From Gemmatimonadota bacterium (lineage in GTDB: Bacteria; JBHIER01; G020348925): DNA of 64,000 nucleotides. The position numbers and the translations under genes were made by a program. Shown one piece after another: positions 1-64,000 of this stretch. The notes under the pieces are model-generated. The model was given only the letters and a program-made list of their open reading frames with translations. It was not told the DNA's origin and did no database searches. How positions within the stretch are numbered: position 1 is the first letter of the stretch; each line of letters opens with the position of its first letter. The stretch spans positions 3,735,688 to 3,799,687 of the forward strand of contig CP070758.1 of the NCBI GenBank assembly GCA_020348925.1, read 5' to 3'.

Positions 1-2
1 TG

Positions 3-586
3 ATGACTCTTCGGAATGAGGGGGACAAGAATGGAGAAAATATCCGGGGGATCCTGAGTACGTCCGACCCAGATATTGATCTCATCGATCACGCTGCGGA
101 CTTCGGATCAATTTCCATCGGGTCCCACGGATGGAATGGGGATGATCCTTTTATCGTCTCAGCAAATCTCAGAACGTATTCGGGACATCAAGCTCAATTT
201 ACCCTGTATCTCGAGAGCGATTCGGGGATGCGGGATACACAGACCTTTTCTCTGTCCGTTGGTGTTCCATCCCCCTCGGATCCCACGGGGCCGGATTCCT
301 ACGGATATATGGCGTACGATAACGGGGACTGGCGCTACTACGATCGTCCTACCTACGCGTGGTTCGAGATAGATCCTGAGTATGGTGGCTCCGGGACCGT
401 ATTGAGCTTCGTTGATGAACCGCTGCCTGAACAAGGGGATTGGGCCGATTATTATCGAGGTGATACGGAGGTGCTGGATTTGCCCTTCACCTTTCGCTAT
501 TATGGAGGTACCTACGATGAGATTTCCGTCTGTTCAAACGGATGGCTCTCCATGGGGGCGACGTGGATGACGGACTTTCGGAACTG
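3..586 (+). CDS. Partial large secreted protein (module seen in gingipain/C25-type secreted proteins), truncated by the window start and the N-gap
   Basis: Open frame up to the gap with 'PTGPDSYGY..YD', 'LPFTFRYYG..Y....VCSNGWLS' and an Ig/CARDB-like segment typical of FCB secreted proteins. Confidence 0.7.
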
Positions 587-686
587 NNNNNNNNNNNNNN
601 NNNNNNNNNNNNNNNNNNNNNNNNNNNNNNNNNNNNNNNNNNNNNNNNNNNNNNNNNNNNNNNNNNNNNNNNNNNNNNNNNNNNNN

Positions 687-3600
687 ACGTGAGGAATACG
701 TCCGACGGGCATTCCAACATAGTGCCTTTAATGGGGACGGATATCATGTGCCAACAATCCGGAGAAAAAGAGAGCGTGTCCGTCCTCTGGATGCACTCAA
801 TATGTGTCAGTGTTGTATCACGCTCGAAGATATTCCCCACCTTATCCCCGATGACGACGAGATACGTAATCGGCTCGCCGGTTTCAAACGGAATATCGCT
901 CAGATCGTCTGTTAAAAGAACAGGCGATGCGAGACCAATACTATCAAAACAGCAGTCCTCAATCGGTTCAAGATCATTAAAGAGAGTATCCACGAGTGTC
1001 GTATCGCTGTTCATAATCCTGTACAACTCATAGAAGTCCGTGCCACTTCCCAGACCGCAATTCTCCCCCGTATCATAATCGCTGGGATCATCAAAAGAGA
1101 CATGAATCTGACACCCGTTCACAACATTATAGATCGGTTCGTCCGGCCGAAGCGTAGGTCTCTTTCGATCGACTCTGAACGATCGGGGCGCTGAAGGGAG
1201 AGAATGGCTGCCGTCGGAACCGATCCCCCTGACGCGGAAAAACCATTTCTTATTGTCCCCAAAAACCGTGCGATCGGACAAATCGAGTGGTCGCGAGGAG
1301 CACGTTCCATCAACACAGGAGACGGTATCGATTCGATCGACATAAAATTCGAAGACCGGATAATCCCGCGTCGAATATTCAACCACATATTCATCGACCT
1401 CTTGCATGGATTCCCAGGATAGGACCAATGGTGCTGAAGCGGGCACATAGATATCGGAAACGAGAGAACAGGGTCGAGCGTGTCCGGAAGCGATGAATGG
1501 GTTCAAGGTATCGCACACGATCGAGACGTTTTGCTTATCGTTGGACGTATTTCCGGCAAAATCGAATGTCAATACGGCATACGTATAATCGCACAGGTCT
1601 CCTGTATCGTCCGGCATGGTTTGGGGGCCTCCATCGCAGGCCACGACAACTTTGCTCGAAGAATCGACCCACGATCTGTACCAGGCATAGTGGAGCGTGT
1701 CGACAACGACACCATCTTTTAATATAAAGTAGCCTTTGACATCGTTCGGCCTCAGAATACCATCGAGATTCCATTCGAGCTTCGTGAAAAAGGAAACGCA
1801 ATCGACTCTGTTTCCTTCATTTTGAACAAACGGAAAAAATTCGCTGAACACACCATCTATTATTTCCACCCGCAGGTCCACCGAGGGAGGTGGTATCGGA
1901 TCCTGCCAGCAGCACACGGTGTCCGACCAGGCGCTCTCATTCCCGACGGAGTCCTTCACTTGTATCGTATAATAATATTTCTCCCCGGACAATGGAGGCT
2001 GATCCGGCTGGTCCGGAACCGTCACACACCGGTCTTCGTACCACAGGCTTGTCCAGGTCATCGACGGTAACCATCGATCGCTTCTCGACCAGGCCACTCT
2101 GAAACTGTCCGACGATTCCAACGTATCGGGACACCTGCAGACCGTGTTCGTGTCCCCTCGATGCCAGCAGGTATCATTGCGACACTTCCAAAATCCGCAG
2201 AAGGGCTCCACGATCCCGTTGGCCCAGCAGGAATCGTCCGCGCAGCTCCAGCATACGCTGTCAGCCGCCGAATTGCACAGTAAAATTTCGGGCTTCGCTG
2301 GTGTCGTGCAATCACACGCGGCGGGCGCATCCGCCCGGACCCATTCCCCCCGACCGAACCTGTCAACCAAGGAGACCCTGTAATCGTAATAGGTACCATT
2401 CTCCAATCTGAGAGGATGTCCCATCGGCAGACGGTAGGATGTATCCACAACGCATAATTCCGTGTTCCCGGTAAAGGGGATCGGTCCCAGAACCGGTTTC
2501 AAATCCAACCAGAGTTCCGATCCGTGTTCGGCTCTCTCAATTGCAATACTATCAGGAAAATAGCACTCCCCGGCCTGTGGCTCCTCCCAGCACAGGGAGA
2601 TCGAACAGCCTGCTCTCGCCAGGGTCCTCACATTCTTGACCGTGCACATTGTCGTTTCAAAATCGACAAACAGGCTGTCAATATTGGACCAGCAACTCCA
2701 GACATCCGGACACTGAACTTTCGTCTGCTTGAGCCGATAGTAGAGGGTATCCCGGGCAGGGATACAGCGGGCCATATAGAGGGACAGCAGGTCGTGCACC
2801 CACTGGCTTTCGTCCGTCAGGAGAGAATCACATTTCGAACCAGGACTGAAGCTCTTGGCACGTGCACACTCGATATAATATATGAAGTCTTTCCCGTTCG
2901 TTCCGCCCCAATCAACCGTACAAACTGGTGCGGACTCGCTCACAAACCGGGGAACCGGAGCACACAGTTTTCTGGTCCACGTCTGCACAATGGGAACGAT
3001 CTTCCCTGTTTCCCGCGAGTTGCCGACACAATCAACCGGGTCGACCCTGTAGTTGTATTCCGTGCAGAAATCATTATCAAACCTGATAGCAAACCTGTCG
3101 CAATAGCTGAACAAATCCTTCTCACAGTCCCGCACGATGATGGTATCGACGGTGTCTGTTCCCACCCATCGTACGATTCGAAACCAGCACACACCGCACG
3201 AGTCATCAGTAGTACATTCCCCCTCGGGGTAGGTCCACGTTAAACAAATGTCGGCGCTTCGGTCATAGCTCGAGCACGGTTTGCTGATCTCCAAACCCGA
3301 TACATCATAACGGGGAGGTGTATGATCCTGGTTCGAACAAACCGTATCGGAAAAGAGGGTGCTCTTTCTATCGTTTTTATAGATCGATCTTATCCTGTAA
3401 CAATAGATACCCCCCGAGGAATGATCCACGGTCTGGTCGTTGAGCGCAACATTGACGGTCACACTGGTGTCAAAGACGCCGGTCCCATACGGTTCTTTAT
3501 TCCACTGAATTTCATACCCAACGGCTTCCTCCACGGGTTGCCATTGGAGCATCCGGCTCAAGCCTCTGGTACAGGTCGGGAGAGGATCCACAGGCACCGC

Positions 3601-4425
3601 CTGATAGTTATTATCGGTGTGGCAAAATCCCGTAGAATCATTGCCCTCTTCCCTTCTATTCCCGGCATGGTCTATGGGAATGACAATATATCGGTATGTA
3701 TAATTCCAGTTCAGATACTCCCACTCATCGATGTATCTGAGCGTCGCGCAATCTTCCGCGCAGTCGGCCCCGTCCAATGTATAACAGTAGGTTCGCCATC
3801 TGTCACCCTTTTTCTTGGTAACACATTTCGAGAGACTCGAGTCGACGCGGGTAAAGGCAATTGTGTCCGTCATCGTAACCTGGGCGTTCTGTCTCTCACG
3901 TCTCACGATCTCATAATTGGTTATATCATTCAGAACGACCGTTTCCCCTGGCCCTGTTGTATCTTCCACCGCTTGCCAGAGAAGCTCGATACTTCCATTG
4001 GGCAACGCGTTGCATGCAATCCAGGTCACGGGGTCAGGTGGGATACCGTCCGCGACGGCTGTTATTTTGAACTCGGTTCCCGGGATGATCTTTCCGGAAT
4101 AATCGATGAGTTGAATTGTGTAATAATAAGGAGTATCATCATCGAGCGACACCCTGTCATCTCTGTAATTATTCAGATGTGATGGGATATCGGCCACGTG
4201 GACGCCAGCCTGTTCAGCATCCGTGGCCCGGGCAATCCGAAAATACTCTGCCTGACCCTTAACGTTTTCCGGAATCTGAAATTGTAATACGATATCCCCG
4301 TTTGATTTGGATTGGGCCTGGCACCATTCATTTTTTGCACTGAGAGTATTCTGAAAAATAAAGAGAAAAGATACGGCGGCGATGAAAACAGGGGTTATAG
4401 TACAACTTATTTTGAAGCGTCTCAT
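687..4425 (-). CDS. Large secreted Cys-rich protein with multiple fibronectin type III-like domains, 3' end lost in the gap
   Basis: ATG at 4425 with GAGGGGAG RBS; signal peptide MRRFKISC...TLSA; repeated 'Y.Y.V...D..GN.S' and 'L.W' FN3 signatures over >1200 aa. Confidence 0.75.
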
Positions 4426-4510
4426 TTTCCAACTCCCCTCTCTCAATTTTTCACCATCAAATCTGGCGTTCCCTCATTGGGCGCTCGCATGGTACCACTA
4501 TTGAAATTGA

Positions 4511-4539
4511 ATACTATAATAAAGAAACTAATTTGTCAA
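4511..4539 (-). promoter_or_regulatory. sigma70-type promoter for the FN3 protein
   Basis: TTGACA-17 nt-TAGTAT on the minus strand, about 85 nt upstream of the start. Confidence 0.5.
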
Positions 4540-4581
4540 GAAAAAAATATATTTTTTAAGCAATAATATTGTTATATGATT

Positions 4582-5295
4582 TCACGGATTTCCGCTCTCC
4601 AAATATCGATTGATTGCCCTGAGGGTTGCTATGACAGAAGCCAGGTGAACTTCATCTCGTATACAAGCAGACCCTGAAACACTGACAGTCTCTTGTATAC
4701 AAGAAGATCCTGAGACGCTGACAGTCCCTTCATTGAGAATAAGGGTGAGTAACACAACAACCAAATTTTTTTCGCAGAGTTCGAGAAATTTTGTCCCTAT
4801 CACTGCACCACTAACAACTTCGGGTAAAAGCTCCAAAGCTGCATGAAGTGCAGTCTCGGCCGACAGTCGGATAACGTTTTCAGTGAGATATGCTCCGCTT
4901 TTAGTGCACTCCGTCTCATTAACTTCCGGTGATGACATCACTGTTCTCTTCAATCTCACAAGAATCGTAAATTGTCCTTTCCCAACAGATGTTATGTCAG
5001 CACAGACCAATCCAATCTTCGATTCAGATTTCGATAAAGCACCTGATTCAATAATTTTCTCTGGCTCTACTGAAATAAGGATATCCCCGGCCAATAGTGG
5101 AACTCTCTCCTTTGCGGCGGAGCGAATCGCTTCTCGAAGGATTCGAATATCAATACCCGATTTAGGAACAACCTTTAATTGATAGCCACTCTCTGTTCTT
5201 TTAACCGTTGCATGAGCAACACCGTTGACTTCGAGCGCTGTTTTCAGAATGATGTCCAAGATGCCATCAGGGATGTTATTTTGAGTACTCTCCAT
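4582..5295 (-). CDS. Hypothetical protein with C-terminal LeuA-allosteric-domain-like motifs; paralog of 5366..6019
   Basis: 237 aa; 'VSGSACIRDEVHLASVIATLRAINR' and 'RLSAETALHAA' parallel the neighbour's motifs. Confidence 0.65.
   Translation of the reverse strand: MESTQNNIPDGILDIILKTALEVNGVAHATVKRTESGYQLKVVPKSGIDIRILREAIRSAAKERVPLLAGDILISVEPEKIIESGALSKSESKIGLVCADITSVGKGQFTILVRLKRTVMSSPEVNETECTKSGAYLTENVIRLSAETALHAALELLPEVVSGAVIGTKFLELCEKNLVVVLLTLILNEGTVSVSGSSCIQETVSVSGSACIRDEVHLASVIATLRAINRYLESGNP
4659..4730. repeat. In-frame 36-bp tandem duplication
   Basis: Units 4659-4694 and 4695-4730 match at 31/36 nt; encode TVSVSGSSCIQE / TVSVSGSACIRD. Confidence 0.9.
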
Positions 5296-5365
5296 CCTAT
5301 TTTAAAAATTTAGATAGTGAACACAACTTCTCATTAATCAAAAAGATTACATCTTCTTGAAAACT

Positions 5366-6019
5366 TCAATTATTCAGGAGAACATCGATATACCGATTGA
5401 CAGCATCAAGAATTGCCCGAATAACAGCTTCGCAATCATCTCCTCGATTCAGCGCCGCCCCGCAGTGTATTCTCTCGCCTCGGTATGAAATAGTAATCAG
5501 AGAAATAATAATCTCTTTATCTTTTATCTTCATACGCTCTATTTCTCTCACAACAAGACGACCCTTTCCGGGAATTAATTTCGTAAGTGCTTCCCGTGTT
5601 GCCTCACCGGCAATTTTCAGTCTTTCTTCCCCATCGAATGCTCCCTCAGCATGTCCTGTTACTTCGTTCTCACGATATTTTAACGTTACGTCAACACCAT
5701 AGCTATTCATTGTACTCCGGATATGCACGCTGAGCAACTCAATTCGGACTTTCGGCGTCTCGATCTGCTGTCCCGCCATTGTAAAATGTATATTTTCTTC
5801 TCGAATCTCAATACCTTTCCGGTTGTGAAGAAGCGTTCGTATCTCATTGCTTGCCCTTCTCAAATCGACACGCTCCGCTCTAACGACACAGTGATACTCT
5901 CCGGAATGCTGCCAAACCTTAAGGCATATCACCCCTGGGATTTCTTCAATGAGTTTGCAAATATTTTCATCTTCTGTTGAATTGTTCTGGCTCCACTGAT
6001 CATTTTCATTATATACCAT
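5366..6019 (-). CDS. Hypothetical protein with LeuA-allosteric (dimerisation)-domain-like repeats
   Basis: 217 aa; 'VTGHAEG...LKIAGEATREAL' and 'HCGAALNRGDDCEAVIRAILDAVNR' resemble the G.g...D...A...A.l.A.N pattern. Confidence 0.7.
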   Translation of the reverse strand: MVYNENDQWSQNNSTEDENICKLIEEIPGVICLKVWQHSGEYHCVVRAERVDLRRASNEIRTLLHNRKGIEIREENIHFTMAGQQIETPKVRIELLSVHIRSTMNSYGVDVTLKYRENEVTGHAEGAFDGEERLKIAGEATREALTKLIPGKGRLVVREIERMKIKDKEIIISLITISYRGERIHCGAALNRGDDCEAVIRAILDAVNRYIDVLLNN

Positions 6020-6052
6020 CTCTTCATCCTTTATGCCTTATATATTCTTAAC

Positions 6053-7231
6053 TCAGTTTTCAGATTTGGAGGTTTCTTTAAAAATATCAGAGTATTTTGC
6101 AATATCTCCATCCTCCGTATAACCGAACACTATATTCTTATGTTTTCTCTTAACCTTTTTCCTGGATTTGCTTATACCCTTTGCTCCATATAAAGCGTCA
6201 AAAGCACATTCTTCAAACTTAGGAGCGCTGGAAACATCATTTGGATTGCGATATGTAGCAACTCCTATAGATATTGTAAGTTTTACTTTTTCTTCTACAC
6301 TCTTCTTTTTGAGTTTTACAGGAGTATTCTCAACCTCTTTTCGAAGTTTCTCTGCCCGCTCCAAAGCCCTCTCGTGATCCATATTAGGAGCAATGACTCC
6401 AAATTCGTCTCCGCCTATCCTTGCTTTTGTATCATTTGGCCTGAACCTCTTTCTTATTTTACTGGCAATAAACTTCAGCGCTTTATCTCCTTCTGAATGG
6501 CTATAGGTATCATTAATCAGCTTAAAATCATCTAGATCAATTATTATCTTTGAGATAGAATTTTTCCCTTTGCGGTCTTGGTGCCGACTGGTCCTTCTGC
6601 GATACTCATTCCATAGATTTATTAACGTAATTTCAAAATATCTTCTATTATAAAGACCGGTAAGAGGATCTCGAAAGGAACCTTCAATCATTTGAAGAAT
6701 CCGAGCTACGAGAACTTTGACAAGACCGAGAGAAACAAAAGGTTTTTTAACAAAAAAGAATGCACCTTTTTCGATTACCTCTAACGTCCACTCTGAAACT
6801 TCCTCATCAACTAAGACAATAACTTCGGTTTCCGGATGATCACGCTTTATCTCTTGTAATAGACGAATTCCTGTTTCCTTTCGTGGCCTGCTCGATTCAT
6901 ATTCTGGAAGGAACAAATCAAGCAGAACAACATGATGAGGACAATCCTTCCAGAGTCTTCTGTAATACTCTGCCGTAGTTGCCGTATGAATGTTTATTCT
7001 TCGTTTTATCTTTCTCCGCCCTCTGGGAAAAACCATTTTAAAAGAAATTTTCCCCTCGTAAACCCAACAATCAGGAATCATATCGTCATATTCAAGAATA
7101 CTTTCATAAGGTTCCCTGAAATTCTTAACCATTTTACCATCAAACAAACGGACTAAGTCATCGCGTACTTCTTTGTCCTGCGGTTCCCTAACTTTGTGTA
7201 ATATTAGCAGATAACAATCAATCTTTTTCAT
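6053..7231 (-). CDS. Response-regulator diguanylate cyclase (REC + GGDEF)
   Basis: VVLLDLFLP and FVKKP (REC); DPLTGLYNRR, DLDDFK.IND, RPND I-site, GGDEF; AGGAG RBS. Confidence 0.9.
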   Translation of the reverse strand: MKKIDCYLLILHKVREPQDKEVRDDLVRLFDGKMVKNFREPYESILEYDDMIPDCWVYEGKISFKMVFPRGRRKIKRRINIHTATTAEYYRRLWKDCPHHVVLLDLFLPEYESSRPRKETGIRLLQEIKRDHPETEVIVLVDEEVSEWTLEVIEKGAFFFVKKPFVSLGLVKVLVARILQMIEGSFRDPLTGLYNRRYFEITLINLWNEYRRRTSRHQDRKGKNSISKIIIDLDDFKLINDTYSHSEGDKALKFIASKIRKRFRPNDTKARIGGDEFGVIAPNMDHERALERAEKLRKEVENTPVKLKKKSVEEKVKLTISIGVATYRNPNDVSSAPKFEECAFDALYGAKGISKSRKKVKRKHKNIVFGYTEDGDIAKYSDIFKETSKSEN

Positions 7232-7896
7232 TACCTTTTTCTCCTACAAATCAATTATGGCTGGTCGCCTGTTCTTCAGGAGGATCCTTCGATTTTCTAA
7301 TCTCATGTAAGTTATGCGTAAACTCCTTTTCAATCCCTTGAGTCAGCATGGTCGATACAAACCTCACTCACGCAGGGGGATCCCACATCCAAGCCACGTA
7401 TATGACTCATCATCTTCACCAGTCCAGAAATTCCTTATCTCGTGATATAATGAAACAATTTCTCACTCCTCGAATAGTCCGAAGGAATGAGGCTTTTTTT
7501 CGAAATAAAGCCAAGAAATCCCTCTTCCGAAGCCTGGGAAGAGAATCGCCCTGAGGGCTTTCGCGATCCCGACACGACAGGTGGCACTCATGACCACCTG
7601 TAACTCCCGATTGCCGTCGTGACAACAGATGTTAAATTGTAAGAGTATAAAAATTAAAAGGATTAAACATCAGCAAGCCGGCCGGTGCCCGATGCTTTGT
7701 GGCATTCATGACCCGGCGGAGAATAGGGCTCTCCTGACCATATTCCTCGCCCACCGAATATCTTGCGAGTTCCACTCTTTCTATAGAATGTGCTCCCTCA
7801 AGAGTTTCCATAGCTAACACTACCAAGATGATTTTTCACCTACAACTGAATTTTGATTAAAATTCTCCACTTACCACGGATAGATATAAGTGTTTT

Positions 7897-7925
7897 AAGA
7901 TATTAAGCTGTTTTTAAAATGTCAA
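7897..7925 (-). promoter_or_regulatory. sigma70-type promoter pointing toward the REC-GGDEF operon
   Basis: TTGACA-17 nt-TATCTT on the minus strand. Confidence 0.5.
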
Positions 7926-8096
7926 GTATTTTTTGGACTATTTTACTGGCTGTTACAACGTGTTTCCAAGATCACACTTATCGTTGATTATTCATACAAA
8001 CGATGTGACCGAGATGTATCATCTAAATATTATTATGGTTAATACAAACCCTGGTTACCGACTTGATTCCATGACTCGTTCCACTCATGCAGGGTA

Positions 8097-8174
8097 TGTC
8101 ATTCCGAGTTTATCCCAGAATCTCCTGAATAGAGATTATGACAAGATACCTAAGGCACTCTGGCCGGAATGACA
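8097..8174. repeat. REP-like palindromic element
   Basis: Perfect 10-bp terminal inverted repeat TGTCATTCCG...CGGAATGACA; related sequence at 9643-9669. Confidence 0.6.
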
Positions 8175-8489
8175 GTTGATGAATAAGCCAGGTTATAAGT
8201 TTGTACGCAGTACTTCTCTGTCACCGTGACTTTGCCGATACGACTGCACCTCGACAGAGAATCATGAGTGATTTCATTGAAAACGATATGATGTGATGCT
8301 TGCGTAAGACATATCTGAGGCTCTTTGAAATTATACCGGATAACAATTTCAAATTCACATTTGGTCCTCACAGGAATTCTGGATTGTCAAATGAGCTTCC
8401 TCTGAAAAATACGGGATATAGAATCGTATTTTTCATGTTTCCTATCACAGCGAGAAAATAGATGATTGGGGGCATTCTGGATCAGTTAT

Positions 8490-8680
8490 GCCCTGAAGCC
8501 TGAGCCGATCAGGCCATCCGACGCATGGAGCAGCCGTTTTTTCCGTTTTCTGAGCCTGACCGCAGGGAAGGCGAGTTTGTAAAAAACAGCGCCATGCTTC
8601 GCTGATGGCCTCGGCGAAGGCTTGGGGCTGGCCTTTCTTTGTGCTTCTTTTTCTTTGGAAAGCAAAAAAAGAAGGAGAGA
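8490..8680. repeat. Probable interspersed palindromic (MITE/REP-like) element
   Basis: AGGCCATC...GATGGCCT long stem, plus CCTTTCTTTGTGCTTCTTTTTCTTTGGAAAGCAAAAAAAGAAG resembling a widespread intergenic repeat end. Confidence 0.45.
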
Positions 8681-8839
8681 AGACCCTTTGCTATTAAGCC
8701 CATGGCGACCATATGTCATCTCTCTTCTCTTTGGCCTTCCCATCACCCCCTCGATCCAGGTTTCGGGGCATCATAGAAGCAAAGGTGAGAATTACCCAAA
8801 AATTCCTGCGAAGAGCCTAATATTTAACAGGTCCCTCGT

Positions 8840-9259
8840 TTAGCCTATGGTACCATCCTCCCCATAGCCGTACACACTATCACCTCCGGCCTTCTTAGAG
8901 CCGTGCATCAGGGCTCTGTCGGCTTCATCGTAGAGAGCAGCCAACTCCCTATTCGGTGTGGGGTACGTGGCTACCCCTATGGAAATGGTGAGAGCAACGC
9001 TTCTCCCCGTCTCCCCCGGATGAAATGATGCGCTACGAACGATTTTGCGTGCTCGATCCGCGAGCTGCACGGCCTCTCTGTGGCCGGTATCGGCTAAAAG
9101 TACCCCGAACTCGTCACCCCCGACCCTTGCCACAATATCGCTTTTTCGAAAAGCGCCGCTCAATTTTTCGGCAATGAATCGTAACGCTCGATCCCCTTCA
9201 ACGTGGCGGTACGTGTCATTGAAAAATTTAAAGCGATCGACATCTATGATCATTACCGA
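8840..9259 (-). CDS. Diguanylate cyclase, C-terminal GGDEF domain (5' part lost in the gap)
   Basis: IIDVDRFK.FNDTY.H..GD, RKSD I-site, GGDEF, TISIGVA. Confidence 0.9.
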   Translation of the reverse strand, partial: SVMIIDVDRFKFFNDTYRHVEGDRALRFIAEKLSGAFRKSDIVARVGGDEFGVLLADTGHREAVQLADRARKIVRSASFHPGETGRSVALTISIGVATYPTPNRELAALYDEADRALMHGSKKAGGDSVYGYGEDGTIG

Positions 9260-9359
9260 NNNNNNNNNNNNNNNNNNNNNNNNNNNNNNNNNNNNNNNNN
9301 NNNNNNNNNNNNNNNNNNNNNNNNNNNNNNNNNNNNNNNNNNNNNNNNNNNNNNNNNNN

Positions 9360-9575
9360 GTCGATATAGCGGGTGAGCGCATCGTCCTGGTACAATCCGT
9401 AAGAGGCTATAATTTGAGGATCGGTTTCACGGCCAAGTTGTATTTCCTGGGATTCGCTCATAAGCATGAACTCCCGTTTTCCGGTGACCGGATTCGTGGC
9501 ACATTGCAGCAGCCACCCCGCAATGCCCAAAAGTATAAGACTGAATAGACAATGAAGCAGAATTGTTCTCCGCAT
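9360..9575 (-). CDS. M48-family metalloprotease lipoprotein (BepA/YfgC-like), N-terminus only
   Basis: GGAGG RBS; signal followed by 'CATNPVTGKREFMLMSESQEIQLG', typical of M48 lipoprotein N-termini; cut by the gap. Confidence 0.75.
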
Positions 9576-9762
9576 CAGACCTGACCTCCTCTTTTTGTGT
9601 TAAAGTAAGATGTACAATATTTTAATGTGTCTTTTCAATTCTTGTCATTCTGACCGAAGGGAAGAATCTGACATCGTCAAAACATTGAGAATTTTTTGCC
9701 TTCATCTTGCTAATTTCTCTCCCCTCCCAATGAAATCGGGGCTTGAAGGAAACAGATAAAAC

Positions 9763-10287
9763 TCATTGCAGTGGTCCTCGAATGAGATGTATGTCATCAA
9801 TCCAGGCAGTGCCGCTGCCATTGATAACGAGATTGAGTTTGACCCGGTCGGGATTTTCGCACGCCTTGAGAAAGAAGGGTGTTTCCACTGTCGTCCAATC
9901 GGATGTACCCTGCAGTGGCGTTTGGAGACCTCTGGAAAAGAACTCCCCTCTACCGGGAAAATGGCACCACATCTCCAGGTACACCTGCCCCTGGATGTTT
10001 TCCGTCCGAACGCGCGCCTTATAGATGAGGCGGGCGTTCTCGATGTCGATATCTCCGGTTTCAAACAGGTTTACTGTTCTCGGCTCGGAAGCCTTAATCT
10101 TGAGCGATCCCCCTCCGTCGCTGGAGATAGCCTTATCAATTTCAACGCCCGATCTGGTGATGATGTCCTCCATGGAATTGAGAGGGAAGTGCTTCAGCTC
10201 GGTCACCTCCTTTGACGGCTTGGAGCAGGCAAAGAACAGCATGATAATTGTGCATATGAGTGGTCGTGCCTTTGTGAAAAAACGCAT
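9763..10287 (-). CDS. Lipoprotein of unknown function, possible carbohydrate-binding jelly-roll domain
   Basis: Lipobox LFFAC; 'GT.DW...E.PF', 'G.GTAWIDDI.L' CBM-like ending; GAGG RBS. Confidence 0.7.
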   Translation of the reverse strand: MRFFTKARPLICTIIMLFFACSKPSKEVTELKHFPLNSMEDIITRSGVEIDKAISSDGGGSLKIKASEPRTVNLFETGDIDIENARLIYKARVRTENIQGQVYLEMWCHFPGRGEFFSRGLQTPLQGTSDWTTVETPFFLKACENPDRVKLNLVINGSGTAWIDDIHLIRGPLQ

Positions 10288-10331
10288 ATCCTTGACCCTC
10301 CTCGACTTTGTTTGTGATTGCTGTCCTCACT

Positions 10332-10620
10332 CTTCGTCTCCGCTCAGGGTGAGGAAAGGTGTTTTCATGATTGCCGGTTTGGCCTTCGATCGAAGCAATC
10401 CTTTGTAAGGTAACGGGTTCAGGATTTCGGTTGCTTGATACTTCTTCATGTCGAGCGGAGTCGAGGCGTCTCGTGTCCGCTTCAAGAGCTGACTCAATTC
10501 ATCGCGGTATTGATCACCATTGCATACTCACAATGACAAGAGACTTTTCCTTTTATGGTAATATATATTTTGAAAATATCATGACAAGACAAAACCTCAT
10601 TACCCTTCGGCTGCGCTCGG
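10332..10620. repeat. Cluster of degenerate REP-like palindromes
   Basis: CTTCGTCTCCGCTCAGGGTGA (10332-10352), GAGCGGAGTCGA (10453-10464, near reverse complement of the first), CCCTTCGGCTGCGCTCGG (10603-10620). Confidence 0.55.
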
Positions 10621-10732
10621 AGAGAAGGAGGGAGCTGCGATGTTTGCCGCTTCACCTTTCTTGTTACGATTGGCATGAAAGATTTGAATTTTAAGGTGTA
10701 TTACAGATGCTTGGTGCAAGAATGAGGACAGC

Positions 10733-11734
10733 TTATCGGTTTTCCCTGGCCATTTGGACCGCCAATTTTATGGCCTCGATCATACTGCCCTGGTCGGCGA
10801 TACCTTTTCCGGCTATGTCAAAGGCCGTGCCATGGTCGGGTGAGGTGCGGATAATGGGCAGGCCCAGGGTTACGTTCACACCCTTTCCGAAGGCGTCCAT
10901 CTTTACGGGGACGAGCCCCTGGTCGTGATACATGGCCAGGTAAGCGTCGTACGGCTCCTTTTTGAGCTGCGCAAAGAGGGTATCGGCCGGCACGGGTCCG
11001 GCCGCGGTCAGACCCAGGCTTTTCGCCCTTTGAATCGCCGGTTCGATGATCTCTATCTCTTCGCGCCCGAAGATACCACCATCGCCGGCATGGGGGTTTA
11101 ACCCACAGACGGCTATTCTGGGTTTTTTGAGACCGAAGTAGTCTTGCAACCAAGTGTTCAATATCGTCAATTTTGTGAGGACAGTTTCCTTTGTGATTTG
11201 AGGCGTGACATCGGAGAGACTGCAATGCGTGGTGACCAGAGCGACTCGCAAGTTCTCGGAGACCATCATCATGACGACCTCGGGCGTACGTGTGAGATCG
11301 GCCAGAAATTCGGTTTGGCCCGGATAGATGTATCCGGCGAGATGAAGGGCGTGCTTGGAAGTTGGCCCGGTCACGATGGCATCAACCTTTTCCTCCAGAG
11401 CAAGCTTGACCCCTTTCTGAACAGCCTGGGCTGATGCCTGTCCGGTCAATTTCGAATCATGTCCGAACTCGATGGCATTCACAGGACCGGAGATAGAATC
11501 AAGAACCGAAATTGTATGTGGATGAAAATCGATGTCCGTGGCGTTCTCACACCGTCTCACAGCAATGTCCGATCCTATCAGATCAACAGCCTTCTGTATG
11601 ATGAATGCCGATCCTACAATCAGAGGAGTGCACGCGTCGTTAACCTCCGATGTTGCCAGACTTTTAACAATAACCTCAGGACCTATGCCGGCAGGATCAC
11701 CCATTGTGATGGCAATAAGCGGTTTGTCTTTCAT
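10733..11734 (-). CDS. pdxA: 4-hydroxythreonine-4-phosphate dehydrogenase
   Basis: ITMGDPAGIGPE, LNPHAG, YHDQG, RTSPDHGTAFDIAG. Confidence 0.97.
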   Translation of the reverse strand: MKDKPLIAITMGDPAGIGPEVIVKSLATSEVNDACTPLIVGSAFIIQKAVDLIGSDIAVRRCENATDIDFHPHTISVLDSISGPVNAIEFGHDSKLTGQASAQAVQKGVKLALEEKVDAIVTGPTSKHALHLAGYIYPGQTEFLADLTRTPEVVMMMVSENLRVALVTTHCSLSDVTPQITKETVLTKLTILNTWLQDYFGLKKPRIAVCGLNPHAGDGGIFGREEIEIIEPAIQRAKSLGLTAAGPVPADTLFAQLKKEPYDAYLAMYHDQGLVPVKMDAFGKGVNVTLGLPIIRTSPDHGTAFDIAGKGIADQGSMIEAIKLAVQMARENR

Positions 11735-11790
11735 GATTTAAACGATGAAAATATTGACCGTGTATGAGTTGAAAAAATGTGAGTTTGCAC

Positions 11791-12063
11791 TCAAAAATCG
11801 AGCAATTTTTTGTGCTCGTCATGAATAATACGGTACAACTTCTTGGCTTCTTTCTTCGATACTTGTTTCGGGGGGATGTCGAGGATTTCCATCTCCAAGA
11901 ATCTGCTGTCTGAGTTCACACTGATGATGTCGCCGGGGCGAACGTCCTTGCTCGCTTTCACTGGCCGCCCGTTCACCGTTACGACGCCGAGATCGCAGGC
12001 TTTTTTCGCTTCGGTTCGGTGTTTCACCAGACAGGAGGTTTTGAGAAACTGGTCTACCCGCAC
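11791..12063 (-). CDS. S4 RNA-binding protein (Hsp15/YabO-like)
   Basis: 'RVDQFLK...LVK.R..AKKAC..G.V.VNG..VKAS..V.PGD' S4 motif. Confidence 0.9.
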   Translation of the reverse strand: MRVDQFLKTSCLVKHRTEAKKACDLGVVTVNGRPVKASKDVRPGDIISVNSDSRFLEMEILDIPPKQVSKKEAKKLYRIIHDEHKKLLDF

Positions 12064-12069
12064 ACGCGG

Positions 12070-13392
12070 TCAATCCTCCAATCGCACCTCAACGTACATT
12101 TTTTCCCGCAGGTTTCGCAACCAGGTCTGGAACTGATCCTGCACCTTATACTGTTTCGCCAGACCTTTGATGGCGTCCCAATCATTTTCGAGAGAGAGCG
12201 TTCCACCTTCTCTCCGTTCCAGGATTGTTATGAGATGATATCCGAAATCACTTTTAATGGGAGCGCTCACCTGGTCGACGTCGAGGGACTCGATCTCCGT
12301 CTTGAAAAGAGGTGGGATCTGAGCCACATAGAACCAGCCAAGTTCACCGCCCTTGGGGGCAGTTGTCGGGTCTTCCGAATATTCTCTGACGAGAGCGCCG
12401 AAGTCTTCACCCTGATCGATTCGTGCTTTGAGGTTTTCAATATCCTCTTTGGCCCGTTCTTCGTCTTCAAGACCGGTCTCCATCTTTATAAGGATATGTC
12501 GTACTCGTATTTCGTTTCCCCTCTTTTCTTCCAGTTTGATAATATGATACCCAAACTGTGTTTCAACGATTTGACTGACCTCTCCAACGTCCAGGGCAAA
12601 CGCTGCGCGCTCAAATTCTGGGACCATGGTCCCGGGCCCGAAGAAGCCGAGATCGCCCCCGACAGATGCGCTCGGGCCTTCTGAGTATTGCTCGGCCAAT
12701 TTTGCGAAGTCCGCCCCAGCTTTGGACTCATTCAAAATGTCCTGAATGCGTCCAAGGGCTTCACGCTTCACATCATCACCTGGTTTTGCCTCCAAAAGGA
12801 GGTGAGCAATGCGAACGGCTTCTTGCTGCTCAGGGAGGCTGTCTTTGTATGTTGCGTAAAATTCTTCGACTTCACGACGTGAAATGTCAATATCAGCGAT
12901 TTTAAGCTGCATCACTCTTTCGGCCAGGAGTTCGTTTCGAATCTCATCACGATACCGTTTTTTCAGATCCTTGAGTGTCAGGCCGTACCGCAGGAGCTCT
13001 TTGTTGAATGCCTCCTCCGAACCATATTGATCGATCATCTGTTGAATGCGGTTCTCTAAAGTCTGTTCGACCTCATTGTCTTTCACTTCAATCGTGTCCT
13101 CTGTGGCTTTTACGAGGAGTACTTTTTCGTCTATCATTCTATTGAGGAGTTCGGTCCTCAATTGCTCGATCTTCTCTCGGTCGTTCTGAGGATTCAACTC
13201 CAATTGAACGGCTGCCTGTTGAAGGGCCTCATTGAGATCGGAGAGAAGGATAATCTCTTCATCGATAATCGCAAGAATCCGATCAAGAACCTGTTGACTG
13301 TGAACAGGATACGAGCTCGAAAGCCAAACCAAGCAAAAGACGGATAGACCTATGAAAAACCGATTCAGCAAACTAACGTTTGATTTTAACAT
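12070..13392 (-). CDS. surA: SurA-family periplasmic chaperone/PPIase
   Basis: SurA N-domain (DRILAIIDEEIILLSD) plus two parvulin domains (GGDLGFF, FGYHII); beside pdxA; start taken at the internal ATG MLKSN. Confidence 0.85.
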   Translation of the reverse strand: MLKSNVSLLNRFFIGLSVFCLVWLSSSYPVHSQQVLDRILAIIDEEIILLSDLNEALQQAAVQLELNPQNDREKIEQLRTELLNRMIDEKVLLVKATEDTIEVKDNEVEQTLENRIQQMIDQYGSEEAFNKELLRYGLTLKDLKKRYRDEIRNELLAERVMQLKIADIDISRREVEEFYATYKDSLPEQQEAVRIAHLLLEAKPGDDVKREALGRIQDILNESKAGADFAKLAEQYSEGPSASVGGDLGFFGPGTMVPEFERAAFALDVGEVSQIVETQFGYHIIKLEEKRGNEIRVRHILIKMETGLEDEERAKEDIENLKARIDQGEDFGALVREYSEDPTTAPKGGELGWFYVAQIPPLFKTEIESLDVDQVSAPIKSDFGYHLITILERREGGTLSLENDWDAIKGLAKQYKVQDQFQTWLRNLREKMYVEVRLED

Positions 13393-14341
13393 TGTTGCTT
13401 GTCTCGTTTTGTGAGTCGATAAGATCCCAGTAGATTTCGATTTGTTCATGTTCTTTCAGTTCCTTCATCAACATATCAAAGGCATGACGCTGCTTGGAGG
13501 TAAAAATCTTATTGGCGATCTCGTCCCATACTTCATCAAGGGTCAGTGTCGTTCCTTCCTCCTGTATGGTCGTCACTTGAATGATGTGATATCCCCGTTC
13601 CGTTTGTACGGGTGGGGAAAATTCTCCAACTTCCATGGAAAAGGCGACTTCAGCTATGGCTGGATCCGCTTCGTTCCGGAAGAAGAGACCGAGGTCTCCG
13701 TCTGTGTCGATGGTCTCGGTGTCGAGAGTGTTCTCCCGAACAAGCTCTTCAAAAGGTTCTCCATTGACTAAACGATTTCTGATTTCCGTCGCTTTTTCGC
13801 GGGAATTCACAAGGATATGCCGGGCTCGAAGGCGCGGTTTGACCAGTATAAATTCATCACGATGCTGGAGATAATATTCCTCAATCTCGCTGTTGGTGAT
13901 GGCCATCTGACTGCCCACCCTTTTTTCCATCAGCTCTGCAGCCAAAAGCTCTTTTTCCATTTGCTCGATCACTCGTTTCAGACGGATATCCTGGTGAAGA
14001 TTTTCCCTGAGGGCTTGCCTGTAAAGGACCTCAGTGTCAATCCATTGACGGACAAATTCCCTTTTCGCCACGGCAGAGGCTCGTTCCTCTTCCGATGATG
14101 TGAGTGCTTCGATATCTTCCAGATATAAGGTTTGATTTCCTACCCTGGCTACCACAGTACCTTTCTTATTTTGCCCGGAGCATCCAATGATGATGGAGAG
14201 AAAGATAACGGTGAGCCAGAAATAACAATTGAAACGGTAGATTCTCCTTGTCTTGCCCTCACAGGGGAGCGTTGAGCGGTTGCAACCTGAAAAATCTCTC
14301 ATCGGTTTCCTTGCGAACTTTTTTTTGTGCGGCATGCTCAT
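13373..14341 (-). CDS. PpiC/PrsA-type peptidyl-prolyl isomerase lipoprotein
   Basis: Lipobox IIGC, VARVG, RARHILV, GDLGLF, GYHII; true start may be downstream. Confidence 0.9.
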   Translation of the reverse strand: MSMPHKKKFARKPMRDFSGCNRSTLPCEGKTRRIYRFNCYFWLTVIFLSIIIGCSGQNKKGTVVARVGNQTLYLEDIEALTSSEEERASAVAKREFVRQWIDTEVLYRQALRENLHQDIRLKRVIEQMEKELLAAELMEKRVGSQMAITNSEIEEYYLQHRDEFILVKPRLRARHILVNSREKATEIRNRLVNGEPFEELVRENTLDTETIDTDGDLGLFFRNEADPAIAEVAFSMEVGEFSPPVQTERGYHIIQVTTIQEEGTTLTLDEVWDEIANKIFTSKQRHAFDMLMKELKEHEQIEIYWDLIDSQNETSNNVKIKR

Positions 14342-14409
14342 CGAAGGGACAGTTATTTCTGAGGCCGTTTCCTCCTGGTCGCGTCGGAGCTATGGCGTCG
14401 AAGGTGCCT

Positions 14410-16125
14410 TTAACTTTTATCTTGTTCGCTCGGTTGCTCCTCAGCGACGTTCATTATGAGAATCTGAAAGTTGATGTCAACATCTGCTCTTTCCCTGAGT
14501 GAAGTCATAACATCATCAAAGGCTGTTTTCTTTTTCTCAGTTTCCAGATCCCTTCTGATCGTGGATTTCACCTCATCGAAGGTCTTCGTGCGAGCTGCCT
14601 GTTTATCAGTCACTTTGAAAATGGAGTATCCGTTCGTGACTTTGATCGGACCACCAAATTGTCCAACGTCCAGGGCGAACGCTTCTTTTCCGATGGGACC
14701 GTACTGGTTTTCTGTGAACAAGCCGAATTCTCCCCCCCGCTCTGCCGCCCATTTTCTTTCGGAATACTGCTTGGCCAAGGAGGCTATATCCGAACCACTC
14801 TTCATTCGCTTGAGTAAATTTTCAGCAACGGTTTTGTCTTTGACTAATATTTCTTGGATGTTCACTTTCTCCGGATCCACATAGTCTTCCTTGTGCTGAT
14901 CAAAATGGGTTTTTACATCTTCGTCTGTTATAATCACGTTCTGTTCAATGTTCTTATTGAACTCCTTGACCATGAGCTGTTCTTGTTGCTCCTGGATCTT
15001 TTTCTTTATATGGGGTTCGTTCTGCAAATTCAAGGCCTTTGCTTTCTCGACAAGGAAATCATTGACGAGCTTTCCTTCGATATGTCGCTGTAAGCTGGCG
15101 ACATCTGTTGCTCTCGCTTTGGCTTTGGGGGGTAGCTCCTTCTCCCACTCCATATAGTCTGAGATTGTGAACGCACCACCATCGTATCGAGCGAGAACTG
15201 TCGATTTCTCAGACTCTGTCAATGGTGCAGCGTTGAGATCCCCTTCTTTCTTTTTTTCGCTGAGAAAGGTCAAGGCTTGCTGCTCGAAGCTGAGACTTTT
15301 CTCGTTCTTTAAATTTTCTATGTACTCATCGGCTTTCTTTCGAAGCTCATTCTTCTTTTGACCCATCAATTTATTGCGGATCGTCTCTTTCATTTGATCG
15401 TAGCTGCCTCGTTCGGCCTCCCGCTGTGCCTCAACCTTAATGATATGGTATCCAAATCGGGTTTCGACGACATCGGAAATCTGACCCGGTTTGAGGGTGA
15501 AGGCCACACGTTGGAATGCATCGTCCCACGCGCCCCATTCGACGAATCCTAAATCGCCCATGTTTCTCGCACTCGTAGGATCCTCTGAGTGCTCCATGGC
15601 CACTTTGCCGAAATTTTCGCCTTTCTCTTTTATCACGATCAGAAGGGAATCGATCTTGGCTCTGGCCTTTTGGCGTTCCTCGGGTGATGCATTCGGTGGA
15701 GCCTTTATGAGAATAAGACTTGCCTTCACTTCTTTGTTCGAATGATCGTAAAATTCTCGAATCTCAGAGTCGCTCACAATGTTTTCCACAATCTCTTTCA
15801 TATACAGAGATTGCAAAATCAGACCTTTTTCCGTTTGTTCAACCTGAGTCAAGACGTCCTCGCTTTTATTCAAGTCCTGCCTGTACGATTCTTGAATGAT
15901 CAACTTTTTTTGGATGATCGATTCCAGGTACTCTCTCTTTGCTGCGGAGTCGTCCTGGGCGCGGCGATACTGAGGCGATTTTATGTATCCTTCTTTGAAT
16001 TCTCCCCACGTGATCTTTTCACCACCCACTTTCGCCACAATCATGCCCTCTTGTTTTGAGCAACCGACCTGGAGGATGATGAAAGAGGTCAGAATTGCGC
16101 ACACACACTGAATTGTTTTTCTCAT
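14410..16125 (-). CDS. Peptidyl-prolyl isomerase lipoprotein with two parvulin domains
   Basis: Lipobox QVGC; GDLGFV/FGYHII and GGEFGLF/GYSIF; AAGGAG RBS. Confidence 0.9.
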   Translation of the reverse strand: MRKTIQCVCAILTSFIILQVGCSKQEGMIVAKVGGEKITWGEFKEGYIKSPQYRRAQDDSAAKREYLESIIQKKLIIQESYRQDLNKSEDVLTQVEQTEKGLILQSLYMKEIVENIVSDSEIREFYDHSNKEVKASLILIKAPPNASPEERQKARAKIDSLLIVIKEKGENFGKVAMEHSEDPTSARNMGDLGFVEWGAWDDAFQRVAFTLKPGQISDVVETRFGYHIIKVEAQREAERGSYDQMKETIRNKLMGQKKNELRKKADEYIENLKNEKSLSFEQQALTFLSEKKKEGDLNAAPLTESEKSTVLARYDGGAFTISDYMEWEKELPPKAKARATDVASLQRHIEGKLVNDFLVEKAKALNLQNEPHIKKKIQEQQEQLMVKEFNKNIEQNVIITDEDVKTHFDQHKEDYVDPEKVNIQEILVKDKTVAENLLKRMKSGSDIASLAKQYSERKWAAERGGEFGLFTENQYGPIGKEAFALDVGQFGGPIKVTNGYSIFKVTDKQAARTKTFDEVKSTIRRDLETEKKKTAFDDVMTSLRERADVDINFQILIMNVAEEQPSEQDKS

Positions 16126-16189
16126 GGCCTTCTCCTTTCTTCGGTAGTGTGTTCAACGGTTTAAAAGTAACTATTCATAATATAAGACC

Positions 16190-19100
16190 TTACAGTAGAT
16201 GAAGCAAGATGTTTTTGATCAGGCTGAGCACTTCTTCGTCATTGTGAGCCGCCACGCTGGCTTTGGCGATCAAGAGTTTTTCTGCTTGGAACTCAAAGGG
16301 TACCGATGATTTGGAGATGAGCTTCTTGATCACATTTTGGTGTGAATCATACCCCGGGTAGAATTCAAGCCGCAAGAGATGATCGGAGAGAACAATTCTT
16401 CCCGCCCCCACTTGCCGGGCGAGAAGTTTCACAGCAATAACGGACAGAAGTGACTGGACCGGTTTGGGAGGTGTTCCGAAGCGATCCGTCAGCTCCTCTT
16501 CCAAATCCCTGATTTCCTCTGTGTCACTTATTTTTGCCAACCTCTGGTAGAGCATCATTTTTTGGTCACCGTCCGGTACGTATTTGTCTGGGATGAAAGC
16601 GGAAACTGAAATTTCAATCTTCGGATCCGGTGTCTCCTCGGGGGATTTGCCCTGCGCTTCCATCACAGCATCGGCCAACAATTTGCAGTAGAGATCGAAC
16701 CCGACGGCGGCCAGAAATCCGTGTTGTTGCGGGCCGAGGATATTTCCCGCGCCTCGAATCTCGAGATCCCTCATGGCCAGCTGAAAGCCAGAGCCCAATT
16801 CGGTGAATTCCTCCAGAGCCCGCAAACGCTGGCGTGCTGTTCGCGTGAGGCTTCGGAAGGGCGGAATCAGCAGGTAGGCATAGGCCATTTTGTCGGACCG
16901 TCCGACTCTCCCGCGGAGTTGATAGAGCTGCGCCAGTCCGAAACGGTCGGCTCGATTGATAATAATCGTATTCACATTCGGGATGTCCAGGCCGGCCTCG
17001 ATGATCATCGTCGAGACGAGACAGTTAAATCGTCCTTCGAGAAAATCGATCATGACTCGTTCCAGATGTTTTTCATCCATCTGACCGTGCGCAATACGCA
17101 CCGAGACTTCGGGGACGACTCTTTCCAACAGGCTGGCCATCGCTCGAATGGATTGGACGCGGTTGTGAACGAAGTAGATCTGACCACCACGATCGACTTC
17201 CCGCAAAATGGCTCCCCTGATGAGGGCTTCGTCAAACTGGGAAATTTCCGTATGAATAGGCAGCCGCTCCTTCGGGGCCGTATGAATGATCGACATGTCC
17301 CTGGCTCCCATGAGGGACATGTGCAGGGTTCGGGGTATGGGTGTAGCGGTCAGAGTCATAACATCCACAAGCGTTCTCAATTTCTTGAGGCGCTCCTTAT
17401 GGGTGACCCCAAATCGGTGTTCTTCATCAACGATCACCAAACCGAGATCTTTGAATCCAATGTCCTTTTGGAGGAGCCTATGGGTGCCGATGACAATATC
17501 GACAGTCCCATTTTTGAGATTCCGCAGGATCTCCTTTTGCTCACTTCGGGTCTTAAATCGGCTGAGCATTTCGATCCGAAGGGGATAATCCCCGAACCGG
17601 TCGAGGAACGTTTTGAGATGCTGTTGGGCCAAAATAGTCGTCGGGACCAGAACACAGACCTGTTTGGCGTCCATGACCGCTTTGAAGGCGGCACGAATGG
17701 CCACCTCGGTCTTTCCGTAACCGACATCTCCACAGATGAGCCTGTCCATTGGTGCAGGATGCTCCATGTCCTGTTTTACCTCATTGGTGGCTTTCAACTG
17801 ATCAGGAGTCTCCTCGTATGGAAAAGCGGCTTCCAATTCCATCTGCCATTCTGTATCCACCTGGAAGGCATGGCCCGTTTGTGTCTTGCGGGTGGCACCG
17901 ATCCGAATGAGGTCTGCAGCCATGTCGGCAATGGCCTTTTTCGTCTTCTCCTTGGTGCGGTCCCATTGCATGCCACCGAGCTTACTCAGGGTCGGGACGG
18001 TTCCCTCTGTTCCGACGTATTTTTGGACTCTCTGCAACTGATCTATGGGGACAAAGAGACGATCATTGCTGTGGTAGGTGATGGCCAGACATTCCCGTTC
18101 TTTTCCCCGGGCAGTGATGCGCTCCAAACCCTCGAATCGACCGATACCGTAGTCGATGTGGACGACGAAATCGCCGTTGCGGAGTGTCGCATAGTCCCTG
18201 AGAGGTGTTCCGCTTTCATACTTTGGGAGATGGTGGGGGAGCCGCTGCCGGAGGAACACCTCGTGATCGGTGTACACGGCTAATTGTGCGTCGGGAAGGA
18301 GAAAACCGTGATGGATATGACCGACGATGAAGTGGATGTTTCCCTTGAGATCCTCGACCAGCTCCTCGAGGCGCTCCGCTTGAATACGACTGTCGCAAAT
18401 GAGAAAAGAGCGGTAATTGTTTTTCAGTAATCGAAGGAGGCCCTCTCGAAGGAGTTTGAGGTTTCTGTGAAAGGATTCTTGGCTTTTGGCACCGATATCG
18501 ATGACCTCTTTCCCCTTTGCCGATAATGATGAATGGCTGAGGACTGAGTATGAACGGTATTGGTTCTCCAAGTCCTCGATCCGACTTAGAAAGCCTGAGG
18601 ATTTGAGCCGGTCATGGGCAGAATCGTATTGATGGAGTTGTATCTGGATTTGTTCCGAGATGTGTTGAGCCTGATCATGAATGAGACTTGGCTCTTCCAG
18701 AAAAAGAATGGTGTCCCCCGGAAGATATTGAAAAAGCGTGCAGCTTTCATCTGCCGATGATACTTCCCCGACATCGTGGGTTTCGTAGCAGGGCAGGATG
18801 GTGGCGCTCTGCTGCTGACTCGTTGATCGTTGCGTCTGGATGTCAAAGAATCTGATGGATTCGATGCTCTCGCCGAAAAAGTCAAGTCGCAGAGGTGCCT
18901 TTGAGGCGAAGGAAAAGAGATCGATGATGCCTCCTCTGACACTGAATTGTCCCACAGTCTCCACGAGGGGCTGCCGTTCAAATCCAAGTTCGACGAGTTT
19001 GGACACGAACCGGTCGAAGGCGACGGTTTGACCGACGTGAAGTTCGAGTAAAAGCGATGAGAACGTTGCCGGCGAGAACACTTTTTCAAGAACAGCTTTG

Positions 19101-19483
19101 ATAGGGGCTACGACGATGAGGGTGCGTTGGGCGGTTACATCAGCCAAAGTTTCGAGACGCGATCCCAGCGTTTCAGCGGTCGGCGCTTTGCCTTCAAAGG
19201 GGTGGACATCCCGTGAAGGATAGTAGCGCACCGATCCCCGACCAATGAAGCTTTCGAGATCATCTCTGATCTCCTCTGCCTCTTGGGTGGTGCTGGTGAG
19301 GATCATGAGCGGGCGCGATAGCGCCTGAAAGAGATGGGTCAGAAGAAGCGACTTCGAAGAACCGTGCAGTCCGGTGAGTGCAATCTTTTTCGGCCCTTCT
19401 TGGAGTTTTTGAGTGAGTTCGACAAAAGAGGCCGACTCTTTTGCCAATTCTCCGATTTCACGCAGCGGTGGACGAACATTCAT
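16190..19483 (-). CDS. mfd: Transcription-repair coupling factor
   Basis: UvrB-like N-terminus, CarD/TRCF RID (GDFVVHIDYGIG), GDVGYGKT, DEEHRFG, QLRGRVGR, TRCF C-terminus; start uncertain (ORF extends to 19540). Confidence 0.97.
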   Translation of the reverse strand: MNVRPPLREIGELAKESASFVELTQKLQEGPKKIALTGLHGSSKSLLLTHLFQALSRPLMILTSTTQEAEEIRDDLESFIGRGSVRYYPSRDVHPFEGKAPTAETLGSRLETLADVTAQRTLIVVAPIKAVLEKVFSPATFSSLLLELHVGQTVAFDRFVSKLVELGFERQPLVETVGQFSVRGGIIDLFSFASKAPLRLDFFGESIESIRFFDIQTQRSTSQQQSATILPCYETHDVGEVSSADESCTLFQYLPGDTILFLEEPSLIHDQAQHISEQIQIQLHQYDSAHDRLKSSGFLSRIEDLENQYRSYSVLSHSSLSAKGKEVIDIGAKSQESFHRNLKLLREGLLRLLKNNYRSFLICDSRIQAERLEELVEDLKGNIHFIVGHIHHGFLLPDAQLAVYTDHEVFLRQRLPHHLPKYESGTPLRDYATLRNGDFVVHIDYGIGRFEGLERITARGKERECLAITYHSNDRLFVPIDQLQRVQKYVGTEGTVPTLSKLGGMQWDRTKEKTKKAIADMAADLIRIGATRKTQTGHAFQVDTEWQMELEAAFPYEETPDQLKATNEVKQDMEHPAPMDRLICGDVGYGKTEVAIRAAFKAVMDAKQVCVLVPTTILAQQHLKTFLDRFGDYPLRIEMLSRFKTRSEQKEILRNLKNGTVDIVIGTHRLLQKDIGFKDLGLVIVDEEHRFGVTHKERLKKLRTLVDVMTLTATPIPRTLHMSLMGARDMSIIHTAPKERLPIHTEISQFDEALIRGAILREVDRGGQIYFVHNRVQSIRAMASLLERVVPEVSVRIAHGQMDEKHLERVMIDFLEGRFNCLVSTMIIEAGLDIPNVNTIIINRADRFGLAQLYQLRGRVGRSDKMAYAYLLIPPFRSLTRTARQRLRALEEFTELGSGFQLAMRDLEIRGAGNILGPQQHGFLAAVGFDLYCKLLADAVMEAQGKSPEETPDPKIEISVSAFIPDKYVPDGDQKMMLYQRLAKISDTEEIRDLEEELTDRFGTPPKPVQSLLSVIAVKLLARQVGAGRIVLSDHLLRLEFYPGYDSHQNVIKKLISKSSVPFEFQAEKLLIAKASVAAHNDEEVLSLIKNILLHLL

Positions 19484-19586
19484 GTGCGTATTTTTCTCTT
19501 GCATGAGGGATGAAGGGATCCGCGTATTGAAAGTGTTCACTGTTGAGAAGATCTCCTCACGAGGATGCAGGTGTTCGACGGATGAT

Positions 19587-20516
19587 TTATTGAAACGTCA
19601 GTTGTATTGGGGTGGGTATGAAACACAGGATAAAGATAATGAGAGTGATCAGACCGACTATTTTTCTCTTGGAATCCAAAGGGGTACGATCATCAGTTGG
19701 GGGCGGATGTTTCAAACCGACTATGGCTCCAAACATGATCCATACAAACCATCCGGGCCAGAGAAAAAAGCCCATGGGGACCAGACCTAAGAAGAATATG
19801 CCCGACAGGTACCTGTGGTTGTTTCCTAAGAGGGCATAGGCGATAGGGCCGCCGTCAAATTGGCCGATCGGTATGAGATTGAGAACGGTCACGAAGAGAC
19901 CGAGCCAGCCGGCAAAGGCGATGGGGTGGAGGAGAATATCGTGGTTCGCCGCCACAGGACCGACGGCGATCTTGGACAAAAAAGAGAAGAGCAATGATTC
20001 TCCCAGCTGGAGGGAGCCCGCCCCTATTTCACCGACATCGACAACCCTGGACAATTTCAATCCGATCAGGATGATCACAACCGAGACGACAAATCCGCTG
20101 AGAGGACCTGCGGCCCCTATGTCCATGAGCCCTTTTCTGTCGAAAATTCGCGACTTAATCTTTATGAACGCTCCAAGAGTACCCAGAAAGAAGGGAGGAG
20201 GGACCGGTATGAAGTAGGGCAGTGTTGTTTTTACTCCGCAGCGTTTGGAGGCGAAGTAATGACCCATTTCGTGGATCCCCAGTATGAAGATGAGGGAAAA
20301 GGAGAAGGGGATACCCCGATAGAGCAGCCTTGGATCAGTCAAAGGATTGTAACCGGCCATGAGTGTCCCGGCGAAAAGGGTTGTCACCACGGTCGCCAGG
20401 AACAGAATGAGATTGAGTCTGTATCTCGGTTTCCGGGGTCCAGTGCCTGTAATTGTGACACTCTCGGGGTCAAAACTGCTCGCCCAACTTTCCCAGTGTC
20501 GATGCTGTTCGTCCAT
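19587..20516 (-). CDS. Site-2 protease (M50 family)
   Basis: HEMGH, GAAGP, NLIP...DGG, multiple TM segments. Confidence 0.93.
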   Translation of the reverse strand: MDEQHRHWESWASSFDPESVTITGTGPRKPRYRLNLILFLATVVTTLFAGTLMAGYNPLTDPRLLYRGIPFSFSLIFILGIHEMGHYFASKRCGVKTTLPYFIPVPPPFFLGTLGAFIKIKSRIFDRKGLMDIGAAGPLSGFVVSVVIILIGLKLSRVVDVGEIGAGSLQLGESLLFSFLSKIAVGPVAANHDILLHPIAFAGWLGLFVTVLNLIPIGQFDGGPIAYALLGNNHRYLSGIFFLGLVPMGFFLWPGWFVWIMFGAIVGLKHPPPTDDRTPLDSKRKIVGLITLIIFILCFIPTPIQLTFQ

Positions 20517-20938
20517 AAATTCTCTGTCCTCTTCAGCAAAGAACGTCTAACCACATAAGAGCTATCAAGATACAATAAAGAAACATTTCAATCAAGAACT
20601 TTCTTGGGGGGGAATGTTCTTCTATTGGGCTTTTCCTTATTTTTTTTGCAGATCGTTCTATTTCTGACAGTGGTGCGAGGCCTTCTCTCATTGTCCTCGG
20701 GATCTCGGCTCGGCCCACCCTTACATGGAACATATTACATTTGACGGTCTTATAGGGGGGAGGTTCCCAGGAAAAATGCGGACACCTCGATGCCTGTGAG
20801 GTCTTTTAAGCGGCAGTGGATGATGGTTCTTCAAAATGAGGTAAGACCAACAGCCAAAACTTTTAAATTCACCTCGCAATGACAGGTAGCGACGTATCGT
20901 TCCCATACCCTCTTCGCTTTACCCTTGTCTCAGCGCTT

Positions 20939-21481
20939 CTATTTTAGCAATTCCCTGTATCTCTGCCAATGGTACGAGGATTTTTCGCTGTCTTTAAGAT
21001 CTCGATACATGGCTCCCAAATTGTAATGGGCCTCAGCACATTTCGGATCGAGGCGGACGGCCTCCAAAAATGCATCCAGAGCCTTCTCCTTCTCCCCTTT
21101 TTGGTAGTACGTCAATCCCAAGCTGTTGTATGCTGTTGCGGCGAGAGAATCAAGTTGTATAGCCTTGTGTAAGGCACGGATTGCCTCGTCGTATTTGTCC
21201 AACTTTCTCAGGGCGACACCGAGTTCGTGATACGCTTCAAAAGAGGTCGAATCGATCTCGGTTGCTTTCTGAAACTCATCGACCGCTTGTTTCAGCATCT
21301 CTCGAGCAATATAGACCTTACCCAGACCGAGACGGGCTGCAATATTCTTGGGATCCTCTCTCAGTTGTTTTTTATACTTGACAGTCAGTTTCTTCGAATC
21401 TGGCGGTTGATCTTTTCGACAGGCTCCTATGAATAGGAGCGCGATTACAATTGTATATGTCGTCAGAAGTTTTCCGAACAT
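20939..21481 (-). CDS. TPR-repeat lipoprotein
   Basis: Lipobox FIGAC after MFGKLL; four TPR repeats (A...LG..Y). Confidence 0.85.
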   Translation of the reverse strand: MFGKLLTTYTIVIALLFIGACRKDQPPDSKKLTVKYKKQLREDPKNIAARLGLGKVYIAREMLKQAVDEFQKATEIDSTSFEAYHELGVALRKLDKYDEAIRALHKAIQLDSLAATAYNSLGLTYYQKGEKEKALDAFLEAVRLDPKCAEAHYNLGAMYRDLKDSEKSSYHWQRYRELLK

Positions 21482-21588
21482 TTTTTCACACTCTTGTTTT
21501 TCGACCTCATCTCTATAAGAGAGATACTCTTCTGGTCGTTGCACAAACAGTTGACGGTTCGATCCTCCCGAGGTTCCAAAGAAATATG

Positions 21589-21617
21589 TTGACACATAGA
21601 CTTAGCGGTGTTATTAT
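21589..21617 (+). promoter_or_regulatory. sigma70 promoter of the MFS gene
   Basis: TTGACA-17 nt-TATTAT with extended -10 TG. Confidence 0.6.
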
Positions 21618-21721
21618 TGCATCTTCGAAGGACAGAGGGATGTTGTTCGTTGGCTTTGTGACGAAAGAACGAAGGGAATATATCAGGATTAATACCCTAA
21701 TTCATCGGGTTACTTCTAACA

Positions 21722-22891
21722 ATGGAACGCGTACCCCATTGCTCTCAAGAACGATACGGGATTCAAAAGGGACAGATCGCGCTCCTCACGACTGCCCATT
21801 TGATCAATGATACGTATGCCGGATTTTTAGCGCCGCTCCTCCCAGTCGTAGTGGAAAAATTCGGCCTGACAATGGCTGCGACTGGATTCCTCTCGTCAGT
21901 GCTGGCCGTTTCATCTTCGTTAGCCCAGCCATTGTATGGGTATCTGGCCGACCGTCTGGGGCGGAGGTATTTTGTCGTTCTGGGGCCTTTGCTCACGTCG
22001 ATCTTCATGAGCTCAATAGGTCTGCCTCGAAGCTATGGACTTCTTGTTCTTGTGATTTTCATGGGAGGAATGGGGACAGCCTTCTTCCACCCCCAGGGTG
22101 CGGCCTTGGCCGGAGCTGCCGGGGGATATCGGAAGGGCCTCGGTATGTCCATTTTCTCAGCAGGTGGAAATGCGGGTTATGCCTTGGGACCGCTCCTCAT
22201 CATACCCATAGTCTCGATAGTGGGATTTGAAAACACATTTGTCGCCGTAATCCCGGGAGTCATTATTTCCATGCTCCTGTATAAATATATCGCTCGTGCC
22301 AAGATCACAGCGAAGGAAGCCAGTAATGATGGGTTCACAGGGTGGTCTGCTTTCACCTACAGACCGCTTTTATATCTATGGTTGATCGTCTTTCTGAGGG
22401 CGACCGTTGTCACATCCTTTGGGACCTTTATTCCGTTGCTCCTCGAGGAGCGCGGATATTCTCTCATGGTCGGTGGCACGTCCATTTTTGTGTTTTTATT
22501 CTGTGGAGCCGTAGGTGGACTGTTCGGGGGATACTGGTCTGACCGGATAGGTCGCAAGAAGATCATCTTGATGTCCTTAGGGCTATCGACACCCTTTCTC
22601 TTCGTTTTTCTTTACACATCCGGCTTATGGACAACGCTTGGATTGGCTTTGGCAGGAATGGTGCTCCTGTCCTCAATCCCTGTCGGTATCGTCATGGCCC
22701 AGGAGTTTATGCCCACTCGGATCAGTACCGTGTCCGGACTCATGATGGGCTTCGGATGGGGTTTGGGAGGACTTGCCGTCTCCTTCATCGGTATGCTTGC
22801 CGACCACATAGGTCTCACCCCGGCGCTTGCCGTGGTGGCACTGATCCCTTTGATTGGCTTTGGCTGCGGACTCAGATTGCCTGATGAATAA
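21722..22891 (+). CDS. MFS transporter, Fsr (fosmidomycin resistance)-like family
   Basis: H..ND, QPLYGYLADRLGRR, FHPQG, GGYWSDRIGRK; about 12 TM segments. Confidence 0.9.
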   Translation: MERVPHCSQERYGIQKGQIALLTTAHLINDTYAGFLAPLLPVVVEKFGLTMAATGFLSSVLAVSSSLAQPLYGYLADRLGRRYFVVLGPLLTSIFMSSIGLPRSYGLLVLVIFMGGMGTAFFHPQGAALAGAAGGYRKGLGMSIFSAGGNAGYALGPLLIIPIVSIVGFENTFVAVIPGVIISMLLYKYIARAKITAKEASNDGFTGWSAFTYRPLLYLWLIVFLRATVVTSFGTFIPLLLEERGYSLMVGGTSIFVFLFCGAVGGLFGGYWSDRIGRKKIILMSLGLSTPFLFVFLYTSGLWTTLGLALAGMVLLSSIPVGIVMAQEFMPTRISTVSGLMMGFGWGLGGLAVSFIGMLADHIGLTPALAVVALIPLIGFGCGLRLPDE

Positions 22892-23013
22892 AGATATTTG
22901 CAATTTGTTCCACAACAGTAAGATACGATAGATGGCGCTGCATGAAATGGTGGGGCACTGTAACAGCTCCACCAGGATATCCCATTTTCCCAACATATTT
23001 CCTTAAGAGAGCC

Positions 23014-23042
23014 TTGACAAAACATCGAGAGTGTTATATTTT
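23014..23042 (+). promoter_or_regulatory. sigma70 promoter of the sigma54 activator gene
   Basis: TTGACA-17 nt-TATTTT; implies the start codon lies downstream of 23045. Confidence 0.45.
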
Positions 23043-23044
23043 GA

Positions 23045-24523
23045 ATGCAAAGTGTCTCATCAGACGTAACTAAGCACAAGATAATACAGTGTGATTGGAT
23101 GAGTTGGATGGAGAATCTGCAAAAAGAATCCGATAGAAATATGCTTCTTTCTCATTTTACAATCGAGCACGCGAAAGATGCAGTTATTTGGCTGGATTCT
23201 GACGGACGCATTCACCGCGTCAATGATTCAGCCTGCAGGCTTTTGGGGTATACCCCTGAGGAACTTGTTGGGACAAAATTGTACGCTCTTCATCCGGAAG
23301 AGAATGAAGAGGTCTGGCGTCAAAGATGGAAAATTACAAAGGACAAAAGAGTCCATACCTTTGAAAAGGTCCAGCCCACAAAGGACGGGGTTTGGATACC
23401 GGTTGAAGTGGTTCAACATTTTCTTGAACTTGAAGGTGAGGCGTATTGCTGTAGTTTTCTTCACGATTTGAGTGAGCGAAAAAGAACCGAAGAGGATCTC
23501 AGAAGTACCCTGGCAGAACTTGAGCGATTGAAGAACCAGCTTCAACGCGAGAACGTCTATCTGCAAAATGAGATCAAGCGCATTCATAATTTTGAGAATA
23601 TAATTTGTCAGAGCAACATACTCAAAGAAGTGTTGGGGAGAGTGGAACAGGTCGCATCAACAGATGCAACGGTCCTCATTCTCGGTGAAACCGGAACCGG
23701 GAAGGAACTTATTGCCCGATCTATTCACAGTATCAGCCCTCGCAGCCACCGACCTCTGATTAAGGTTGATTGTGCGATGTTACCGGCAAATCTTATTGAA
23801 AGCGAGCTTTTTGGTCACGAGAAAGGGGCTTTTACAGGGGCTTTTTCTCGAAAAATTGGACGTTTTGAAATAGCCCATGGCAGCACAATCTTTTTAGATG
23901 AGATAGGCAATCTCCCTATAGATATGCAGGTGAAGCTCTTACGAGTTCTACAAGACGGTGAATTCGAACGTCTGGGAAGTGCCAAAACAATCACGTGTGA
24001 CGTTCGCGTTATCACTGCGACAAACAGAAATCTCGAAAAAGAAGTGGAAGAAGGAAATTTCCGCGAAGATTTGTACTATCGCCTGAATGTATTTCCGATT
24101 CATATTCCCTCGCTTCGAGAACGTAAGGAGGATATACCCTTATTGGTTAAGTTTTTTATTCAAAAGTACAATAAAAAATTGGGGAGGAATATTGAGAGAA
24201 TCCCGCAAAAAGTGATGGAAAGATTGACTCAATACCACTGGCCGGGAAATGTGCGGGGTTTAGAGAATATAATTCAAAGAGCGATGATTGTCAGTAAGGG
24301 GCGCCAGCTCGAAATTGGCGACTGGTTCTTACCGCAGAATGTATCTGCCGCTGTTTCTACCGTGAAAACATTGGAGGAGGTTGAAAGAGCGCATATCACA
24401 GAAGTGCTGGAAACGACTCACTGGCGGGTAAGCGGTGAGAGGGGAGCTGCAAACATTTTGGGGATGAAGCCTACGACACTGGAATCAAGGATGAAAAAGT
24501 TGGGAATCAAACGGAAGAATTGA
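23045..24523 (+). CDS. PAS-domain sigma54 enhancer-binding protein (FhlA/HyfR-like)
   Basis: PAS, coiled coil, [37 protein letters not shown], Fis-type HTH; start may be at an internal Met. Confidence 0.95.
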
Positions 24524-24546
24524 ATTCCCGATATTTCGGGAATTCA
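24521..24546. promoter_or_regulatory. Perfect palindrome, candidate upstream activating sequence (or terminator)
   Basis: TGAATTCCCGA-TATT-TCGGGAATTCA, about 120 nt upstream of a sigma54-like promoter. Confidence 0.5.
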
Positions 24547-24660
24547 CGAAATAATGGAAAAAATGATATGAAAATCTGTTAGGCTCTGTTTCCTCAGTAA
24601 AAGACATAAACAATTAAAATTTAGCCTTTTGGATAACAATCCAAATGGCTTTTTTATTAT

Positions 24661-24675
24661 TGGTATGCTAATTGT
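24661..24675 (+). promoter_or_regulatory. Candidate sigma54 -24/-12 promoter
   Basis: TGGTATGCTAATTGT versus consensus TGGCACGNNNNTTGC; correct spacing, GT at -12. Confidence 0.5.
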
Positions 24676-24732
24676 AATATACCACTACGGAGTTGGTTTC
24701 GATGAATGAGAATAGAAGCGAGTGAATAGAGA

Positions 24733-25101
24733 ATGCGTACGTTGCTCAACAACAGTGATTTTGAAAGGGAAGTTCTGTTTAATGAAAAAGTGGTCGTAGT
24801 TGAGTTTTTTCTCGACTGGTGCGGGACGAGCCATATCATTGCACCAATATTGAAAAAGACAGAAGCGCAGTATGAAGATCTTGTGCAATTCTATAGAGTA
24901 GATAAAGATCGAAACAATGAACTGTGCGAACAATACGGAGTATACGAAATACCGACAATTCTTTTTTTCAAGGAAAGTCGCGTTGTGGATGAAATAAACG
25001 GTGGATTTCCCAGAATTTTGATTGAGCAGAAACTGGACAGATTACTTCGGATTGATGAAGGTGCAGCATCAGATGCTCAATTGAATGAAGCAAGAATTTA
25101 G
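24733..25101 (+). CDS. Thioredoxin-fold protein with CxxS site
   Basis: VVVEF...WCGTS, YGV..IPT.LFFK. Confidence 0.88.
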   Translation: MRTLLNNSDFEREVLFNEKVVVVEFFLDWCGTSHIIAPILKKTEAQYEDLVQFYRVDKDRNNELCEQYGVYEIPTILFFKESRVVDEINGGFPRILIEQKLDRLLRIDEGAASDAQLNEARI

Positions 25102-25374
25102 GGAAAAGAAATATAACGGGATTATTAACCCCCTTATTCTGTTCGGCGCTTAAGTCGAAGAAGTAATACAAATAACCTCAAGTGTTCAAGGAGGAATTTG
25201 ATCAAATTCATTTATCAGAAACAGATGGAAAGATAAGGAAGGATACATTCTACCATCATGAGGTGAATGCCTCTGATTAGATGTTTGGTAAGAGTTCGCT
25301 TTTTTCTGGACTGTCGGCAGGGGAGTGACACACTTCCCTACCGAATAAATCTTGAAAACAAAAGGAAAGATGTG

Positions 25375-25878
25375 ATGTATAAGAACTCTATGACAATGAG
25401 GGAAGTATTGATTCTACTCCTCACTTTTTTATTCTTGTTCCCCTCATGTGAGAAAAGAGAAGGTGTCGGCGTACCTCAAGAGGAAGTGATCGTGGAAAAG
25501 CCCGAAAGGGGAGAAGAAGTGGAGGACGTGCCGACAGCGATTGATGAAAAAAAGGTTGAGCTGAAAGAGGATTTGGAAGCTCTCATCGCGGCTCTGGAAA
25601 ATAAAGAGGAGAAATTAAAAGCTAAGGAATCGGAGCTCGACATGAGAGAGGCTCATTTGCGTGCAAGAGAAACAGCGGTCATGGAGAAGGAGGAAAAGCT
25701 TAAGAGCCGCGAGACAGCGTCATATGTAGTTTTAGCCCTTGGGATAATCCTCATTGTCATCGTCGTCATTATTGGGATTAGGAGATTGCCCGGCAAAGCG
25801 TTAGAAAAAGAGGGGGCTGCCAAGAAGAGAGAGAAGGAGGCTGAAAAACCGTCATCGCAGGCACCAAAAGAACCGTGA
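25375..25878 (+). CDS. Hypothetical lipoprotein with coiled coil and C-terminal TM helix
   Basis: Signal ending LFPSC, Glu/Lys coiled coil, hydrophobic YVVLALGIILIVIVVIIGI; start approximate. Confidence 0.65.
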   Translation: MYKNSMTMREVLILLLTFLFLFPSCEKREGVGVPQEEVIVEKPERGEEVEDVPTAIDEKKVELKEDLEALIAALENKEEKLKAKESELDMREAHLRARETAVMEKEEKLKSRETASYVVLALGIILIVIVVIIGIRRLPGKALEKEGAAKKREKEAEKPSSQAPKEP

Positions 25879-26345
25879 GTTTGTCGAAAAGGCATGAAGG
25901 ATTCGGAGAAAGAGGTGTCGATGAGGGATGAATGATTTTGGAGGTATCTACGATTTCTTTCGAGAGAGAGAAACGGGTCAGAAGTTGGAAATTATGGTTT
26001 CAAAGAATCCGCTTTTTCGTTGGCATTCCGAGCCCTGGGATATCTCCGAATAGCTTCGAAGAGCTAACGTATACAGTCAAGGATAAGATGAACAGGCGAA
26101 GGAGACGGTGCATTGACATCTCTATGGGAATCGAAGTCAAATCAGCAGAGGACTGGGGAAACGCGAAGTGATCGTACAATGGTAGACGCCATGGGGGTTC
26201 ATCTGCTGTGACCGACCGGTTTCCAACGAGGCAGACAACGGATTCAGAATAAGAAAGCGATTTTAAAATGAGTTTGTGGGCAAACGGGCTCGGAAAATGA
26301 CCCAACTTTCGGAAGGAGCGAAGAAGAGGGGAAGGGAGATGCAGT

Positions 26346-26720
26346 ATGAGAGAAGACGAGGAAAAGGGAACTGTCAAAAGACAGGAAACTCTGAGCATTT
26401 TTAAAATTAAGATTCTGATTCATAATCTCAATCGTAAAAAAGAGAAGAAGTTCACCGAACTTGGAAGGAGAGTCTACGATCTCATTCAGAAGAAAGTTCC
26501 CCAGATCTTAGGAGATGATGCCATTAAAAGACTGCTTGAGGAAGTTCGAGGAATTGAGAGGGGGATCGAAAAGGCTGAACGCCAGATTGGGAGCATCCGA
26601 ACAAAAGTGCACGAGGAGAACAAAAAGCCTGAGATTCTTTTTGACGAAAAAGGAAAGCATGGGAATGGCAGCAACGATACTGGATTACATTTGATGAGTA
26701 GAAACCCGGATTCATTATGA
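26346..26720 (+). CDS. Hypothetical coiled-coil protein
   Basis: GGGAG RBS; helical 'KKFTELGRRVYDL'; ATGA overlap with the next gene. Confidence 0.55.
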   Translation: MREDEEKGTVKRQETLSIFKIKILIHNLNRKKEKKFTELGRRVYDLIQKKVPQILGDDAIKRLLEEVRGIERGIEKAERQIGSIRTKVHEENKKPEILFDEKGKHGNGSNDTGLHLMSRNPDSL

Positions 26721-28546
26721 AACTAAGAAGAAAACTCAATTTCCTCCACGTATTCAGCATTTGCTCAGGCGCCATGTTTTCGGGATTATTTATTCTTCCC
26801 GGATTGGCCTATGCTCAGGCGGGGCCGGCTCTTCTTTTCTCTTACTTCTTGGCTTCCCTGTTGGCCCTGACAGGGATGCTGAGCCAGGCAGAACTCGCCT
26901 CAGCTATGCCCAGAGCGGGCGGGACATATTTTTACGTGACTCGGAGCATGGGGCCTGGAGTCGGTTCTGTTTACGGACAGATAACATGGTTCTCCTTAGC
27001 ATTGAAGAGTGCCTACGAATTCTTCTTCATTGCCACAATTGTAGCAATCATATCCAATCTCAATCCGCACCTCGTAGCCGCACTACTCTGTCTGAGTTTT
27101 CTGGTTGTGAATATTATCGGAATCAAGGAGGCGGGAAACCTGCAGACTGTACTGGTGATGAGCTTGCTGGCGGCACTTCTCTTTTACATCTTTCGAGGTC
27201 TGCCGAAGGTCGATTTGCGTAACATGCAGCCTTTCATACCCTACGGCTGGTCCTCAATATTTTCAACCGCCGGTTTCATTTTCATATCCTACGGTGGTCT
27301 GCTGAAAGTTGCCAGTATGGGCGAGGAGGTGAGGGAACCGGGTCGTGTTTTGCCCTGGGGTATGATTCTTTCGTTCATTGTAGTCACTCTGTGCTATCTT
27401 ACCATTGTCTTTGTAACCATCGGGACACTTGGCGGTGCGAAGCTTGACGGCTCCCTCAATCCAATTTCCGACGGCGCTCGAGTATTTCTTGGTTCTGGGG
27501 GGTCGATTCTGTTCGGTATTGCCGGGATTTTAGCCGTGGCGTCGGCTGCCAACACGGGTATTATGTCAGGTTCCAGGTATCCGCTGGCGCTGGCTCGAGA
27601 TGATATGCTACCCAACTTTTTCGGCCGTATCAATCAACGGTTCGGAACACCCTATATCTCCATTCTCATTACAGGGACTGTTGTCATTGCCGCCATGTTT
27701 CTCCCGCTCCATGTTTTAGTCAAAGCGGCCTCAAGCGTTTTGATCCTGACATATATATTTACAGGTTTGGCTGTCGTGATCCTACGAGAGGGTCGACTTC
27801 AAAACTACCGGCCCCCTTTCCGAGCCCCTTTGTATCCCTGGATTCAAATCGTGGGGACGATCGGATTTCTGATCCTCCTTTATGAAATCGGTCGGGAAGC
27901 GCTGTTGTCAAGCATCATACTTATTGTGGGAGGATTCCTCGTCTACTGGTTTTACGGACGCATACGATCATACCGGGAATACGCCTTGCTTCATCTTATC
28001 GAAAGGATTACGGCGAAAGATCTGACCCAACATTCCCTCGAGGCCGAGTTGAAAGAGATCATTAGGGAACGCGATGATATGCTCATGGATCGTTTTGATC
28101 ATCTCATTGAGGAGAGCCATATTCTCGATATTGATCATACTGTTGACGCTGATGAATTTTTCAGAATGGCTTCCCGAATAATAGCTGAAAGATTGAAAGC
28201 CGATCCGGAGACGCTCTTCAAATTGTTTGTCGAAAGGGAAGGGGAAAGTTCAACGGTTATAAATCCGTATCTCGCTATTCCTCACATCATTGTGGAAGGT
28301 GAGAAGACATTCGACATTCTTCTCGTCCGATGCAGGGAGGGGATATCCTTCTCAGATGAAGCACCTGGCGTGCACGCGGTATTCCTTTTGGTGGGTAGTC
28401 GTGACGAAAGACCCTTTCATTTGCGCGCCTTAGCGGCCATCGCCCAGATTGTCCAAGATTCATCTTTCGATAAAAGATGGATGGCAGCTCGCAGTGAGGA
28501 AGTGTTGCGTGACATTATTCTTCTGGGTGCAAGGATGAGACATTGA
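26717..28546 (+). CDS. APC-family amino acid permease fused to a C-terminal PTS EIIA (type 2) domain
   Basis: 12-TM APC (AELASAMP.AGG.Y), then 'ERE...ST.I...LAIPH' and 'HL.ALA.IAQ' EIIA motifs. Confidence 0.92.
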   Translation: MKLRRKLNFLHVFSICSGAMFSGLFILPGLAYAQAGPALLFSYFLASLLALTGMLSQAELASAMPRAGGTYFYVTRSMGPGVGSVYGQITWFSLALKSAYEFFFIATIVAIISNLNPHLVAALLCLSFLVVNIIGIKEAGNLQTVLVMSLLAALLFYIFRGLPKVDLRNMQPFIPYGWSSIFSTAGFIFISYGGLLKVASMGEEVREPGRVLPWGMILSFIVVTLCYLTIVFVTIGTLGGAKLDGSLNPISDGARVFLGSGGSILFGIAGILAVASAANTGIMSGSRYPLALARDDMLPNFFGRINQRFGTPYISILITGTVVIAAMFLPLHVLVKAASSVLILTYIFTGLAVVILREGRLQNYRPPFRAPLYPWIQIVGTIGFLILLYEIGREALLSSIILIVGGFLVYWFYGRIRSYREYALLHLIERITAKDLTQHSLEAELKEIIRERDDMLMDRFDHLIEESHILDIDHTVDADEFFRMASRIIAERLKADPETLFKLFVEREGESSTVINPYLAIPHIIVEGEKTFDILLVRCREGISFSDEAPGVHAVFLLVGSRDERPFHLRALAAIAQIVQDSSFDKRWMAARSEEVLRDIILLGARMRH

Positions 28547-28774
28547 TTTCGGTGTCCTCGGTCTTCTCCCAGTGGAATCACATAAGTTATTCATAGATAG
28601 TTCAAAGGTTTGGCGGCTCTTTCCTCGATTTGGCGGTACTCTGACATTATATTTAATCAGAATAGACAAAGGTGTTCGCGGGAGAAGATGCTGGATTTGA
28701 AACAACTCTGTGTGCGGATGATTCAGGAAAGTTTCCAGGGCACCTTGTCTGCACAACAGTCATAGCGTACACAT

Positions 28775-30822
28775 ATGGGAGAACAAGTAACATTCAAACG
28801 CAACATCGGATTGTTTATGGCCGTGATGATCGGCATTGGCGCCATGATGGGACCGGGTATATTTACCCTGCCCGGCGAATTGGCTCATATGGTCGGACCA
28901 CTCGGCATTTTTGTCTATTTGGTTATGGGGCTCATCACCGTATTTACGGCCCTGAACTACAGCGAGCTCGGCGCCGCCATCCCCCTTGCCGGTGGGGGAT
29001 ACTCCTTCACCAGCCGTACACTTCCCAAATCAGTGGCATTCTTCACAGGCTGGTTTTTCTGGATCGGCAATACTCTCGCCTGTTCTATGTATGTCATTAT
29101 CTTTGCTCTCACTATCCGGGCTTATTTCTGGCCCGATGTAAGCGTCCCTCTTTTGGCTCTTCTCACAACGCTCGTATTTACGGCTGTCAACTTCAGAGGG
29201 ATTTCTGAATCGATAAAAGTTATAACCTCATGAATCTCGTGGAGCTTGCGATACTCGTCGGAGTTGCACTGTTGGGGCTCTTTCAGGTCGAGCCTGTAAA
29301 CCTCAAACCCATGGCCCCTTTGGGATATGAGCAGTTCGTACCTGCCATGGCTCTCATATACATTTCTTATGTTGGTTTCGAATTAATCACTGTGGCCGCC
29401 GAGGAGATAATTAATCCGGGGAAGACTATCCCCAGAGCCATCCTCAGCACGTTAGGGGTAGGTGTGACTGTCTACGTGTTTGTTGTGTGGGTTATGATGG
29501 GAGCTGTCAACTATGAAGACCTCGCCCGGAGTGATGTGCCTTTCATATTTACCGCCGATCGACTCTTCGGAGCCTGGGGACGCTGGGCCGCCATTGTGGC
29601 TACCGTCATGGCCAGTCTCTCGGCCTTGAGTGTAACATTGGGGGCCAGTGCACGGGTTTTGTATGCCCTGGGTCGGGATGGACATTTCCCCCTTTTTTTC
29701 GCGCGGCTTCATCGCCACTATCGCACACCACACGTAGCCCTTTTCGTATGCGCCCTTGTTGTCATTCTATTCAGTGCATCAGGAATCGTGAAATTTGTTG
29801 CCTCGGTAAGTGATTTCGGCTACTTGATGGGGCTCGGTATTGTCAACTACGCCGTGATATCACTCCACAAGCGTATGCCAAACTTACGGCGTCCCTTTAA
29901 GGTGATTCTGTTTCCATTTATTCCGATATTGGGAATTCTTTCCTGCTGGCTTTTCGTGCCCGCTCTGGAGACGAGAAGCTTTCTCCTGGGTGGTGTGCTC
30001 ACTTTCGCAGGTGGAGGTATCCACCTCATCCGCCCGACCAATCGAGCTGAGATTCGGAGAACACGGGAAATTCTTTCAGCGATCAAAGTGTTCATTCTTT
30101 TAAAACGGAGGAAACGGATGCGTGTGCTCATAATTGACGGAGGAAAACAGGCTCAAAATATCGCCAATCGACTTTTAGCCAAGGATGAATTTCGACTGAT
30201 GTTTCGTTCGTCAGAACATCAAATCACGTTCATCGAGGAGGATGATGTCCGGTGCAAAGAGCTGGAACAGCGTTTCAATGTTCCGATATATCAGGGTGAT
30301 GGTACCAAGAGGGAGCTGCTCGAGCAGGTGGGATTGGATAATATCGATGTCGCCATTGCGGCCTCAAACGATGACGGTCGCAATGTGATTGTCGCGCTTC
30401 AGGCGAAACAACTTGGATTGAGTCAGGTTATTGCCATCGTTCAGGATCCCGATTATGTACCTCTTCTTGAGGAGAATGGTGTCGTTGCCATCAGTGCACC
30501 GTGGGCCACTGCGACGATGGTGGAAAACTATTTAGATCGGCCCGGTGTCGCTGAACTCTTTGAGATAGGGACAGGTGAAGCCAGTCTTGTTGGCGTTTTT
30601 GTGCCGGAAAAATCTCGAGTGGTTGGAAATCTTATCAGGGAAATTGAGATTCCAACTGAGTGTGTTGTGGCAGCCATTATCAGGGAAAAGCGATTTGTTG
30701 TCCCCCGTGGTGACACAAAAATAGAGGTCGGCGACCATGTTGTCTTTGTAGGACCCGCCTCTGCCATCAAGAGGGCACAGGATATTTTCATGTTTAAGAA
30801 ACAGTCAACAGGAATTCCTTAA
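28775..30822 (+). CDS. APC permease fused to TrkA-type RCK_N/RCK_C domains, split by a frameshift near 29229
   Basis: 28775..29233 encodes the N-terminal TM segments and 29230..30822 continues the APC fold, then GDGT..E.LE.V, DVAIAA and 'IIRE...VVPRGDT.I..GD.V'. Confidence 0.85.
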
Positions 30823-30944
30823 ATAATATGGGATCTCGACGGGAATCAATATCAGAGTGGCCCCATTATCTGAAAGGCATATGTTTCAGTCATCGCGAAG
30901 ATCAGGATGAGCTGTCCATGACAGGTGGTAGTTCTATCTAAAAA

Positions 30945-32006
30945 ATGACTGAGGGAAAGGTTACAAGAACAATGCCCATGATAAAAGACAAATTAGCTAA
31001 ACTCGATACATTACTCAGGAAATGCGATATTCTTTTGACACTCTTGCACGATTATCCAGATCCCGATGCGTTAGCCAGTGCGTTTGTTCTCTCGCATTTG
31101 GTGAGCAAGCGATACGGTTCTCAGACGCATATCGCCTATGGAGGAGTCGTTACTCGAGCAGAAAATAGGGCTATGGTTCAGCAGCTCAAGATGAAATTGA
31201 TCCATGTCGATGAGATTGCTTGGGAACACTATCCCCATATCGCCATGGTCGATACGCAACCGGCCTTTAACAATCATAGTCTTCCCAGGGATATCAAGCC
31301 GACCATTGTTATCGACCATCACGGAAAGAGAAAAGGTTTCGAAGTCGCTTTCTTTGATATACGCACAGAATATGGCGCATGTGCGACAATGCTCCTGGAA
31401 TATTTGGAAGCCGCAGGTTTAAGTGTTACGGTTGATATCGCAACTGCAGTCGCTTATGCTATCCGGAGTGAGACACAGGAGCTGGGGCGAGAAGCCTCAG
31501 CGTCGGACATAAGCACGTATTTGGCCGTCTACCCAAAAGCCAACATAAGGAAATTGGCACGAATCGTTAAGCCTCTATTACCAAAGTCCTACTTTGTCCT
31601 GTTGGAAAGATCCCTGCGAAAGGCGAAGGTATTTCGCCATCTCACACATGTACATCTTGGGAAGGTAAAGTCTCCGGAATTTGTTTCACAATTTGCGGAT
31701 TTGCTTTTGCGGCACGAGCGCATTGGCTGGTCTCTTGCCACCGGACGGTTCAAAGGAAAATTGTTCGTTTCGATGCGCTGCAGCGATCCTCATGCAAAGG
31801 CGGGAAATATATTGAAGCAGATAGTTGGCACTTTGGGTTCTGCTGGTGGTCATGCCATGATGGCTGGGGGGCAAATCTTTTTTGATGAATACAAGTATAA
31901 GAATTGGCAACAATTGGAAGACATGGTTATTGTTCGGTTTTTACGAAAACTCGGAATGTCTGAAACGACTGAATGGAAGTCGATGCTGTTGAGAAATGGT
32001 ATGTAA
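30945..32006 (+). CDS. DHH/DHHA1 phosphoesterase (NrnA/Pde2-like)
   Basis: HDYPDPDA, VDT, IDHH, AGGH..AGG. Confidence 0.92.
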   Translation: MTEGKVTRTMPMIKDKLAKLDTLLRKCDILLTLLHDYPDPDALASAFVLSHLVSKRYGSQTHIAYGGVVTRAENRAMVQQLKMKLIHVDEIAWEHYPHIAMVDTQPAFNNHSLPRDIKPTIVIDHHGKRKGFEVAFFDIRTEYGACATMLLEYLEAAGLSVTVDIATAVAYAIRSETQELGREASASDISTYLAVYPKANIRKLARIVKPLLPKSYFVLLERSLRKAKVFRHLTHVHLGKVKSPEFVSQFADLLLRHERIGWSLATGRFKGKLFVSMRCSDPHAKAGNILKQIVGTLGSAGGHAMMAGGQIFFDEYKYKNWQQLEDMVIVRFLRKLGMSETTEWKSMLLRNGM

Positions 32007-32188
32007 CACATTATGTTTTATGAGGATAGTACTGTGAGAGAGGCAATCTGAAAGATGCTGTCTCGTGTTCCCTGCAGGATTGCATGAAGCACCGTGGGTG
32101 TTTTATTGAAATCTGTTCCGCTCACATGCTTAAGATTTCCGTGAGAGGTGTATCGAAAAAATCGACGGAAGAACACTGTTATGTAAAA

Positions 32189-32223
32189 AATTGATTGATA
32201 GGATCAATTAAAAGTGTTATTAT
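32189..32223 (+). promoter_or_regulatory. sigma70 promoter overlapped by an inverted repeat
   Basis: TTGATA-17 nt-TATTAT with TG extension; AATTGAT-N7-ATCAATT over the -35 box. Confidence 0.45.
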
Positions 32224-32391
32224 TTATGTGAGTTAAGTGAAGCCTGTGAGGTATGGTGCAAAAAATGTGCTGGGCGGAATGCGGAATGGTGACACATGAT
32301 GTTTCTTGACATGTGAGACCGTTGCATCCGGTTTCTTAAATGATGGAATTGGCACGTGTCCATAATTTTAGATACTGTCTGAGATTTCGTA

Positions 32392-33531
32392 ATGTTTCAT
32401 CGAGGCTCAAAAGAAGACGCTTCCATAAAGAGGAATACCATTAATACGCCTGACAGTGGATTTGGTCTTAACCTCCTGGATGGTGCGACGTCCGAAGTGC
32501 TGCGTCTGCCACCTGAGCTGGAGACACAGAAGAAAGTCGCCGCAGATGTGAACCGTCCTTTGGAAGAACGCATCGAGGCTTTCGAGGACATCATGGATTC
32601 CGAGGTGGGCGATACAACCATGTCACGGGCGCGCAATATTGAGCGGGAGGTGGGATTCCGACAAATCTATGTCAAGTTTGAGGGGGGAAATCCCACTGGT
32701 ACACAGAAGGATCGCATCTCCTTCGCCCAAGCCATGGATGCCATGCGGCGGGGATTCGACACCGTCACCACAGCAACGTGTGGTAATTATGGCGTTGCCG
32801 TGGCCCTGGCTGCTTCGTTGGCCGGCTTGAAGTGCATTATCTATATTCCGGAAACATATCATACCAAGCGTGTCAAAGAGATGACCGATTTTGGTGCGGA
32901 AATCGTACGGGTGCCGGGCGATTATGAACAGGCGGTGGTCGTCTCCAGAAAACGGGCCGAGCGGAATGAGATATACGATGCCAATCCCGGGGGGGCCAAT
33001 ACAATCCAGCAAATGAGGGCCTACGGTGAGATCGCCTATGAAATCTACGATGAACTCAGGGATGCTCCGGCCACGGTTGCTGTCCCGGTCTCCAACGGGA
33101 CGACACTGGCTGGAATTTTCAAGGGCTTTCAAAGCCTGTATCGTCGCGGAAGAATCTCCAGAATTCCCAAGATTATTGCCGGTTCCTCGTTCGGGAAAAA
33201 TCCCATCATTCAGGCCTTTTTGAAGAATTCGTCCCAGTGTGACGATCTCGATCCCCAGCACATTCACGAGACGGCCATAAATGAGCCATTGATCAACTGG
33301 CACTCCTTTGACGGAAATCATGCTCTGGAAGCCATCAGAGGATCCCGAGGTTGGGCGGCCTATGCCAGCGATAAGAACATGTTGCTCTACTCGAAGTTGA
33401 TTCGGGAGCGGGAAGGCTTGAGCGTGCTTCCTGCCTCCACGGCCGGCCTGATTGCTCTCCTGGATCATCACCAGAAGGAACCGCTCACCAGTGATCGCTA
33501 TGTGGTTATTCTTACAGGGAGAAAAACGTGA
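32392..33531 (+). CDS. PLP-dependent fold-type II enzyme (threonine-synthase-like)
   Basis: KFEG.NPTGTQKDR, TCGNYG, VPVSNGTTLAG, EGL...PAS. Confidence 0.9.
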   Translation: MFHRGSKEDASIKRNTINTPDSGFGLNLLDGATSEVLRLPPELETQKKVAADVNRPLEERIEAFEDIMDSEVGDTTMSRARNIEREVGFRQIYVKFEGGNPTGTQKDRISFAQAMDAMRRGFDTVTTATCGNYGVAVALAASLAGLKCIIYIPETYHTKRVKEMTDFGAEIVRVPGDYEQAVVVSRKRAERNEIYDANPGGANTIQQMRAYGEIAYEIYDELRDAPATVAVPVSNGTTLAGIFKGFQSLYRRGRISRIPKIIAGSSFGKNPIIQAFLKNSSQCDDLDPQHIHETAINEPLINWHSFDGNHALEAIRGSRGWAAYASDKNMLLYSKLIREREGLSVLPASTAGLIALLDHHQKEPLTSDRYVVILTGRKT

Positions 33532-34610
33532 GCACCTTTCCGGAAGGGTATGCCATTGTGTACTGCCATGGAGCTTTTGGGACCCCGAATGGTAAAACGG
33601 CCCACGGTTTGGTGAGAAGGACGTATCGATACAACGTTCTGTCCGTTATCGATTCCCGATATGCCGGTCAAGATGCCGGCTTCGTTTTAGATGGCATGAG
33701 TAAGAATGTGCCGATAGTTGAGGATGTCCAGACAGCAGTGGCTGCGTCGAGGTCGGGAACAACTCCGGCAACCCACTTCGTCATCGGACTGGCCCCGGAT
33801 GGCGGGCGGCTGAGTCCCGAGGCCAGGGACGATGTGAAGGAGGCGATAGGGCTTGGCCTGAACGTGGATTGTGGACTGCACGATTTTCTCTCCGAGGATC
33901 CTGAACTATCGGGCCTGGCGTCGGCCTGCGGCGTCCGGTTGCGCGACGTCCGCAAACCGCCGCCTCGAAGCGAGCTGCACTTTTTCAGCGGGAAAATTGA
34001 GCAGGTTGACTCGTTGAAGATCGCCATGTTAGGGACTGATTCCGCCGTGGGCAAACGGACGACGGCCTGGATCCTCGTAGAGGCCCTCAGGGCTGCCGGT
34101 CACACTGCCGAGATGATCGGCACGGGCCAGACGGCCTGGATGCAGGGGGTTCGATACGGCCTCATCCTGGATTCGCTCGTCAACGATTTCGTGGCCGGCG
34201 AGATCGAACATGCCGTCTGGTCGGCCTGGCGTGACGTCCACCCTGACGTCATTATGATCGAAGGACAGGGCAGCCTCATGAATCCGGCCTATCCCGGTGG
34301 TTACGAAATTCTGGCAGCCGGTCGCCCGGATGCGGTCATTCTCCAGCATGCGCCGGCGAGAAAGGAGTACGACGGATTTCCAGGGTATCAAATTCATCCT
34401 CTGCACAAGCAGATCGAAGCCATCGAGCTCGTTTCGGGGAAGCCGGTAATAGCGATTACGATCAATCACGAGAACCTCTCCAAGGAAGAGATCCCGGCTG
34501 TGTGTGAGAGGATACAGACAGAGACCGGATTGCCAACGTCCGATGTCCTGAAGTATGGAGCCGACGAGATTGTGTCCTCCATTCTTACCTATTTGAAAAA
34601 AGGATTGTAG
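33528..34610 (+). CDS. DUF1611 / DgcN-like P-loop protein (D-glutamate N-acetyltransferase-like)
   Basis: GKTAHGL.R, GLH.FL, GTDSAVGKRTT, GTGQT, DFVAG..E, IEGQGSL. Confidence 0.9.
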   Translation: MSTFPEGYAIVYCHGAFGTPNGKTAHGLVRRTYRYNVLSVIDSRYAGQDAGFVLDGMSKNVPIVEDVQTAVAASRSGTTPATHFVIGLAPDGGRLSPEARDDVKEAIGLGLNVDCGLHDFLSEDPELSGLASACGVRLRDVRKPPPRSELHFFSGKIEQVDSLKIAMLGTDSAVGKRTTAWILVEALRAAGHTAEMIGTGQTAWMQGVRYGLILDSLVNDFVAGEIEHAVWSAWRDVHPDVIMIEGQGSLMNPAYPGGYEILAAGRPDAVILQHAPARKEYDGFPGYQIHPLHKQIEAIELVSGKPVIAITINHENLSKEEIPAVCERIQTETGLPTSDVLKYGADEIVSSILTYLKKGL

Positions 34611-34615
34611 GACCT

Positions 34616-37036
34616 ATGCCTGAAACGAAAGGGAGAAGAACCATGCCCAAGGGTCGCCCACGAGAACGGACAGAAGACGATCCGTTAGGTGTTTTGAGTG
34701 TCATTCGACGTTTGGAGGTCGGTCCGGTCCGGCTTGAGAAAAAGCGCATCATTGCGCCCTACACGGTGATTCAGAATGGGGTGAGGGACGTCTATGATTT
34801 CGAATACCGCTTCGAAGAAACTGTGTTCGATCCAGGGGAGCCGGCCTCTCTCAATGTGGCCTCGGTGATGGCGGCCCAGGTGGCCCTCAACTACGGCCTG
34901 TTCTGTGATGAAATCGTCTTTCACGGATTGTTCGACCGACGGGATCGTCGGTTCATTCAGGAGATGGCGGATAATACGGCTCGCGAGATATACGTCAAGA
35001 AGTTTCTCGAACCCAATCCCTTTCTCCTCAAGGGGGCGGCAAAACTCCCCCCGCTGAAGCGGGAGAAGTACTTGCGGGCGGAGCTCATTTTTTCGAATGA
35101 TGAATTAAGATCCTCCTCCCGTGCTGATGATGTGATTCCAAAATTGGATGCCTGGACCATCCACCGGACTCGCCACGCCATACTCAGCAGCGGGGGGAAG
35201 GATAGCCTCTTGAGTTATGGCCTGTTGCGGGAGATGGGATGTGAGACGCACCCCATCTTTATCAATGAGTCCGGGCGCCACTGGTTCACCGCCTTGAACG
35301 CCTACCGACATTTCAAGAGCCACGTTCCGGAGACGGCCCGGGTGTGGACCAATTCGGACCGGGTATTCGCCTGGATGCTGCGACATTTTCCTTTCATACG
35401 CCAGGATTTTGCCCAACTCCGTTCAGACGAGTATCCCCTCCGGCTGTGGACGGTGGCCGTATTTTTGTTCGGTGCCCTGCCCCTCCTCAGAAAAAGGGGT
35501 ATCGGGAGACTCATTATTGGTGACGAATACGATACAACGCGAAGGCTGTCTCATAAAGGCATACCTCATTACGACGGTCTCTACGATCAAAGCATGTACT
35601 TTGACAATGCCCTGACCCGTTACTTCGGACGGAAGAATTGGGGTGTCACTCAATTCTCAATTGTGAGGTCGCTTTCTGAGATGTTGATCGAGAAAATATT
35701 GGCCGAGCGATACCCTGAACTCCAGCAGCATCAGGTCTCATGCCACGCCGCGCACAAAGAGGGGGAGAGAATACATCCCTGCGGTCGGTGCGAGAAGTGT
35801 CGGAGAATTGTAGGTATGCTAAAAGCCCTGGGGGCAGATCCGGGCCTGTGTGGATATTCAAAGAACCAGATAGAATACTGCCTCAAGAGCCTGACAGAAA
35901 AAGAGGTGCACCAGGAGGCGGCCGGGGCTCAGCATATGATGTCTCTGTTGGCCGAGAAAAACATTTTTCCGAAAGCCTTCGGGATTTCGAAAGGTTTCAA
36001 ACAACACCCCGAAATTTTGAAGCTCAGAATTGATCCGGAGCGGTCCCCAATAGAGGGTATACCTGTTGATCTTCGTCAACCTCTCTTTAACATTTTTCTC
36101 AAACACGCCGAAGGGGCCGTTCGGCGCAGCGGCCGTGTCTGGCTCGAATTTGATCCTCTCTCTGATCCGGCTCTTGTCGAGCCCTATCCTTTTGAGAATC
36201 CGAAAGGTGAAATGGGACCACCATCCTCCGATGGGCAACGTCGGGCGAGTCAAAAAAGTAAGCACATCTTGGCCGAACTGACCTGGCCGGAGGCAAAAGA
36301 GAGACTGAAGGAGGTCGACGTCGCCCTGTTGCCGGTTGGGTCCGTGGAACAGCATGGGCTTCACCTGCCTTTGGACACGGATGCCTTCGATGCCGACTAC
36401 CTGGCCCGTCGGGTTGCGGAGACATGCAGCGATCCCAAACCTCTGGTTCTGCCGCTGATTCCCTATGGCGTTTCGTATCATCACGAAGATTTTGTGGGTA
36501 CGATCAGTATCTCCAACGATACGCTGGGGCGTTTGGTCTACGATATCGGTGTGAACGCAGCCCGGCACGGTATCACGAAATTGGTCATTATTAACGGACA
36601 CGGTGGGAACACGCCGGCCCTCCAATTTGCCGCTCAGATGATTAATCGTGACGCGCATATCTTCACCTGTGTGGACTCCGGTGAGTCGAGTGATGCGGAC
36701 ATTGCTGCGATGATCGAAACACCGAACGATGTCCATGCCGGGGAAATCGAGACGAGTACCTCCCTGGCTACCCGGCCTCATCTGGTCGATGTGGAGAAAG
36801 CACGGAAGTTTGTTCCCCATTTCTCCAGCCGTTATCTCAATTTCAGCTCGAAGCGAAGCGTGGAATGGTATGCCAGGACGGCTAAAATATCCAAGGCCGG
36901 TGTGCTCGGGGATCCCAAAAAGGCGAGCCGCCAGAAGGGCGAACGCATATGGGACGTTATGATCAAGAATCTTGTTGAATTCGTGGAAGACTTGAAAAGC
37001 ATGACGCTGGATGAGATCTACGAGAAGAGGTATTGA
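34616..37036 (+). CDS. Fusion: PP-loop adenine-nucleotide alpha-hydrolase domain + creatininase-family amidohydrolase
   Basis: SSGGKDS and SCH...CGRCEKC in the N-terminal part; from about 36270 LPVGSVEQHG.HLP..TD, NGHGGN, HAGE.ETS. Confidence 0.88.
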   Translation: MPETKGRRTMPKGRPRERTEDDPLGVLSVIRRLEVGPVRLEKKRIIAPYTVIQNGVRDVYDFEYRFEETVFDPGEPASLNVASVMAAQVALNYGLFCDEIVFHGLFDRRDRRFIQEMADNTAREIYVKKFLEPNPFLLKGAAKLPPLKREKYLRAELIFSNDELRSSSRADDVIPKLDAWTIHRTRHAILSSGGKDSLLSYGLLREMGCETHPIFINESGRHWFTALNAYRHFKSHVPETARVWTNSDRVFAWMLRHFPFIRQDFAQLRSDEYPLRLWTVAVFLFGALPLLRKRGIGRLIIGDEYDTTRRLSHKGIPHYDGLYDQSMYFDNALTRYFGRKNWGVTQFSIVRSLSEMLIEKILAERYPELQQHQVSCHAAHKEGERIHPCGRCEKCRRIVGMLKALGADPGLCGYSKNQIEYCLKSLTEKEVHQEAAGAQHMMSLLAEKNIFPKAFGISKGFKQHPEILKLRIDPERSPIEGIPVDLRQPLFNIFLKHAEGAVRRSGRVWLEFDPLSDPALVEPYPFENPKGEMGPPSSDGQRRASQKSKHILAELTWPEAKERLKEVDVALLPVGSVEQHGLHLPLDTDAFDADYLARRVAETCSDPKPLVLPLIPYGVSYHHEDFVGTISISNDTLGRLVYDIGVNAARHGITKLVIINGHGGNTPALQFAAQMINRDAHIFTCVDSGESSDADIAAMIETPNDVHAGEIETSTSLATRPHLVDVEKARKFVPHFSSRYLNFSSKRSVEWYARTAKISKAGVLGDPKKASRQKGERIWDVMIKNLVEFVEDLKSMTLDEIYEKRY

Positions 37037-37051
37037 TGAGCAGGATGTGCT

Positions 37052-38125
37052 ATGAAGATCACCAAGGTTGAAGCATGGCCTGTCTCCATGCGACTGGAGG
37101 AGCCATACACCATCGCCTATGAGACCGTGGAGACGGCGACGAACGTTTTTTTGCGCATCGAGACCAACAGCAGTGTTGTCGGTTTCGGTTGTGCCGCCCC
37201 GGATGTGCATATCACCGGTGAAACAGCGGAAGGCGTGCTCCAAAATCTGAACGACAGTGTCAAGCAAAGTCTTTTGAATTCGGACCCCCTGCGGTCGGCC
37301 ATGCTCCTGGAGCGGCTGAAAGGTATTTTGAACAAACAGTATTCGACCCTTGCTGCCGTTGATATGGCGCTCTATGATGTCGTCGGGAAAACGGCCGGCC
37401 TGCCGGTTTGGAAACTATTGGGAGGATTTCGTGACAGAATCAAGACGAGTGTGACCATCGGCATTCTGTCTGAAAAGGAGACCGTGGAGAGAGCGAAGGA
37501 GTGGATTGCCCGTGGCTTCACAAGTCTCAAGCTCAAAGGGGGAAAGGACGTAGAGTCCGATACAGCGCGTGTTCTCAAGGTAAGAGAAGCGGTGGGCAAG
37601 GATGTGGAACTTCGTTTCGATGCCAATCAGGGGTACACGGTCGAGGACTCCCTCGCCTTTGTTGAGCGTACACGGGCCGCTCACCTGGAACTCATTGAGC
37701 AGCCGACACCCAAAGGTGAACCGGATCTCCTCGGCAGGGTAACCAGCAGCGTCCACATCCCTGTCATGGCGGATGAGAGTCTCATGACACTGCGTGACGC
37801 TTTTCGCCTGGCGCGCCGCGACCTTGTCGATATGGTCAACATCAAACTGATGAAGGTTGGAGGCATCTCTGAGGCGCTTCATATCAATGCAGTGGCAAAG
37901 GCAGCGAAATTGGAGGCCATGGTTGGCTGTATGGACGAAGCGGCCTTGGGCATCGCGGCCGGTCTTCATTTCGCCCTGGCGCGACCGAACGTCATGTATG
38001 CCGATCTCGACGGTCATATCGGTCTTGTGAACGATCCTTCCGAAGGTGCGGTCATGATTCGAAGCGGAACGCTTTTCCCGAACCCCAAACCGGGATTGGG
38101 ATGTGACTTGAAGGTGAATAATTAG
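37052..38125 (+). CDS. Dipeptide (L-Ala-D/L-Glu) epimerase-like enolase-superfamily protein (DgcA-like)
   Basis: KLK, DANQG, EQP, ADES, NIKLMKVGG, GCM.E, DLDG. Confidence 0.92.
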   Translation: MKITKVEAWPVSMRLEEPYTIAYETVETATNVFLRIETNSSVVGFGCAAPDVHITGETAEGVLQNLNDSVKQSLLNSDPLRSAMLLERLKGILNKQYSTLAAVDMALYDVVGKTAGLPVWKLLGGFRDRIKTSVTIGILSEKETVERAKEWIARGFTSLKLKGGKDVESDTARVLKVREAVGKDVELRFDANQGYTVEDSLAFVERTRAAHLELIEQPTPKGEPDLLGRVTSSVHIPVMADESLMTLRDAFRLARRDLVDMVNIKLMKVGGISEALHINAVAKAAKLEAMVGCMDEAALGIAAGLHFALARPNVMYADLDGHIGLVNDPSEGAVMIRSGTLFPNPKPGLGCDLKVNN

Positions 38126-38151
38126 TTCCAATTGAAAGTCGAAGCTCTTTT

Positions 38152-38892
38152 GTGAAAAATCCTAAGACACAACAAGGAAGACACATTACAGACTTTGACT
38201 TGCCTCCTGGATATGAGCTGGCTGGGAAGTATCAAATCATTTCCAAGCTCGGGTCGGGATGGGAGGGGGAAGTATACAAAATTCGGGAGATGAGGACCGG
38301 CATCGACAGGGCCGCCAAGCTCTTTTTCCCTCAAAGAAATATAGGCAATCGAACCGCGAAACGGTATGCGAAAAAATTGCATAAGTTGCGGCACTGCTCG
38401 ATTTTGATCCAGTACCACACCGAAGAGCTGATCCGGTATCGAAAGGTCCCGGTCACTGTCCTTGTCTCCGAATATGTTGAAGGGGAGTTGTTGTCCGATT
38501 TCCTGAAGAGACATCCGGGCCACAGGCTCCAGCCCTTCGAAGCGCTTCATCTCCTCCATTCTCTAACAAAAGGGATGGAAGAAATCCATCTTCATAACGA
38601 ATATCACGGCGATTTGCATCTGGATAATATTATTGTCAGGCGCTTCGGGCTTGCGTTCGATTTGAAGCTCATCGATCTTTTTCACTGGGAAGGATCGAAA
38701 AGTGAAAACAGGCAGACGGATATCTGTTTCTTGATACGTGTTTTCTACGACACCCTTGGTGGCGCACGCCACTATCAGAGACACCCGGAGGCCGTAAAGT
38801 ATATCTGCAGCGGTCTGAAACAGTCCATTATTCTGAAAAAATTTCGGACAATGACGCAGCTGCGGAAACATCTGGAAACAATGGAATGGTAA
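38152..38892 (+). CDS. Stand-alone Ser/Thr protein kinase-like protein
   Basis: LGSGWEGEVY, AAK, HGDLH..N, IDL; no TM segment. Confidence 0.85.
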   Translation: MKNPKTQQGRHITDFDLPPGYELAGKYQIISKLGSGWEGEVYKIREMRTGIDRAAKLFFPQRNIGNRTAKRYAKKLHKLRHCSILIQYHTEELIRYRKVPVTVLVSEYVEGELLSDFLKRHPGHRLQPFEALHLLHSLTKGMEEIHLHNEYHGDLHLDNIIVRRFGLAFDLKLIDLFHWEGSKSENRQTDICFLIRVFYDTLGGARHYQRHPEAVKYICSGLKQSIILKKFRTMTQLRKHLETMEW

Positions 38893-38968
38893 TTTTGTGC
38901 GGTGTCTCATTGAACGTTGAAATACGAAAGACGTGAGCTTTGTATTCATTGCGCAGGGAGGATTGAGA

Positions 38969-39490
38969 ATGGAGGCTGTATTAGGAGGATTGATGGTTTT
39001 TTGCATGCGGGCGTGTGATATGAGCCTGGGGACCGTGAGAATGATTTTCATTATTCAGGGTCGGCGCCTCTTCGCTTCGATAATAGGTTTTGTCGAGGTA
39101 ACCATTTTCGTCCTGGCCATCTCGAAAGTGATCCATAGTCTGACGGATGTCTGGCATATTTTGGGATATGCCGGAGGATTCGCCTTGGGGACGTACATTG
39201 GCATGTTCATCGAAGGAAAGCTGTCCATGGGATTTTCACTGGTCAGAGTCGTTTCCCGCTACACACCTGAGGATGTGGCAGGAATACTCTGGCAACATGG
39301 ATACGGTGCGACCATCATCGACGCGCGCGGCAAGGACGGACCGGTCAAGCTCATTCATACCTTGTGCCGGAGAAGAGAGGTGAAAAAGATCTTGACCCTG
39401 GTGAACATCATTGATCCGAAGGCCTTCATTACCATACAGGACGCACGATCGAGTATACACGGCTACTTGAATCCGGTGAAGAAACGGTGA
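38969..39490 (+). CDS. UPF0316 (DUF5698/DUF2179) membrane protein
   Basis: D.SLGT.R, GF.E, YAGGFALG.Y.G, G.G.T...A.G..G, DP.AF; GGAGG RBS. Confidence 0.88.
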   Translation: MEAVLGGLMVFCMRACDMSLGTVRMIFIIQGRRLFASIIGFVEVTIFVLAISKVIHSLTDVWHILGYAGGFALGTYIGMFIEGKLSMGFSLVRVVSRYTPEDVAGILWQHGYGATIIDARGKDGPVKLIHTLCRRREVKKILTLVNIIDPKAFITIQDARSSIHGYLNPVKKR

Positions 39491-39540
39491 TGATATATGT
39501 TGCCCGTATGGCAATGACGTGAAAGGAAAGGTGATACTGT

Positions 39541-39978
39541 ATGACGAAAGTATTAAATTACTTTGAGAGATACATCGTGCTTGTTCTCATGGTCATGATG
39601 ATGCTCGTCGTCCTGGTATTAACTGTTGAACTCGGTATCATCATTGGGAGGGAATTGATAAAACAGCCGAAATTACTTTTGAATTTCAAGGAGATTCTCG
39701 AAGTCTTCGGATTCTTCTTCATGATATTAATCGGATTGGAGCTCATTGATACGATTAAATCATATTTGACAGAAGAGCGGATGCATGTGGAGATTGTCTT
39801 CCTCGTTGCCATGATCGCCATTGCACGGAAGGTGATTATCCTTGATCTTAAAACACTCAGTGCATTAACATTATTGGGGATGGCAGCCATTATTTTGGCC
39901 CTTGCTGCCGGATACTTTTTCGTCAAGCTCGCTCATCGAGGCGTAAAGTTTGACGACGATGGAAGAAAACAGAAATGA
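39541..39978 (+). CDS. PsiE-like (phosphate-starvation-inducible E) membrane protein
   Basis: 4 TM segments; LIGLEL..TI..Y, A.IAIARKVII. Confidence 0.85.
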   Translation: MTKVLNYFERYIVLVLMVMMMLVVLVLTVELGIIIGRELIKQPKLLLNFKEILEVFGFFFMILIGLELIDTIKSYLTEERMHVEIVFLVAMIAIARKVIILDLKTLSALTLLGMAAIILALAAGYFFVKLAHRGVKFDDDGRKQK

Positions 39979-40016
39979 GTGTAATCCTTGGTTAACTGTT
40001 ACACCATGAGGTCTCT

Positions 40017-41177
40017 ATGAACACTTCGAATTCAAAAGCGTCTGAGAAGAAGCGCACTGTAGCTTATTTTTCAATGGAGATTGGCCTTGATTCAGCCATA
40101 CCGACATATAGTGGTGGATTGGGCGTATTGGCCGGGGATACGGTTCGGGCCGCAGCGGATCTTGGTGTGCCCATGGTGGGCGTGACACTGCTGTATCGAA
40201 AAGGATATTTCCGCCAACATCTGGATGGCGATGGAAACCAGTCGGAGAGCCCGTATGAGTGGAACCCAGAAAGTTTCCTGGTACCACTGAAGTCCCAAGC
40301 AACATGCACCATGAATGGACGCACCGTGCATATACGTGTGTGGAAGTATGAGGTGCAGGGTATCAACGGTCATGCGGTCCCTGTCTATTTCCTGGATACG
40401 GCGTTACAGGAAAATGATTCATGGGATCAGACATTGACGGACCACCTCTATGGCGGCGATGCTCATTATCGATTGTGCCAGGAGACACTTCTGGGAATAG
40501 GAGGTATGGCCATGTTGGCTGCCCTCGGATACGAGAACATCCAAGTATGCCACATGAACGAGGGACACTCGGCTCTTCTCGTGTTGGCGCTCTTGGAGGG
40601 CGAGGCGAAGGGACGAGGTCTACAACTCCCTTCGAAAACCGATATCGATGAAATTCGCAAGCACTGTGTGTTTACAACGCATACTCCTATTCCCGCAGGT
40701 CATGATAAGTTCTCAACGGATCTGGTCGAGCGCGTCCTTGGTGAGGAGCGAACGAGGGCCATAGAGACCCTGGGATGTCTTTTTGATAAGGAATTGAATA
40801 TGACCTATCTGGGAATGTTTTTTTCCCATTACATCAACGGCGTATCCATGCGTCACGAACAGATCTCACAGGATATGTTTCCCAACTATCCTTTAAATTC
40901 TATCACAAATGGTGTTCACGCAATAACGTGGACGTCGGCGCCCTTTTGTCAGTTGTATGATTCGCATATCCCAGAGTGGCGCCAGGATAATCGTTACTTA
41001 CGGTATGCAGTGAGCATACCCCTCGATGAAATCCAACATGCTCATGCTCAGGCAAAACGAGAATTGTTTCAGGAGGTTGAACAGAGAACAGGTCTCCGTC
41101 TGGACCATACGGTTATAACTTTGGGTTTTGCTCGACGCGCCACTCAGTATAAACAGGCACATCTCTTGTTTTCAAAC
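40017..41177 (+). CDS. glgP: Alpha-glucan/glycogen phosphorylase, N-terminal part (cut by the gap)
   Basis: AYFSME.G, YSGGLG.LAGD, HMNEGH, FTTHTP..AGHD, ITNGVH, GFARRAT.YK. Confidence 0.93.
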
Positions 41178-41277
41178 NNNNNNNNNNNNNNNNNNNNNNN
41201 NNNNNNNNNNNNNNNNNNNNNNNNNNNNNNNNNNNNNNNNNNNNNNNNNNNNNNNNNNNNNNNNNNNNNNNNNNNNN

Positions 41278-43307
41278 TAGATATCACGTTGGACGGGACC
41301 ACTTTTTATCCTTTATGCGGGCAGATGGGCGGAGTCAATGACGATCCTGAGATACCCCCGGTGGGTGGGTGGAGTCGGGTTGTACTGGATCTCACACAAT
41401 ACGCGGGGAACACCGTTCGCATTCGATTTCGATTTCAATCCGACAACGAGCATACGCAACCCGGGTCTTACATCGACGACGTCCACGTCTATACCAAGGA
41501 CGCAACCGGTTTCGTGCCGTCCTTTACAGGTGAGCCAAGGTGCGGACATGCTCCACTGGAGGTGTGTTTCACGGGCCAATCATTACGGGACATCGAAACC
41601 TGGCGATGGGATTTTGAGAATGACGGGACGATCGACTCCTACGAACAAAACCCGATCTGGACGTACGGAGAGCCTGGTACGTATACCGTGGGTTTAGAGG
41701 CTTTTGATGGCTCGGTTTCAGGAGTATCGAACCACGAAAACTACATTACTGTCTTCGACGGTGAAGCCGCCCTTCACTTTAACGGACACAGCGGTTACGT
41801 CCAGTGTCTACCGAATCCGAATATAAATCTGACAGATGGTGTGACGATAGAGACCTGGATAAAGCCACTGGGATGGGATCAATTTCAAAGAATCCATAAT
41901 GGAACTCTTATCGACAAAGGTGTTCTCTCTCTCCGCTTCATACAAAAAAGTCTCATCATGAATGATTCGAGTCTCGTATTTCAGATCGTTCATGAGGATG
42001 GGAGGGTGAGCTACTCAAATACACCCCAGAATTCGATGCATCTTGAGGAATGGCAACATATTGCTGCCACATACAAAAGCTCCGGTGGAGCCGAGGTCTT
42101 TATCAACGGCGAGAAGCAGCCGACCACCCGAAGAGTATATTCCTCCGGAAGTGTGGACGAGCATGAAATGATCATCGGGAATTCCGCAAACTATGGTTCA
42201 GCTTTTCATGGTGTCATCGATGAAGTGCGGCTGTGGGATATTGCCCGCACCTCAGACGATATCCGATCCCATATGGATTCATACCTGACCGGATATGAGC
42301 CCGGTTTGGTCGGCTACTGGCAGATGAATGAAGGGAGTGGAGGGACAATTGAAGACCGTTCCGGAAACGGTTGTAACGGGACCCTCGTCAATGTCTCCTG
42401 GAATCAAGGTATTCACCTGAGTCCCGCCTCAGAGGATATTGACGAGGACGGGATATTCAACGATGATGACAACTGTCCTCTGGAGTTCAATCCTGAGCAG
42501 AGGGATACCGATGGTGATGGTGTCGGAGATACATGTGACAACTGTCCGGAAGATGAAAATCACGACCAGGCGGATGGAGACAGCGATGGCATGGGCGATG
42601 TGTGCGATACATGCCTGGACACCGACGGCGACGGATACGGCAATCCCGAATATCCGCTGAATGAGTGTGAGGAGGACAATTGTCCGAACCTCTATAATCC
42701 TGAACAGGGCAGTATTGAAAGAGGTGATATCGATTGCCTGGGTGGGATCGATGTCTTGGATGTCCTCGCTGTCGTCAACCACATCTTGGGCAATTCATTC
42801 CTGATCGGGCATCCTCTGGACCGGGCCGACTGCAATGGTGATGCGAGTGTGAATATTCTCGATGCTTTGGGGATTGTCAATGCGGTTCTGGGCATTGGGG
42901 AGTGTGGACCGTCGATTTCGCAGTTCAAAATTACCCCTGAAGTGCTCCACTTTTGCCAGTCTCTGGAATCCTACCTTTCGCCGGATGATTTTACGGAATT
43001 CATGGGATTGGTGAAAAACGAAGCCCAGATTCCGACACAGTTCCATCTCTCTCAGAACTATCCCAATCCCTTCAATCCAACTACGGATATTCGATATCAG
43101 ATAGCGGATAGGAGACGTCCCATACACACTACCCTGAAAATTTATAACATTCTGGGGCAGGAGGTATCAACCCTGGTGGATGAGGTGAAGAAGCCCGGAT
43201 ACTATTCAGTAACCTGGGATGCATCGAATATGGCAAACGGCGTCTATTTCTATCGATTGATCGCAGGTAAGTACACGACCACAAAGCGAATGGTATTGAT
43301 GAAATAG
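41278..43307 (+). CDS. C-terminal part of a secreted modular protein: PKD, LamG-like, thrombospondin-3 repeats, dockerin, FlgD/T9SS-like C-terminal domain
   Basis: WRWDFENDG/NP..TY..PG.YTV; G.IDEVRLW; D.D.DG...DNCP repeats; GDIDC.G.IDVLD; QNYPNPFN...GVYFY. Confidence 0.85.
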
Positions 43308-43401
43308 TATCAAATACCTTCAAGTATAGAAACAGTAAAGAGAAGAACTGTATTCTCAAATATGGAATATCCCATGTACCTTTGAAGAAAGGAGGATTCC
43401 A

Positions 43402-45807
43402 ATGATAAGCGGACGGCTCTTTGCTATGATAGCTATTTGTGTCATTATAATTCTCAGTACATCCGTGATGCTTCATGCAGAAAGCTTTTTAGACTATGCT
43501 GAAGGTGCGGCCGAATGGTTGATGAATGAGGCCAGAGTCGATGGAAACGGATACAAGTGGCCTGATGTCGCTGATGGTGGTTATCATTCTACAGACCTGT
43601 ATTATGGTTCTCCTGGAATTGTCAAACTTTTCTCAAGGCTCTATGAGACAACCGGGAAGGAGCAATATCGCCATTATGCAACAGGTGGTGCTCAATGGCT
43701 TATCGACGAAGCGGTGCCAGAGGGTGGTGGTTACAAATGGCCGATGATACAACGGCTCTCTTCGTATGGGATAGGATTCTACACAGGAGTGACAGGGACT
43801 GGAGATGCCTTTGCCGATCTCTATGAGATCTTTTCGGATACACGGTATCTGAACCATGCCATGGGAGCGGCGGATTGGCTTTTACATGTGGCCGTCTTTG
43901 AAGGACCGGATATATGTAAATGGCCTTATACTCAAAACTCCGGATCGTATTATACTGACATAATTGGTGGTGTGGCAGGTGTTGGCCTCTTTTTATTGAG
44001 GATGTATGAGTTGGACGGAAACCAGAAATATCTGGAGTATGCAAGATACGGAGGTAATTGGCTGGTGAGTCAGGCTATTCCTGACGGGAACGGATACAAG
44101 TGGAAAATGTCTACTGGTTCGCATAAGATCTTTACCGGCTTCTCACACGGTGCGGCAGGAATCGGGTATTTTTTAGCAGAGCTGTTCCGTGTTTCGGGTG
44201 ACGATATTTATTTGGAATATGCGAAAGGTGCAGCCCAGTGGTTGATGGATGTAGCCATTGAAACAGAACATGAGTGTACATGGTGGAGTGAAGAAAGCGA
44301 AAGGAGTGTGTTTTTTAGTACAGGATGGTGTCACGGTCCTGCCGGAACCTGCCTTATCTTTATGAAACTATATGCGATTACGACCGAAGAGAGATACCTG
44401 GCATACGCCGAAAAAGGGGCGAACTGGTCGGTCAACGTTGCTATTCCTGATGGCGGTGGTTACAGGTGGCCATATACGGTAGCGAGTGGCTTCTCCGATG
44501 TTACTTTTTGCCATGGGGTTACAGGAGTTGGGAAATTTCTTCTCGATTTTTACACTCTGACCCGTAATGAACACTGGCTGAAGTACGCCAAAGGGGCGGC
44601 ATTCTGGCTTGGGAGTATTGCTGACACTTCTGCCGGTGGTTACCGCTGGGAAAGCTTTGATTTCTATAACACTGGATACTCCCTTGGCACAGCGGGAATA
44701 GGACTCTTTTTCCTGGACAATATGGAATACAACTGGCCCCCAATAATAAAACCAATAACAGAACAGGCGGACCAGTATTACAACACCGCCCCGATACTCT
44801 CCACTTTCGGTTTCTACGATGACATGGGACTGGTTGATGGTTGGTATCAGATAGATTCGTATGAAGGCACATGGACAATCCTCTTCTCCGATATCTCCGG
44901 GACGTCCTGGGACAAGGAAGATTGGTCCATCCCAGGATTTTCAGATCTTCCGGACGGCAGTCACACGATCTATTTCAAAGCCTCAGACGACTCAGGGGCT
45001 GTGGAGGGGGAGTCGGGTGAATGGAGCTGGCAGTTTTTCAAGGATACGACGCCACCGTCTGCTGGGACAATCTCCATACAGAACGGTGCGGATACAATCA
45101 ACTCGCTGATGGTGAGCCTGGATGCCTTGACTGCATCCGATACATTGAGCGGTCTCTCTCAGATGCAATTCAGCAACGACGGCAACAACTGGTCTTCACA
45201 TGAAGAATATTCTCCAACGAGACCGGATTGGGACCTGTCGGCTTACGGCGGAAATCATTTCTCCGGAACGAAGAGAGTGTGCGTGAAATACAAAGACGTG
45301 GCCGGTAATTGGTCGGAGTCTTTTTCTGATGAAACAGTCTGTATTCTTCCTTTAGCTATAGTGACAGATTCACTGACGAACGGTATCGTGGGAGTCCCGT
45401 ACAATCAGACCCTCGAAGCGTGGGGCGGTTGGCATCCCTACCGCTGGAACCTGGAAGCCGGCTCTTTACCGCTGGGACTCACTTTCGACACGACTGGTGT
45501 GATAGCAGGTGTACCGAATGCATCGGATACGATCTCTCTGACACTAAAGGTGACCGATTCAACCTCGGCCATATGTACACAGGATCTCGAACTCACAATC
45601 ACTGAGGGTTACAAAGGGGACATCAACGGTGACGGTCAGATCAACATTATTGACGTGGTTAGGCTCGTGAATTCCATTCTCAACAACCGCGATCTCACAC
45701 CCAACGAGCACTGGACTGCCGACTGCAATGGCGATGGGAGCGTGGACATTTTAGATGCTTTGGGTATTATCAATGTGATACTGGGTGTGGGCGAGTGTGA
45801 ACCATAA
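43402..45807 (+). CDS. Secreted lanthionine synthetase C (LanC)-like protein with Ig-like domains and a dockerin
   Basis: AAGGAGG RBS; signal peptide; seven GxxG repeats including GFSHGAAG, GWCHGPAG, FCHGVTG; putative Ig domain (G.LP.GLT...G.I.G.P); GDINGDG.INIID. Confidence 0.85.
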   Translation: MISGRLFAMIAICVIIILSTSVMLHAESFLDYAEGAAEWLMNEARVDGNGYKWPDVADGGYHSTDLYYGSPGIVKLFSRLYETTGKEQYRHYATGGAQWLIDEAVPEGGGYKWPMIQRLSSYGIGFYTGVTGTGDAFADLYEIFSDTRYLNHAMGAADWLLHVAVFEGPDICKWPYTQNSGSYYTDIIGGVAGVGLFLLRMYELDGNQKYLEYARYGGNWLVSQAIPDGNGYKWKMSTGSHKIFTGFSHGAAGIGYFLAELFRVSGDDIYLEYAKGAAQWLMDVAIETEHECTWWSEESERSVFFSTGWCHGPAGTCLIFMKLYAITTEERYLAYAEKGANWSVNVAIPDGGGYRWPYTVASGFSDVTFCHGVTGVGKFLLDFYTLTRNEHWLKYAKGAAFWLGSIADTSAGGYRWESFDFYNTGYSLGTAGIGLFFLDNMEYNWPPIIKPITEQADQYYNTAPILSTFGFYDDMGLVDGWYQIDSYEGTWTILFSDISGTSWDKEDWSIPGFSDLPDGSHTIYFKASDDSGAVEGESGEWSWQFFKDTTPPSAGTISIQNGADTINSLMVSLDALTASDTLSGLSQMQFSNDGNNWSSHEEYSPTRPDWDLSAYGGNHFSGTKRVCVKYKDVAGNWSESFSDETVCILPLAIVTDSLTNGIVGVPYNQTLEAWGGWHPYRWNLEAGSLPLGLTFDTTGVIAGVPNASDTISLTLKVTDSTSAICTQDLELTITEGYKGDINGDGQINIIDVVRLVNSILNNRDLTPNEHWTADCNGDGSVDILDALGIINVILGVGECEP

Positions 45808-46006
45808 ATATCCCGAACGGAATTCCGATCTCGTTTTATTCAAGATCTCTATTCGGCTTCTTTATATATTTAGCCCAGGATTCCATCGTCGTTCTCGACA
45901 CTTACAGAGCTGAGAAAAGGAGCCTGTCACTACTTTCGATGGATAATAATAAATCTGTTTTTTTAACAGTGGGAATGACAGTTGTGGATAAAGCAGGATC
46001 TATAAA

Positions 46007-49000
46007 TTATTTCTTCGACCGCACGGCCGAGAAGATGCCGACGGTGTGGACCTTGAGTTTATCTAAGAGAAGATAAATTGAAGGCGTCACCAGGAGTGTC
46101 AGGACGGTGGATACCGCCAGGCCGCCCATGATGGCCCGGGCCATAGGGTAATACATGAGCCCGCCGAGCAGCTGGGCTTTTCCCCAGGCCATGGGTGCCA
46201 ACCCCAGGATCGTTGTGGCGGCAGTCATAACAATCGGGCGAAAACGGTTCTCACCACCCCGGACGATAGCCTCCTCGCGGGGAACTCCCTTCCGCCGCAA
46301 TTGATTGATATAATCCAGCAGCACGATGCCGTTGTTGACCACAATGCCGACCAGGACCAGGATGGCAATCCTGGCCATAATCGTCAGGGGCGTATGTGTC
46401 AGAAAGAGGAACCAGACCACACCGACGAAAGCGAAGGGCAGGGCCGTCAGAATGGTCAGGGGGTGAACGAGGGATTCAAAGAGGGAGGCCATGAGCAGAT
46501 AGATGAGGATGATGGCCATAATATAGTTCCACAACATCTGGCTCTGCTGCTCCTCCTCCCGCTCAAAGCGCTGGCCCAGGCTCCAGGAATATCCGGGAGG
46601 CATCTCCAGGGTCGCCATCTGCTGGAAGATCTCGCCCCGGAGTCGACCCAAATCGGTCGCCTGCAGGTTGGCGTACACGGTCGTCGTCGTCCGGCGATCC
46701 TCCCGCCTGATGGTTCGAGGTCCCTTTCGCACGATGAGATCGGCCACGCTCTTTAAGGAGACGGGTTCTCCCGAAGTACTGATAAGGTTTATTTTCTCCA
46801 GGCTCCGCACGTCCTTTCGATCCGAGGCCTGGAGCTGGAGGTTCATCTCGATCTCTCCCTCGACGTCTTTAAACCTCGACAGCCGGGTCCCCCGCAGCGT
46901 TCCGGAAACGGTCTGAGCCACTTGCTGAGCGGAGATACCGAAATTCTTGGCTCGCTCCCGGTCGACGACGATCTGGATCTCCTCGTCACCGGCCTCGTCG
47001 TCGGTCTGCACATCGGCCAATCCCGGGATACGCTCCAACCGTCGTTCCACCTCCCTGGCAATACCGGACAGAACTTCGCTGTTATCCCCCTGAAGACGGA
47101 CCGAGACGGTGATCTCGCCGCCTCCCGTCTGTTGCTGCCGACCCATGACAAGCCGGACCCCCGGCAGCTTGGGCAGTCCTGTCCGGATATCCTCCATGAT
47201 TTCCGGCACTTCCCTGCTCCCCGCACGCCAGTCGATGAGTTTGACAGACGTCATGGCGTAATCGCGTTGATAGTAACTGTAAACGGATTCTATCTCGAAC
47301 CGCTCCTTGTCCTCCAGGAGAAATTCCTCGACACGATCCACCATGCGCTCCACAGTATTCAAGGTAAAATTCTCATCAATGAAGTATCGGATTCTGATAT
47401 ACCGCTGGGCACTCCGAACAACCTCATCCTTGCTCATGAATTTGTAGGGTCCGCCGCATGTGCCGGCCAGACAGATGAGGGCCAGAAAAAAGACGAGGAG
47501 AGCCCGTTTTGTCGACTGAACCGTCCATCCCAGGATTCGTACATATTTCTTCGTGACCTTTCGGATGAACTTCGATTTCTCCTTTATCTCCCCCTTGAGG
47601 AACCTGGAGGTGGTCAGGGGGATGAAGGTCATGGCGATAAAGAGGGAACACAGAAGGGTGAAGGAAATGGCCAGGGCAAAGTCCTTCAACCACACGGTCA
47701 GATCGTCCTTTCTGCCGAAGATAATGGGGACAAAGACGATGGTCGAAGTGAGGGTTGCAGCCAAGATGGCCGTGCCGACCTCTTTCACGCCCAGCGTCGT
47801 TGCATCCTTCGCGGATTCACCCTGTTGCTTGTGTCTGAAGATAGATTCCGCCACAACCACGGAATTGTCGACAAGCATCCCGACGCCCAGCATGAGTCCG
47901 GTCATGGACAGGACATTGAGGGTGACGTTGAAGATTTTGAGGAAGGTCAGGGCCGTAATGATCGAAAAAGGGATGGCCACAGCCACAATAAGCGTCGTGC
48001 GTACTTTTCTCAGGAAAAAGAAGAGAACAAATATGGCCAGGATCGCGCCGTAGATACCGGCCTTCTTCACCTCGTTGAGAGAATCGATGATCTCCTCCGA
48101 CTGATCCAGGAAAAACCACAGGTTGATCCCCCTCATCTCCGGTTCGTTCCCGACGTCTTCGATAACGGTCCGGGCCTTGCGCGCTATCTCCACGGTATTT
48201 CGCCCGGACTCTTTGTAAATATCAAGACCGATGGCATAGTTGCGATTCAGATGACGGCCGTACGTCAGGGTCGGGGAAGCCAATTCCACATCGGCGATCT
48301 CCTTCAATTTAACGCCTCTCCCGGTCACAATAATATTTTCCACGTCATCAAGGCTTCCGTATTTACCGATAGCCCGGACGGCGTACTTTTTCCCGCCGTC
48401 AATCACATCACCCACGGACAGAGAGAAATTGTTATTGCGCAGGGTGGTCAGGAGGCGGCCGACATCGACGTTGTAGGCCTTCAATTTGTCCACTTTAAGA
48501 TCGATGAAAATCTCACTTTTTTCGACCCCGTAGAGATCGACCCGGGAGACGCCGTCCACCCGTTCCAGCCGGCGCTTGAGCAGGCGGTCCAGGGTATCAT
48601 AGGCGTTGGACAGATCGCGCTCCGAGGAGATCCGCATCTGCAGCACGGGAATATCCGTGGCCGAGAATCGGTAGATGAAGACCCTGTCGATGTCGTCCGG
48701 CAGTTCGTTCATGACGCGGTCGATCTTCTCCCTGGCCTCCACACCCAGGATGTTCATCGATTTGCCGTAGTCGAAAAAGACGTTCACCTGGGAAAAGTCG
48801 TCCCCGGAGTAGGATTCTATGCGCCTGATACCGCTCATGGTGCCGATGGCCTCCTCGATGGGGACCGTGATGTTCTGCTCAACCTCGTTGGGCGTAGAGT
48901 TGGGGTAAGGGGTGTAGATGAACAAGCCCGGGAATTCGACATTGGGCAAGAACTCCAGGGGCAGGCGGGAGATAGAGACCGCACCGATGACCACAAGGCT

Positions 49001-49057
49001 GACCAAGATCATGACCGTCGTGATGGGACGGCGTATGGTAAAATCGGGAATGTTCAT
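46007..49057 (-). CDS. RND efflux permease (AcrB/CzcA superfamily)
   Basis: RRPIT, GMLVDNSVVV.E, GIVVNNGIVL.D, R.RPI.MT. Confidence 0.95.
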   Translation of the reverse strand: MNIPDFTIRRPITTVMILVSLVVIGAVSISRLPLEFLPNVEFPGLFIYTPYPNSTPNEVEQNITVPIEEAIGTMSGIRRIESYSGDDFSQVNVFFDYGKSMNILGVEAREKIDRVMNELPDDIDRVFIYRFSATDIPVLQMRISSERDLSNAYDTLDRLLKRRLERVDGVSRVDLYGVEKSEIFIDLKVDKLKAYNVDVGRLLTTLRNNNFSLSVGDVIDGGKKYAVRAIGKYGSLDDVENIIVTGRGVKLKEIADVELASPTLTYGRHLNRNYAIGLDIYKESGRNTVEIARKARTVIEDVGNEPEMRGINLWFFLDQSEEIIDSLNEVKKAGIYGAILAIFVLFFFLRKVRTTLIVAVAIPFSIITALTFLKIFNVTLNVLSMTGLMLGVGMLVDNSVVVAESIFRHKQQGESAKDATTLGVKEVGTAILAATLTSTIVFVPIIFGRKDDLTVWLKDFALAISFTLLCSLFIAMTFIPLTTSRFLKGEIKEKSKFIRKVTKKYVRILGWTVQSTKRALLVFFLALICLAGTCGGPYKFMSKDEVVRSAQRYIRIRYFIDENFTLNTVERMVDRVEEFLLEDKERFEIESVYSYYQRDYAMTSVKLIDWRAGSREVPEIMEDIRTGLPKLPGVRLVMGRQQQTGGGEITVSVRLQGDNSEVLSGIAREVERRLERIPGLADVQTDDEAGDEEIQIVVDRERAKNFGISAQQVAQTVSGTLRGTRLSRFKDVEGEIEMNLQLQASDRKDVRSLEKINLISTSGEPVSLKSVADLIVRKGPRTIRREDRRTTTTVYANLQATDLGRLRGEIFQQMATLEMPPGYSWSLGQRFEREEEQQSQMLWNYIMAIILIYLLMASLFESLVHPLTILTALPFAFVGVVWFLFLTHTPLTIMARIAILVLVGIVVNNGIVLLDYINQLRRKGVPREEAIVRGGENRFRPIVMTAATTILGLAPMAWGKAQLLGGLMYYPMARAIMGGLAVSTVLTLLVTPSIYLLLDKLKVHTVGIFSAVRSKK

Positions 49058-49059
49058 TC

Positions 49060-49162
49060 ACTAAATCCTAAATAAGAATACCGAAATTCGAAAAACGTTT
49101 TGCTCCATTGTTAATTTTAGATTTCGGATGTGTGTCGGCACTCGAATTTCGTGATTCGATTT
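49060..49162. repeat. Degenerate short-period (about 7 nt) inverted intergenic repeat
   Basis: CTAAATC/CGAAATT-type units followed by AGATTTCG/GAATTTCG/GATTCGA in opposite orientation. Confidence 0.45.
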
Positions 49163-49193
49163 TTTTCTCATCTTCTCAGACTTCCGGAGTTTT

Positions 49194-52100
49194 CTAAACT
49201 TCTGAAGTCTTTTCCCCTTTCGAACTGGACTCCACAACAGGCACGAACTGCTTTCTGTCCATCACCGTGTAGAGGGTTGGGATAACAACCAGGGTCAGGA
49301 TCGTCGAGGTGAGCATCCCGCCGATAACGGCGATGGCCATGGGTGACCTGATCTCGGCCCCCTCACCGAAGCCCAGGGCCATGGGCAAAAGGGCCAGGAC
49401 TGTGGTGGCCGTCGTCATGAGAATGGGACGGAGACGCACGCGGCCCGCCTGGATGACAGCCTCGTACTTCTCGATACCGCGACGCCGCAACCGGTTTATA
49501 TAATCGATGAGGACGATGGCGTTGTTGACGACGATGCCGGCCAGCAAGATCACTCCGATGAGGACGACGACGCTGATCGTTTGGCCGGTCAGGAGCAGTG
49601 CCGCGACGACACCGATGAGGGCCAACGGTAACGAGAACATAATGACGAAGGGATGGAGGAGCGATTCGAACTGAGAGGCCATCACGAGGTAGACCAGAAA
49701 AATGGCCAGGAGCAGGGCAAAGCGCAGTGAGGCAAACGACACCATCATTTCCTCATTCTGACCGGCCAGAGAGGCTGAAAAAGTTGGCGGCAGCGTCACC
49801 GATCGGATTCGTTCCCCGGCCTCGCGGGAGACACTGCCCAGGTCACGACCGACCACATTTGCGGTGACGAGGGCCGTCCGCTGCTGGCCCAGCCGATGGA
49901 TCTGACTGGGACCGATATCGACCCGCACATCGGCCACGGAACTGAGGTTGACCGGCACCTCAGCCTCAGGATTGATGGTCAGGTTTCTGATCCGATCGAT
50001 GGTCGCCCGGTTTCCCTCCGTTGCCCGCACCAGAATATCGATGCGGCGCTCTCCGATGGCAAACCGCGAGGGGATATCTCCCTTGATCCGGTTTCTGACC
50101 AGCCGGGAAATCTCATAAATATCCAGCCCCAGAGCGGCGACCCGCTCCCGGTCAAAGACGATCTGAACCTCGGGATTGCCGGCTTCAAGGTTCGACTGGA
50201 CATCGGTCAAGCCTTCAATTGTGCTCAAAGCGGCGACGACGCGGTCGGCGCTCTCTTTCAACCGCTCGATGTTAAATCCCGTCACTTCCACCTCGATCGG
50301 TGTCTTAAAGGTGAAGTAGGTGGGCGACAGGAATTCCGCCTCAGCGTCCGGCACCCGGGTCAGCTCCCGGCGCATCAGCTCTTTTACATGAGCCTCCGCC
50401 TTCTTGTCGGTCGGATCCTTCATCACCACCTTCAGTTCACCATGATTTTCCCCCTCCATCTCTGTATCGGCCGTCATCCTGTTGCCGGTGCCCACTATAC
50501 TGTAAATTTTTTCCACGCGGGGATCATCCCTGACAGCCTGCTCAATGCGGTTGAGCAGGACGTCCGAGACGTCAATCGGCGTCCCCACGGGAAAATCGAC
50601 GGCCAGGGTAAATTCACCCTGGGAGAACTGGGGGATGAGCTCCATGCCCAAAAAGGAGATCGCCAGAAGCGAGACGACAAAGATGATGAGGGCCGACGCC
50701 AGCACCGCACCCTTATTGTTGAGAGCCCACCCGAGAAAGTGGGGATAGGCCTTGGCCAGGACCGGGAACCCTCTGTCAAACCAACTGAGCAAGATTTTGA
50801 GAACAAGCAGCAATCCGATGGCCAGGGGAACGGCCAGACCATAGGTTTGCGGTTTCAGCCCCTGTCCGGTCAGGGTGAAAAAAATGAGGAGTCCGGCGTA
50901 GGCCAGGAGAAACGCGCCCAGCCTCTTCCCCACCCACTTGCCAACGACGACCAGTGTATAAAAAAAGTTCGTGAACAGAAACACGATCAGGGAGAAAATC
51001 AGGGTGACGGCGAAACGAACGATGAAAAAGGGCGGCTTGAGAATGTTCCAGGGAATACGGATGATGGGAATGAACGCTCTCACCACCTGGCACCACAGAA
51101 ATCGTACTGGAATGAGGATTGTTTTCCATGCGGTCAGCACCGAGAACTTTATCCGGGTTACCTTCTCCCTTTTCGCTCTCGTCGGAACGCGACAGATTGC
51201 TCTCACTTCACCGGGATACTGTTCCAGGAAGCGATGCTTTGCCTCCCATCTGTCCTCTCCGCTGCAGACGACGCCATTCTCGCGGAGGGCCACGAACCTG
51301 CCGCCGTGTTGAGCGACCAGTTCACGCCAGTGCTTCCGAAACCATACTTTTTGACGGGTTTTCACGGTGTAGCGTTTCTCGGCCGTTTTCACCCAGTACA
51401 ATTCCCTCACGAACCACCCCGGTATACTCATCAGAAAACGGAGGAGGAGATAAAACGGTAGAAGGAAGTAGAGGGGCCACCTATAGCTGTCAACATAGGT
51501 TTTGCCGGTCTGCCCCATCCAACGCAGGATCGAAGCATGATTCCACAACCACAGGCCGATGCCGCTGACGCCTTCCCACGCCAGACGGAGGACATAGGTG
51601 ATGAGAAATCGCAGAGCCCAGATGAAGGTCCGCAGCCACCTCAGTATGAGGCGTTTTTCGCGCCATGCGGATCGTGAACCCCGGCGTGACACATGCGCCC
51701 GCGTTATTCTCTGCAACCAGACGGTCGTCGTCTTCTCCACAACAGCGCCCCCGCGGTGCTCCCGTGACGCGATCATGGGAATGAGTGTCAGGGCGATGAT
51801 GAGAGAGACGATCAGCGAGAAGGTGATGGTCAGGGCCTGATCCCTGAAGAGCTGGCCGGCAACACCCTTGATAAAAATGATCGGGAAGAAGACGCAGATG
51901 GTCGTCAGTGTCGAAGCGATGACGGCAGTACCTACCTCGCTGGCCCCTTTGTTGGCGGCTTCGAACAGACCGAACCCCTCCTTTCGGTATCTGTCAATAC
52001 TTTCCAAAACCACGATGGAGTTATCCACGAGCATACCCACGCCCAGAGCGAGCCCCCCCAGGGACATGATGTTGAGTGTGACCTTGCCGAAATACATGGC

Positions 52101-53213
52101 CAGAAAGGTGGCGATGACCGAAGCCGGAATGGCAAAACCGATGATGGCCGTACTGCGCATGTTCTTCAGAAAAAAGAAGAGGACGATCATGGCCAACAGA
52201 CCGCCGATGATGGCCGAATCCCGAACCTCGCCCACCGCCCGCTGGATGAACCGGGACTGATCGGAGACGGTCGTCAGCTTCATTGAACCCAACGCCTGCG
52301 GCGTGTACGATCTGAGGCGTCTGGTTACATGTCGCGCCACGGCCACCGTGTTGGCATCACCTTCCTTGTAGATGGCGATCTCCACGGCCTCCTGACCATT
52401 GATCCGGGTGATGGCATCCCTTTCCTTGTAAGATTTTGAGACAGCCGCCACATCCTTCAGATAGAACTTCACACCCTCCCTCTGACCGATGACGACATCA
52501 TCGATCTCATCGACACGTTTAAACTGATTGAGCGTGCGAACGAGGTATTCCTCCGTCCCCTCTCTCAGGCTGCCACCCGAAAGATTGACGTTCTCCTGGG
52601 CCAGACGCTGGGAAATCTGGGCGATGCTGAAACCCAGTTGGGCCAATTTGCCCTCATTCACCTCGATGTGGATCTCCTCCTCCAGACCGCCGCTCACTTT
52701 GACCGCCGCCACCCCCTCCACGGTTTCCAGATCCTTCTTCATGTGCTCCTCGGCAAAAATTCGCAGCACGCTGAGCTCCGCCTGGCCCGTGAGCCCGACC
52801 AGAACGATGGGGTCGTTCGAGGGATCAAAACGAAGCAGGATCGGCTGTCTCACCTCCCGGGGAAGGTTCAGGATATCCAGCTTCTGTCGCACCTCCAGGG
52901 CGGCATTGGCCATATCAGTACCCCATTGGAACTCCAGGATGACGTCCGACCAGCCGGATCTTGAAATCGAACTCATGTTCAAGAGGTTTCTGACTGTACC
53001 AACCGATTCTTCAACAGGCTTGGTCACCAGATTCTCGACCTCGGCGGGTGCAGCCCCTTCGAATTCCGTCCGTATCGTCAGGGTCGGATAGGTCAGCTCC
53101 GGCAGGAGATTCACCCGCAATCGCTGAAGGGATACCAGTCCGAAGAGCAGCACCGCCAGGGTGAACATGGCTACGGTAACGGGGCGTTTTGTCGAAAGCT
53201 CAATTATTTTCAT
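49194..53213 (-). CDS. RND efflux permease with a large central insertion
   Basis: Same RND motifs; 1339 aa versus 1016 aa for the neighbour. Confidence 0.93.
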   Translation of the reverse strand: MKIIELSTKRPVTVAMFTLAVLLFGLVSLQRLRVNLLPELTYPTLTIRTEFEGAAPAEVENLVTKPVEESVGTVRNLLNMSSISRSGWSDVILEFQWGTDMANAALEVRQKLDILNLPREVRQPILLRFDPSNDPIVLVGLTGQAELSVLRIFAEEHMKKDLETVEGVAAVKVSGGLEEEIHIEVNEGKLAQLGFSIAQISQRLAQENVNLSGGSLREGTEEYLVRTLNQFKRVDEIDDVVIGQREGVKFYLKDVAAVSKSYKERDAITRINGQEAVEIAIYKEGDANTVAVARHVTRRLRSYTPQALGSMKLTTVSDQSRFIQRAVGEVRDSAIIGGLLAMIVLFFFLKNMRSTAIIGFAIPASVIATFLAMYFGKVTLNIMSLGGLALGVGMLVDNSIVVLESIDRYRKEGFGLFEAANKGASEVGTAVIASTLTTICVFFPIIFIKGVAGQLFRDQALTITFSLIVSLIIALTLIPMIASREHRGGAVVEKTTTVWLQRITRAHVSRRGSRSAWREKRLILRWLRTFIWALRFLITYVLRLAWEGVSGIGLWLWNHASILRWMGQTGKTYVDSYRWPLYFLLPFYLLLRFLMSIPGWFVRELYWVKTAEKRYTVKTRQKVWFRKHWRELVAQHGGRFVALRENGVVCSGEDRWEAKHRFLEQYPGEVRAICRVPTRAKREKVTRIKFSVLTAWKTILIPVRFLWCQVVRAFIPIIRIPWNILKPPFFIVRFAVTLIFSLIVFLFTNFFYTLVVVGKWVGKRLGAFLLAYAGLLIFFTLTGQGLKPQTYGLAVPLAIGLLLVLKILLSWFDRGFPVLAKAYPHFLGWALNNKGAVLASALIIFVVSLLAISFLGMELIPQFSQGEFTLAVDFPVGTPIDVSDVLLNRIEQAVRDDPRVEKIYSIVGTGNRMTADTEMEGENHGELKVVMKDPTDKKAEAHVKELMRRELTRVPDAEAEFLSPTYFTFKTPIEVEVTGFNIERLKESADRVVAALSTIEGLTDVQSNLEAGNPEVQIVFDRERVAALGLDIYEISRLVRNRIKGDIPSRFAIGERRIDILVRATEGNRATIDRIRNLTINPEAEVPVNLSSVADVRVDIGPSQIHRLGQQRTALVTANVVGRDLGSVSREAGERIRSVTLPPTFSASLAGQNEEMMVSFASLRFALLLAIFLVYLVMASQFESLLHPFVIMFSLPLALIGVVAALLLTGQTISVVVLIGVILLAGIVVNNAIVLIDYINRLRRRGIEKYEAVIQAGRVRLRPILMTTATTVLALLPMALGFGEGAEIRSPMAIAVIGGMLTSTILTLVVIPTLYTVMDRKQFVPVVESSSKGEKTSEV

Positions 53214-53259
53214 GTTTTTTATCCTATTATTTGGTCAGCGGAGCAATACCTTCACTTTT

Positions 53260-55059
53260 TTATTGAACAACCTCCACCTTCGTGCTGTCCTTCAAGCCGC
53301 TCTGCCCGATGGTGACGACCTGTTCCCCCTCCTCCAGACCACTCAGAATCTCCACTTTGCCCTCGTCATCGAAACCGACTTCAACTTCCTTCTTGCGAGC
53401 CAGGTTCTCCGTGACAACAAAGACGGCCTGCTTCCCATCATCGGAAACAAGGGCCCGTTTGGGTATGACAATGGCGTCCGTTTTGGTATCCGTAATAATT
53501 TTGAGACGGGCGAACATGCCGGGTTTGAGAGACTCTTTGCTGCTTCCGGTCACCTCGATGGTGGCTTTCACCGTGCCGCTGGCCGGATCGACCACAGGAC
53601 TGACCCGGGCGACGCGACCATCGTGCAGCTCATCACCGTTGGCGTCGATCACTATTTTCACGGGCTGACCGACCCGTAATCGCCTCATTTCACTCTCGGG
53701 GATAAAAACCCTGGCCACGAGGGGATTAAAATTGGCGATGGCAAAGACCTTCTGGTTGACATTGATTTGATTCCCAATACGGACAAGGCGCTCGGTAATC
53801 ACCCCGGAGATAGGCGCAGTGATGGCTGAATACTTCAGATCCAGTTTTCGCAGCTCGTAAACCGACTTCTGGGATTCGTACTGAAACCGCAAGTTCTCGT
53901 ACTCCTCCTCGCTGATCAACTCTTTTTCAAAGAGGTTTCCGGCCCGATTATAATCGGCCTCCAGCCGGTTGAGGTCGGCCAGGGCCTGGTCTACCTGAAT
54001 TTTGAGACGCTCGTCGTCCAATTGAGCCAGAACGTCCCCTTCCCTGACCCAGTGCCCCTCTTCGACAAAGAGCTCTCCCACCAATCCCGATACTTTGGCC
54101 ACAACGTCGGCCCGTCTTTCCGGCTCGAGGGTCGCTGTGGCCACGAGATATGAGGACACCGCATTGCGCTTCGCGGTCGCAATCTCTACAGGTACGGGCG
54201 GCAGTTCAGGAGGCCCATCCCGCCGCTCCTCCCTTTTAAAAGCGGCCTTAATGATGGAAGCGGTATCGTAGTCGACCTGCACCGTCAGGGAACTGTCGAT
54301 CTCAAGGAGCTCCTGACCGGCGGAATCGTACAACTCTATAGAGAAAGAGATTTTCACCGGTTCTTCGAGGGTCAATTCATCGGCTTCGATCGTCTGAGTG
54401 AACATATCCTTCGGCGACGTGCCCTTAATCTGCCAAGGTTTGGTCCAGAGTGTATCGTGTGTCGTCTTGGAGACGATCTTGGCCTTGATATCCTTTGTGG
54501 CCTTCTTGGCGGAAGTATTGACATCAATTTGAAGATCAAACCTCTCGAAGAATTGATCATTATCCCGATCGACTTGGTTGGTTATCGAAGGGCTCCGCTC
54601 CGCAAACAGCGCTTTGATAAGGACCTGGGAATCGTCGTCGTCGATGAGAAGAGACAACGAGCTGTCAGCATCGAACTCATTGGAACCCGATGAATCAAAG
54701 AGGACGACCTTCAAACCGATCTCCATCGGTTCGGTCAGTTGGAAATCACTGCTCTCTAAGGACACGGTGTGGGCGTCTTCCGTCACCTTTCCCGTTAAGG
54801 TCCAGACGTCGGTCCATATGGTATCTTTGGTGTCCGGCGAGATGATCTTGGCCTTTACCTCGAGGGTATCGAATTCGGTCTGCCCGTTGGCATCGATGCG
54901 AAGGTCAAAGCTCCCGTAATATCCGTCCTTATCTTCATCAACTTTGTTGACAAGAACGTTACCCGGAGGCTGGGCTTTTTTTCCACACCCGCCTCCGAAA
55001 CAAATGAGGAACGACATTGCGAGCAAAGGGCTAAACCGCAATATTTTTTTCGAGTACAC
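53260..55059 (-). CDS. RND membrane fusion protein with a duplicated N-terminal extra domain
   Basis: Lipobox GGGC; C-terminal MFP (G.V..L.V.EG..V..G..LA.LD, I.APISG, LKPGMFA). Confidence 0.9.
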   Translation of the reverse strand: MYSKKILRFSPLLAMSFLICFGGGCGKKAQPPGNVLVNKVDEDKDGYYGSFDLRIDANGQTEFDTLEVKAKIISPDTKDTIWTDVWTLTGKVTEDAHTVSLESSDFQLTEPMEIGLKVVLFDSSGSNEFDADSSLSLLIDDDDSQVLIKALFAERSPSITNQVDRDNDQFFERFDLQIDVNTSAKKATKDIKAKIVSKTTHDTLWTKPWQIKGTSPKDMFTQTIEADELTLEEPVKISFSIELYDSAGQELLEIDSSLTVQVDYDTASIIKAAFKREERRDGPPELPPVPVEIATAKRNAVSSYLVATATLEPERRADVVAKVSGLVGELFVEEGHWVREGDVLAQLDDERLKIQVDQALADLNRLEADYNRAGNLFEKELISEEEYENLRFQYESQKSVYELRKLDLKYSAITAPISGVITERLVRIGNQINVNQKVFAIANFNPLVARVFIPESEMRRLRVGQPVKIVIDANGDELHDGRVARVSPVVDPASGTVKATIEVTGSSKESLKPGMFARLKIITDTKTDAIVIPKRALVSDDGKQAVFVVTENLARKKEVEVGFDDEGKVEILSGLEEGEQVVTIGQSGLKDSTKVEVVQ

Positions 55060-55287
55060 GTCACTTCTCCTTATTCAGTATTGTTTGAGTCTACAGTTTC
55101 GGGAACCCCTTCATTCAGTACAAACGCCTTCTGCAAGCTGTATATTGCGAACTGTCTCTCTTACAGATTGTTGTCAATACGACGTGGGAGAAAGTAAAAA
55201 TGTTTCAGTTCCCCAGTAGAAACTTACATCTTTATCCAAAAGACACTTCCTGTCTCTGCCTGAAAGTGAAAGGTTCCGAAAAAGAGG

Positions 55288-55316
55288 TTGACTCGAATGT
55301 ATTTTTATAGTATACT
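55288..55316 (+). promoter_or_regulatory. sigma70 promoter of the folP operon
   Basis: TTGACT-17 nt-TATACT. Confidence 0.65.
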
Positions 55317-55356
55317 TTTACCTCTCTGTGTCCGGCACAGGAAGGATACGAATACC

Positions 55357-56607
55357 ATGGAATCAATTGAAAGTATGAGACTTATATGCGTAAACACAAT
55401 CGCTGATGCAGTAACGGAACTGAAGCGGATCGGTGTTGATGATTACAGCCTCGATATCATGGCTCCGAAAGCTCTCGGAGGGAGCATCAAGTTGAAAAAA
55501 GTTTCTTCGCCAGCAGCCAATATCTTGAAACAGGAGATGCTCTCCCTGGGCGGCGATGCAGCGGTTGCCCGAGACGTCATAACCGGGAAAGCCAAAACAT
55601 CCGACGTTCTCCTGATGGGAACGCTCAGACAGTTTAAGAGCCTGGTGGGGAAAATTTCTCGTCAACCTTTCGGTCTCACGGATATCGCACAACACCTTCA
55701 GGAGTTCCTCCCTTCTATGGAGAATCCTTCGCCTTTTCCCCTCACATGCAGAAACCATAATCTTGATCTTGGGGCCAGAACTTTCATCATGGGAGTTCTC
55801 AATGTCACCCCTGATTCCTTCTCAAACGGAGGTCGGTTTCAAGGGTTGGCTCGGGCCGTCGACAGAGCCGCGAAAATGGTGGAAGAGGGGGCGGACATAA
55901 TCGATGTGGGCGGTGAGTCGACCCGACCCGGATCCGATGCAATCCCTCCTGAACAGGAATTGTATCGCACCTTACCGGTTGTTGAAAAACTCGTGAAGGA
56001 GCTTCATGTCCCCATTTCAGTCGACACATACAGATCGCAGGTGGCGGAGAAACTCCTCGAAGCGGGCGCACACATGGTGAATGACATCAGCGGTCTGGAT
56101 TTCGATCCTGACATGGCTCATGTTGTGAGCCGGTACGAAGTCCCCGTGATCGTGATGCACATCAGGGGGCGACCCAAGGATATGCAATTGAATCCAGAAT
56201 ATGACGATCTTATCTCAGACGTTTACACCTCCCTGAAAAGATGTGTTACTAATGCCCTTCAAGCGGGTGTTCACAAGGATAAGATTGTCATTGACCCGGG
56301 AATCGGTTTCGGAAAAACGGTAGAGCACAATTTGGAGATTTTCAAGAGGCTTCGGGAATTTTCAAGTATGGGTTATCCAATTCTCATTGGAGCATCGCGG
56401 AAATCATTTATAGGTAAAATTCTGGACGCACCTGTTGACGACCGTCTCGAGGGATCTCTGGCAGCCGTGGCGGTGGCTATTATGAATGGAGCGAATATTC
56501 TTCGTGTTCACGACGTAAAGCCAACGGTGCGTGCGGCGCGACTCGTGGATGCCATTCTGCGAGTGAACAACGGTTCAAAACTGTCACACGATGTGAGAAA
56601 GGCTTGA
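55357..56607 (+). CDS. folP: Dihydropteroate synthase with N-terminal extension
   Basis: MGVLNVTPDSFS, DVGGESTRPG, DPGIGFGK, SRKSF, RVHDV; AAGGA RBS before 55357. Confidence 0.96.
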   Translation: MESIESMRLICVNTIADAVTELKRIGVDDYSLDIMAPKALGGSIKLKKVSSPAANILKQEMLSLGGDAAVARDVITGKAKTSDVLLMGTLRQFKSLVGKISRQPFGLTDIAQHLQEFLPSMENPSPFPLTCRNHNLDLGARTFIMGVLNVTPDSFSNGGRFQGLARAVDRAAKMVEEGADIIDVGGESTRPGSDAIPPEQELYRTLPVVEKLVKELHVPISVDTYRSQVAEKLLEAGAHMVNDISGLDFDPDMAHVVSRYEVPVIVMHIRGRPKDMQLNPEYDDLISDVYTSLKRCVTNALQAGVHKDKIVIDPGIGFGKTVEHNLEIFKRLREFSSMGYPILIGASRKSFIGKILDAPVDDRLEGSLAAVAVAIMNGANILRVHDVKPTVRAARLVDAILRVNNGSKLSHDVRKA

Positions 56608-56610
56608 GGA

Positions 56611-57717
56611 ATGGAATCCACGGCGATAAAAAAGACCGCTCTCTTTAACATTCACGAAAACCTGGGGGCAAAGATCGTTCCCTTCGCAGGGTATTTCATG
56701 CCGGTCTATTACACGAGCATTATTGACGAGCATCGGAGGGTGCGCTCGACGGTCGGGCTCTTTGATGTATCCCACATGGGCGAGTTTGAAATCAAAGGGC
56801 ATGATGCTCTGGCCTTCGTGCAACGCGTAACGACCAATGATGCCGCCGATTTAAAAGTCAATCAGGTTCAATATTCCGTGATGTGTTATCCTGACGGTGG
56901 AATTGTCGATGACCTTCTCGTCTATCGACTGGAAGATCATTACCTCTTTGTGGTCAATGCAGCCAATCTGGACAAAGATTTTTCGTGGCTCCAAGACAAT
57001 CTGCGCGGGGCAGTACAATTAGAAAATAAGAGCGATGCGACGACCCTTCTTGCGCTCCAAGGTCCTCAGGCTGAAACGGTTTTATCTCCGCTCGTTGAAG
57101 TTGACCTTTGTCGGAAATTAGGTTATTATTACTGTCAACCGGGAAGTGTGATAGGACATCCCGCATTAATTTCTCGAACGGGGTACACCGGGGAAGATGG
57201 TTTCGAAATATATTGTGCTCCCCGAGCCGGAGTCGCTCTATGGGAAGCGCTCATGGAGTCAGGTCGTCGATACGACATTCAACCGATCGGCCTCGGTGCC
57301 AGAGATACACTCCGACTTGAGATGAAGTACGCCCTCTACGGAAATGATATTGATCAGACGACCAATCCCTTGGAAGCAGGTTTGGGATGGGTGGTCAAAT
57401 TCGATAAAGACGATTTCATTGGCAAGGAAGCCCTGCTCAAGGTGCAGAAAGAGAAGCTGAAGCGGAGACTTGTTGGATTCGAAACTGATGGAAAAATATT
57501 CCCCCGGAAGGGCATGAACATACACAAGGAGGAAAGTGAGATCGGCACCGTGACGAGTGGAACCTTCTCCCCTTCCCTGGAAAAAGGGATTGGTCTGGGA
57601 TACGTTTCAACTCCCCATACGAAAGTAGGAACCGAGATCGGTCTGGATATCCGGGGAAAACGTGTGGGGGCACGTGTTGTGAAAACACCATTTTACAAGA
57701 GTGGCTCTCATAAATGA
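56611..57717 (+). CDS. gcvT: Glycine cleavage system T protein (aminomethyltransferase)
   Basis: FDVSHMG, SRTGYTGEDGFE, GLGARDTLRLE. Confidence 0.97.
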   Translation: MESTAIKKTALFNIHENLGAKIVPFAGYFMPVYYTSIIDEHRRVRSTVGLFDVSHMGEFEIKGHDALAFVQRVTTNDAADLKVNQVQYSVMCYPDGGIVDDLLVYRLEDHYLFVVNAANLDKDFSWLQDNLRGAVQLENKSDATTLLALQGPQAETVLSPLVEVDLCRKLGYYYCQPGSVIGHPALISRTGYTGEDGFEIYCAPRAGVALWEALMESGRRYDIQPIGLGARDTLRLEMKYALYGNDIDQTTNPLEAGLGWVVKFDKDDFIGKEALLKVQKEKLKRRLVGFETDGKIFPRKGMNIHKEESEIGTVTSGTFSPSLEKGIGLGYVSTPHTKVGTEIGLDIRGKRVGARVVKTPFYKSGSHK

Positions 57718-57749
57718 CTCATTTGTATTCATAGAACAGGCGCATTGAA

Positions 57750-58493
57750 ATGAAAATTCATGTCTATTTCACTTTGAACCGAGTAACGGAAGATCAATTG
57801 CGAGGCAAGAGAGTTGTCGTCATTGATGTCTTGCGGACATGTACAACCATTGCCACAGCCATCGCGAACGGAGGTCGAGAAATCATACCCGCCGAAAGCA
57901 TTGAGGCAGCCACGTTGTTGGCCACAGACATCGACAGAAAATCCGTTTTTCTCTGCGGTGAAAGAGAGGGGAAACGCATCGATGGGTTCGACCTGGGAAA
58001 CTCACCCCGGGAATACAAAGAGAAGATAGTGAAAGAGAAAAACATTGTTTTTGTCAGCAGCAATGGCTCTGTGGCCTTAGTCAAAAGCAGGTTTTCTGCG
58101 ATCACAGTCGTATGCGCTTTTGTCAACGTCTCAACCGTTGTGGACTACCTTCTTCAAGAGAAGGGTGATATTCATATTTTGTGCGCCGGGAATCAGGGCA
58201 GATTCTCTTTGGAAGACGCCGTGTGCAGCGGGATGCTCCTTCAGGGGCTTCAGATGAAGGGGGAGAATAATTTTGAACTGAACGACAGTGCGGTGGCCGC
58301 AGAGGTGTTGTTGAGGAAATACGAGAAGAGAATCAAGGCCCTCCTTCGGAACTGTGATCACGGGCGCTATCTGACCGGAATAGGATTCAGCAAGGATTTA
58401 CTCGTCTGTGCGGAGGTCAACTCCCTGCGCATTGTACCGGTTATGCGCGATGGTCGGATTACGAAAGCGAAAGTCCACCAGCCCCACATGTGA
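57750..58493 (+). CDS. comB: 2-phosphosulfolactate phosphatase family protein
   Basis: VVIDVLR..TT, GER.G..I.GFDLGNSP, SNG, LED..C.G. Confidence 0.92.
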   Translation: MKIHVYFTLNRVTEDQLRGKRVVVIDVLRTCTTIATAIANGGREIIPAESIEAATLLATDIDRKSVFLCGEREGKRIDGFDLGNSPREYKEKIVKEKNIVFVSSNGSVALVKSRFSAITVVCAFVNVSTVVDYLLQEKGDIHILCAGNQGRFSLEDAVCSGMLLQGLQMKGENNFELNDSAVAAEVLLRKYEKRIKALLRNCDHGRYLTGIGFSKDLLVCAEVNSLRIVPVMRDGRITKAKVHQPHM

Positions 58494-58507
58494 GAGAGCG
58501 AGTGCTT

Positions 58508-58954
58508 ATGCCCTCAAAACGGGAGAGGGATCGGATTGTTAGGATTATCGATGCGAACGCCAATCGGCTTCGGGAAGGTCTCCGGGTTGTGGAGGAGATT
58601 GCTCGCCTCGTCCTCAATGACGCTCAGCTAACGAATAGACTGAAAGTGAAGCGCCACGCAGTAGAAGATCTTGTGGGTCAGCTCACGCTGTCCAAGGAGA
58701 CCCTTCTTTCGGCCCGGGAGAGTGAAGATGATGTAGGCCTTGAAAGGGTCTTCGATAGAACTTCCCGAAAGAACTGTGAGGACATTTTGTGGGCCAATAT
58801 AAGACGTGCCCAAGAGTCCTGCCGAGTTCTCGAGGAATTCTCAAAGCTCCTCGATGAAAACATTCCCGTCTCCCTCAAAAAGATTCGATTCAGCTTGTAC
58901 ACATTGGAAAAAGAGATACATACCGAATTAAAAAAATGGAATGAAACGCGTTGA
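58508..58954 (+). CDS. ThiD2-like helical protein (N-terminal partner of thiamine-phosphate synthase)
   Basis: RIIDAN.NR.REGLRV.EE, R....DVG, N..R.QE..RVLEE..K, R...Y.LEK. Confidence 0.85.
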   Translation: MPSKRERDRIVRIIDANANRLREGLRVVEEIARLVLNDAQLTNRLKVKRHAVEDLVGQLTLSKETLLSARESEDDVGLERVFDRTSRKNCEDILWANIRRAQESCRVLEEFSKLLDENIPVSLKKIRFSLYTLEKEIHTELKKWNETR

Positions 58955-59594
58955 AGAGTGGAAACTTTATGTCATTACAGACCGTTGCCTGTCCAAAGGG
59001 CGGACGAATGAGGAAGTAGTCTGCGAAGCGATATCAGGCGGTGCTGATGTTATTCAGTTTCGCGACAAGGAAGCCTCCACAGCCGAGTTCTACAGGGAGG
59101 CCGTCATCTTGCGAAAGGTGACAAAAGCATCGGATGTCCCATTCATCATAAATGACAGAATTGATGTCGCTCGCGCTGTGGAGGCTGATGGCGTCCACCT
59201 GGGACAAGATGATCTCCCTGTATCAGTGGCTCGAGACATCTTGGGGCCGAATAAAATCGTTGGAATTTCGACCCATTCACTCGAACAGGCCCTGATCGCC
59301 TCCTTGAAGAGACCCGACTATATAAGCATCGGCCCCATCTACTCCACGAAAACGAAAAAGACGGGCCCTCCTGTCGGGGTGGACGTCATCCGTCAGATTA
59401 AAGAGAACATTTCTATCCCAATCGTGGCTATAGGAGGAATCACTTTGGAGACTGTGAGTGCGGTCTCCCAAAGTGGTGCCGACTGCATCGCCCTCATCTC
59501 CTCAGTGGTGAGCGCAGATGACATTGCGGGTACTGTTCGGAAGTTCGAGGCAAAAAGAAAAACATTCAGCACTGACGAGGAGGCGAAGATGTAG
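58941..59594 (+). CDS. thiE: Thiamine-phosphate synthase
   Basis: LYVITD, QFRDK, INDR.D, GVHLGQDD, STH, T.TK, AIGGI. Confidence 0.96.
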   Translation: MKRVEEWKLYVITDRCLSKGRTNEEVVCEAISGGADVIQFRDKEASTAEFYREAVILRKVTKASDVPFIINDRIDVARAVEADGVHLGQDDLPVSVARDILGPNKIVGISTHSLEQALIASLKRPDYISIGPIYSTKTKKTGPPVGVDVIRQIKENISIPIVAIGGITLETVSAVSQSGADCIALISSVVSADDIAGTVRKFEAKRKTFSTDEEAKM

Positions 59595-59715
59595 AAGAGA
59601 ACCTCGTTGAATTGAGCGTGTGATTTTTTTTGAAAGTGTCGCTTTCTCCCCCCCATTCTTTTACTCTTTTAATAACAAAATCTTAATTGAAACATGCCAT
59701 CATGTCGAAAGGAAG

Positions 59716-59757
59716 TGTCGAATTTTTTTAACACTCCATAGTGTCCCATTTGAGACA
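59716..59757 (+). promoter_or_regulatory. Candidate enhancer (UAS) sites for a sigma54 activator
   Basis: Imperfect palindromes TGTCGAATTTTTTTAACA (59716-59733) and TGTCCCATTTGAGACA (59742-59757), about 80-120 nt upstream of the -24 box. Confidence 0.45.
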
Positions 59758-59833
59758 GGATACACGTCAAAGAAACTTCGTATCCTTTTTACTTTTCTGG
59801 TCTTATATCCGATTACCATCATGACTCTCAAAA

Positions 59834-59849
59834 TGGCATACAATTTGCA
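59834..59849 (+). promoter_or_regulatory. sigma54 -24/-12 promoter
   Basis: TGGCATACAATTTGCA, with exact GG/GC spacing, 60 nt before the REC gene. Confidence 0.75.
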
Positions 59850-59909
59850 AAAAAAAGACACATCTCTAACACCGGACTGTTCTCTTGAATAAGACAAAGG
59901 GGGTGTACA

Positions 59910-60383
59910 ATGCCAGATCAACGCTTAAAAATTCTTGTGGTTGATGATGATGAAGGAGTAAGAGATTCTTTGAAAGTCATCTTAGAGGATGAGTACGATG
60001 TATGGGATGCCGATGGAGGCAAAAAGGCGCTGAACGTTTTCATGAGCATGAAGCCAAACCTCGTTTTTTTGGACCTGGTACTCCCGGACATGGGGGGGGT
60101 TGATGTCCTTGAGAAAATAAAGCGCCTTTGTCCGATGACACCGGTGGTTATTCTCACGGCGTACTCAAATATTAACAGTGCATTACATGCAATAGAGAGT
60201 GGAGCGAGCGATTATATTCCCAAGCCTTTCAGCGTTGAGGAAATTCAGGTGAGAACGGCCGAACTGTTGGGCAATGAGAAGAACAGACCTCTCGATTGCG
60301 AGAGTTTCCGTCAGAGGTGGTTAACGAGAAAGAAGGACATCAGGGAACGGTTTCTCACGACGGCTTTCGTACCCACCTCATAG
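59910..60383 (+). CDS. Single-domain response regulator (REC + short basic tail)
   Basis: ILVVDDD, LVFLD..LP, ILTA, DYIPKP; no recognisable output domain. Confidence 0.92.
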   Translation: MPDQRLKILVVDDDEGVRDSLKVILEDEYDVWDADGGKKALNVFMSMKPNLVFLDLVLPDMGGVDVLEKIKRLCPMTPVVILTAYSNINSALHAIESGASDYIPKPFSVEEIQVRTAELLGNEKNRPLDCESFRQRWLTRKKDIRERFLTTAFVPTS

Positions 60384-60422
60384 ACCGTTCATTGCACTCA
60401 TCGACGGAAAGGATCTGAAAAA

Positions 60423-61784
60423 GTGCGTATACTGTTTGTTGATCCGGCCCCACGCAGTGGGATTGTCGAACCGTATGAACATTTGGGTCTCGGTTATTTG
60501 TGCGCAGCATTGGGCGGAAAGGGGTACGAGGTTGATACGCTCAGTGTCCCTTTGCAGAATCTCTCCGCACACCGACTTGTGAGAGAGATCATGAAGACCG
60601 ACCCCCATATCCTCGGTTTTTCCGTGAAGGAGATCAACGCCCGGCGCACTTTTCGATTGATCCGAAAATTACAGAGCGCCGGATTAAATTGCCACATCAC
60701 ACTGGGAGGCCATTTCCCGACTTTCAACCATGCCCGGATTCTTCATGATTTTCCGGAGGTGGACTCCGTCGTTCGTGGAGAGGGAGAAGACACCATCGTA
60801 GAATTGATGAGGGCTTTGGCCGACGGCGGCTCCTTAGCAGGCATCCCCGGCCTTACGTACAGGGAGGGCAATAATATCAGGGAAAATCCTCCCCGGCCCT
60901 TGATCGAGGATTTGGATCGCCTTCCCTTTCCTTCGAGGAACATGACACCACGCGTCATTGATCAAGGCGGAGCCATCGGTCTGGTGGCCTCCCGGGGATG
61001 CTATGCCAACTGCTCCTTCTGCAGCATACGATCATTCTACGGCACCTCCTCAGGTCCCAAATGGCGAGCCCGGTCACCGAAACACGTTGTGGATGAAATT
61101 GAAATGCTTGCCTCCGCCTTCCCCGGGATCCCCTTCAAGTTTGCCGACGACCAATTCATCGGGCCCGGCGAGAGAGGAAAAACGTGGGCCCTCAACCTGG
61201 CTTCGGAAATAAGGAAGAGAAACCTTTCCGTCCAATTTATCGTATCCTGCCGCGTGGACGCCGTTGAGCAAGACCTGTTCGCTTCGTTGAAGGAGGCCGG
61301 TTTGAAAAAGGTCTTCATAGGCGTTGAATCGGGAACCCAGCAGGGATTGGACCGCTTCAACAAAAAGACCACCGTTGAACAGAACAAAAGAGCGCTGAAG
61401 ATCTTAGAAGCGGTCCGTGTCGCATACACTATAGCCTTCATCTTTTTCGACCCGTATTCGACCATGGAGGACGTGAAGGGAAATTTGGAGTTTCTGTCAG
61501 ATATCCGCCCCTACTGGCATGGCAAAAAGGGTATTCTCTCCATAGAACCGTCGATTACGGTCCATAAAGGAACCCCCATCGAACAACGATTGAGAAACGA
61601 CGGACAGTTGCTGGGTGATTATTTAGGTTACCGATACCGAATCAAGGATCGTCGCATCCAGTATGTCCGCTTCATAGTAGATTTTTTCATACGACGTGTG
61701 ATGCCTACCTATCACACGTTAAATCTCAGAGGGAAAACTATCAGAAACAGGGCACATGAGTTCTTTCATCACGTTGGCAACTAA
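60423..61784 (+). CDS. Cobalamin-binding radical SAM enzyme
   Basis: LGLGYL.A.L and GGHFPT B12 domain; SRGCYANCSFC (CxxxCxxC); GVESG. Confidence 0.93.
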   Translation: MRILFVDPAPRSGIVEPYEHLGLGYLCAALGGKGYEVDTLSVPLQNLSAHRLVREIMKTDPHILGFSVKEINARRTFRLIRKLQSAGLNCHITLGGHFPTFNHARILHDFPEVDSVVRGEGEDTIVELMRALADGGSLAGIPGLTYREGNNIRENPPRPLIEDLDRLPFPSRNMTPRVIDQGGAIGLVASRGCYANCSFCSIRSFYGTSSGPKWRARSPKHVVDEIEMLASAFPGIPFKFADDQFIGPGERGKTWALNLASEIRKRNLSVQFIVSCRVDAVEQDLFASLKEAGLKKVFIGVESGTQQGLDRFNKKTTVEQNKRALKILEAVRVAYTIAFIFFDPYSTMEDVKGNLEFLSDIRPYWHGKKGILSIEPSITVHKGTPIEQRLRNDGQLLGDYLGYRYRIKDRRIQYVRFIVDFFIRRVMPTYHTLNLRGKTIRNRAHEFFHHVGN

Positions 61785-61874
61785 TGGAAGAGACCGTTTA
61801 TAACCTAAGATCTTGAGGGAACATTTACCACAACTATTCAATATTTCATTCCACGAAGAAAGGAGGTGAAAGGA

Positions 61875-61967
61875 ATGAGAAAAATGTATCGTCTTATAAG
61901 TTTGGTTGCTTCGATTGTGTTCGCTCTGTGTACAATACAAAGATATCCCCCTCTCACTGCAGCATGA
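61875..61967 (+). CDS. Unannotated 30-aa peptide MRKMYRLISLVASIVFALCTIQRYPPLTAA (candidate precursor/signal peptide)
   Basis: AAAGGAGGTGAAAGGA-ATG strong RBS; directly after the rSAM gene and before a terminator. Confidence 0.7.
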   Translation: MRKMYRLISLVASIVFALCTIQRYPPLTAA

Positions 61968-62021
61968 TATCGGAGTAATTATGCCTACCAGATAAAGGCG
62001 TTTGGCTCTTAGTCGGAAACA

Positions 62022-62065
62022 TAAAAAAGAGGCACGATTGAGGAAAAAATGGTGCCTCTTTTTTA
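62022..62065 (+). terminator. Intrinsic (possibly bidirectional) terminator
   Basis: TAAAAAAGAGGCAC-N16-GTGCCTCTTTTTTA perfect 14-bp inverted repeat with U-tract. Confidence 0.75.
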
Positions 62066-62125
62066 ATGCCTTGCTATTTGAAAAATTTCATTGTATTATT
62101 TCTGGAGAAATGAAAGGTATGTTAC

Positions 62126-63682
62126 ATGTTCCATTTTCCAAAAATATGCATTATTGCTCTCTTCAGTTTCATTCTCCTGTGTTCCTGTTCCTCGAAAAGA
62201 AACCCTGTCGTTCTTCGTTTTGGTGTTTCAAGTGCTCCATCATCGTTGGATCCGGCAGAGACGGAGGACTTCGTGGCAAGCAAAATATTGGCCAATATGT
62301 TCGATACCTTGGTCAACTATGAGAGGGGTAAGTTTTTCAAGAGGTCAGCCTTAGCCGAATCACTCAGGGTAAATTCTGAAGGAACGATATGGACTTTCTA
62401 TCTGCGTCGGGGCATCACTTTTCACGACGGAACCTCTTTCAATGCTGAAGCCGTGAAAATATCCTTCGACAGGCAAATGAATCCGGAGACCGATTTCTAC
62501 CTCACTGAAAAAAATGTGTATGGAGGCTCGACCTTGAGTATGATCGAACGCATCGACATACTCGACGAGTTCACAGTCCGTTTTCAACTGCACTATCCAT
62601 ATGCTCCTTTTTACCATACGCTGGCCAATTGTTTCGGAGCCTCTATCATCAGCCCATCCGCTCTGAGAAAATTTGGCCCTGAATTCGGGAAACACCCCGT
62701 GGGGACAGGCCCTTTTCGCTTGGCCAGCTGGAAAGAGGGAAAATCGATCACCCTGGTGGCACATGAAACCTATTGGGGAGGTCCGCCAAAGATCGACAGA
62801 GTAGAATTTGTCATAGTCCCTCAATCCATTGACAGAGTGGAGAAGATGCTTGATGGTTCCTTAGACATCATTGAGGATGTCGGAGCGACTTTGATCGATA
62901 AGCTCTATCTAAAACAGGATGTCGAACTAATCTACAGTGAAGATCTCGGGGTGCATGTGCTTGGTTTCAACTGTCAACAAAAACCTTTCAACGATCCAAG
63001 AGTGCGGAAAGCCGTTGCTCTGGCTTTTGATAAAGAGAAATTTGTGCATACGATGCTTCGAGGAAAAGGTCTGGTCGCCTCCAGCCCCCTACCCCCAGCC
63101 CTGGGGACATTTTCTTCGCTATCAGAACAGTTGCCGTATGATCCTGTCGCCGCTCAAAAGCTTTTGGCCCAAGCAGGATATACTCGAGGGTTCTCTGTTG
63201 ACCTGTGGTGTTACTGCATATCGGAACGGGCAGGCGTCCTCCCCTTAGCAATCAAAAAAAATCTTAAAAAGATAGACATCCAGGTCAACATAAAGTATTA
63301 TGAAGATTGGGATGAGTATAATAGAGGCGTTATGAGAGGAGAAGCATCCCTCTTCGTAGACGGATGGAGAGGCAACATAGTAGATCCCGACGGCTTTCTG
63401 TACCCCATTTTCCATTCCCGGGCAAGGAAGAGCGGAGGGAATTTGTTCCATTACTCGAACGCGAGTTTCGATCAATTATTAGAGGAGGCGCGTCGCACAA
63501 TGAATGAACCCACGCGCATGATGCTCTATGATGAGGCACTAAGAATTATTGTTTCGGATTTACCCTGTCTCTTTATCAGTTTCAGTAAAGAGACCTTTGC
63601 CCTTCGAAGTTGTATCGAAGGATTCTCTGTGAATCCTTTGGGTATTGTTCGATTGAATAATGTTGAATACGTACCCCTCTAA
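62126..63682 (+). CDS. Family 5 (DppA/OppA-like) substrate-binding lipoprotein
   Basis: Lipobox LLCSC; SLDPA, F.LR.G..FHDGT.FNAEAVK.SF.R, PVGTGPF, D.RVRKA. Confidence 0.93.
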   Translation: MFHFPKICIIALFSFILLCSCSSKRNPVVLRFGVSSAPSSLDPAETEDFVASKILANMFDTLVNYERGKFFKRSALAESLRVNSEGTIWTFYLRRGITFHDGTSFNAEAVKISFDRQMNPETDFYLTEKNVYGGSTLSMIERIDILDEFTVRFQLHYPYAPFYHTLANCFGASIISPSALRKFGPEFGKHPVGTGPFRLASWKEGKSITLVAHETYWGGPPKIDRVEFVIVPQSIDRVEKMLDGSLDIIEDVGATLIDKLYLKQDVELIYSEDLGVHVLGFNCQQKPFNDPRVRKAVALAFDKEKFVHTMLRGKGLVASSPLPPALGTFSSLSEQLPYDPVAAQKLLAQAGYTRGFSVDLWCYCISERAGVLPLAIKKNLKKIDIQVNIKYYEDWDEYNRGVMRGEASLFVDGWRGNIVDPDGFLYPIFHSRARKSGGNLFHYSNASFDQLLEEARRTMNEPTRMMLYDEALRIIVSDLPCLFISFSKETFALRSCIEGFSVNPLGIVRLNNVEYVPL

Positions 63683-63759
63683 CCTGTATCAGAAGGTGAC
63701 GCTTTGCGAATACTCCAGGAGATTACTTTGTAAGCACGCTCTGTAATCATGCTCTATCG

Positions 63760-64000
63760 ATGAAACTGCGCATCAAATTTCTGTTGTCAATCTCTCTCCT
63801 TATTCTCATGGTGATCGGTGTTATCGTCATCGTGGTCAATCATCTCGAGGAGCGGTCAATTCTCGAGGACAGGGAGATCAGTGCTTTCGATCTTGTCTAT
63901 GTCCTGGCTCACAGTAGTGTCCAAGCCATTGTGGCCGATGATTATTTGGTTCTGCAGGAAATTCTTGATAGCGTTCACAGCAAAAAAGATATCATACAGG
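63760..64000 (+). CDS. Partial membrane sensor (probable HAMP histidine kinase) N-terminus
   Basis: MKLRIKFLLSISLLILMVIGVIVIVV TM helix, then periplasmic 'LA.SS..AI..DDY..LQ.I'; runs off the window, so the kinase core is not visible. Confidence 0.6.
   Translation, partial: MKLRIKFLLSISLLILMVIGVIVIVVNHLEERSILEDREISAFDLVYVLAHSSVQAIVADDYLVLQEILDSVHSKKDIIQ

What the first reader, a model, noticed from the sequence alone, without database searches (positions are those of the whole stretch)
59716..64000. Candidate sigma54-controlled radical-SAM peptide signalling (RiPP/quorum-sensing-like) system
Seen in sequence, all on one strand: UAS-like palindromes, a near-perfect sigma54 promoter, a REC-only protein, a B12-radical SAM gene, a 30-aa ORF with a strong RBS, a terminator, a family-5 peptide-binding lipoprotein with no adjacent permease or ATPase, and a membrane sensor N-terminus. 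Established: B12-rSAM enzymes modify ribosomal peptides, and orphan solute-binding proteins can act as ligand receptors for sensor kinases (e.g. Vibrio CBP-ChiS). Inference: the rSAM modifies the peptide, which is exported and bound by the lipoprotein. That would activate the sensor and a sigma54 activator, which then fires this promoter in an autoinduction loop. I do not recognise this architecture as a described system.
Basis: partly seen in the sequence, partly recalled or inferred. Interest (0 to 1): 0.9.

Follow-up and report, generated by a model that had tools for sequence, protein, structure and literature searches.

The report
Sigma-54 radical-SAM peptide signalling cassette
A conserved gene cassette in several little-known bacterial lineages couples a vitamin-B12 radical enzyme and a tiny peptide gene to a transporter-less binding protein, a sensor kinase and a sigma-54 activator, and it may be a new kind of peptide signalling system.

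Summary
Its two main tests also pass. The gene cut by the window end is a full sCache-HAMP-PAS histidine kinase, and an NtrC-type sigma-54 activator follows it.

The set B12-radical-SAM gene, small ORF (25-47 aa), family-5 binding lipoprotein, kinase and activator recurs as one block. It marks a single clade of radical-SAM homologues: 20 of 21 loci with room have the binding protein, against 0 of 72 outside the clade. These loci come from MAGs labelled KSB1, Gemmatimonadota, Latescibacterota, Zixibacteria and unclassified bacteria.

The small ORF evolves as a coding gene. Sigma-54 promoters with upstream palindromes recur. In two genomes the palindrome occurs nowhere outside the cassette. There it precedes the enzyme-peptide operon and a second gene for a receiver-domain protein.

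The genome has no match to two hallmark domains of Opp/Dpp importers, so the binding protein is most likely a sensor.

Three links remain inferred: that the enzyme modifies the peptide, that the peptide is exported, and that the binding protein senses it (autoinduction). I rate the full loop at about 0.4 and the regulated enzyme-peptide cassette at about 0.8. My literature searches found no description of it.

The parts
59635..59757 (+). Upstream activator region. It holds the 18-bp site TGTCGAATTTTTTTAACA (59716-59733), a shorter dyad TGTCCCATTTGAGACA (59742-59757), and extra TGTCG half-sites at 59637 and 59703.
   Evidence: Read; repeats. The 18-bp site lies about 118 nt before the -24 box. 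Near-identical sites (TGTCGAATTTTTTCGACA, three copies each) precede the promoter in L027 and L028. The strict motif occurs only 3 times in the 5.04-Mb genome, all in this cassette; the reversed-genome control gave 0.
59834..59849 (+). Sigma-54 (-24/-12) promoter TGGCATACAATTTGCA
   Evidence: Only match in the window; 0.07 expected. rpoN is present in the genome. Equivalent promoters lie 68-106 nt before the radical-SAM gene in 13 related loci.
59910..60383 (+). Single-domain response-regulator (REC) protein with a basic C-terminal tail of about 35 aa; first gene of the sigma-54 operon
   Evidence: Pfam Response_reg E 2e-27. Ortholog in G001 at 66-67% identity. REC-only proteins with a similar tail sit behind a second sigma-54 promoter after the activator gene in L029, L053, L108 and L183.
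60423..61784 (+). B12-binding-domain radical SAM enzyme (class B type), 453 aa
   Evidence: Pfam B12-binding 6e-17 and Radical_SAM 3e-16. No NCBIfam model reaches its cut-off; the best is BchE at 169 bits against 481. It belongs to a clade of 24 homologues with SH-like support 100.
61875..61967 (+). 30-aa small ORF, candidate precursor peptide. It has a basic N-terminus, a hydrophobic stretch, and a short polar C-terminal tail with Arg and Pro.
   Evidence: A small ORF sits at the same position in 23 of 23 clade loci with room. Codon-position pattern of a coding gene. No Pfam or NCBIfam family.
62020..62068 (+). Intrinsic-terminator-like hairpin plus T-run that ends the REC-rSAM-peptide operon
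   Evidence: Fold energy -23.3 kcal/mol, z -5.8. A hairpin at the same place in G016 was read.
62071..62099 (+). Sigma-70-like promoter candidate (TTGCTA-17-TATTAT) before the binding-protein gene
   Evidence: Consensus scan, 9 of 12 matches. This is a weak consensus match only.
62126..63682 (+). Family-5 solute-binding lipoprotein (Dpp/Opp-like fold) with no transporter partner; proposed co-sensor of the kinase
   Evidence: SBP_bac_5 E 2.6e-88. The lipobox Cys column is nearly invariant in 18 orthologues. Its neighbours are the peptide gene and the kinase gene. The genome has no oligo_HPY or OppC_N match.
63760..64000 (+). Start of the sensor histidine kinase, 616 aa in all, running to window-equivalent 65610. 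Domains: TM, sCache_3_2, TM, HAMP, PAS, HisKA, HATPase.
   Evidence: L002:4448-6298. Genes that follow, outside the window: the NtrC-type activator (L002:6416-7801), two more UAS sites (L002:8118-8135 and 8195-8212) and a REC-AraC regulator (L002:8392-9138).

Best explanation
This is a self-contained signalling cassette.

Shown:
- A transporter-less family-5 binding lipoprotein, an sCache histidine kinase and an NtrC-type sigma-54 activator are encoded as one block.
- The block lies directly after an operon with a sigma-54 promoter. That operon encodes a receiver-domain protein, a B12-type radical SAM enzyme and a 30-aa peptide.
- The block is conserved across several phyla.
- The activator-type palindromes are unique to the cassette.

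Inferred:
- The lipoprotein, once loaded with ligand, switches the kinase. The kinase phosphorylates the activator.
- The activator binds the TGTCGAA-T-rich-ACA sites and fires two promoters. One drives REC + enzyme + peptide. The other drives the REC-AraC regulator.
- The radical SAM enzyme modifies the variable C-terminal tail of the peptide, most likely by C-methylation or another B12-dependent radical reaction.
- The modified peptide reaches the periplasm or the outside and is the ligand of the lipoprotein. This closes a positive feedback loop like those of the Gram-positive peptide pheromone cassettes.
- The induced REC proteins pass the signal on or damp it.

I rate the regulated enzyme-peptide cassette at about 0.8 and the complete autoinduction loop at about 0.4.
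For: Gene content and conservation:
- The kinase and the NtrC-type activator lie beyond the window. The activator carries a GAFTSA loop.
- One radical-SAM clade (24 rows, support 100) holds all 20 loci with a family-5 binding protein just downstream. That is 20 of 21 clade rows with at least 1 kb of room, against 0 of 72 outside rows with room.
- A kinase follows in all 13 loci that have at least 1 kb after the binding-protein gene. An activator (complete, or cut by the contig end) follows in 12 of those 13.

Small ORF:
- It is present in 23 of 23 clade rows with room.
- Differences pile up at codon position 3. L113/L115 have 11 synonymous and 4 non-synonymous codon changes; L112/L116 have 6 and 0.
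- In L106/L107 the ORF is fused in frame to the enzyme.
- Over 10 within-group pairs the last 7 residues differ at 29 of 70 positions, against 63 of 242 in the rest.

Binding protein:
- It is the fastest-evolving part. In L108/L053 identities are enzyme 83%, binding protein 57%, kinase 69%, activator 81%. It is lower than the enzyme in 16 of 17 within-group pairs.
- The genome has no match to the Opp/Dpp importer hallmarks oligo_HPY and OppC_N. The same searches ring in 11 of 14 control genomes.
- All three SBP_bac_5 genes of the genome sit directly before kinase genes.

Promoters and UAS:
- Sigma-54 promoters lie 68-106 nt before the enzyme gene in 13 loci. The background rate is 0.06 per kb per strand.
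- The palindrome TGCAC-N8-GTGCA appears twice, at about -95 and -200, in subclade A.
- In G016 that palindrome occurs only twice in 2.7 Mb, before the enzyme gene and before the REC gene.
- In the own genome the strict motif occurs 3 times in 5.04 Mb, all in the cassette.
Against: - No exporter, leader peptidase or RRE/PqqD domain is in the cassette or in the enzyme.
- The peptide's N-terminal part resembles a Sec signal only in subclade A and in the own pair. It does not in the 28-aa group or in L027, L031 and L034.
- The nearest outgroup enzymes (L043, L048) sit among housekeeping genes, so the wider family is not obviously peptide-modifying.
- A paralogous binding-protein/kinase/activator triad in the same genome sits beside a symporter and a secreted protease. 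It looks like a nutrient sensor, so such triads need not sense a self-made signal.
- The contrast between leader and tail variability is a tendency, not a rule. L035/L110 differ at 10 of 26 leader and 1 of 7 tail positions; L033/L183 at 7 of 26 and 0 of 7.
- No canonical sigma-54 promoter was recognised in 9 subclade-B loci.
- Periplasmic proteins commonly evolve faster than cytoplasmic ones, so the fast binding protein is only suggestive.
Confidence: 0.4

Rival explanations
1. Sensor-and-output reading. The lipoprotein-kinase-activator triad senses a foreign or environmental ligand, such as oligopeptides, cell-wall peptides or another small molecule. It then switches on the enzyme and peptide as an output. 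The modified peptide would be an effector, for example an antimicrobial or membrane-active peptide or a cofactor-like product. It would not be the signal.
For: - The same genome has a paralogous triad next to a sodium:solute symporter and a T9SS-secreted M10 protease, which fits nutrient sensing.
- All shown features fit this reading equally well: the conserved synteny, the sigma-54 promoters and the UAS sites.
- Radical-SAM peptide operons under quorum or two-component control are a known pattern (reviews listed; search listing and abstract starts only).
Against: - The cassette holds no immunity, export or processing genes, which bacteriocin-type clusters usually carry.
- By motif, the regulon is limited to the cassette itself in two genomes.
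- The binding protein diverges together with the peptide types. It is 23-27% identical to the own protein in subclade A and 31-39% in subclade B, while the enzyme stays at 41-48% in both.
Confidence: 0.33
2. The small ORF is not the enzyme's substrate. It is a small membrane or regulatory protein that feeds back on the kinase or the lipoprotein, as MgrB does on PhoQ. The radical SAM enzyme would act on something else: a lipid, a small molecule or another protein.
For: - The peptide is short, basic at the N-terminus and hydrophobic in many members.
- The enzyme's best family matches are to enzymes that do not act on peptides: BchE, HpnR and, among solved structures, OxsB.
- The outgroup enzymes show no peptide genes nearby.
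Against: - The enzyme and the ORF are tightly coupled in 23 of 23 loci. The ORF overlaps the enzyme's 3' end in seven loci and is fused in frame in L106/L107.
- The 28-aa group is not hydrophobic enough for a membrane helix.
- A homologue at 41% identity carries a fused PqqD-type peptide-recognition domain (P0076).
Confidence: 0.15
3. The small ORF is a regulatory leader (attenuator) for the downstream sensor genes, or a chance ORF. The neighbourhood of enzyme and sensor genes would then have no functional meaning.
For: - The ORF is followed by a strong terminator just before the binding-protein gene.
- It has no family match.
Against: - The ORF shows purifying selection on its amino-acid sequence, conserved length classes and a conserved ribosome-binding site.
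- It has no runs of one codon, as attenuator leaders do.
- The synteny is kept across MAGs labelled with several phyla.
- The UAS motif links both promoters of the cassette.
Confidence: 0.04

Closest known systems
ComQXPA (Bacillus) and AgrBDCA (staphylococci) peptide-pheromone cassettes
   Same: Adjacent genes on one strand encode a modifying or processing enzyme, a short pre-peptide, a membrane histidine kinase and a response regulator. The regulator acts on the promoter of the signal genes. The signal and the receptor parts are the variable parts. For ComQXPA I saw the listing and abstract of PMC4008528. Agr is recalled.
   Different: Here the enzyme is a B12-type radical SAM protein. An extra transporter-less family-5 lipoprotein stands between the peptide and the kinase. 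The regulator is an NtrC-type sigma-54 activator. The hosts are uncultured lineages; several of their proteins carry T9SS sorting domains. Secretion and sensing of the peptide are not shown.
LuxP-LuxQ-LuxO quorum sensing of Vibrio
   Same: A periplasmic binding protein that is not used for transport modulates a histidine kinase. The pathway ends in an NtrC-type sigma-54 activator. The LuxP-LuxQ complex is cited in passages of PMC8050422. The LuxO link is recalled.
   Different: The Vibrio signal is AI-2, not a ribosomal peptide. LuxP is not a family-5 protein. The pathway has a phosphorelay through LuxU, and no signal-synthesis genes sit in the cassette. The activator here scores 369 bits on the LuxO model, against a cut-off of 800.
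AioX-AioS-AioR three-component system
   Same: The gene order is binding protein, kinase, NtrC-type activator, and the system controls a neighbouring target operon. According to PMC8050422 the kinase sensor domain is sCache-like. Abstracts of PMC7565993 and PMC5908839 were seen.
   Different: The ligand is arsenite. AioX belongs to another binding-protein family. The output is an oxidase, not an enzyme-peptide pair.
CBP-ChiS of Vibrio cholerae
   Same: An SBP_bac_5 protein regulates a sensor kinase (table passage of PMC8050422).
   Different: CBP is encoded with a chitobiose ABC transporter and binds sugars. ChiS is a hybrid kinase/regulator. No sigma-54 step and no peptide are involved.
Class B (cobalamin-dependent) radical SAM enzymes of RiPP pathways (e.g. 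ApyD, the rSAM_ocin_1 family) and quorum-regulated RaS-RiPP operons of streptococci
   Same: An N-terminal B12-binding domain plus a radical SAM core, encoded next to a short precursor gene. ApyD scores E 2.7e-37 and 128.5 bits. The RaS-RiPP review PMC9389541 was seen in the search listing only.
   Different: No model reaches its cut-off (ApyD 128.5 against 750; rSAM_ocin_1 77 against 282). There is no RRE domain, protease or exporter. In streptococci the signal (SHP) and the RiPP are different peptides.

Membership tests
Sigma-54 dependent operon with an NtrC-family enhancer-binding protein | A -24 GG / -12 GC promoter with the correct 10-nt spacing | tested here: met
   TGGCATACAATTTGCA at 59834-59849 is unique in the window. 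It is conserved in 13 related loci.
Sigma-54 dependent operon with an NtrC-family enhancer-binding protein | An activator with REC, an AAA+ Sigma54_activat domain carrying a GAFTGA-type loop, and a Fis-type HTH; rpoN in the genome | tested here: met
   Pfam Response_reg 7.6e-31, Sigma54_activat 5.9e-68, HTH_8 1.8e-11. A GAFTSA loop is read. The Sigma54_DBD search hit the genome at 3.5e-60. No NCBIfam equivalog cut-off is reached; AtoC scores 473 against 714.
Sigma-54 dependent operon with an NtrC-family enhancer-binding protein | Dyad-symmetric upstream activator sites about 80-200 nt before the promoter | tested here: met
   Sites at -120 and -94 in the window. Conserved palindromes lie at about -95 and -200 in related loci. 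The motif is unique to the cassette genome-wide. Binding by this activator is not testable here.
RiPP gene cluster with a class B radical SAM maturase | A B12-binding domain plus a radical SAM core with the CxxxCxxC cluster motif | tested here: met
   Pfam. C193, C197 and C200 are invariant in 28 homologues.
RiPP gene cluster with a class B radical SAM maturase | A conserved precursor gene next to the enzyme, with a leader/core layout | tested here: met
   A small ORF in 23 of 23 clade loci with room. The tail is more variable than the rest, 29 of 70 against 63 of 242 positions, but not in every pair.
RiPP gene cluster with a class B radical SAM maturase | A peptide-recognition (RRE/PqqD) element, a leader protease or a dedicated exporter | tested here: not met
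   Pfam finds none in the enzyme, and none is among the conserved neighbours. One homologue at 41% identity (P0076) has a PqqD domain.
RiPP gene cluster with a class B radical SAM maturase | An enzyme-dependent chemical modification of the peptide | not testable with these tools
   This needs co-expression and mass spectrometry.
Peptide-pheromone quorum-sensing cassette (Agr/ComQXPA kind) | Enzyme, pre-peptide, kinase and regulator genes adjacent, with the regulator's sites before the signal operon | tested here: met
   Gene order. UAS and promoter. That this activator uses these sites is inferred.
Peptide-pheromone quorum-sensing cassette (Agr/ComQXPA kind) | The peptide is released and activates its own receptor | not testable with these tools
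The single co-folding job gave no verdict (see Tried and rejected).
Peptide-pheromone quorum-sensing cassette (Agr/ComQXPA kind) | Co-diversification of signal and receptor | tested here: inconclusive
   The binding protein diverges faster than the enzyme in 16 of 17 within-group pairs. The two pairs with identical peptide tails have the highest ratios of binding-protein identity to enzyme identity (0.90 and 0.91) among the pairs whose binding proteins are complete. The pairs are few and not independent.
Solute-binding-protein-dependent sensor kinase (three-component system) | A binding-protein gene next to signalling genes and not to transporter genes | tested here: met
   The neighbours are the peptide gene and the kinase in 20 loci. 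The genome has no oligo_HPY or OppC_N match.
Solute-binding-protein-dependent sensor kinase (three-component system) | Physical contact of the binding protein with the kinase's periplasmic domain | not tested
Dpp/Opp peptide ABC importer | The binding protein is encoded with, or served by, OppBCDF/DppBCDF-type permeases and ATPases | tested here: not met
   There is no adjacent permease. The 96.3%-complete single-contig genome has no oligo_HPY or OppC_N match. Nine BPD_transp_1 matches exist, the nearest 1.6 Mb away. DppA scores 222 bits against a cut-off of 1005.

The most novel reading that the evidence does not exclude
This would be a previously undescribed class of peptide quorum sensing in uncultured lineages (MAGs labelled KSB1, Gemmatimonadota, Latescibacterota and Zixibacteria). 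[quoted passage not shown] A transporter-less Dpp-like lipoprotein detects it and switches an sCache kinase and a sigma-54 activator. The activator re-induces the enzyme-peptide operon and a second-tier receiver protein. Peptide tail and lipoprotein would diversify together into pherotypes.
Probability: 0.37. Interest if true: 0.9.

Novelty: new variant of a known kind. Interest (0 to 1): 0.76.

Why it matters
Peptide pheromone cassettes that pair a modifying enzyme with the signal are textbook in Gram-positive bacteria. In the library I searched, none is described with a radical SAM enzyme, a binding-protein co-receptor and a sigma-54 activator.

If the loop is real, it gives three things:
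- a compact, portable circuit of six genes and two promoters whose regulon is the cassette itself;
- a new substrate class for B12-dependent radical SAM chemistry;
- a first handle on cell-cell signalling in phyla known almost only from metagenomes.

Even on the more sober reading it has value. It defines a new, well-delimited enzyme-peptide family with about 25 precursor sequences. It is also a clear case of Dpp-like binding proteins turned into sensors in a genome with no match to two Opp/Dpp importer hallmark domains.

Tried and rejected
- Co-folding of the mature lipoprotein (residues 22-518, alignment A3) with the 30-aa peptide (alignment A2) gave no verdict: score 0.02 against a mark of 0.32. 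This is neither for nor against binding. The tool's 30-residue minimum forced use of the full unprocessed, unmodified peptide.
- RNA evidence: no RNA holder was listed for window:59716-62130.
- Earlier findings of this scan: nothing to show for this place.
- A tblastn search with four permease proteins of the genome found none in the cassette loci. The same queries also found none beside 28 ordinary family-5 binding-protein genes. The queries are therefore insensitive, and the negative is worthless. It was replaced by Pfam searches of the genome.
- Pfam on the neighbours of outgroup enzymes (L043, L048, L068) gave housekeeping genes or nothing, so it gives no clue to chemistry.
- Rfam search of 59000-64000: only one sub-threshold chance match, and no riboswitch.
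- NCBIfam on all 24 peptides gave no family. The ESM Atlas on the peptide gave no usable hit.
- A genome-wide search for clusters of GTGTCG half-sites was uninformative.
- A canonical sigma-54 promoter was not found before the enzyme gene in the seven loci of the 28-aa-peptide group, nor in L031 and L034. L028, L037 and L107 have TGGCAC/T-N5-TTGTA, with GT instead of GC at -12.
- A Sec-signal-plus-propeptide model like that of the Bacillus Phr peptides was considered as the general export route. It was dropped as general because the N-terminal part is not signal-like in the 28-aa group or in L027, L031 and L034.
- The attenuator-leader reading of the small ORF was rejected because of selection at the amino-acid level.
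- Ligand-anchoring residues of E. coli DppA were compared (Arg355 and Asp408; their roles are recalled, not from a call). The Asp408 column is Asn in the window's protein and Asp in subclade A. The Arg355 column is ambiguous because of a gap. This remains a lead only.
- Literature: five full-text searches and one review read in passages (PMC8050422) gave no description of this cassette. Subscription journals are largely outside the library, and supplements were not seen. A listing in a RiPP genome-mining atlas therefore cannot be excluded.

Full report
**1. What is in the window**

- TGGCATACAATTTGCA at 59834-59849 is the only match in 64 kb to TGGCAY-N5-TTGCW. 0.07 matches are expected, and 7 of 100 shuffles gave at least one.
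- About 118 nt upstream lies TGTCGAATTTTTTTAACA (59716-59733). A shorter dyad follows at 59742-59757, and TGTCG half-sites lie at 59637 and 59703.
- The operon encodes three products. The first is a 157-aa receiver-only protein (59910-60383). The second is a 453-aa protein with a B12-binding domain and a radical SAM core (60423-61784). The third is a 30-aa ORF (61875-61967) with AGGAGG 10 nt before its ATG.
- A hairpin with a T-run (62020-68; -23.3 kcal/mol, z -5.8) ends the operon.
- Next come a weak sigma-70-like match (62071-62099), a family-5 solute-binding lipoprotein (62126-63682, SBP_bac_5 E 2.6e-88) and the start of a membrane protein (63760-).

**2. Beyond the window**

The window is G000:C1:3735688-3799687, in a single-contig genome of 5.04 Mb. 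Reading on gives the following.
- The truncated gene is a 616-aa kinase with sCache_3_2, HAMP, PAS, HisKA and HATPase domains.
- The next gene is a 461-aa REC-Sigma54_activat-HTH_8 activator with a GAFTSA loop.
- The gene after that is a REC-AraC regulator.
- rpoN is present.

No NCBIfam equivalog cut-off is reached by any of these proteins. The enzyme's best match is BchE at 169 bits against a cut-off of 481. Its closest solved relative is OxsB.

**3. Conservation**

Among 41 sampled genomes only two hold a close homologue of the enzyme: G001 (same family, 68%) and G016 (distant, 47%). Both have the same layout.
- G001 has REC, enzyme, small ORF and lipoprotein on a 2.8-kb contig.
- G016 has a sigma-54 promoter, enzyme, a 33-aa ORF with an RBS, a hairpin, lipoprotein, kinase and activator.

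I then collected 80 loci from species genomes and 80 from metagenomes and scored them with scripts. On a FastTree tree of 122 distinct full-length homologues, one clade of 24 rows (SH-like support 100) holds all 20 loci in which a family-5 binding protein follows the enzyme.
- Of the other four clade rows, three contigs end too early, and one (L117) goes straight to a kinase.
- Of the 98 rows outside the clade, 72 have room and none has the binding protein.
- Rows left out of the tree were eight exact duplicates, and loci whose enzyme gene is cut or broken. These include L053 and L183, which do carry the full set.
- A kinase follows the binding protein in all 13 loci with at least 1 kb of further sequence. 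An activator, complete or cut by the contig end, follows in 12 of those 13; L031 is the exception.
- Record titles place the clade in MAGs called KSB1, Gemmatimonadota, Latescibacterota, Zixibacteria or just "bacterium".

**4. The small ORF is a gene**

An ORF of 25-47 aa with a ribosome-binding site sits right after the enzyme gene in 23 of 23 clade rows with room. In seven loci it overlaps the enzyme's 3' end. In L106/L107 it is fused in frame.

Three groups show clear sequence similarity:
- 11 loci with 33-aa peptides (subclade A);
- 7 loci with 28-aa peptides;
- the window with G001.

L027, L031, L034, L037 and L106 are more divergent. They are assigned mainly by position, RBS and general build.

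Differences between relatives concentrate at codon position 3. L113/L115 have 3, 1 and 14 differences at positions 1, 2 and 3, with 11 synonymous and 4 non-synonymous codons. L112/L116 have 6 synonymous and 0 non-synonymous. In the overlapping cases it is therefore the peptide frame that is under selection, not the enzyme's tail.

The common build is:
- a basic N-terminus;
- a hydrophobic or amphipathic middle;
- a short C-terminal tail. In subclade A the tail has an Arg six residues before the end, preceded by small residues. In subclade B it has a Pro three to five residues before the end.

Over ten within-group pairs the last seven residues differ at 29 of 70 positions and the rest at 63 of 242. 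Two pairs go the other way. No family model matches the peptides.

**5. Regulation**

Canonical -24/-12 promoters (at most 2 mismatches, GG and GC fixed) lie 68-106 nt before the enzyme gene in 13 loci. The background rate is 0.06 per kb per strand. Three more loci (L028, L037, L107) have the same box with GT at -12. Nine subclade-B loci show none that I could recognise.

In subclade A the palindrome TGCAC-N8-GTGCA, often a perfect 18-mer, stands twice, at about -95 and -200. In G016 this palindrome occurs only twice in the whole 2.7-Mb genome; the pattern read backwards, as a control, occurs once. One copy lies before the enzyme gene. The other lies between the activator gene and a REC-only gene, followed by TGGTACGCGGATTGCT. 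The same second UAS plus promoter is present in 4 of 4 subclade-A loci that reach that far.

The window's lineage uses another half-site, TGTCGAA-T-rich-CGACA, present three times each in L027 and L028. In the window's genome the motif TGTCR-W8-YRACA occurs three times in 5.04 Mb. One copy is at 59716. Two lie between the activator gene and the REC-AraC gene. The reversed genome gives none. I wrote that motif to fit these three sites, so the result is only that nothing else in the genome matches. A weak GG-N10-GC candidate follows the second pair (L002:8315-8330, 4 mismatches).

In both lineages the cassette therefore has two co-regulated outputs: the enzyme-peptide operon and a receiver-domain protein. 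The REC-only proteins of the window and of subclade A share a basic C-terminal tail, although their REC domains are only 25-29% identical.

**6. The binding protein is a sensor, not a transport protein**

- Its neighbours are the peptide gene and the kinase gene.
- The genome is 96.3% complete. It has three SBP_bac_5 genes but no match to oligo_HPY or OppC_N, the hallmarks of Opp/Dpp ATPases and permeases. The same searches ring in 11 of 14 control genomes.
- The other two SBP_bac_5 genes also stand directly before kinase genes. One forms a binding-protein/dCache-kinase/NtrC-type triad next to a symporter and a T9SS-secreted M10 protease.
- The best matches outside the own family, among 301 sampled genomes, are only 33-35% identical.
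- A lipobox cysteine column is nearly invariant among 18 orthologues.
- The binding protein is the fastest-evolving part of the cassette. In L108/L053 identities are enzyme 83%, binding protein 57%, kinase 69%, activator 81%. In L113/L115 they are 86% against 64%. In L114/L040 they are 81% against 47%, the latter over a partial sequence. It is lower than the enzyme in 16 of 17 within-group pairs. The exception is the window with G001, where only 200 residues are available.
- Against the window's protein it is 23-27% identical in subclade A and 31-39% in subclade B. The enzyme stays at 41-48% in both.

**7. How it most likely works**

Shown: the parts, their order, their conservation as a block, the coding nature of the small ORF, the promoters and palindromes, the confinement of the motif to the cassette, and the absence of matches to two Opp/Dpp importer hallmark domains.

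Inferred from established knowledge of NtrC-type systems and of binding-protein-dependent kinases (AioXSR, LuxPQ, CBP-ChiS): the lipoprotein controls the kinase, the kinase controls the activator, and the activator fires the two promoters.

Inferred by association only: the enzyme modifies the peptide's tail, and the peptide is the lipoprotein's ligand.

I give the regulated enzyme-peptide cassette about 0.8 and the closed autoinduction loop about 0.4. The main rival (0.33) is that the triad senses something else and the peptide is an output. A smaller rival (0.15) is that the small protein is a feedback regulator and the enzyme has another substrate.

Points against the loop:
- no exporter, protease or RRE domain;
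- a signal-peptide-like N-terminus in only some members;
- uninformative outgroups;
- the nutrient-sensor look of the paralogous triad.

**8. Comparison and novelty**

In layout it works like the ComQXPA and Agr cassettes (enzyme, pre-peptide, kinase, regulator). In its sensing branch it works like LuxPQ-LuxO or AioXSR (binding protein, kinase, sigma-54 activator). It is not a member of any of these families. The enzyme is of another superfamily, and no curated model cut-off is reached.

Five full-text searches and one review read in passages gave no description of this combination. The library lacks most subscription journals, and I could not see supplements. I therefore file it as a new variant of a known kind.

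Noticed in passing
G000:C1:4404206-4415961 (locus L216), outside the window: A paralogous triad of family-5 binding protein (562 aa), dCache kinase (597 aa) and NtrC-type activator (470 aa, 41% identical to the cassette's). It is transcribed divergently from a sodium:solute symporter gene and lies near a 1305-aa T9SS-secreted M10 metalloprotease. It looks like a peptide or nutrient sensor. No canonical sigma-54 promoter was found in the intergenic region.
   Followed up: partly
G000:C1:4483298-4491643 (locus L217), outside the window: The third SBP_bac_5 gene of the genome (610 aa) is also embedded in signalling genes: a REC-HTH_17 protein, an sCache-PAS kinase, a 988-aa GAF-PAS hybrid kinase and a REC-HD protein. 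All three family-5 binding proteins of this genome therefore sit with kinases, and the genome has no match to two Opp/Dpp importer hallmark domains.
   Followed up: partly
L023:916-8079 (G016) and the matching stretches of L032, L035, L036, L040, L053, L108, L110, L114, L138: In subclade A the cassette is preceded by a conserved gene set. A CHASE2-adenylate/guanylate cyclase (about 708 aa) is found in 10 loci. A 294-aa lipoprotein on the opposite strand is found in 6 loci, and a 732-aa protein without a Pfam match in 5. In G016 there is also a FecR-domain protein. A link between the cassette and cyclic-nucleotide signalling is possible.
   Followed up: partly
L106:679-2193 and L107:805-2319: Here the radical SAM reading frame runs through the ribosome-binding site into the small ORF without a stop. 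This gives a 504-aa enzyme-peptide fusion with the internal RBS and ATG kept. Two separate metagenome contigs give the identical protein.
   Followed up: partly
L041, L111, L113, L115, L117 (3' ends of the radical SAM genes): The 28-aa peptide ORF overlaps the last 64-94 nt of the enzyme's open frame in another frame. The codon-position pattern shows that the peptide frame is the constrained one, so the enzyme's 35-40-aa C-terminal extension is probably a by-product.
   Followed up: yes
L002:11767-13287 (window-equivalent 71079-72599): A class I/II aminotransferase (Aminotran_1_2, E 1.5e-50) has a twin-arginine-like N-terminus and a C-terminal T9SS sorting domain (Por_Secre_tail, FlgD_ig). That makes it an apparently secreted PLP enzyme.
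   Followed up: no
L002:9364-10873 (window-equivalent 68676-70185): A PAS-HisKA protein of 371 aa has no HATPase domain. It is followed by a 103-aa ORF with only the first two thirds of a receiver domain. This may be a broken hybrid kinase downstream of the REC-AraC gene.
   Followed up: no
L039:31-3541 (KSB1 MAG contig): The order differs here: the C-terminal end of one radical SAM gene, then the binding protein, then a second radical SAM gene of the same clade. This suggests tandem cassettes or a rearranged one.
   Followed up: no
L041:4162-7523: Two family-5 binding-protein genes stand in tandem after the peptide gene. They are 38-39% identical to the window's protein. A long 927-aa multi-PAS kinase follows.
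   Followed up: no

What the first reader, a model, noticed from the sequence alone, without database searches (positions are those of the whole stretch)
61858..62065. Hidden 30-aa ORF with signal-like leader and Cys/Tyr/Pro-Pro core
Too short for the ORF track. It has an AGGAGGTG Shine-Dalgarno, a basic N-region (MRKMYR), a hydrophobic helix (LISLVASIVFAL) and a polar tail (CTIQRYPPLTAA), and is closed by a 14-bp hairpin terminator. This layout loosely recalls AgrD or short hydrophobic pheromone precursors, but no AgrB or Rgg gene is visible in the window. Cys, Arg, Tyr and Pro are plausible rSAM targets (inference).
Basis: partly seen in the sequence, partly recalled or inferred. Interest (0 to 1): 0.8.

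Follow-up and report, generated by a model that had tools for sequence, protein, structure and literature searches.

The report
Hidden peptide gene beside radical-SAM enzyme
This is a real but unannotated 30-codon gene that always follows a vitamin-B12-type radical SAM enzyme and precedes a binding protein, a sensor kinase and a sigma-54 regulator, so it is probably a modified peptide that the cell both makes and senses.

Summary
A 30-codon ORF (61875-61967, +) has a strong ribosome-binding site and is followed by a 13-bp hairpin with a T-run.

It is a real gene. A small ORF sits at the same place in 17 loci from several phyla. Seven pairs give dN/dS of 0.14-0.44, and 16 of 16 ORFs checked have a ribosome-binding site.

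The context changes the reading. The ORF closes a sigma-54-type operon (receiver protein, B12-binding radical SAM, small ORF, terminator). The SBP_bac_5 gene after it is followed by a Cache/HAMP/PAS histidine kinase and a sigma-54-dependent response regulator, not by ABC permease genes. This cassette recurs in MAGs labelled Gemmatimonadota, KSB1, Cytophagia or unclassified; rSAM-only contigs add Latescibacterota and Zixibacteria.

Cys19, Tyr24 and Pro25-Pro26 are not conserved across the family. One basic residue (Arg23) and a small residue four positions before it are.

Best reading (about 0.45): a precursor peptide modified by the radical SAM enzyme. Its C-terminal part then feeds the neighbouring binding-protein/kinase/sigma-54 sensor, which drives the operon. 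No modification, export or binding is shown.

Main rival: an unmodified MgrB-like membrane microprotein.

It is not AgrD-like, and no AgrB was found in the genome.

The parts
59703..59722 (+). Two direct TGTCGAA half-sites about 115-130 bases upstream of the sigma-54 promoter. They may be a remnant of an activator-binding site. The evidence is weak.
   Evidence: One search finds 17 such heptamers in the window, so the pair alone is not significant. In the nearest clade (L017, L018, L097) the same half-site forms perfect palindromes repeated three times upstream of the promoter. The full palindrome was not found here at up to 3 mismatches.
59834..59849 (+). Sigma-54-type promoter (TGGCAT-N5-TTGCA), 62 bases before the first gene of the operon.
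   Evidence: It is the only match with at most 1 mismatch in the window, though chance alone gives a mean of 1.47 per 64 kb. The weight comes from position: the same core lies within 160 bases upstream of the operon in 15 of 23 loci, against a background of 0.0067 per stretch. rpoN is present in the genome.
59910..60383 (+). Receiver-only response regulator, the first gene of the operon. It holds this position only in this genome and its one family relative.
   Evidence: Pfam Response_reg, E 2e-27. The relative's copy is 67% identical.
60423..61784 (+). B12-binding radical SAM enzyme of 453 residues, with no curated family.
   Evidence: Pfam B12-binding plus Radical_SAM. The three cluster cysteines C193, C197 and C200 are invariant in 17 sequences. 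All 25 NCBIfam matches are far below their cut-offs. The closest solved structure is OxsB, E 3e-51.
61862..61869 (+). Ribosome-binding site of the small ORF.
   Evidence: Read directly. An equivalent site is present in 16 of 16 family members checked.
61875..61967 (+). Small ORF of 30 residues: a basic N-terminus, a hydrophobic helix, a small residue at position 19, conserved Arg23 and a seven-residue tail.
62024..62065 (+). Terminator hairpin that closes the radical SAM/peptide operon.
   Evidence: Comparable hairpins with T-rich tails follow the small ORF in most relatives.
62069..62110 (+). Conserved block holding a sigma-70-like promoter (62071-62099) for the sensor operon.
   Evidence: Promoter scan. 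The block is 83% identical in the family relative, although synonymous sites of the small ORF are saturated (dS 2.6).
62126..63682 (+). SBP_bac_5 protein with an N-terminal hydrophobic stretch and Cys residues that look like a lipoprotein signal by eye. It is DppA/GsiB-like and is probably the ligand-binding partner of the kinase.
   Evidence: Pfam SBP_bac_5, E 2.6e-88. It is followed by a kinase, not by permeases. The lipoprotein signal was read from the translation and was not run through a predictor.
63760..64000 (+). Start of the sensor histidine kinase of 616 residues, which runs beyond the window. A sigma-54-dependent response regulator follows at L096 4416-5801.
   Evidence: Pfam on L096. 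The kinase has sCache_3_2, HAMP, PAS, HisKA and HATPase_c. The regulator has Response_reg, Sigma54_activat and HTH_8.

Best explanation
The small ORF encodes the precursor peptide of a two-part signalling cassette.

Part one is a sigma-54-driven operon. In this genome it holds a receiver protein, a B12-binding radical SAM enzyme and the 30-residue peptide, and it is closed by a terminator. Part two is a separately promoted sensor operon holding a DppA-like SBP_bac_5 protein, a Cache-type histidine kinase and a sigma-54-dependent response regulator.

What is shown: the gene is real and under purifying selection. It is always directly after this radical SAM clade. The operon has a sigma-54 promoter. 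The sensor genes follow it.

What is inferred: the enzyme modifies the peptide at or near the conserved basic residue (Arg23). The basic and hydrophobic N-terminal part serves as leader and, in most members, as a Sec-type signal. Cleavage after the small residue four positions before the Arg would free a peptide of 10-11 residues. The binding protein would present that peptide to the kinase. The regulator would then activate the sigma-54 promoter, closing a positive loop.

Whether the signal acts between cells or only on the producer is open.
For: (1) Coding. dN/dS is 0.14-0.44 in 7 of 7 pairs, and 16 of 16 ORFs have a ribosome-binding site.

(2) Tie to the enzyme. In a quick tree of 49 radical SAM homologues, all 16 peptide-bearing rows fall in one clade of 22 (SH-aLRT 86). 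The other 6 rows are contigs that end before the ORF's position. In the second scan only 9 of 71 loci gave a peptide-profile hit, one more was found by eye, and 8 sister loci inspected have no such ORF.

(3) Sensor linkage. tblastn finds the binding-protein gene after the small ORF in 13 of 15 loci searched. The two without it end 37 and about 400 bases later. A kinase match follows in 7 of these loci, and Pfam shows it in the window's genome. The sigma-54 regulator follows in every locus that reaches far enough: L127, L133, L134 and L146 by tblastn, and the window's genome and G016 by Pfam.

(4) Sigma-54 control. The promoter core has at most 1 mismatch in 15 of 23 loci, against a background of 0.0067. 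Clade-specific palindromes lie 100-220 bases upstream of it. rpoN is present.

(5) Peptide anatomy. The basic residue sits 6-8 residues from the C-end in 13 of 15 peptides. Gly or Cys lies four positions before it in 11 of 15, and a small or Asn residue six positions before it in 13 of 15. The tail diverges faster than the head between clades: 0-17% against 36-56% identity. This is the pattern of precursors with a conserved leader and a variable core.

(6) The hydrophobic stretch is not universal. It is 6-9 uncharged residues in 4 of the 15 aligned peptides. That fits a leader better than an obligate membrane anchor.

(7) The same binding-protein/kinase/regulator set lies beside a second, unrelated radical SAM class. 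These are relatives of the geopeptide maturase TIGR04280, in 4 of the 11 loci searched.

(8) Precedent. An SBP_bac_5 protein controls the kinase ChiS, and genes for kinase-stimulating binding proteins lie beside signalling genes (PMC8050422, passages).
Against: No modification, export, cleavage or binding is shown, and no expression data exist.

No exporter or protease gene is conserved in the cassette.

The enzyme has no recognisable peptide-recognition domain; Pfam finds only the B12-binding and Radical_SAM domains. Its nearest solved relative, OxsB, and its best sub-threshold family, BchE, act on small molecules, not peptides.

Four of 15 aligned peptides lack a signal-like hydrophobic core, so Sec export cannot be the general route.

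A conserved Arg at the end of a hydrophobic helix is also what a plain membrane anchor would show.

SBP_bac_5 proteins also bind sugars, metals and opines. The two residues that hold the ligand's termini in E. coli DppA are not kept in the window's protein. Across 12 cassette binding proteins, 0 keep the Arg and 5 keep the Asp.

Many of the loci are close kin, so the counts overstate independence.
Confidence: 0.45

Rival explanations
1. An unmodified feedback microprotein. The peptide would be a small inner-membrane or membrane-surface protein induced by the two-component system. It would act back on the kinase, as MgrB does on PhoQ (recalled). The radical SAM enzyme would be a separate output of the same operon.
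For: The N-terminus is basic and the uncharged stretch is 13-19 residues long in 11 of 15 aligned peptides, with an Arg at its end. The gene lies in the regulated operon next to the kinase genes. No exporter or protease is present in the cassette.
Against: 4 of 15 peptides have only 6-9 uncharged residues in a row. The ORF is found only with this radical SAM clade and always directly after it, with a gap of about 20 bases in the nearest relative. The tail length and the basic residue are conserved.
Confidence: 0.22
2. An accessory subunit or membrane tether of the radical SAM enzyme. The enzyme would act on a lipid or other small molecule. That product, not the peptide, would be what the binding protein and kinase sense.
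For: The best sub-threshold families and the nearest structure act on non-peptide substrates: BchE, HpnR and OxsB. The hydrophobic helix is adjacent to the enzyme gene.
Against: No such small partner is recalled for BchE, HpnR or OxsB. The peptides differ widely in hydrophobicity. The variable tail with a fixed basic residue is unexplained by this reading.
Confidence: 0.13
3. A type I toxin: a small hydrophobic peptide that damages the membrane and is held in check by an antisense RNA.
For: The size, the basic N-terminus and the hydrophobic helix fit. An antisense ORF-free transcript cannot be excluded.
Against: The position inside a regulated operon is fixed across phyla. The ribosome-binding site is strong and exposed. 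There are no paralogues in the genome: the next profile hit has E 0.45. No RNA family matches. Four of 15 members are not hydrophobic.
Confidence: 0.03
4. A leader peptide of a transcription attenuator. Translation of the ORF would control read-through of the hairpin into the sensor operon.
For: The order small ORF, hairpin, downstream genes on the same strand fits.
Against: The stop codon lies 57 bases before the hairpin. The upstream weaker hairpin does not overlap the terminator, so no alternative pairing is seen. The amino-acid sequence is under purifying selection over its whole length. A conserved promoter-like block follows the hairpin.
Confidence: 0.03
5. A chance ORF with no function.
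For: It is short and was not called by gene predictors.
Against: Frame, length, ribosome-binding site and low dN/dS are kept across 17 loci.
Confidence: 0.02

Closest known systems
Radical-SAM-modified peptides under peptide quorum sensing in streptococci (RaS-RiPPs with Rgg/SHP). I saw only search listings and abstracts: PMC9389541 and PMC13361665.
   Same: A short precursor peptide lies next to a radical SAM enzyme, and the operon is tied to a peptide-sensing regulatory circuit.
   Different: Those enzymes are SPASM-type, the sensor is a cytoplasmic Rgg regulator reached through the Opp permease, and the hosts are Bacillota. Here the enzyme is B12-binding. The sensor is an extracytoplasmic binding protein with a kinase and a sigma-54 activator. 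The hosts are uncultured lineages labelled Gemmatimonadota, KSB1, Cytophagia or unclassified.
Geopeptide system. TIGR04280 is named.
   Same: It is a computationally defined pair of a small peptide and a radical SAM maturase. Relatives of that maturase lie beside an SBP_bac_5 gene, with kinase or sigma-54 regulator matches as well, in 4 of the 11 loci I searched.
   Different: The enzyme class is unrelated (SPASM, not B12-binding). The window's peptide matches no NCBIfam model. No TIGR04280 match was found in this genome at E 1e-30.
Sec-exported pheromone precursors of Bacillota (Phr, PapR, NprX) and short hydrophobic peptides (recalled, not fetched).
   Same: A short precursor has a basic and hydrophobic N-terminus and a C-terminal active part of 5-11 residues. 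An OppA/DppA-type binding protein is involved.
   Different: In those systems the binding protein feeds a permease and the receptor is cytoplasmic (RRNPP family). No enzyme modifies the peptide. Here no permease genes follow the binding protein.
AgrD/AgrB autoinducing peptide.
   Same: A small precursor is sensed through a histidine kinase.
   Different: No AgrB was found in the genome. There is no conserved Cys for a thiolactone. The kinase is of a different type and has a binding-protein partner.
Binding-protein-dependent sensor kinases: CBP-ChiS (SBP_bac_5) and AioX-AioS with a sigma-54 regulator (PMC8050422, passages). The sigma-54 partner AioR is recalled.
   Same: The binding-protein gene lies beside a kinase with a Cache-like periplasmic domain, with no transporter genes and, as recalled for AioR, a sigma-54 activator as output.
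   Different: The known ligands are chitin oligosaccharides or arsenite. None of these systems has a peptide gene or a radical SAM enzyme.
Clavusporins: hydrophobic ribosomal peptides C-methylated by a B12-dependent radical SAM enzyme (PMC10849626, abstract).
   Same: A hydrophobic ribosomal peptide is paired with a B12-type radical SAM enzyme.
   Different: Clavusporins need a DUF5825 partner protein, occur in actinomycetes and act as surfactants. No DUF5825 protein and no sensor module are seen here.
MgrB and similar small membrane regulators of sensor kinases (recalled).
   Same: A small protein is encoded in an operon controlled by the kinase pathway it could act on.
   Different: MgrB is not next to a modifying enzyme, and its membrane span is obligatory. 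Here 4 of 15 members lack one.

Membership tests
AgrD/AgrB autoinducing peptide system | An AgrB membrane peptidase is encoded in the genome. | tested here: not met
   PF04647 gives 0 matches in the own genome, which is 96.3% complete.
AgrD/AgrB autoinducing peptide system | A conserved Cys (or Ser) forms the thiolactone ring. | tested here: not met
   Cys19 is Gly in the nearest relative and in 10 of 15 peptides. No other Cys is conserved.
Precursor peptide of a radical SAM enzyme (RiPP) | A short ORF lies next to the modifying enzyme and is co-transcribed with it. | tested here: met
   The ORF lies directly after the enzyme gene in 17 loci, under one sigma-54 promoter and one terminator. Co-transcription is inferred from this layout, not measured.
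Precursor peptide of a radical SAM enzyme (RiPP) | A conserved leader with a defined core residue. | tested here: met
   The head is more conserved than the tail between clades, and the basic residue has a fixed distance from the C-end.
Precursor peptide of a radical SAM enzyme (RiPP) | The peptide is chemically modified by the enzyme. | not testable with these tools
   This needs co-expression and mass spectrometry.
Precursor peptide of a radical SAM enzyme (RiPP) | A peptide-recognition element (PqqD-like) in or beside the enzyme. | tested here: not met
   Pfam finds only B12-binding and Radical_SAM. This element is not universal among B12-type peptide-modifying enzymes (recalled).
Class B (B12-binding) radical SAM enzymes (the neighbouring gene) | An N-terminal B12-binding domain plus the CxxxCxxC cluster motif. 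| tested here: met
   Pfam hits at E 6e-17 and 3e-16. C193, C197 and C200 are invariant in 17 sequences.
Curated B12 radical SAM families (BchE, HpnR, ApyD, RiPP C-methyltransferase TIGR03975, and others) | A score above the family's curated cut-off. | tested here: not met
   The best hit is BchE at 169 bits against a cut-off of 481. All 25 listed families are below cut-off.
Geopeptide or other NCBIfam/Pfam peptide families | A profile match of the peptide. | tested here: not met
   0 families in Pfam and in NCBIfam at E 0.01.
Sec-type signal peptide or exported pheromone precursor | A basic n-region, a hydrophobic h-region and a small-x-small cleavage site. | tested here: inconclusive
   The window's peptide and 10 others of the 15 aligned have an uncharged stretch of 13-19 residues. 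Gly or Cys sits at Arg-4 in 11 of 15, and a small or Asn residue at Arg-6 in 13 of 15. Four peptides lack the hydrophobic core. No signal-peptide predictor was available.
Binding-protein-dependent two-component sensor | The binding-protein gene lies beside a kinase that has a periplasmic sensor domain, and no permease genes are present. | tested here: met
   The kinase has sCache_3_2 at residues 30-161.
Sigma-54-dependent operon | A GG-N10-GC promoter, rpoN in the genome and an enhancer-binding activator nearby. | tested here: met
   Transcription itself was not measured.
Small membrane regulators of kinases (MgrB type) | A membrane span in all members. | tested here: not met
   4 of 15 aligned peptides have at most 9 uncharged residues in a row.
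Type I toxin | An antisense RNA, multiple or mobile copies, and toxicity. | tested here: inconclusive
   No paralogue was found and no RNA family matches. Antisense transcription and toxicity cannot be tested here.

The most novel reading that the evidence does not exclude
This would be a self-inducing peptide signal in uncultured lineages of Gemmatimonadota, KSB1 and their neighbours. A B12-type radical SAM enzyme modifies a 30-residue precursor around its conserved Arg. The signal-like N-terminus takes the peptide across the inner membrane, and a piece of 10-11 residues is released. A DppA-like binding protein hands that piece to a Cache-type kinase. The sigma-54 activator then switches the peptide operon on.

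The same binding-protein/kinase/activator set also sits beside an unrelated SPASM radical SAM class. This would therefore be one branch of a broad, unrecognised kind of peptide signalling outside the Bacillota.
Probability: 0.3. Interest if true: 0.85.

Novelty: new variant of a known kind. Interest (0 to 1): 0.68.

Why it matters
Peptide signalling with modified peptides is well known in Bacillota (Agr, Rgg/SHP, Phr). It is hardly known in Gram-negative-type and candidate phyla.

This cassette gives a compact and fully specified test case. It holds one promoter, one enzyme, one 30-residue peptide, one binding protein, one kinase and one activator. It is conserved across several phyla that have few or no cultured members.

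Four things would follow if the reading holds:
- It would add a peptide substrate to a B12 radical SAM clade whose nearest relatives act on small molecules.
- It would give a ligand to an orphan DppA-like binding protein.
- It would show that small ORFs missed by gene callers can be the key part of a regulatory circuit.
- It would give a search rule for more such genes: a radical SAM gene, a short gap, then a binding-protein gene followed by a kinase.

Tried and rejected
- Complex prediction of the enzyme (with a 4Fe-4S cluster and SAM) and the peptide gave no support, with a score of 0.03 against a mark of 0.32. The controls were not run. This is not evidence either way.
- No RNA holder is listed among the public runs.
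- Contigs of four sediment runs laid on 61400-62500 show no difference inside the small ORF. Only a C>T at 61748 was seen, so they give no population-level test.
- Rfam on 59500-62600 gave only two chance-level matches, far below their gathering scores.
- The simple terminator scan missed the hairpin because of its loop limit.
- A profile of 15 peptides run against all 133,294 short open frames of the genome found only the ORF itself. The next hit has E 0.45.
- The search for homologous proteins refuses queries under 40 residues.
- The protein atlas gave no usable hit.
- Earlier notes of this scan hold nothing near this place or like the enzyme.
- Four literature searches found nothing on this cassette. 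Supplementary files were not seen.
- The full activator-site palindrome seen in relatives was not found in the window at up to 3 mismatches.
- Eight sister-clade radical SAM loci were inspected and have no comparable small ORF.
- The binding pocket was compared with E. coli DppA. The two termini-binding residues are not kept, but the loop alignment is uncertain and tells nothing firm about the ligand.
- A conserved upstream gene in one clade was checked as a possible exporter or peptidase. It is a lipoprotein with one hydrophobic segment, not a multi-pass protein.
- Attenuator, type I toxin and lipoprotein readings were considered and set low. The window has Cys19 after Ala-Leu, which loosely recalls a lipobox, but the Cys is not conserved.

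Full report
**1. The observation**

The window holds an ATG at 61875 and a TGA at 61965-61967, which gives a 30-residue ORF on the + strand. My first translation started one base late and read a wrong frame. One search gives the right one.

AGGAGG lies at 61862-61867. The in-frame GTG at 61866 overlaps it and is therefore not the likely start.

The product has a net charge of +4 and a 16-residue uncharged stretch with mean hydropathy 2.27. Its polar tail holds Cys19, Arg23, Tyr24 and Pro25-Pro26.

The hairpin at 62024-62065 has 13 contiguous pairs plus three inner pairs, flanked by an A-run and a T-run. None of 200 shuffles folds as well, and the z-score is -4.2. The simple terminator scan misses it only because of that tool's loop limit. 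The description is confirmed.

**2. It is a gene**

The genome is a single 5.04-Mb contig. Only one other species of its family was among the genomes searched.

That relative, G001, has the same order of genes. Its radical SAM gene is 68% identical, and it is followed by a 30-codon ORF of the same length with the same ribosome-binding site, a hairpin, and the binding-protein gene.

Two scans of 185,579 species genomes and one scan of metagenome contigs with the enzyme as bait gave more loci. A small ORF of 25-44 codons sits directly after the enzyme gene in 17 distinct loci.

Seven pairs of equal length give dN/dS of 0.14-0.44. Third codon positions change most in six of the seven. All 16 ORFs checked have a purine-rich site within 20 bases of the ATG.

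The antisense ORF at 61719-61940 shares the codon register. On that strand, however, the first codon position would be the most variable, which does not fit coding.

Seven of eight peptides looked up, the window's included, are missing from a collection of about 15 billion predicted proteins.

**3. What is conserved in the peptide**

The alignment and the anchored table show the following:
- The N-terminus is basic.
- A helix-like middle part follows.
- Gly lies four residues before a conserved Arg in 10 of 15 peptides. The window has Cys there.
- A small or Asn residue lies six positions before the Arg in 13 of 15.
- The Arg itself is present in 15 of 15. It is Lys or His in the two 44-residue forms.
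- The tail after the Arg has six or seven residues in 12 of 15.

Cys19, Tyr24 and Pro-Pro are not conserved beyond the nearest relative, although 9 of 15 tails hold a Pro.

Between clades the tail is 0-17% identical while the head is 36-56% identical. Within clades the two are similar.

The hydrophobic stretch is 13-19 residues long in 11 of 15 peptides. It is only 6-9 residues in four, which look amphipathic and basic by eye.

**4. The surroundings change the reading**

Upstream lie a receiver-only response regulator (59910-60383) and the B12-binding radical SAM enzyme (60423-61784).

Downstream lies an SBP_bac_5 protein with a lipoprotein-like N-terminus, read by eye. Its nearest solved relatives are DppA, GsiB and HbpA.

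Beyond the window this gene is followed by a kinase and a regulator, not by permease genes. The kinase has sCache_3_2, HAMP, PAS, HisKA and HATPase_c domains. The regulator has receiver, Sigma54_activat and HTH_8 domains.

The distant genome G016 has the same order, and there too the gene after the kinase is a sigma-54 regulator.

By tblastn the binding-protein gene follows the small ORF in 13 of 15 loci searched. The other two contigs end 37 and about 400 bases after the ORF. A kinase match follows in 7 of these loci, and Pfam shows it in the window's genome. The sigma-54 regulator is found in every locus that reaches far enough: L127, L133, L134 and L146 by tblastn, and the window's genome and G016 by Pfam.

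**5. Sigma-54 control**

TGGCAT-N5-TTGCA at 59834-59849 is the only match in the window with at most one mismatch to the sigma-54 consensus. It lies 62 bases before the first gene of the operon. One such match per 64 kb is expected by chance, so the position in relatives carries the weight.

The core has at most one mismatch within 160 bases upstream of the operon in 15 of 23 loci. The background is 0.0067 per stretch of that length. Several of these loci are close kin.

Clade-specific perfect palindromes lie 100-220 bases further upstream in relatives. In the window only two direct half-sites are seen.

rpoN is present in the genome.

A hairpin with a T-rich tail follows the small ORF in most loci. 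The block after the window's hairpin holds a sigma-70-like promoter. It is 83% identical in G001 even though synonymous sites of the small ORF are saturated.

The layout is therefore two operons. One is a sigma-54-dependent enzyme-plus-peptide unit. The other is a separately promoted sensor unit that encodes a sigma-54 activator.

**6. The enzyme**

The three cluster cysteines are invariant in 17 sequences. No curated family is reached. BchE scores 169 bits against a cut-off of 481, and HpnR, ApyD and the RiPP C-methyltransferase family are also below cut-off. The closest solved structure is OxsB.

In a quick tree of 49 homologues the 16 peptide-bearing rows lie in one clade of 22, with SH-aLRT support of 86. 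The careful search did not finish. The remaining six rows are contigs that stop before the ORF's position.

In the second scan only 9 of 71 loci gave a peptide-profile hit, and one more ORF was found by eye. Eight sister loci inspected have no such ORF. Binding-protein matches were confined to loci of this clade; one outside locus (L191) gave a lone kinase match.

**7. A second enzyme class with the same sensor**

Earlier notes of this scan describe cassettes in other genomes. These hold SPASM-type radical SAM enzymes, small peptides, a binding protein, a kinase and sigma-54 control. The notes are unchecked leads.

I tested the point in part. Relatives of the geopeptide maturase model TIGR04280 were found in 37 of 401 genomes, and two of those score over the family cut-off. 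Among the 11 loci I searched, four have an SBP_bac_5 gene beside the enzyme: L203, L204, L211 and L212. Of these, L211 and L212 also have a kinase match, and L204 and L211 a sigma-54 regulator match. I did not identify the peptides in those loci.

The sensor set is thus combined with two unrelated radical SAM classes.

**8. Interpretation**

The shown facts are the following:
- The small gene is real and under selection.
- It is bound to one radical SAM clade.
- It lies in a sigma-54 operon.
- It sits next to a binding-protein/kinase/sigma-54-activator set.

The most economical reading is that the peptide is the enzyme's substrate and that its product is what the sensor reads, giving a self-inducing loop. 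The small-x-small pattern before the Arg fits cleavage by signal peptidase, which would free 10-11 residues. This is inference, and it cannot hold for the four members that have no hydrophobic core.

The main rival is an unmodified MgrB-like feedback microprotein. A conserved Arg at the end of a hydrophobic helix fits that reading as well. A third reading makes the peptide a partner of an enzyme that acts on a small molecule.

Type I toxin, attenuator leader and chance ORF are unlikely for the reasons given under the rival explanations.

**9. Known systems**

Published precedents exist for several parts:
- An SBP_bac_5 protein controls a kinase in the CBP-ChiS pair, and genes for kinase-stimulating binding proteins lie beside signalling genes (PMC8050422, passages).
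- Hydrophobic ribosomal peptides are modified by a B12 radical SAM enzyme in the clavusporins (PMC10849626, abstract).
- Radical-SAM-modified peptides under peptide quorum sensing occur in streptococci (PMC9389541 and PMC13361665, listings and abstracts).

Four searches found no paper on this cassette. Supplements were not seen.

The AgrD likeness fails: no AgrB was found in the genome and no Cys is conserved.

**10. Verdict**

Only Arg among the proposed target residues is conserved, and the decisive context was missed.

It is a new variant of a known kind, namely a radical SAM enzyme with a precursor peptide tied to a sensor. The enzyme clade is uncharacterised and the peptide family is unannotated.

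Noticed in passing
window 43402-45807 (+): An 801-residue protein combines a LanC-like domain (E 1.7e-38) with a He_PIG Ig domain and a type I dockerin. A lanthionine-cyclase-like fold on a secreted, dockerin-bearing protein is unusual.
   Followed up: no
L096 9767-11287 (+), about 9.8 kb past the small ORF, outside the window: A class I/II aminotransferase domain is fused to a FlgD-Ig domain and a type IX secretion C-terminal sorting domain. This would be a PLP enzyme predicted to be exported.
   Followed up: no
L096 6326-8873 (+), outside the window: After the sigma-54 regulator come a receiver-AraC regulator, a PAS-HisKA protein that lacks an ATPase domain in the ORF as called, and a short receiver fragment. 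The signalling cluster is larger than the core cassette in this genome.
   Followed up: no
L017, L018, L097; L022, L128, L136, L146 (100-220 bases upstream of the sigma-54 promoters): Clade-specific perfect palindromes lie upstream of the promoters. One type is built on the TGTCGAA half-site and is repeated three times. The other is built on TGCACAAT. They are likely activator-binding sites.
   Followed up: partly
L019 1765-2649 (-), L024, L030, L100: A conserved lipoprotein of about 270-295 residues, which gave no Pfam family at E 1e-5 in the one copy tested (G016), lies divergently upstream of the radical SAM gene in one clade. A CHASE2 adenylate/guanylate cyclase lies beyond it in G016.
   Followed up: partly
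L137 (same contig as L031): Two SBP_bac_5 genes lie in tandem after the small ORF, with matches at L031 4177-5724 and L137 5985-7514.
   Followed up: no
L177 (G001, a second contig); L028/L135 and L029 (one KSB1 MAG): Some genomes hold two copies of the radical SAM gene of this clade. In L029 the binding-protein gene lies before the enzyme gene rather than after it.
   Followed up: no
L211 and L212 (G303, G026): SPASM-type radical SAM genes related to the geopeptide maturase lie directly beside SBP_bac_5 and kinase genes, plus a sigma-54 regulator in L211. Their small peptides were not identified.
   Followed up: partly
window 61748: A C>T difference in the 3' end of the radical SAM gene is seen in contigs of three of four sediment runs. 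The small ORF itself is identical wherever it is covered.
   Followed up: no
window 49194-53213 (-): An ORF of 1339 residues lies next to a 1016-residue ORF. Their ends look like RND-type efflux pumps by eye. It is about 300 residues longer than its neighbour, which suggests a large insertion. No domain search was run.
   Followed up: no
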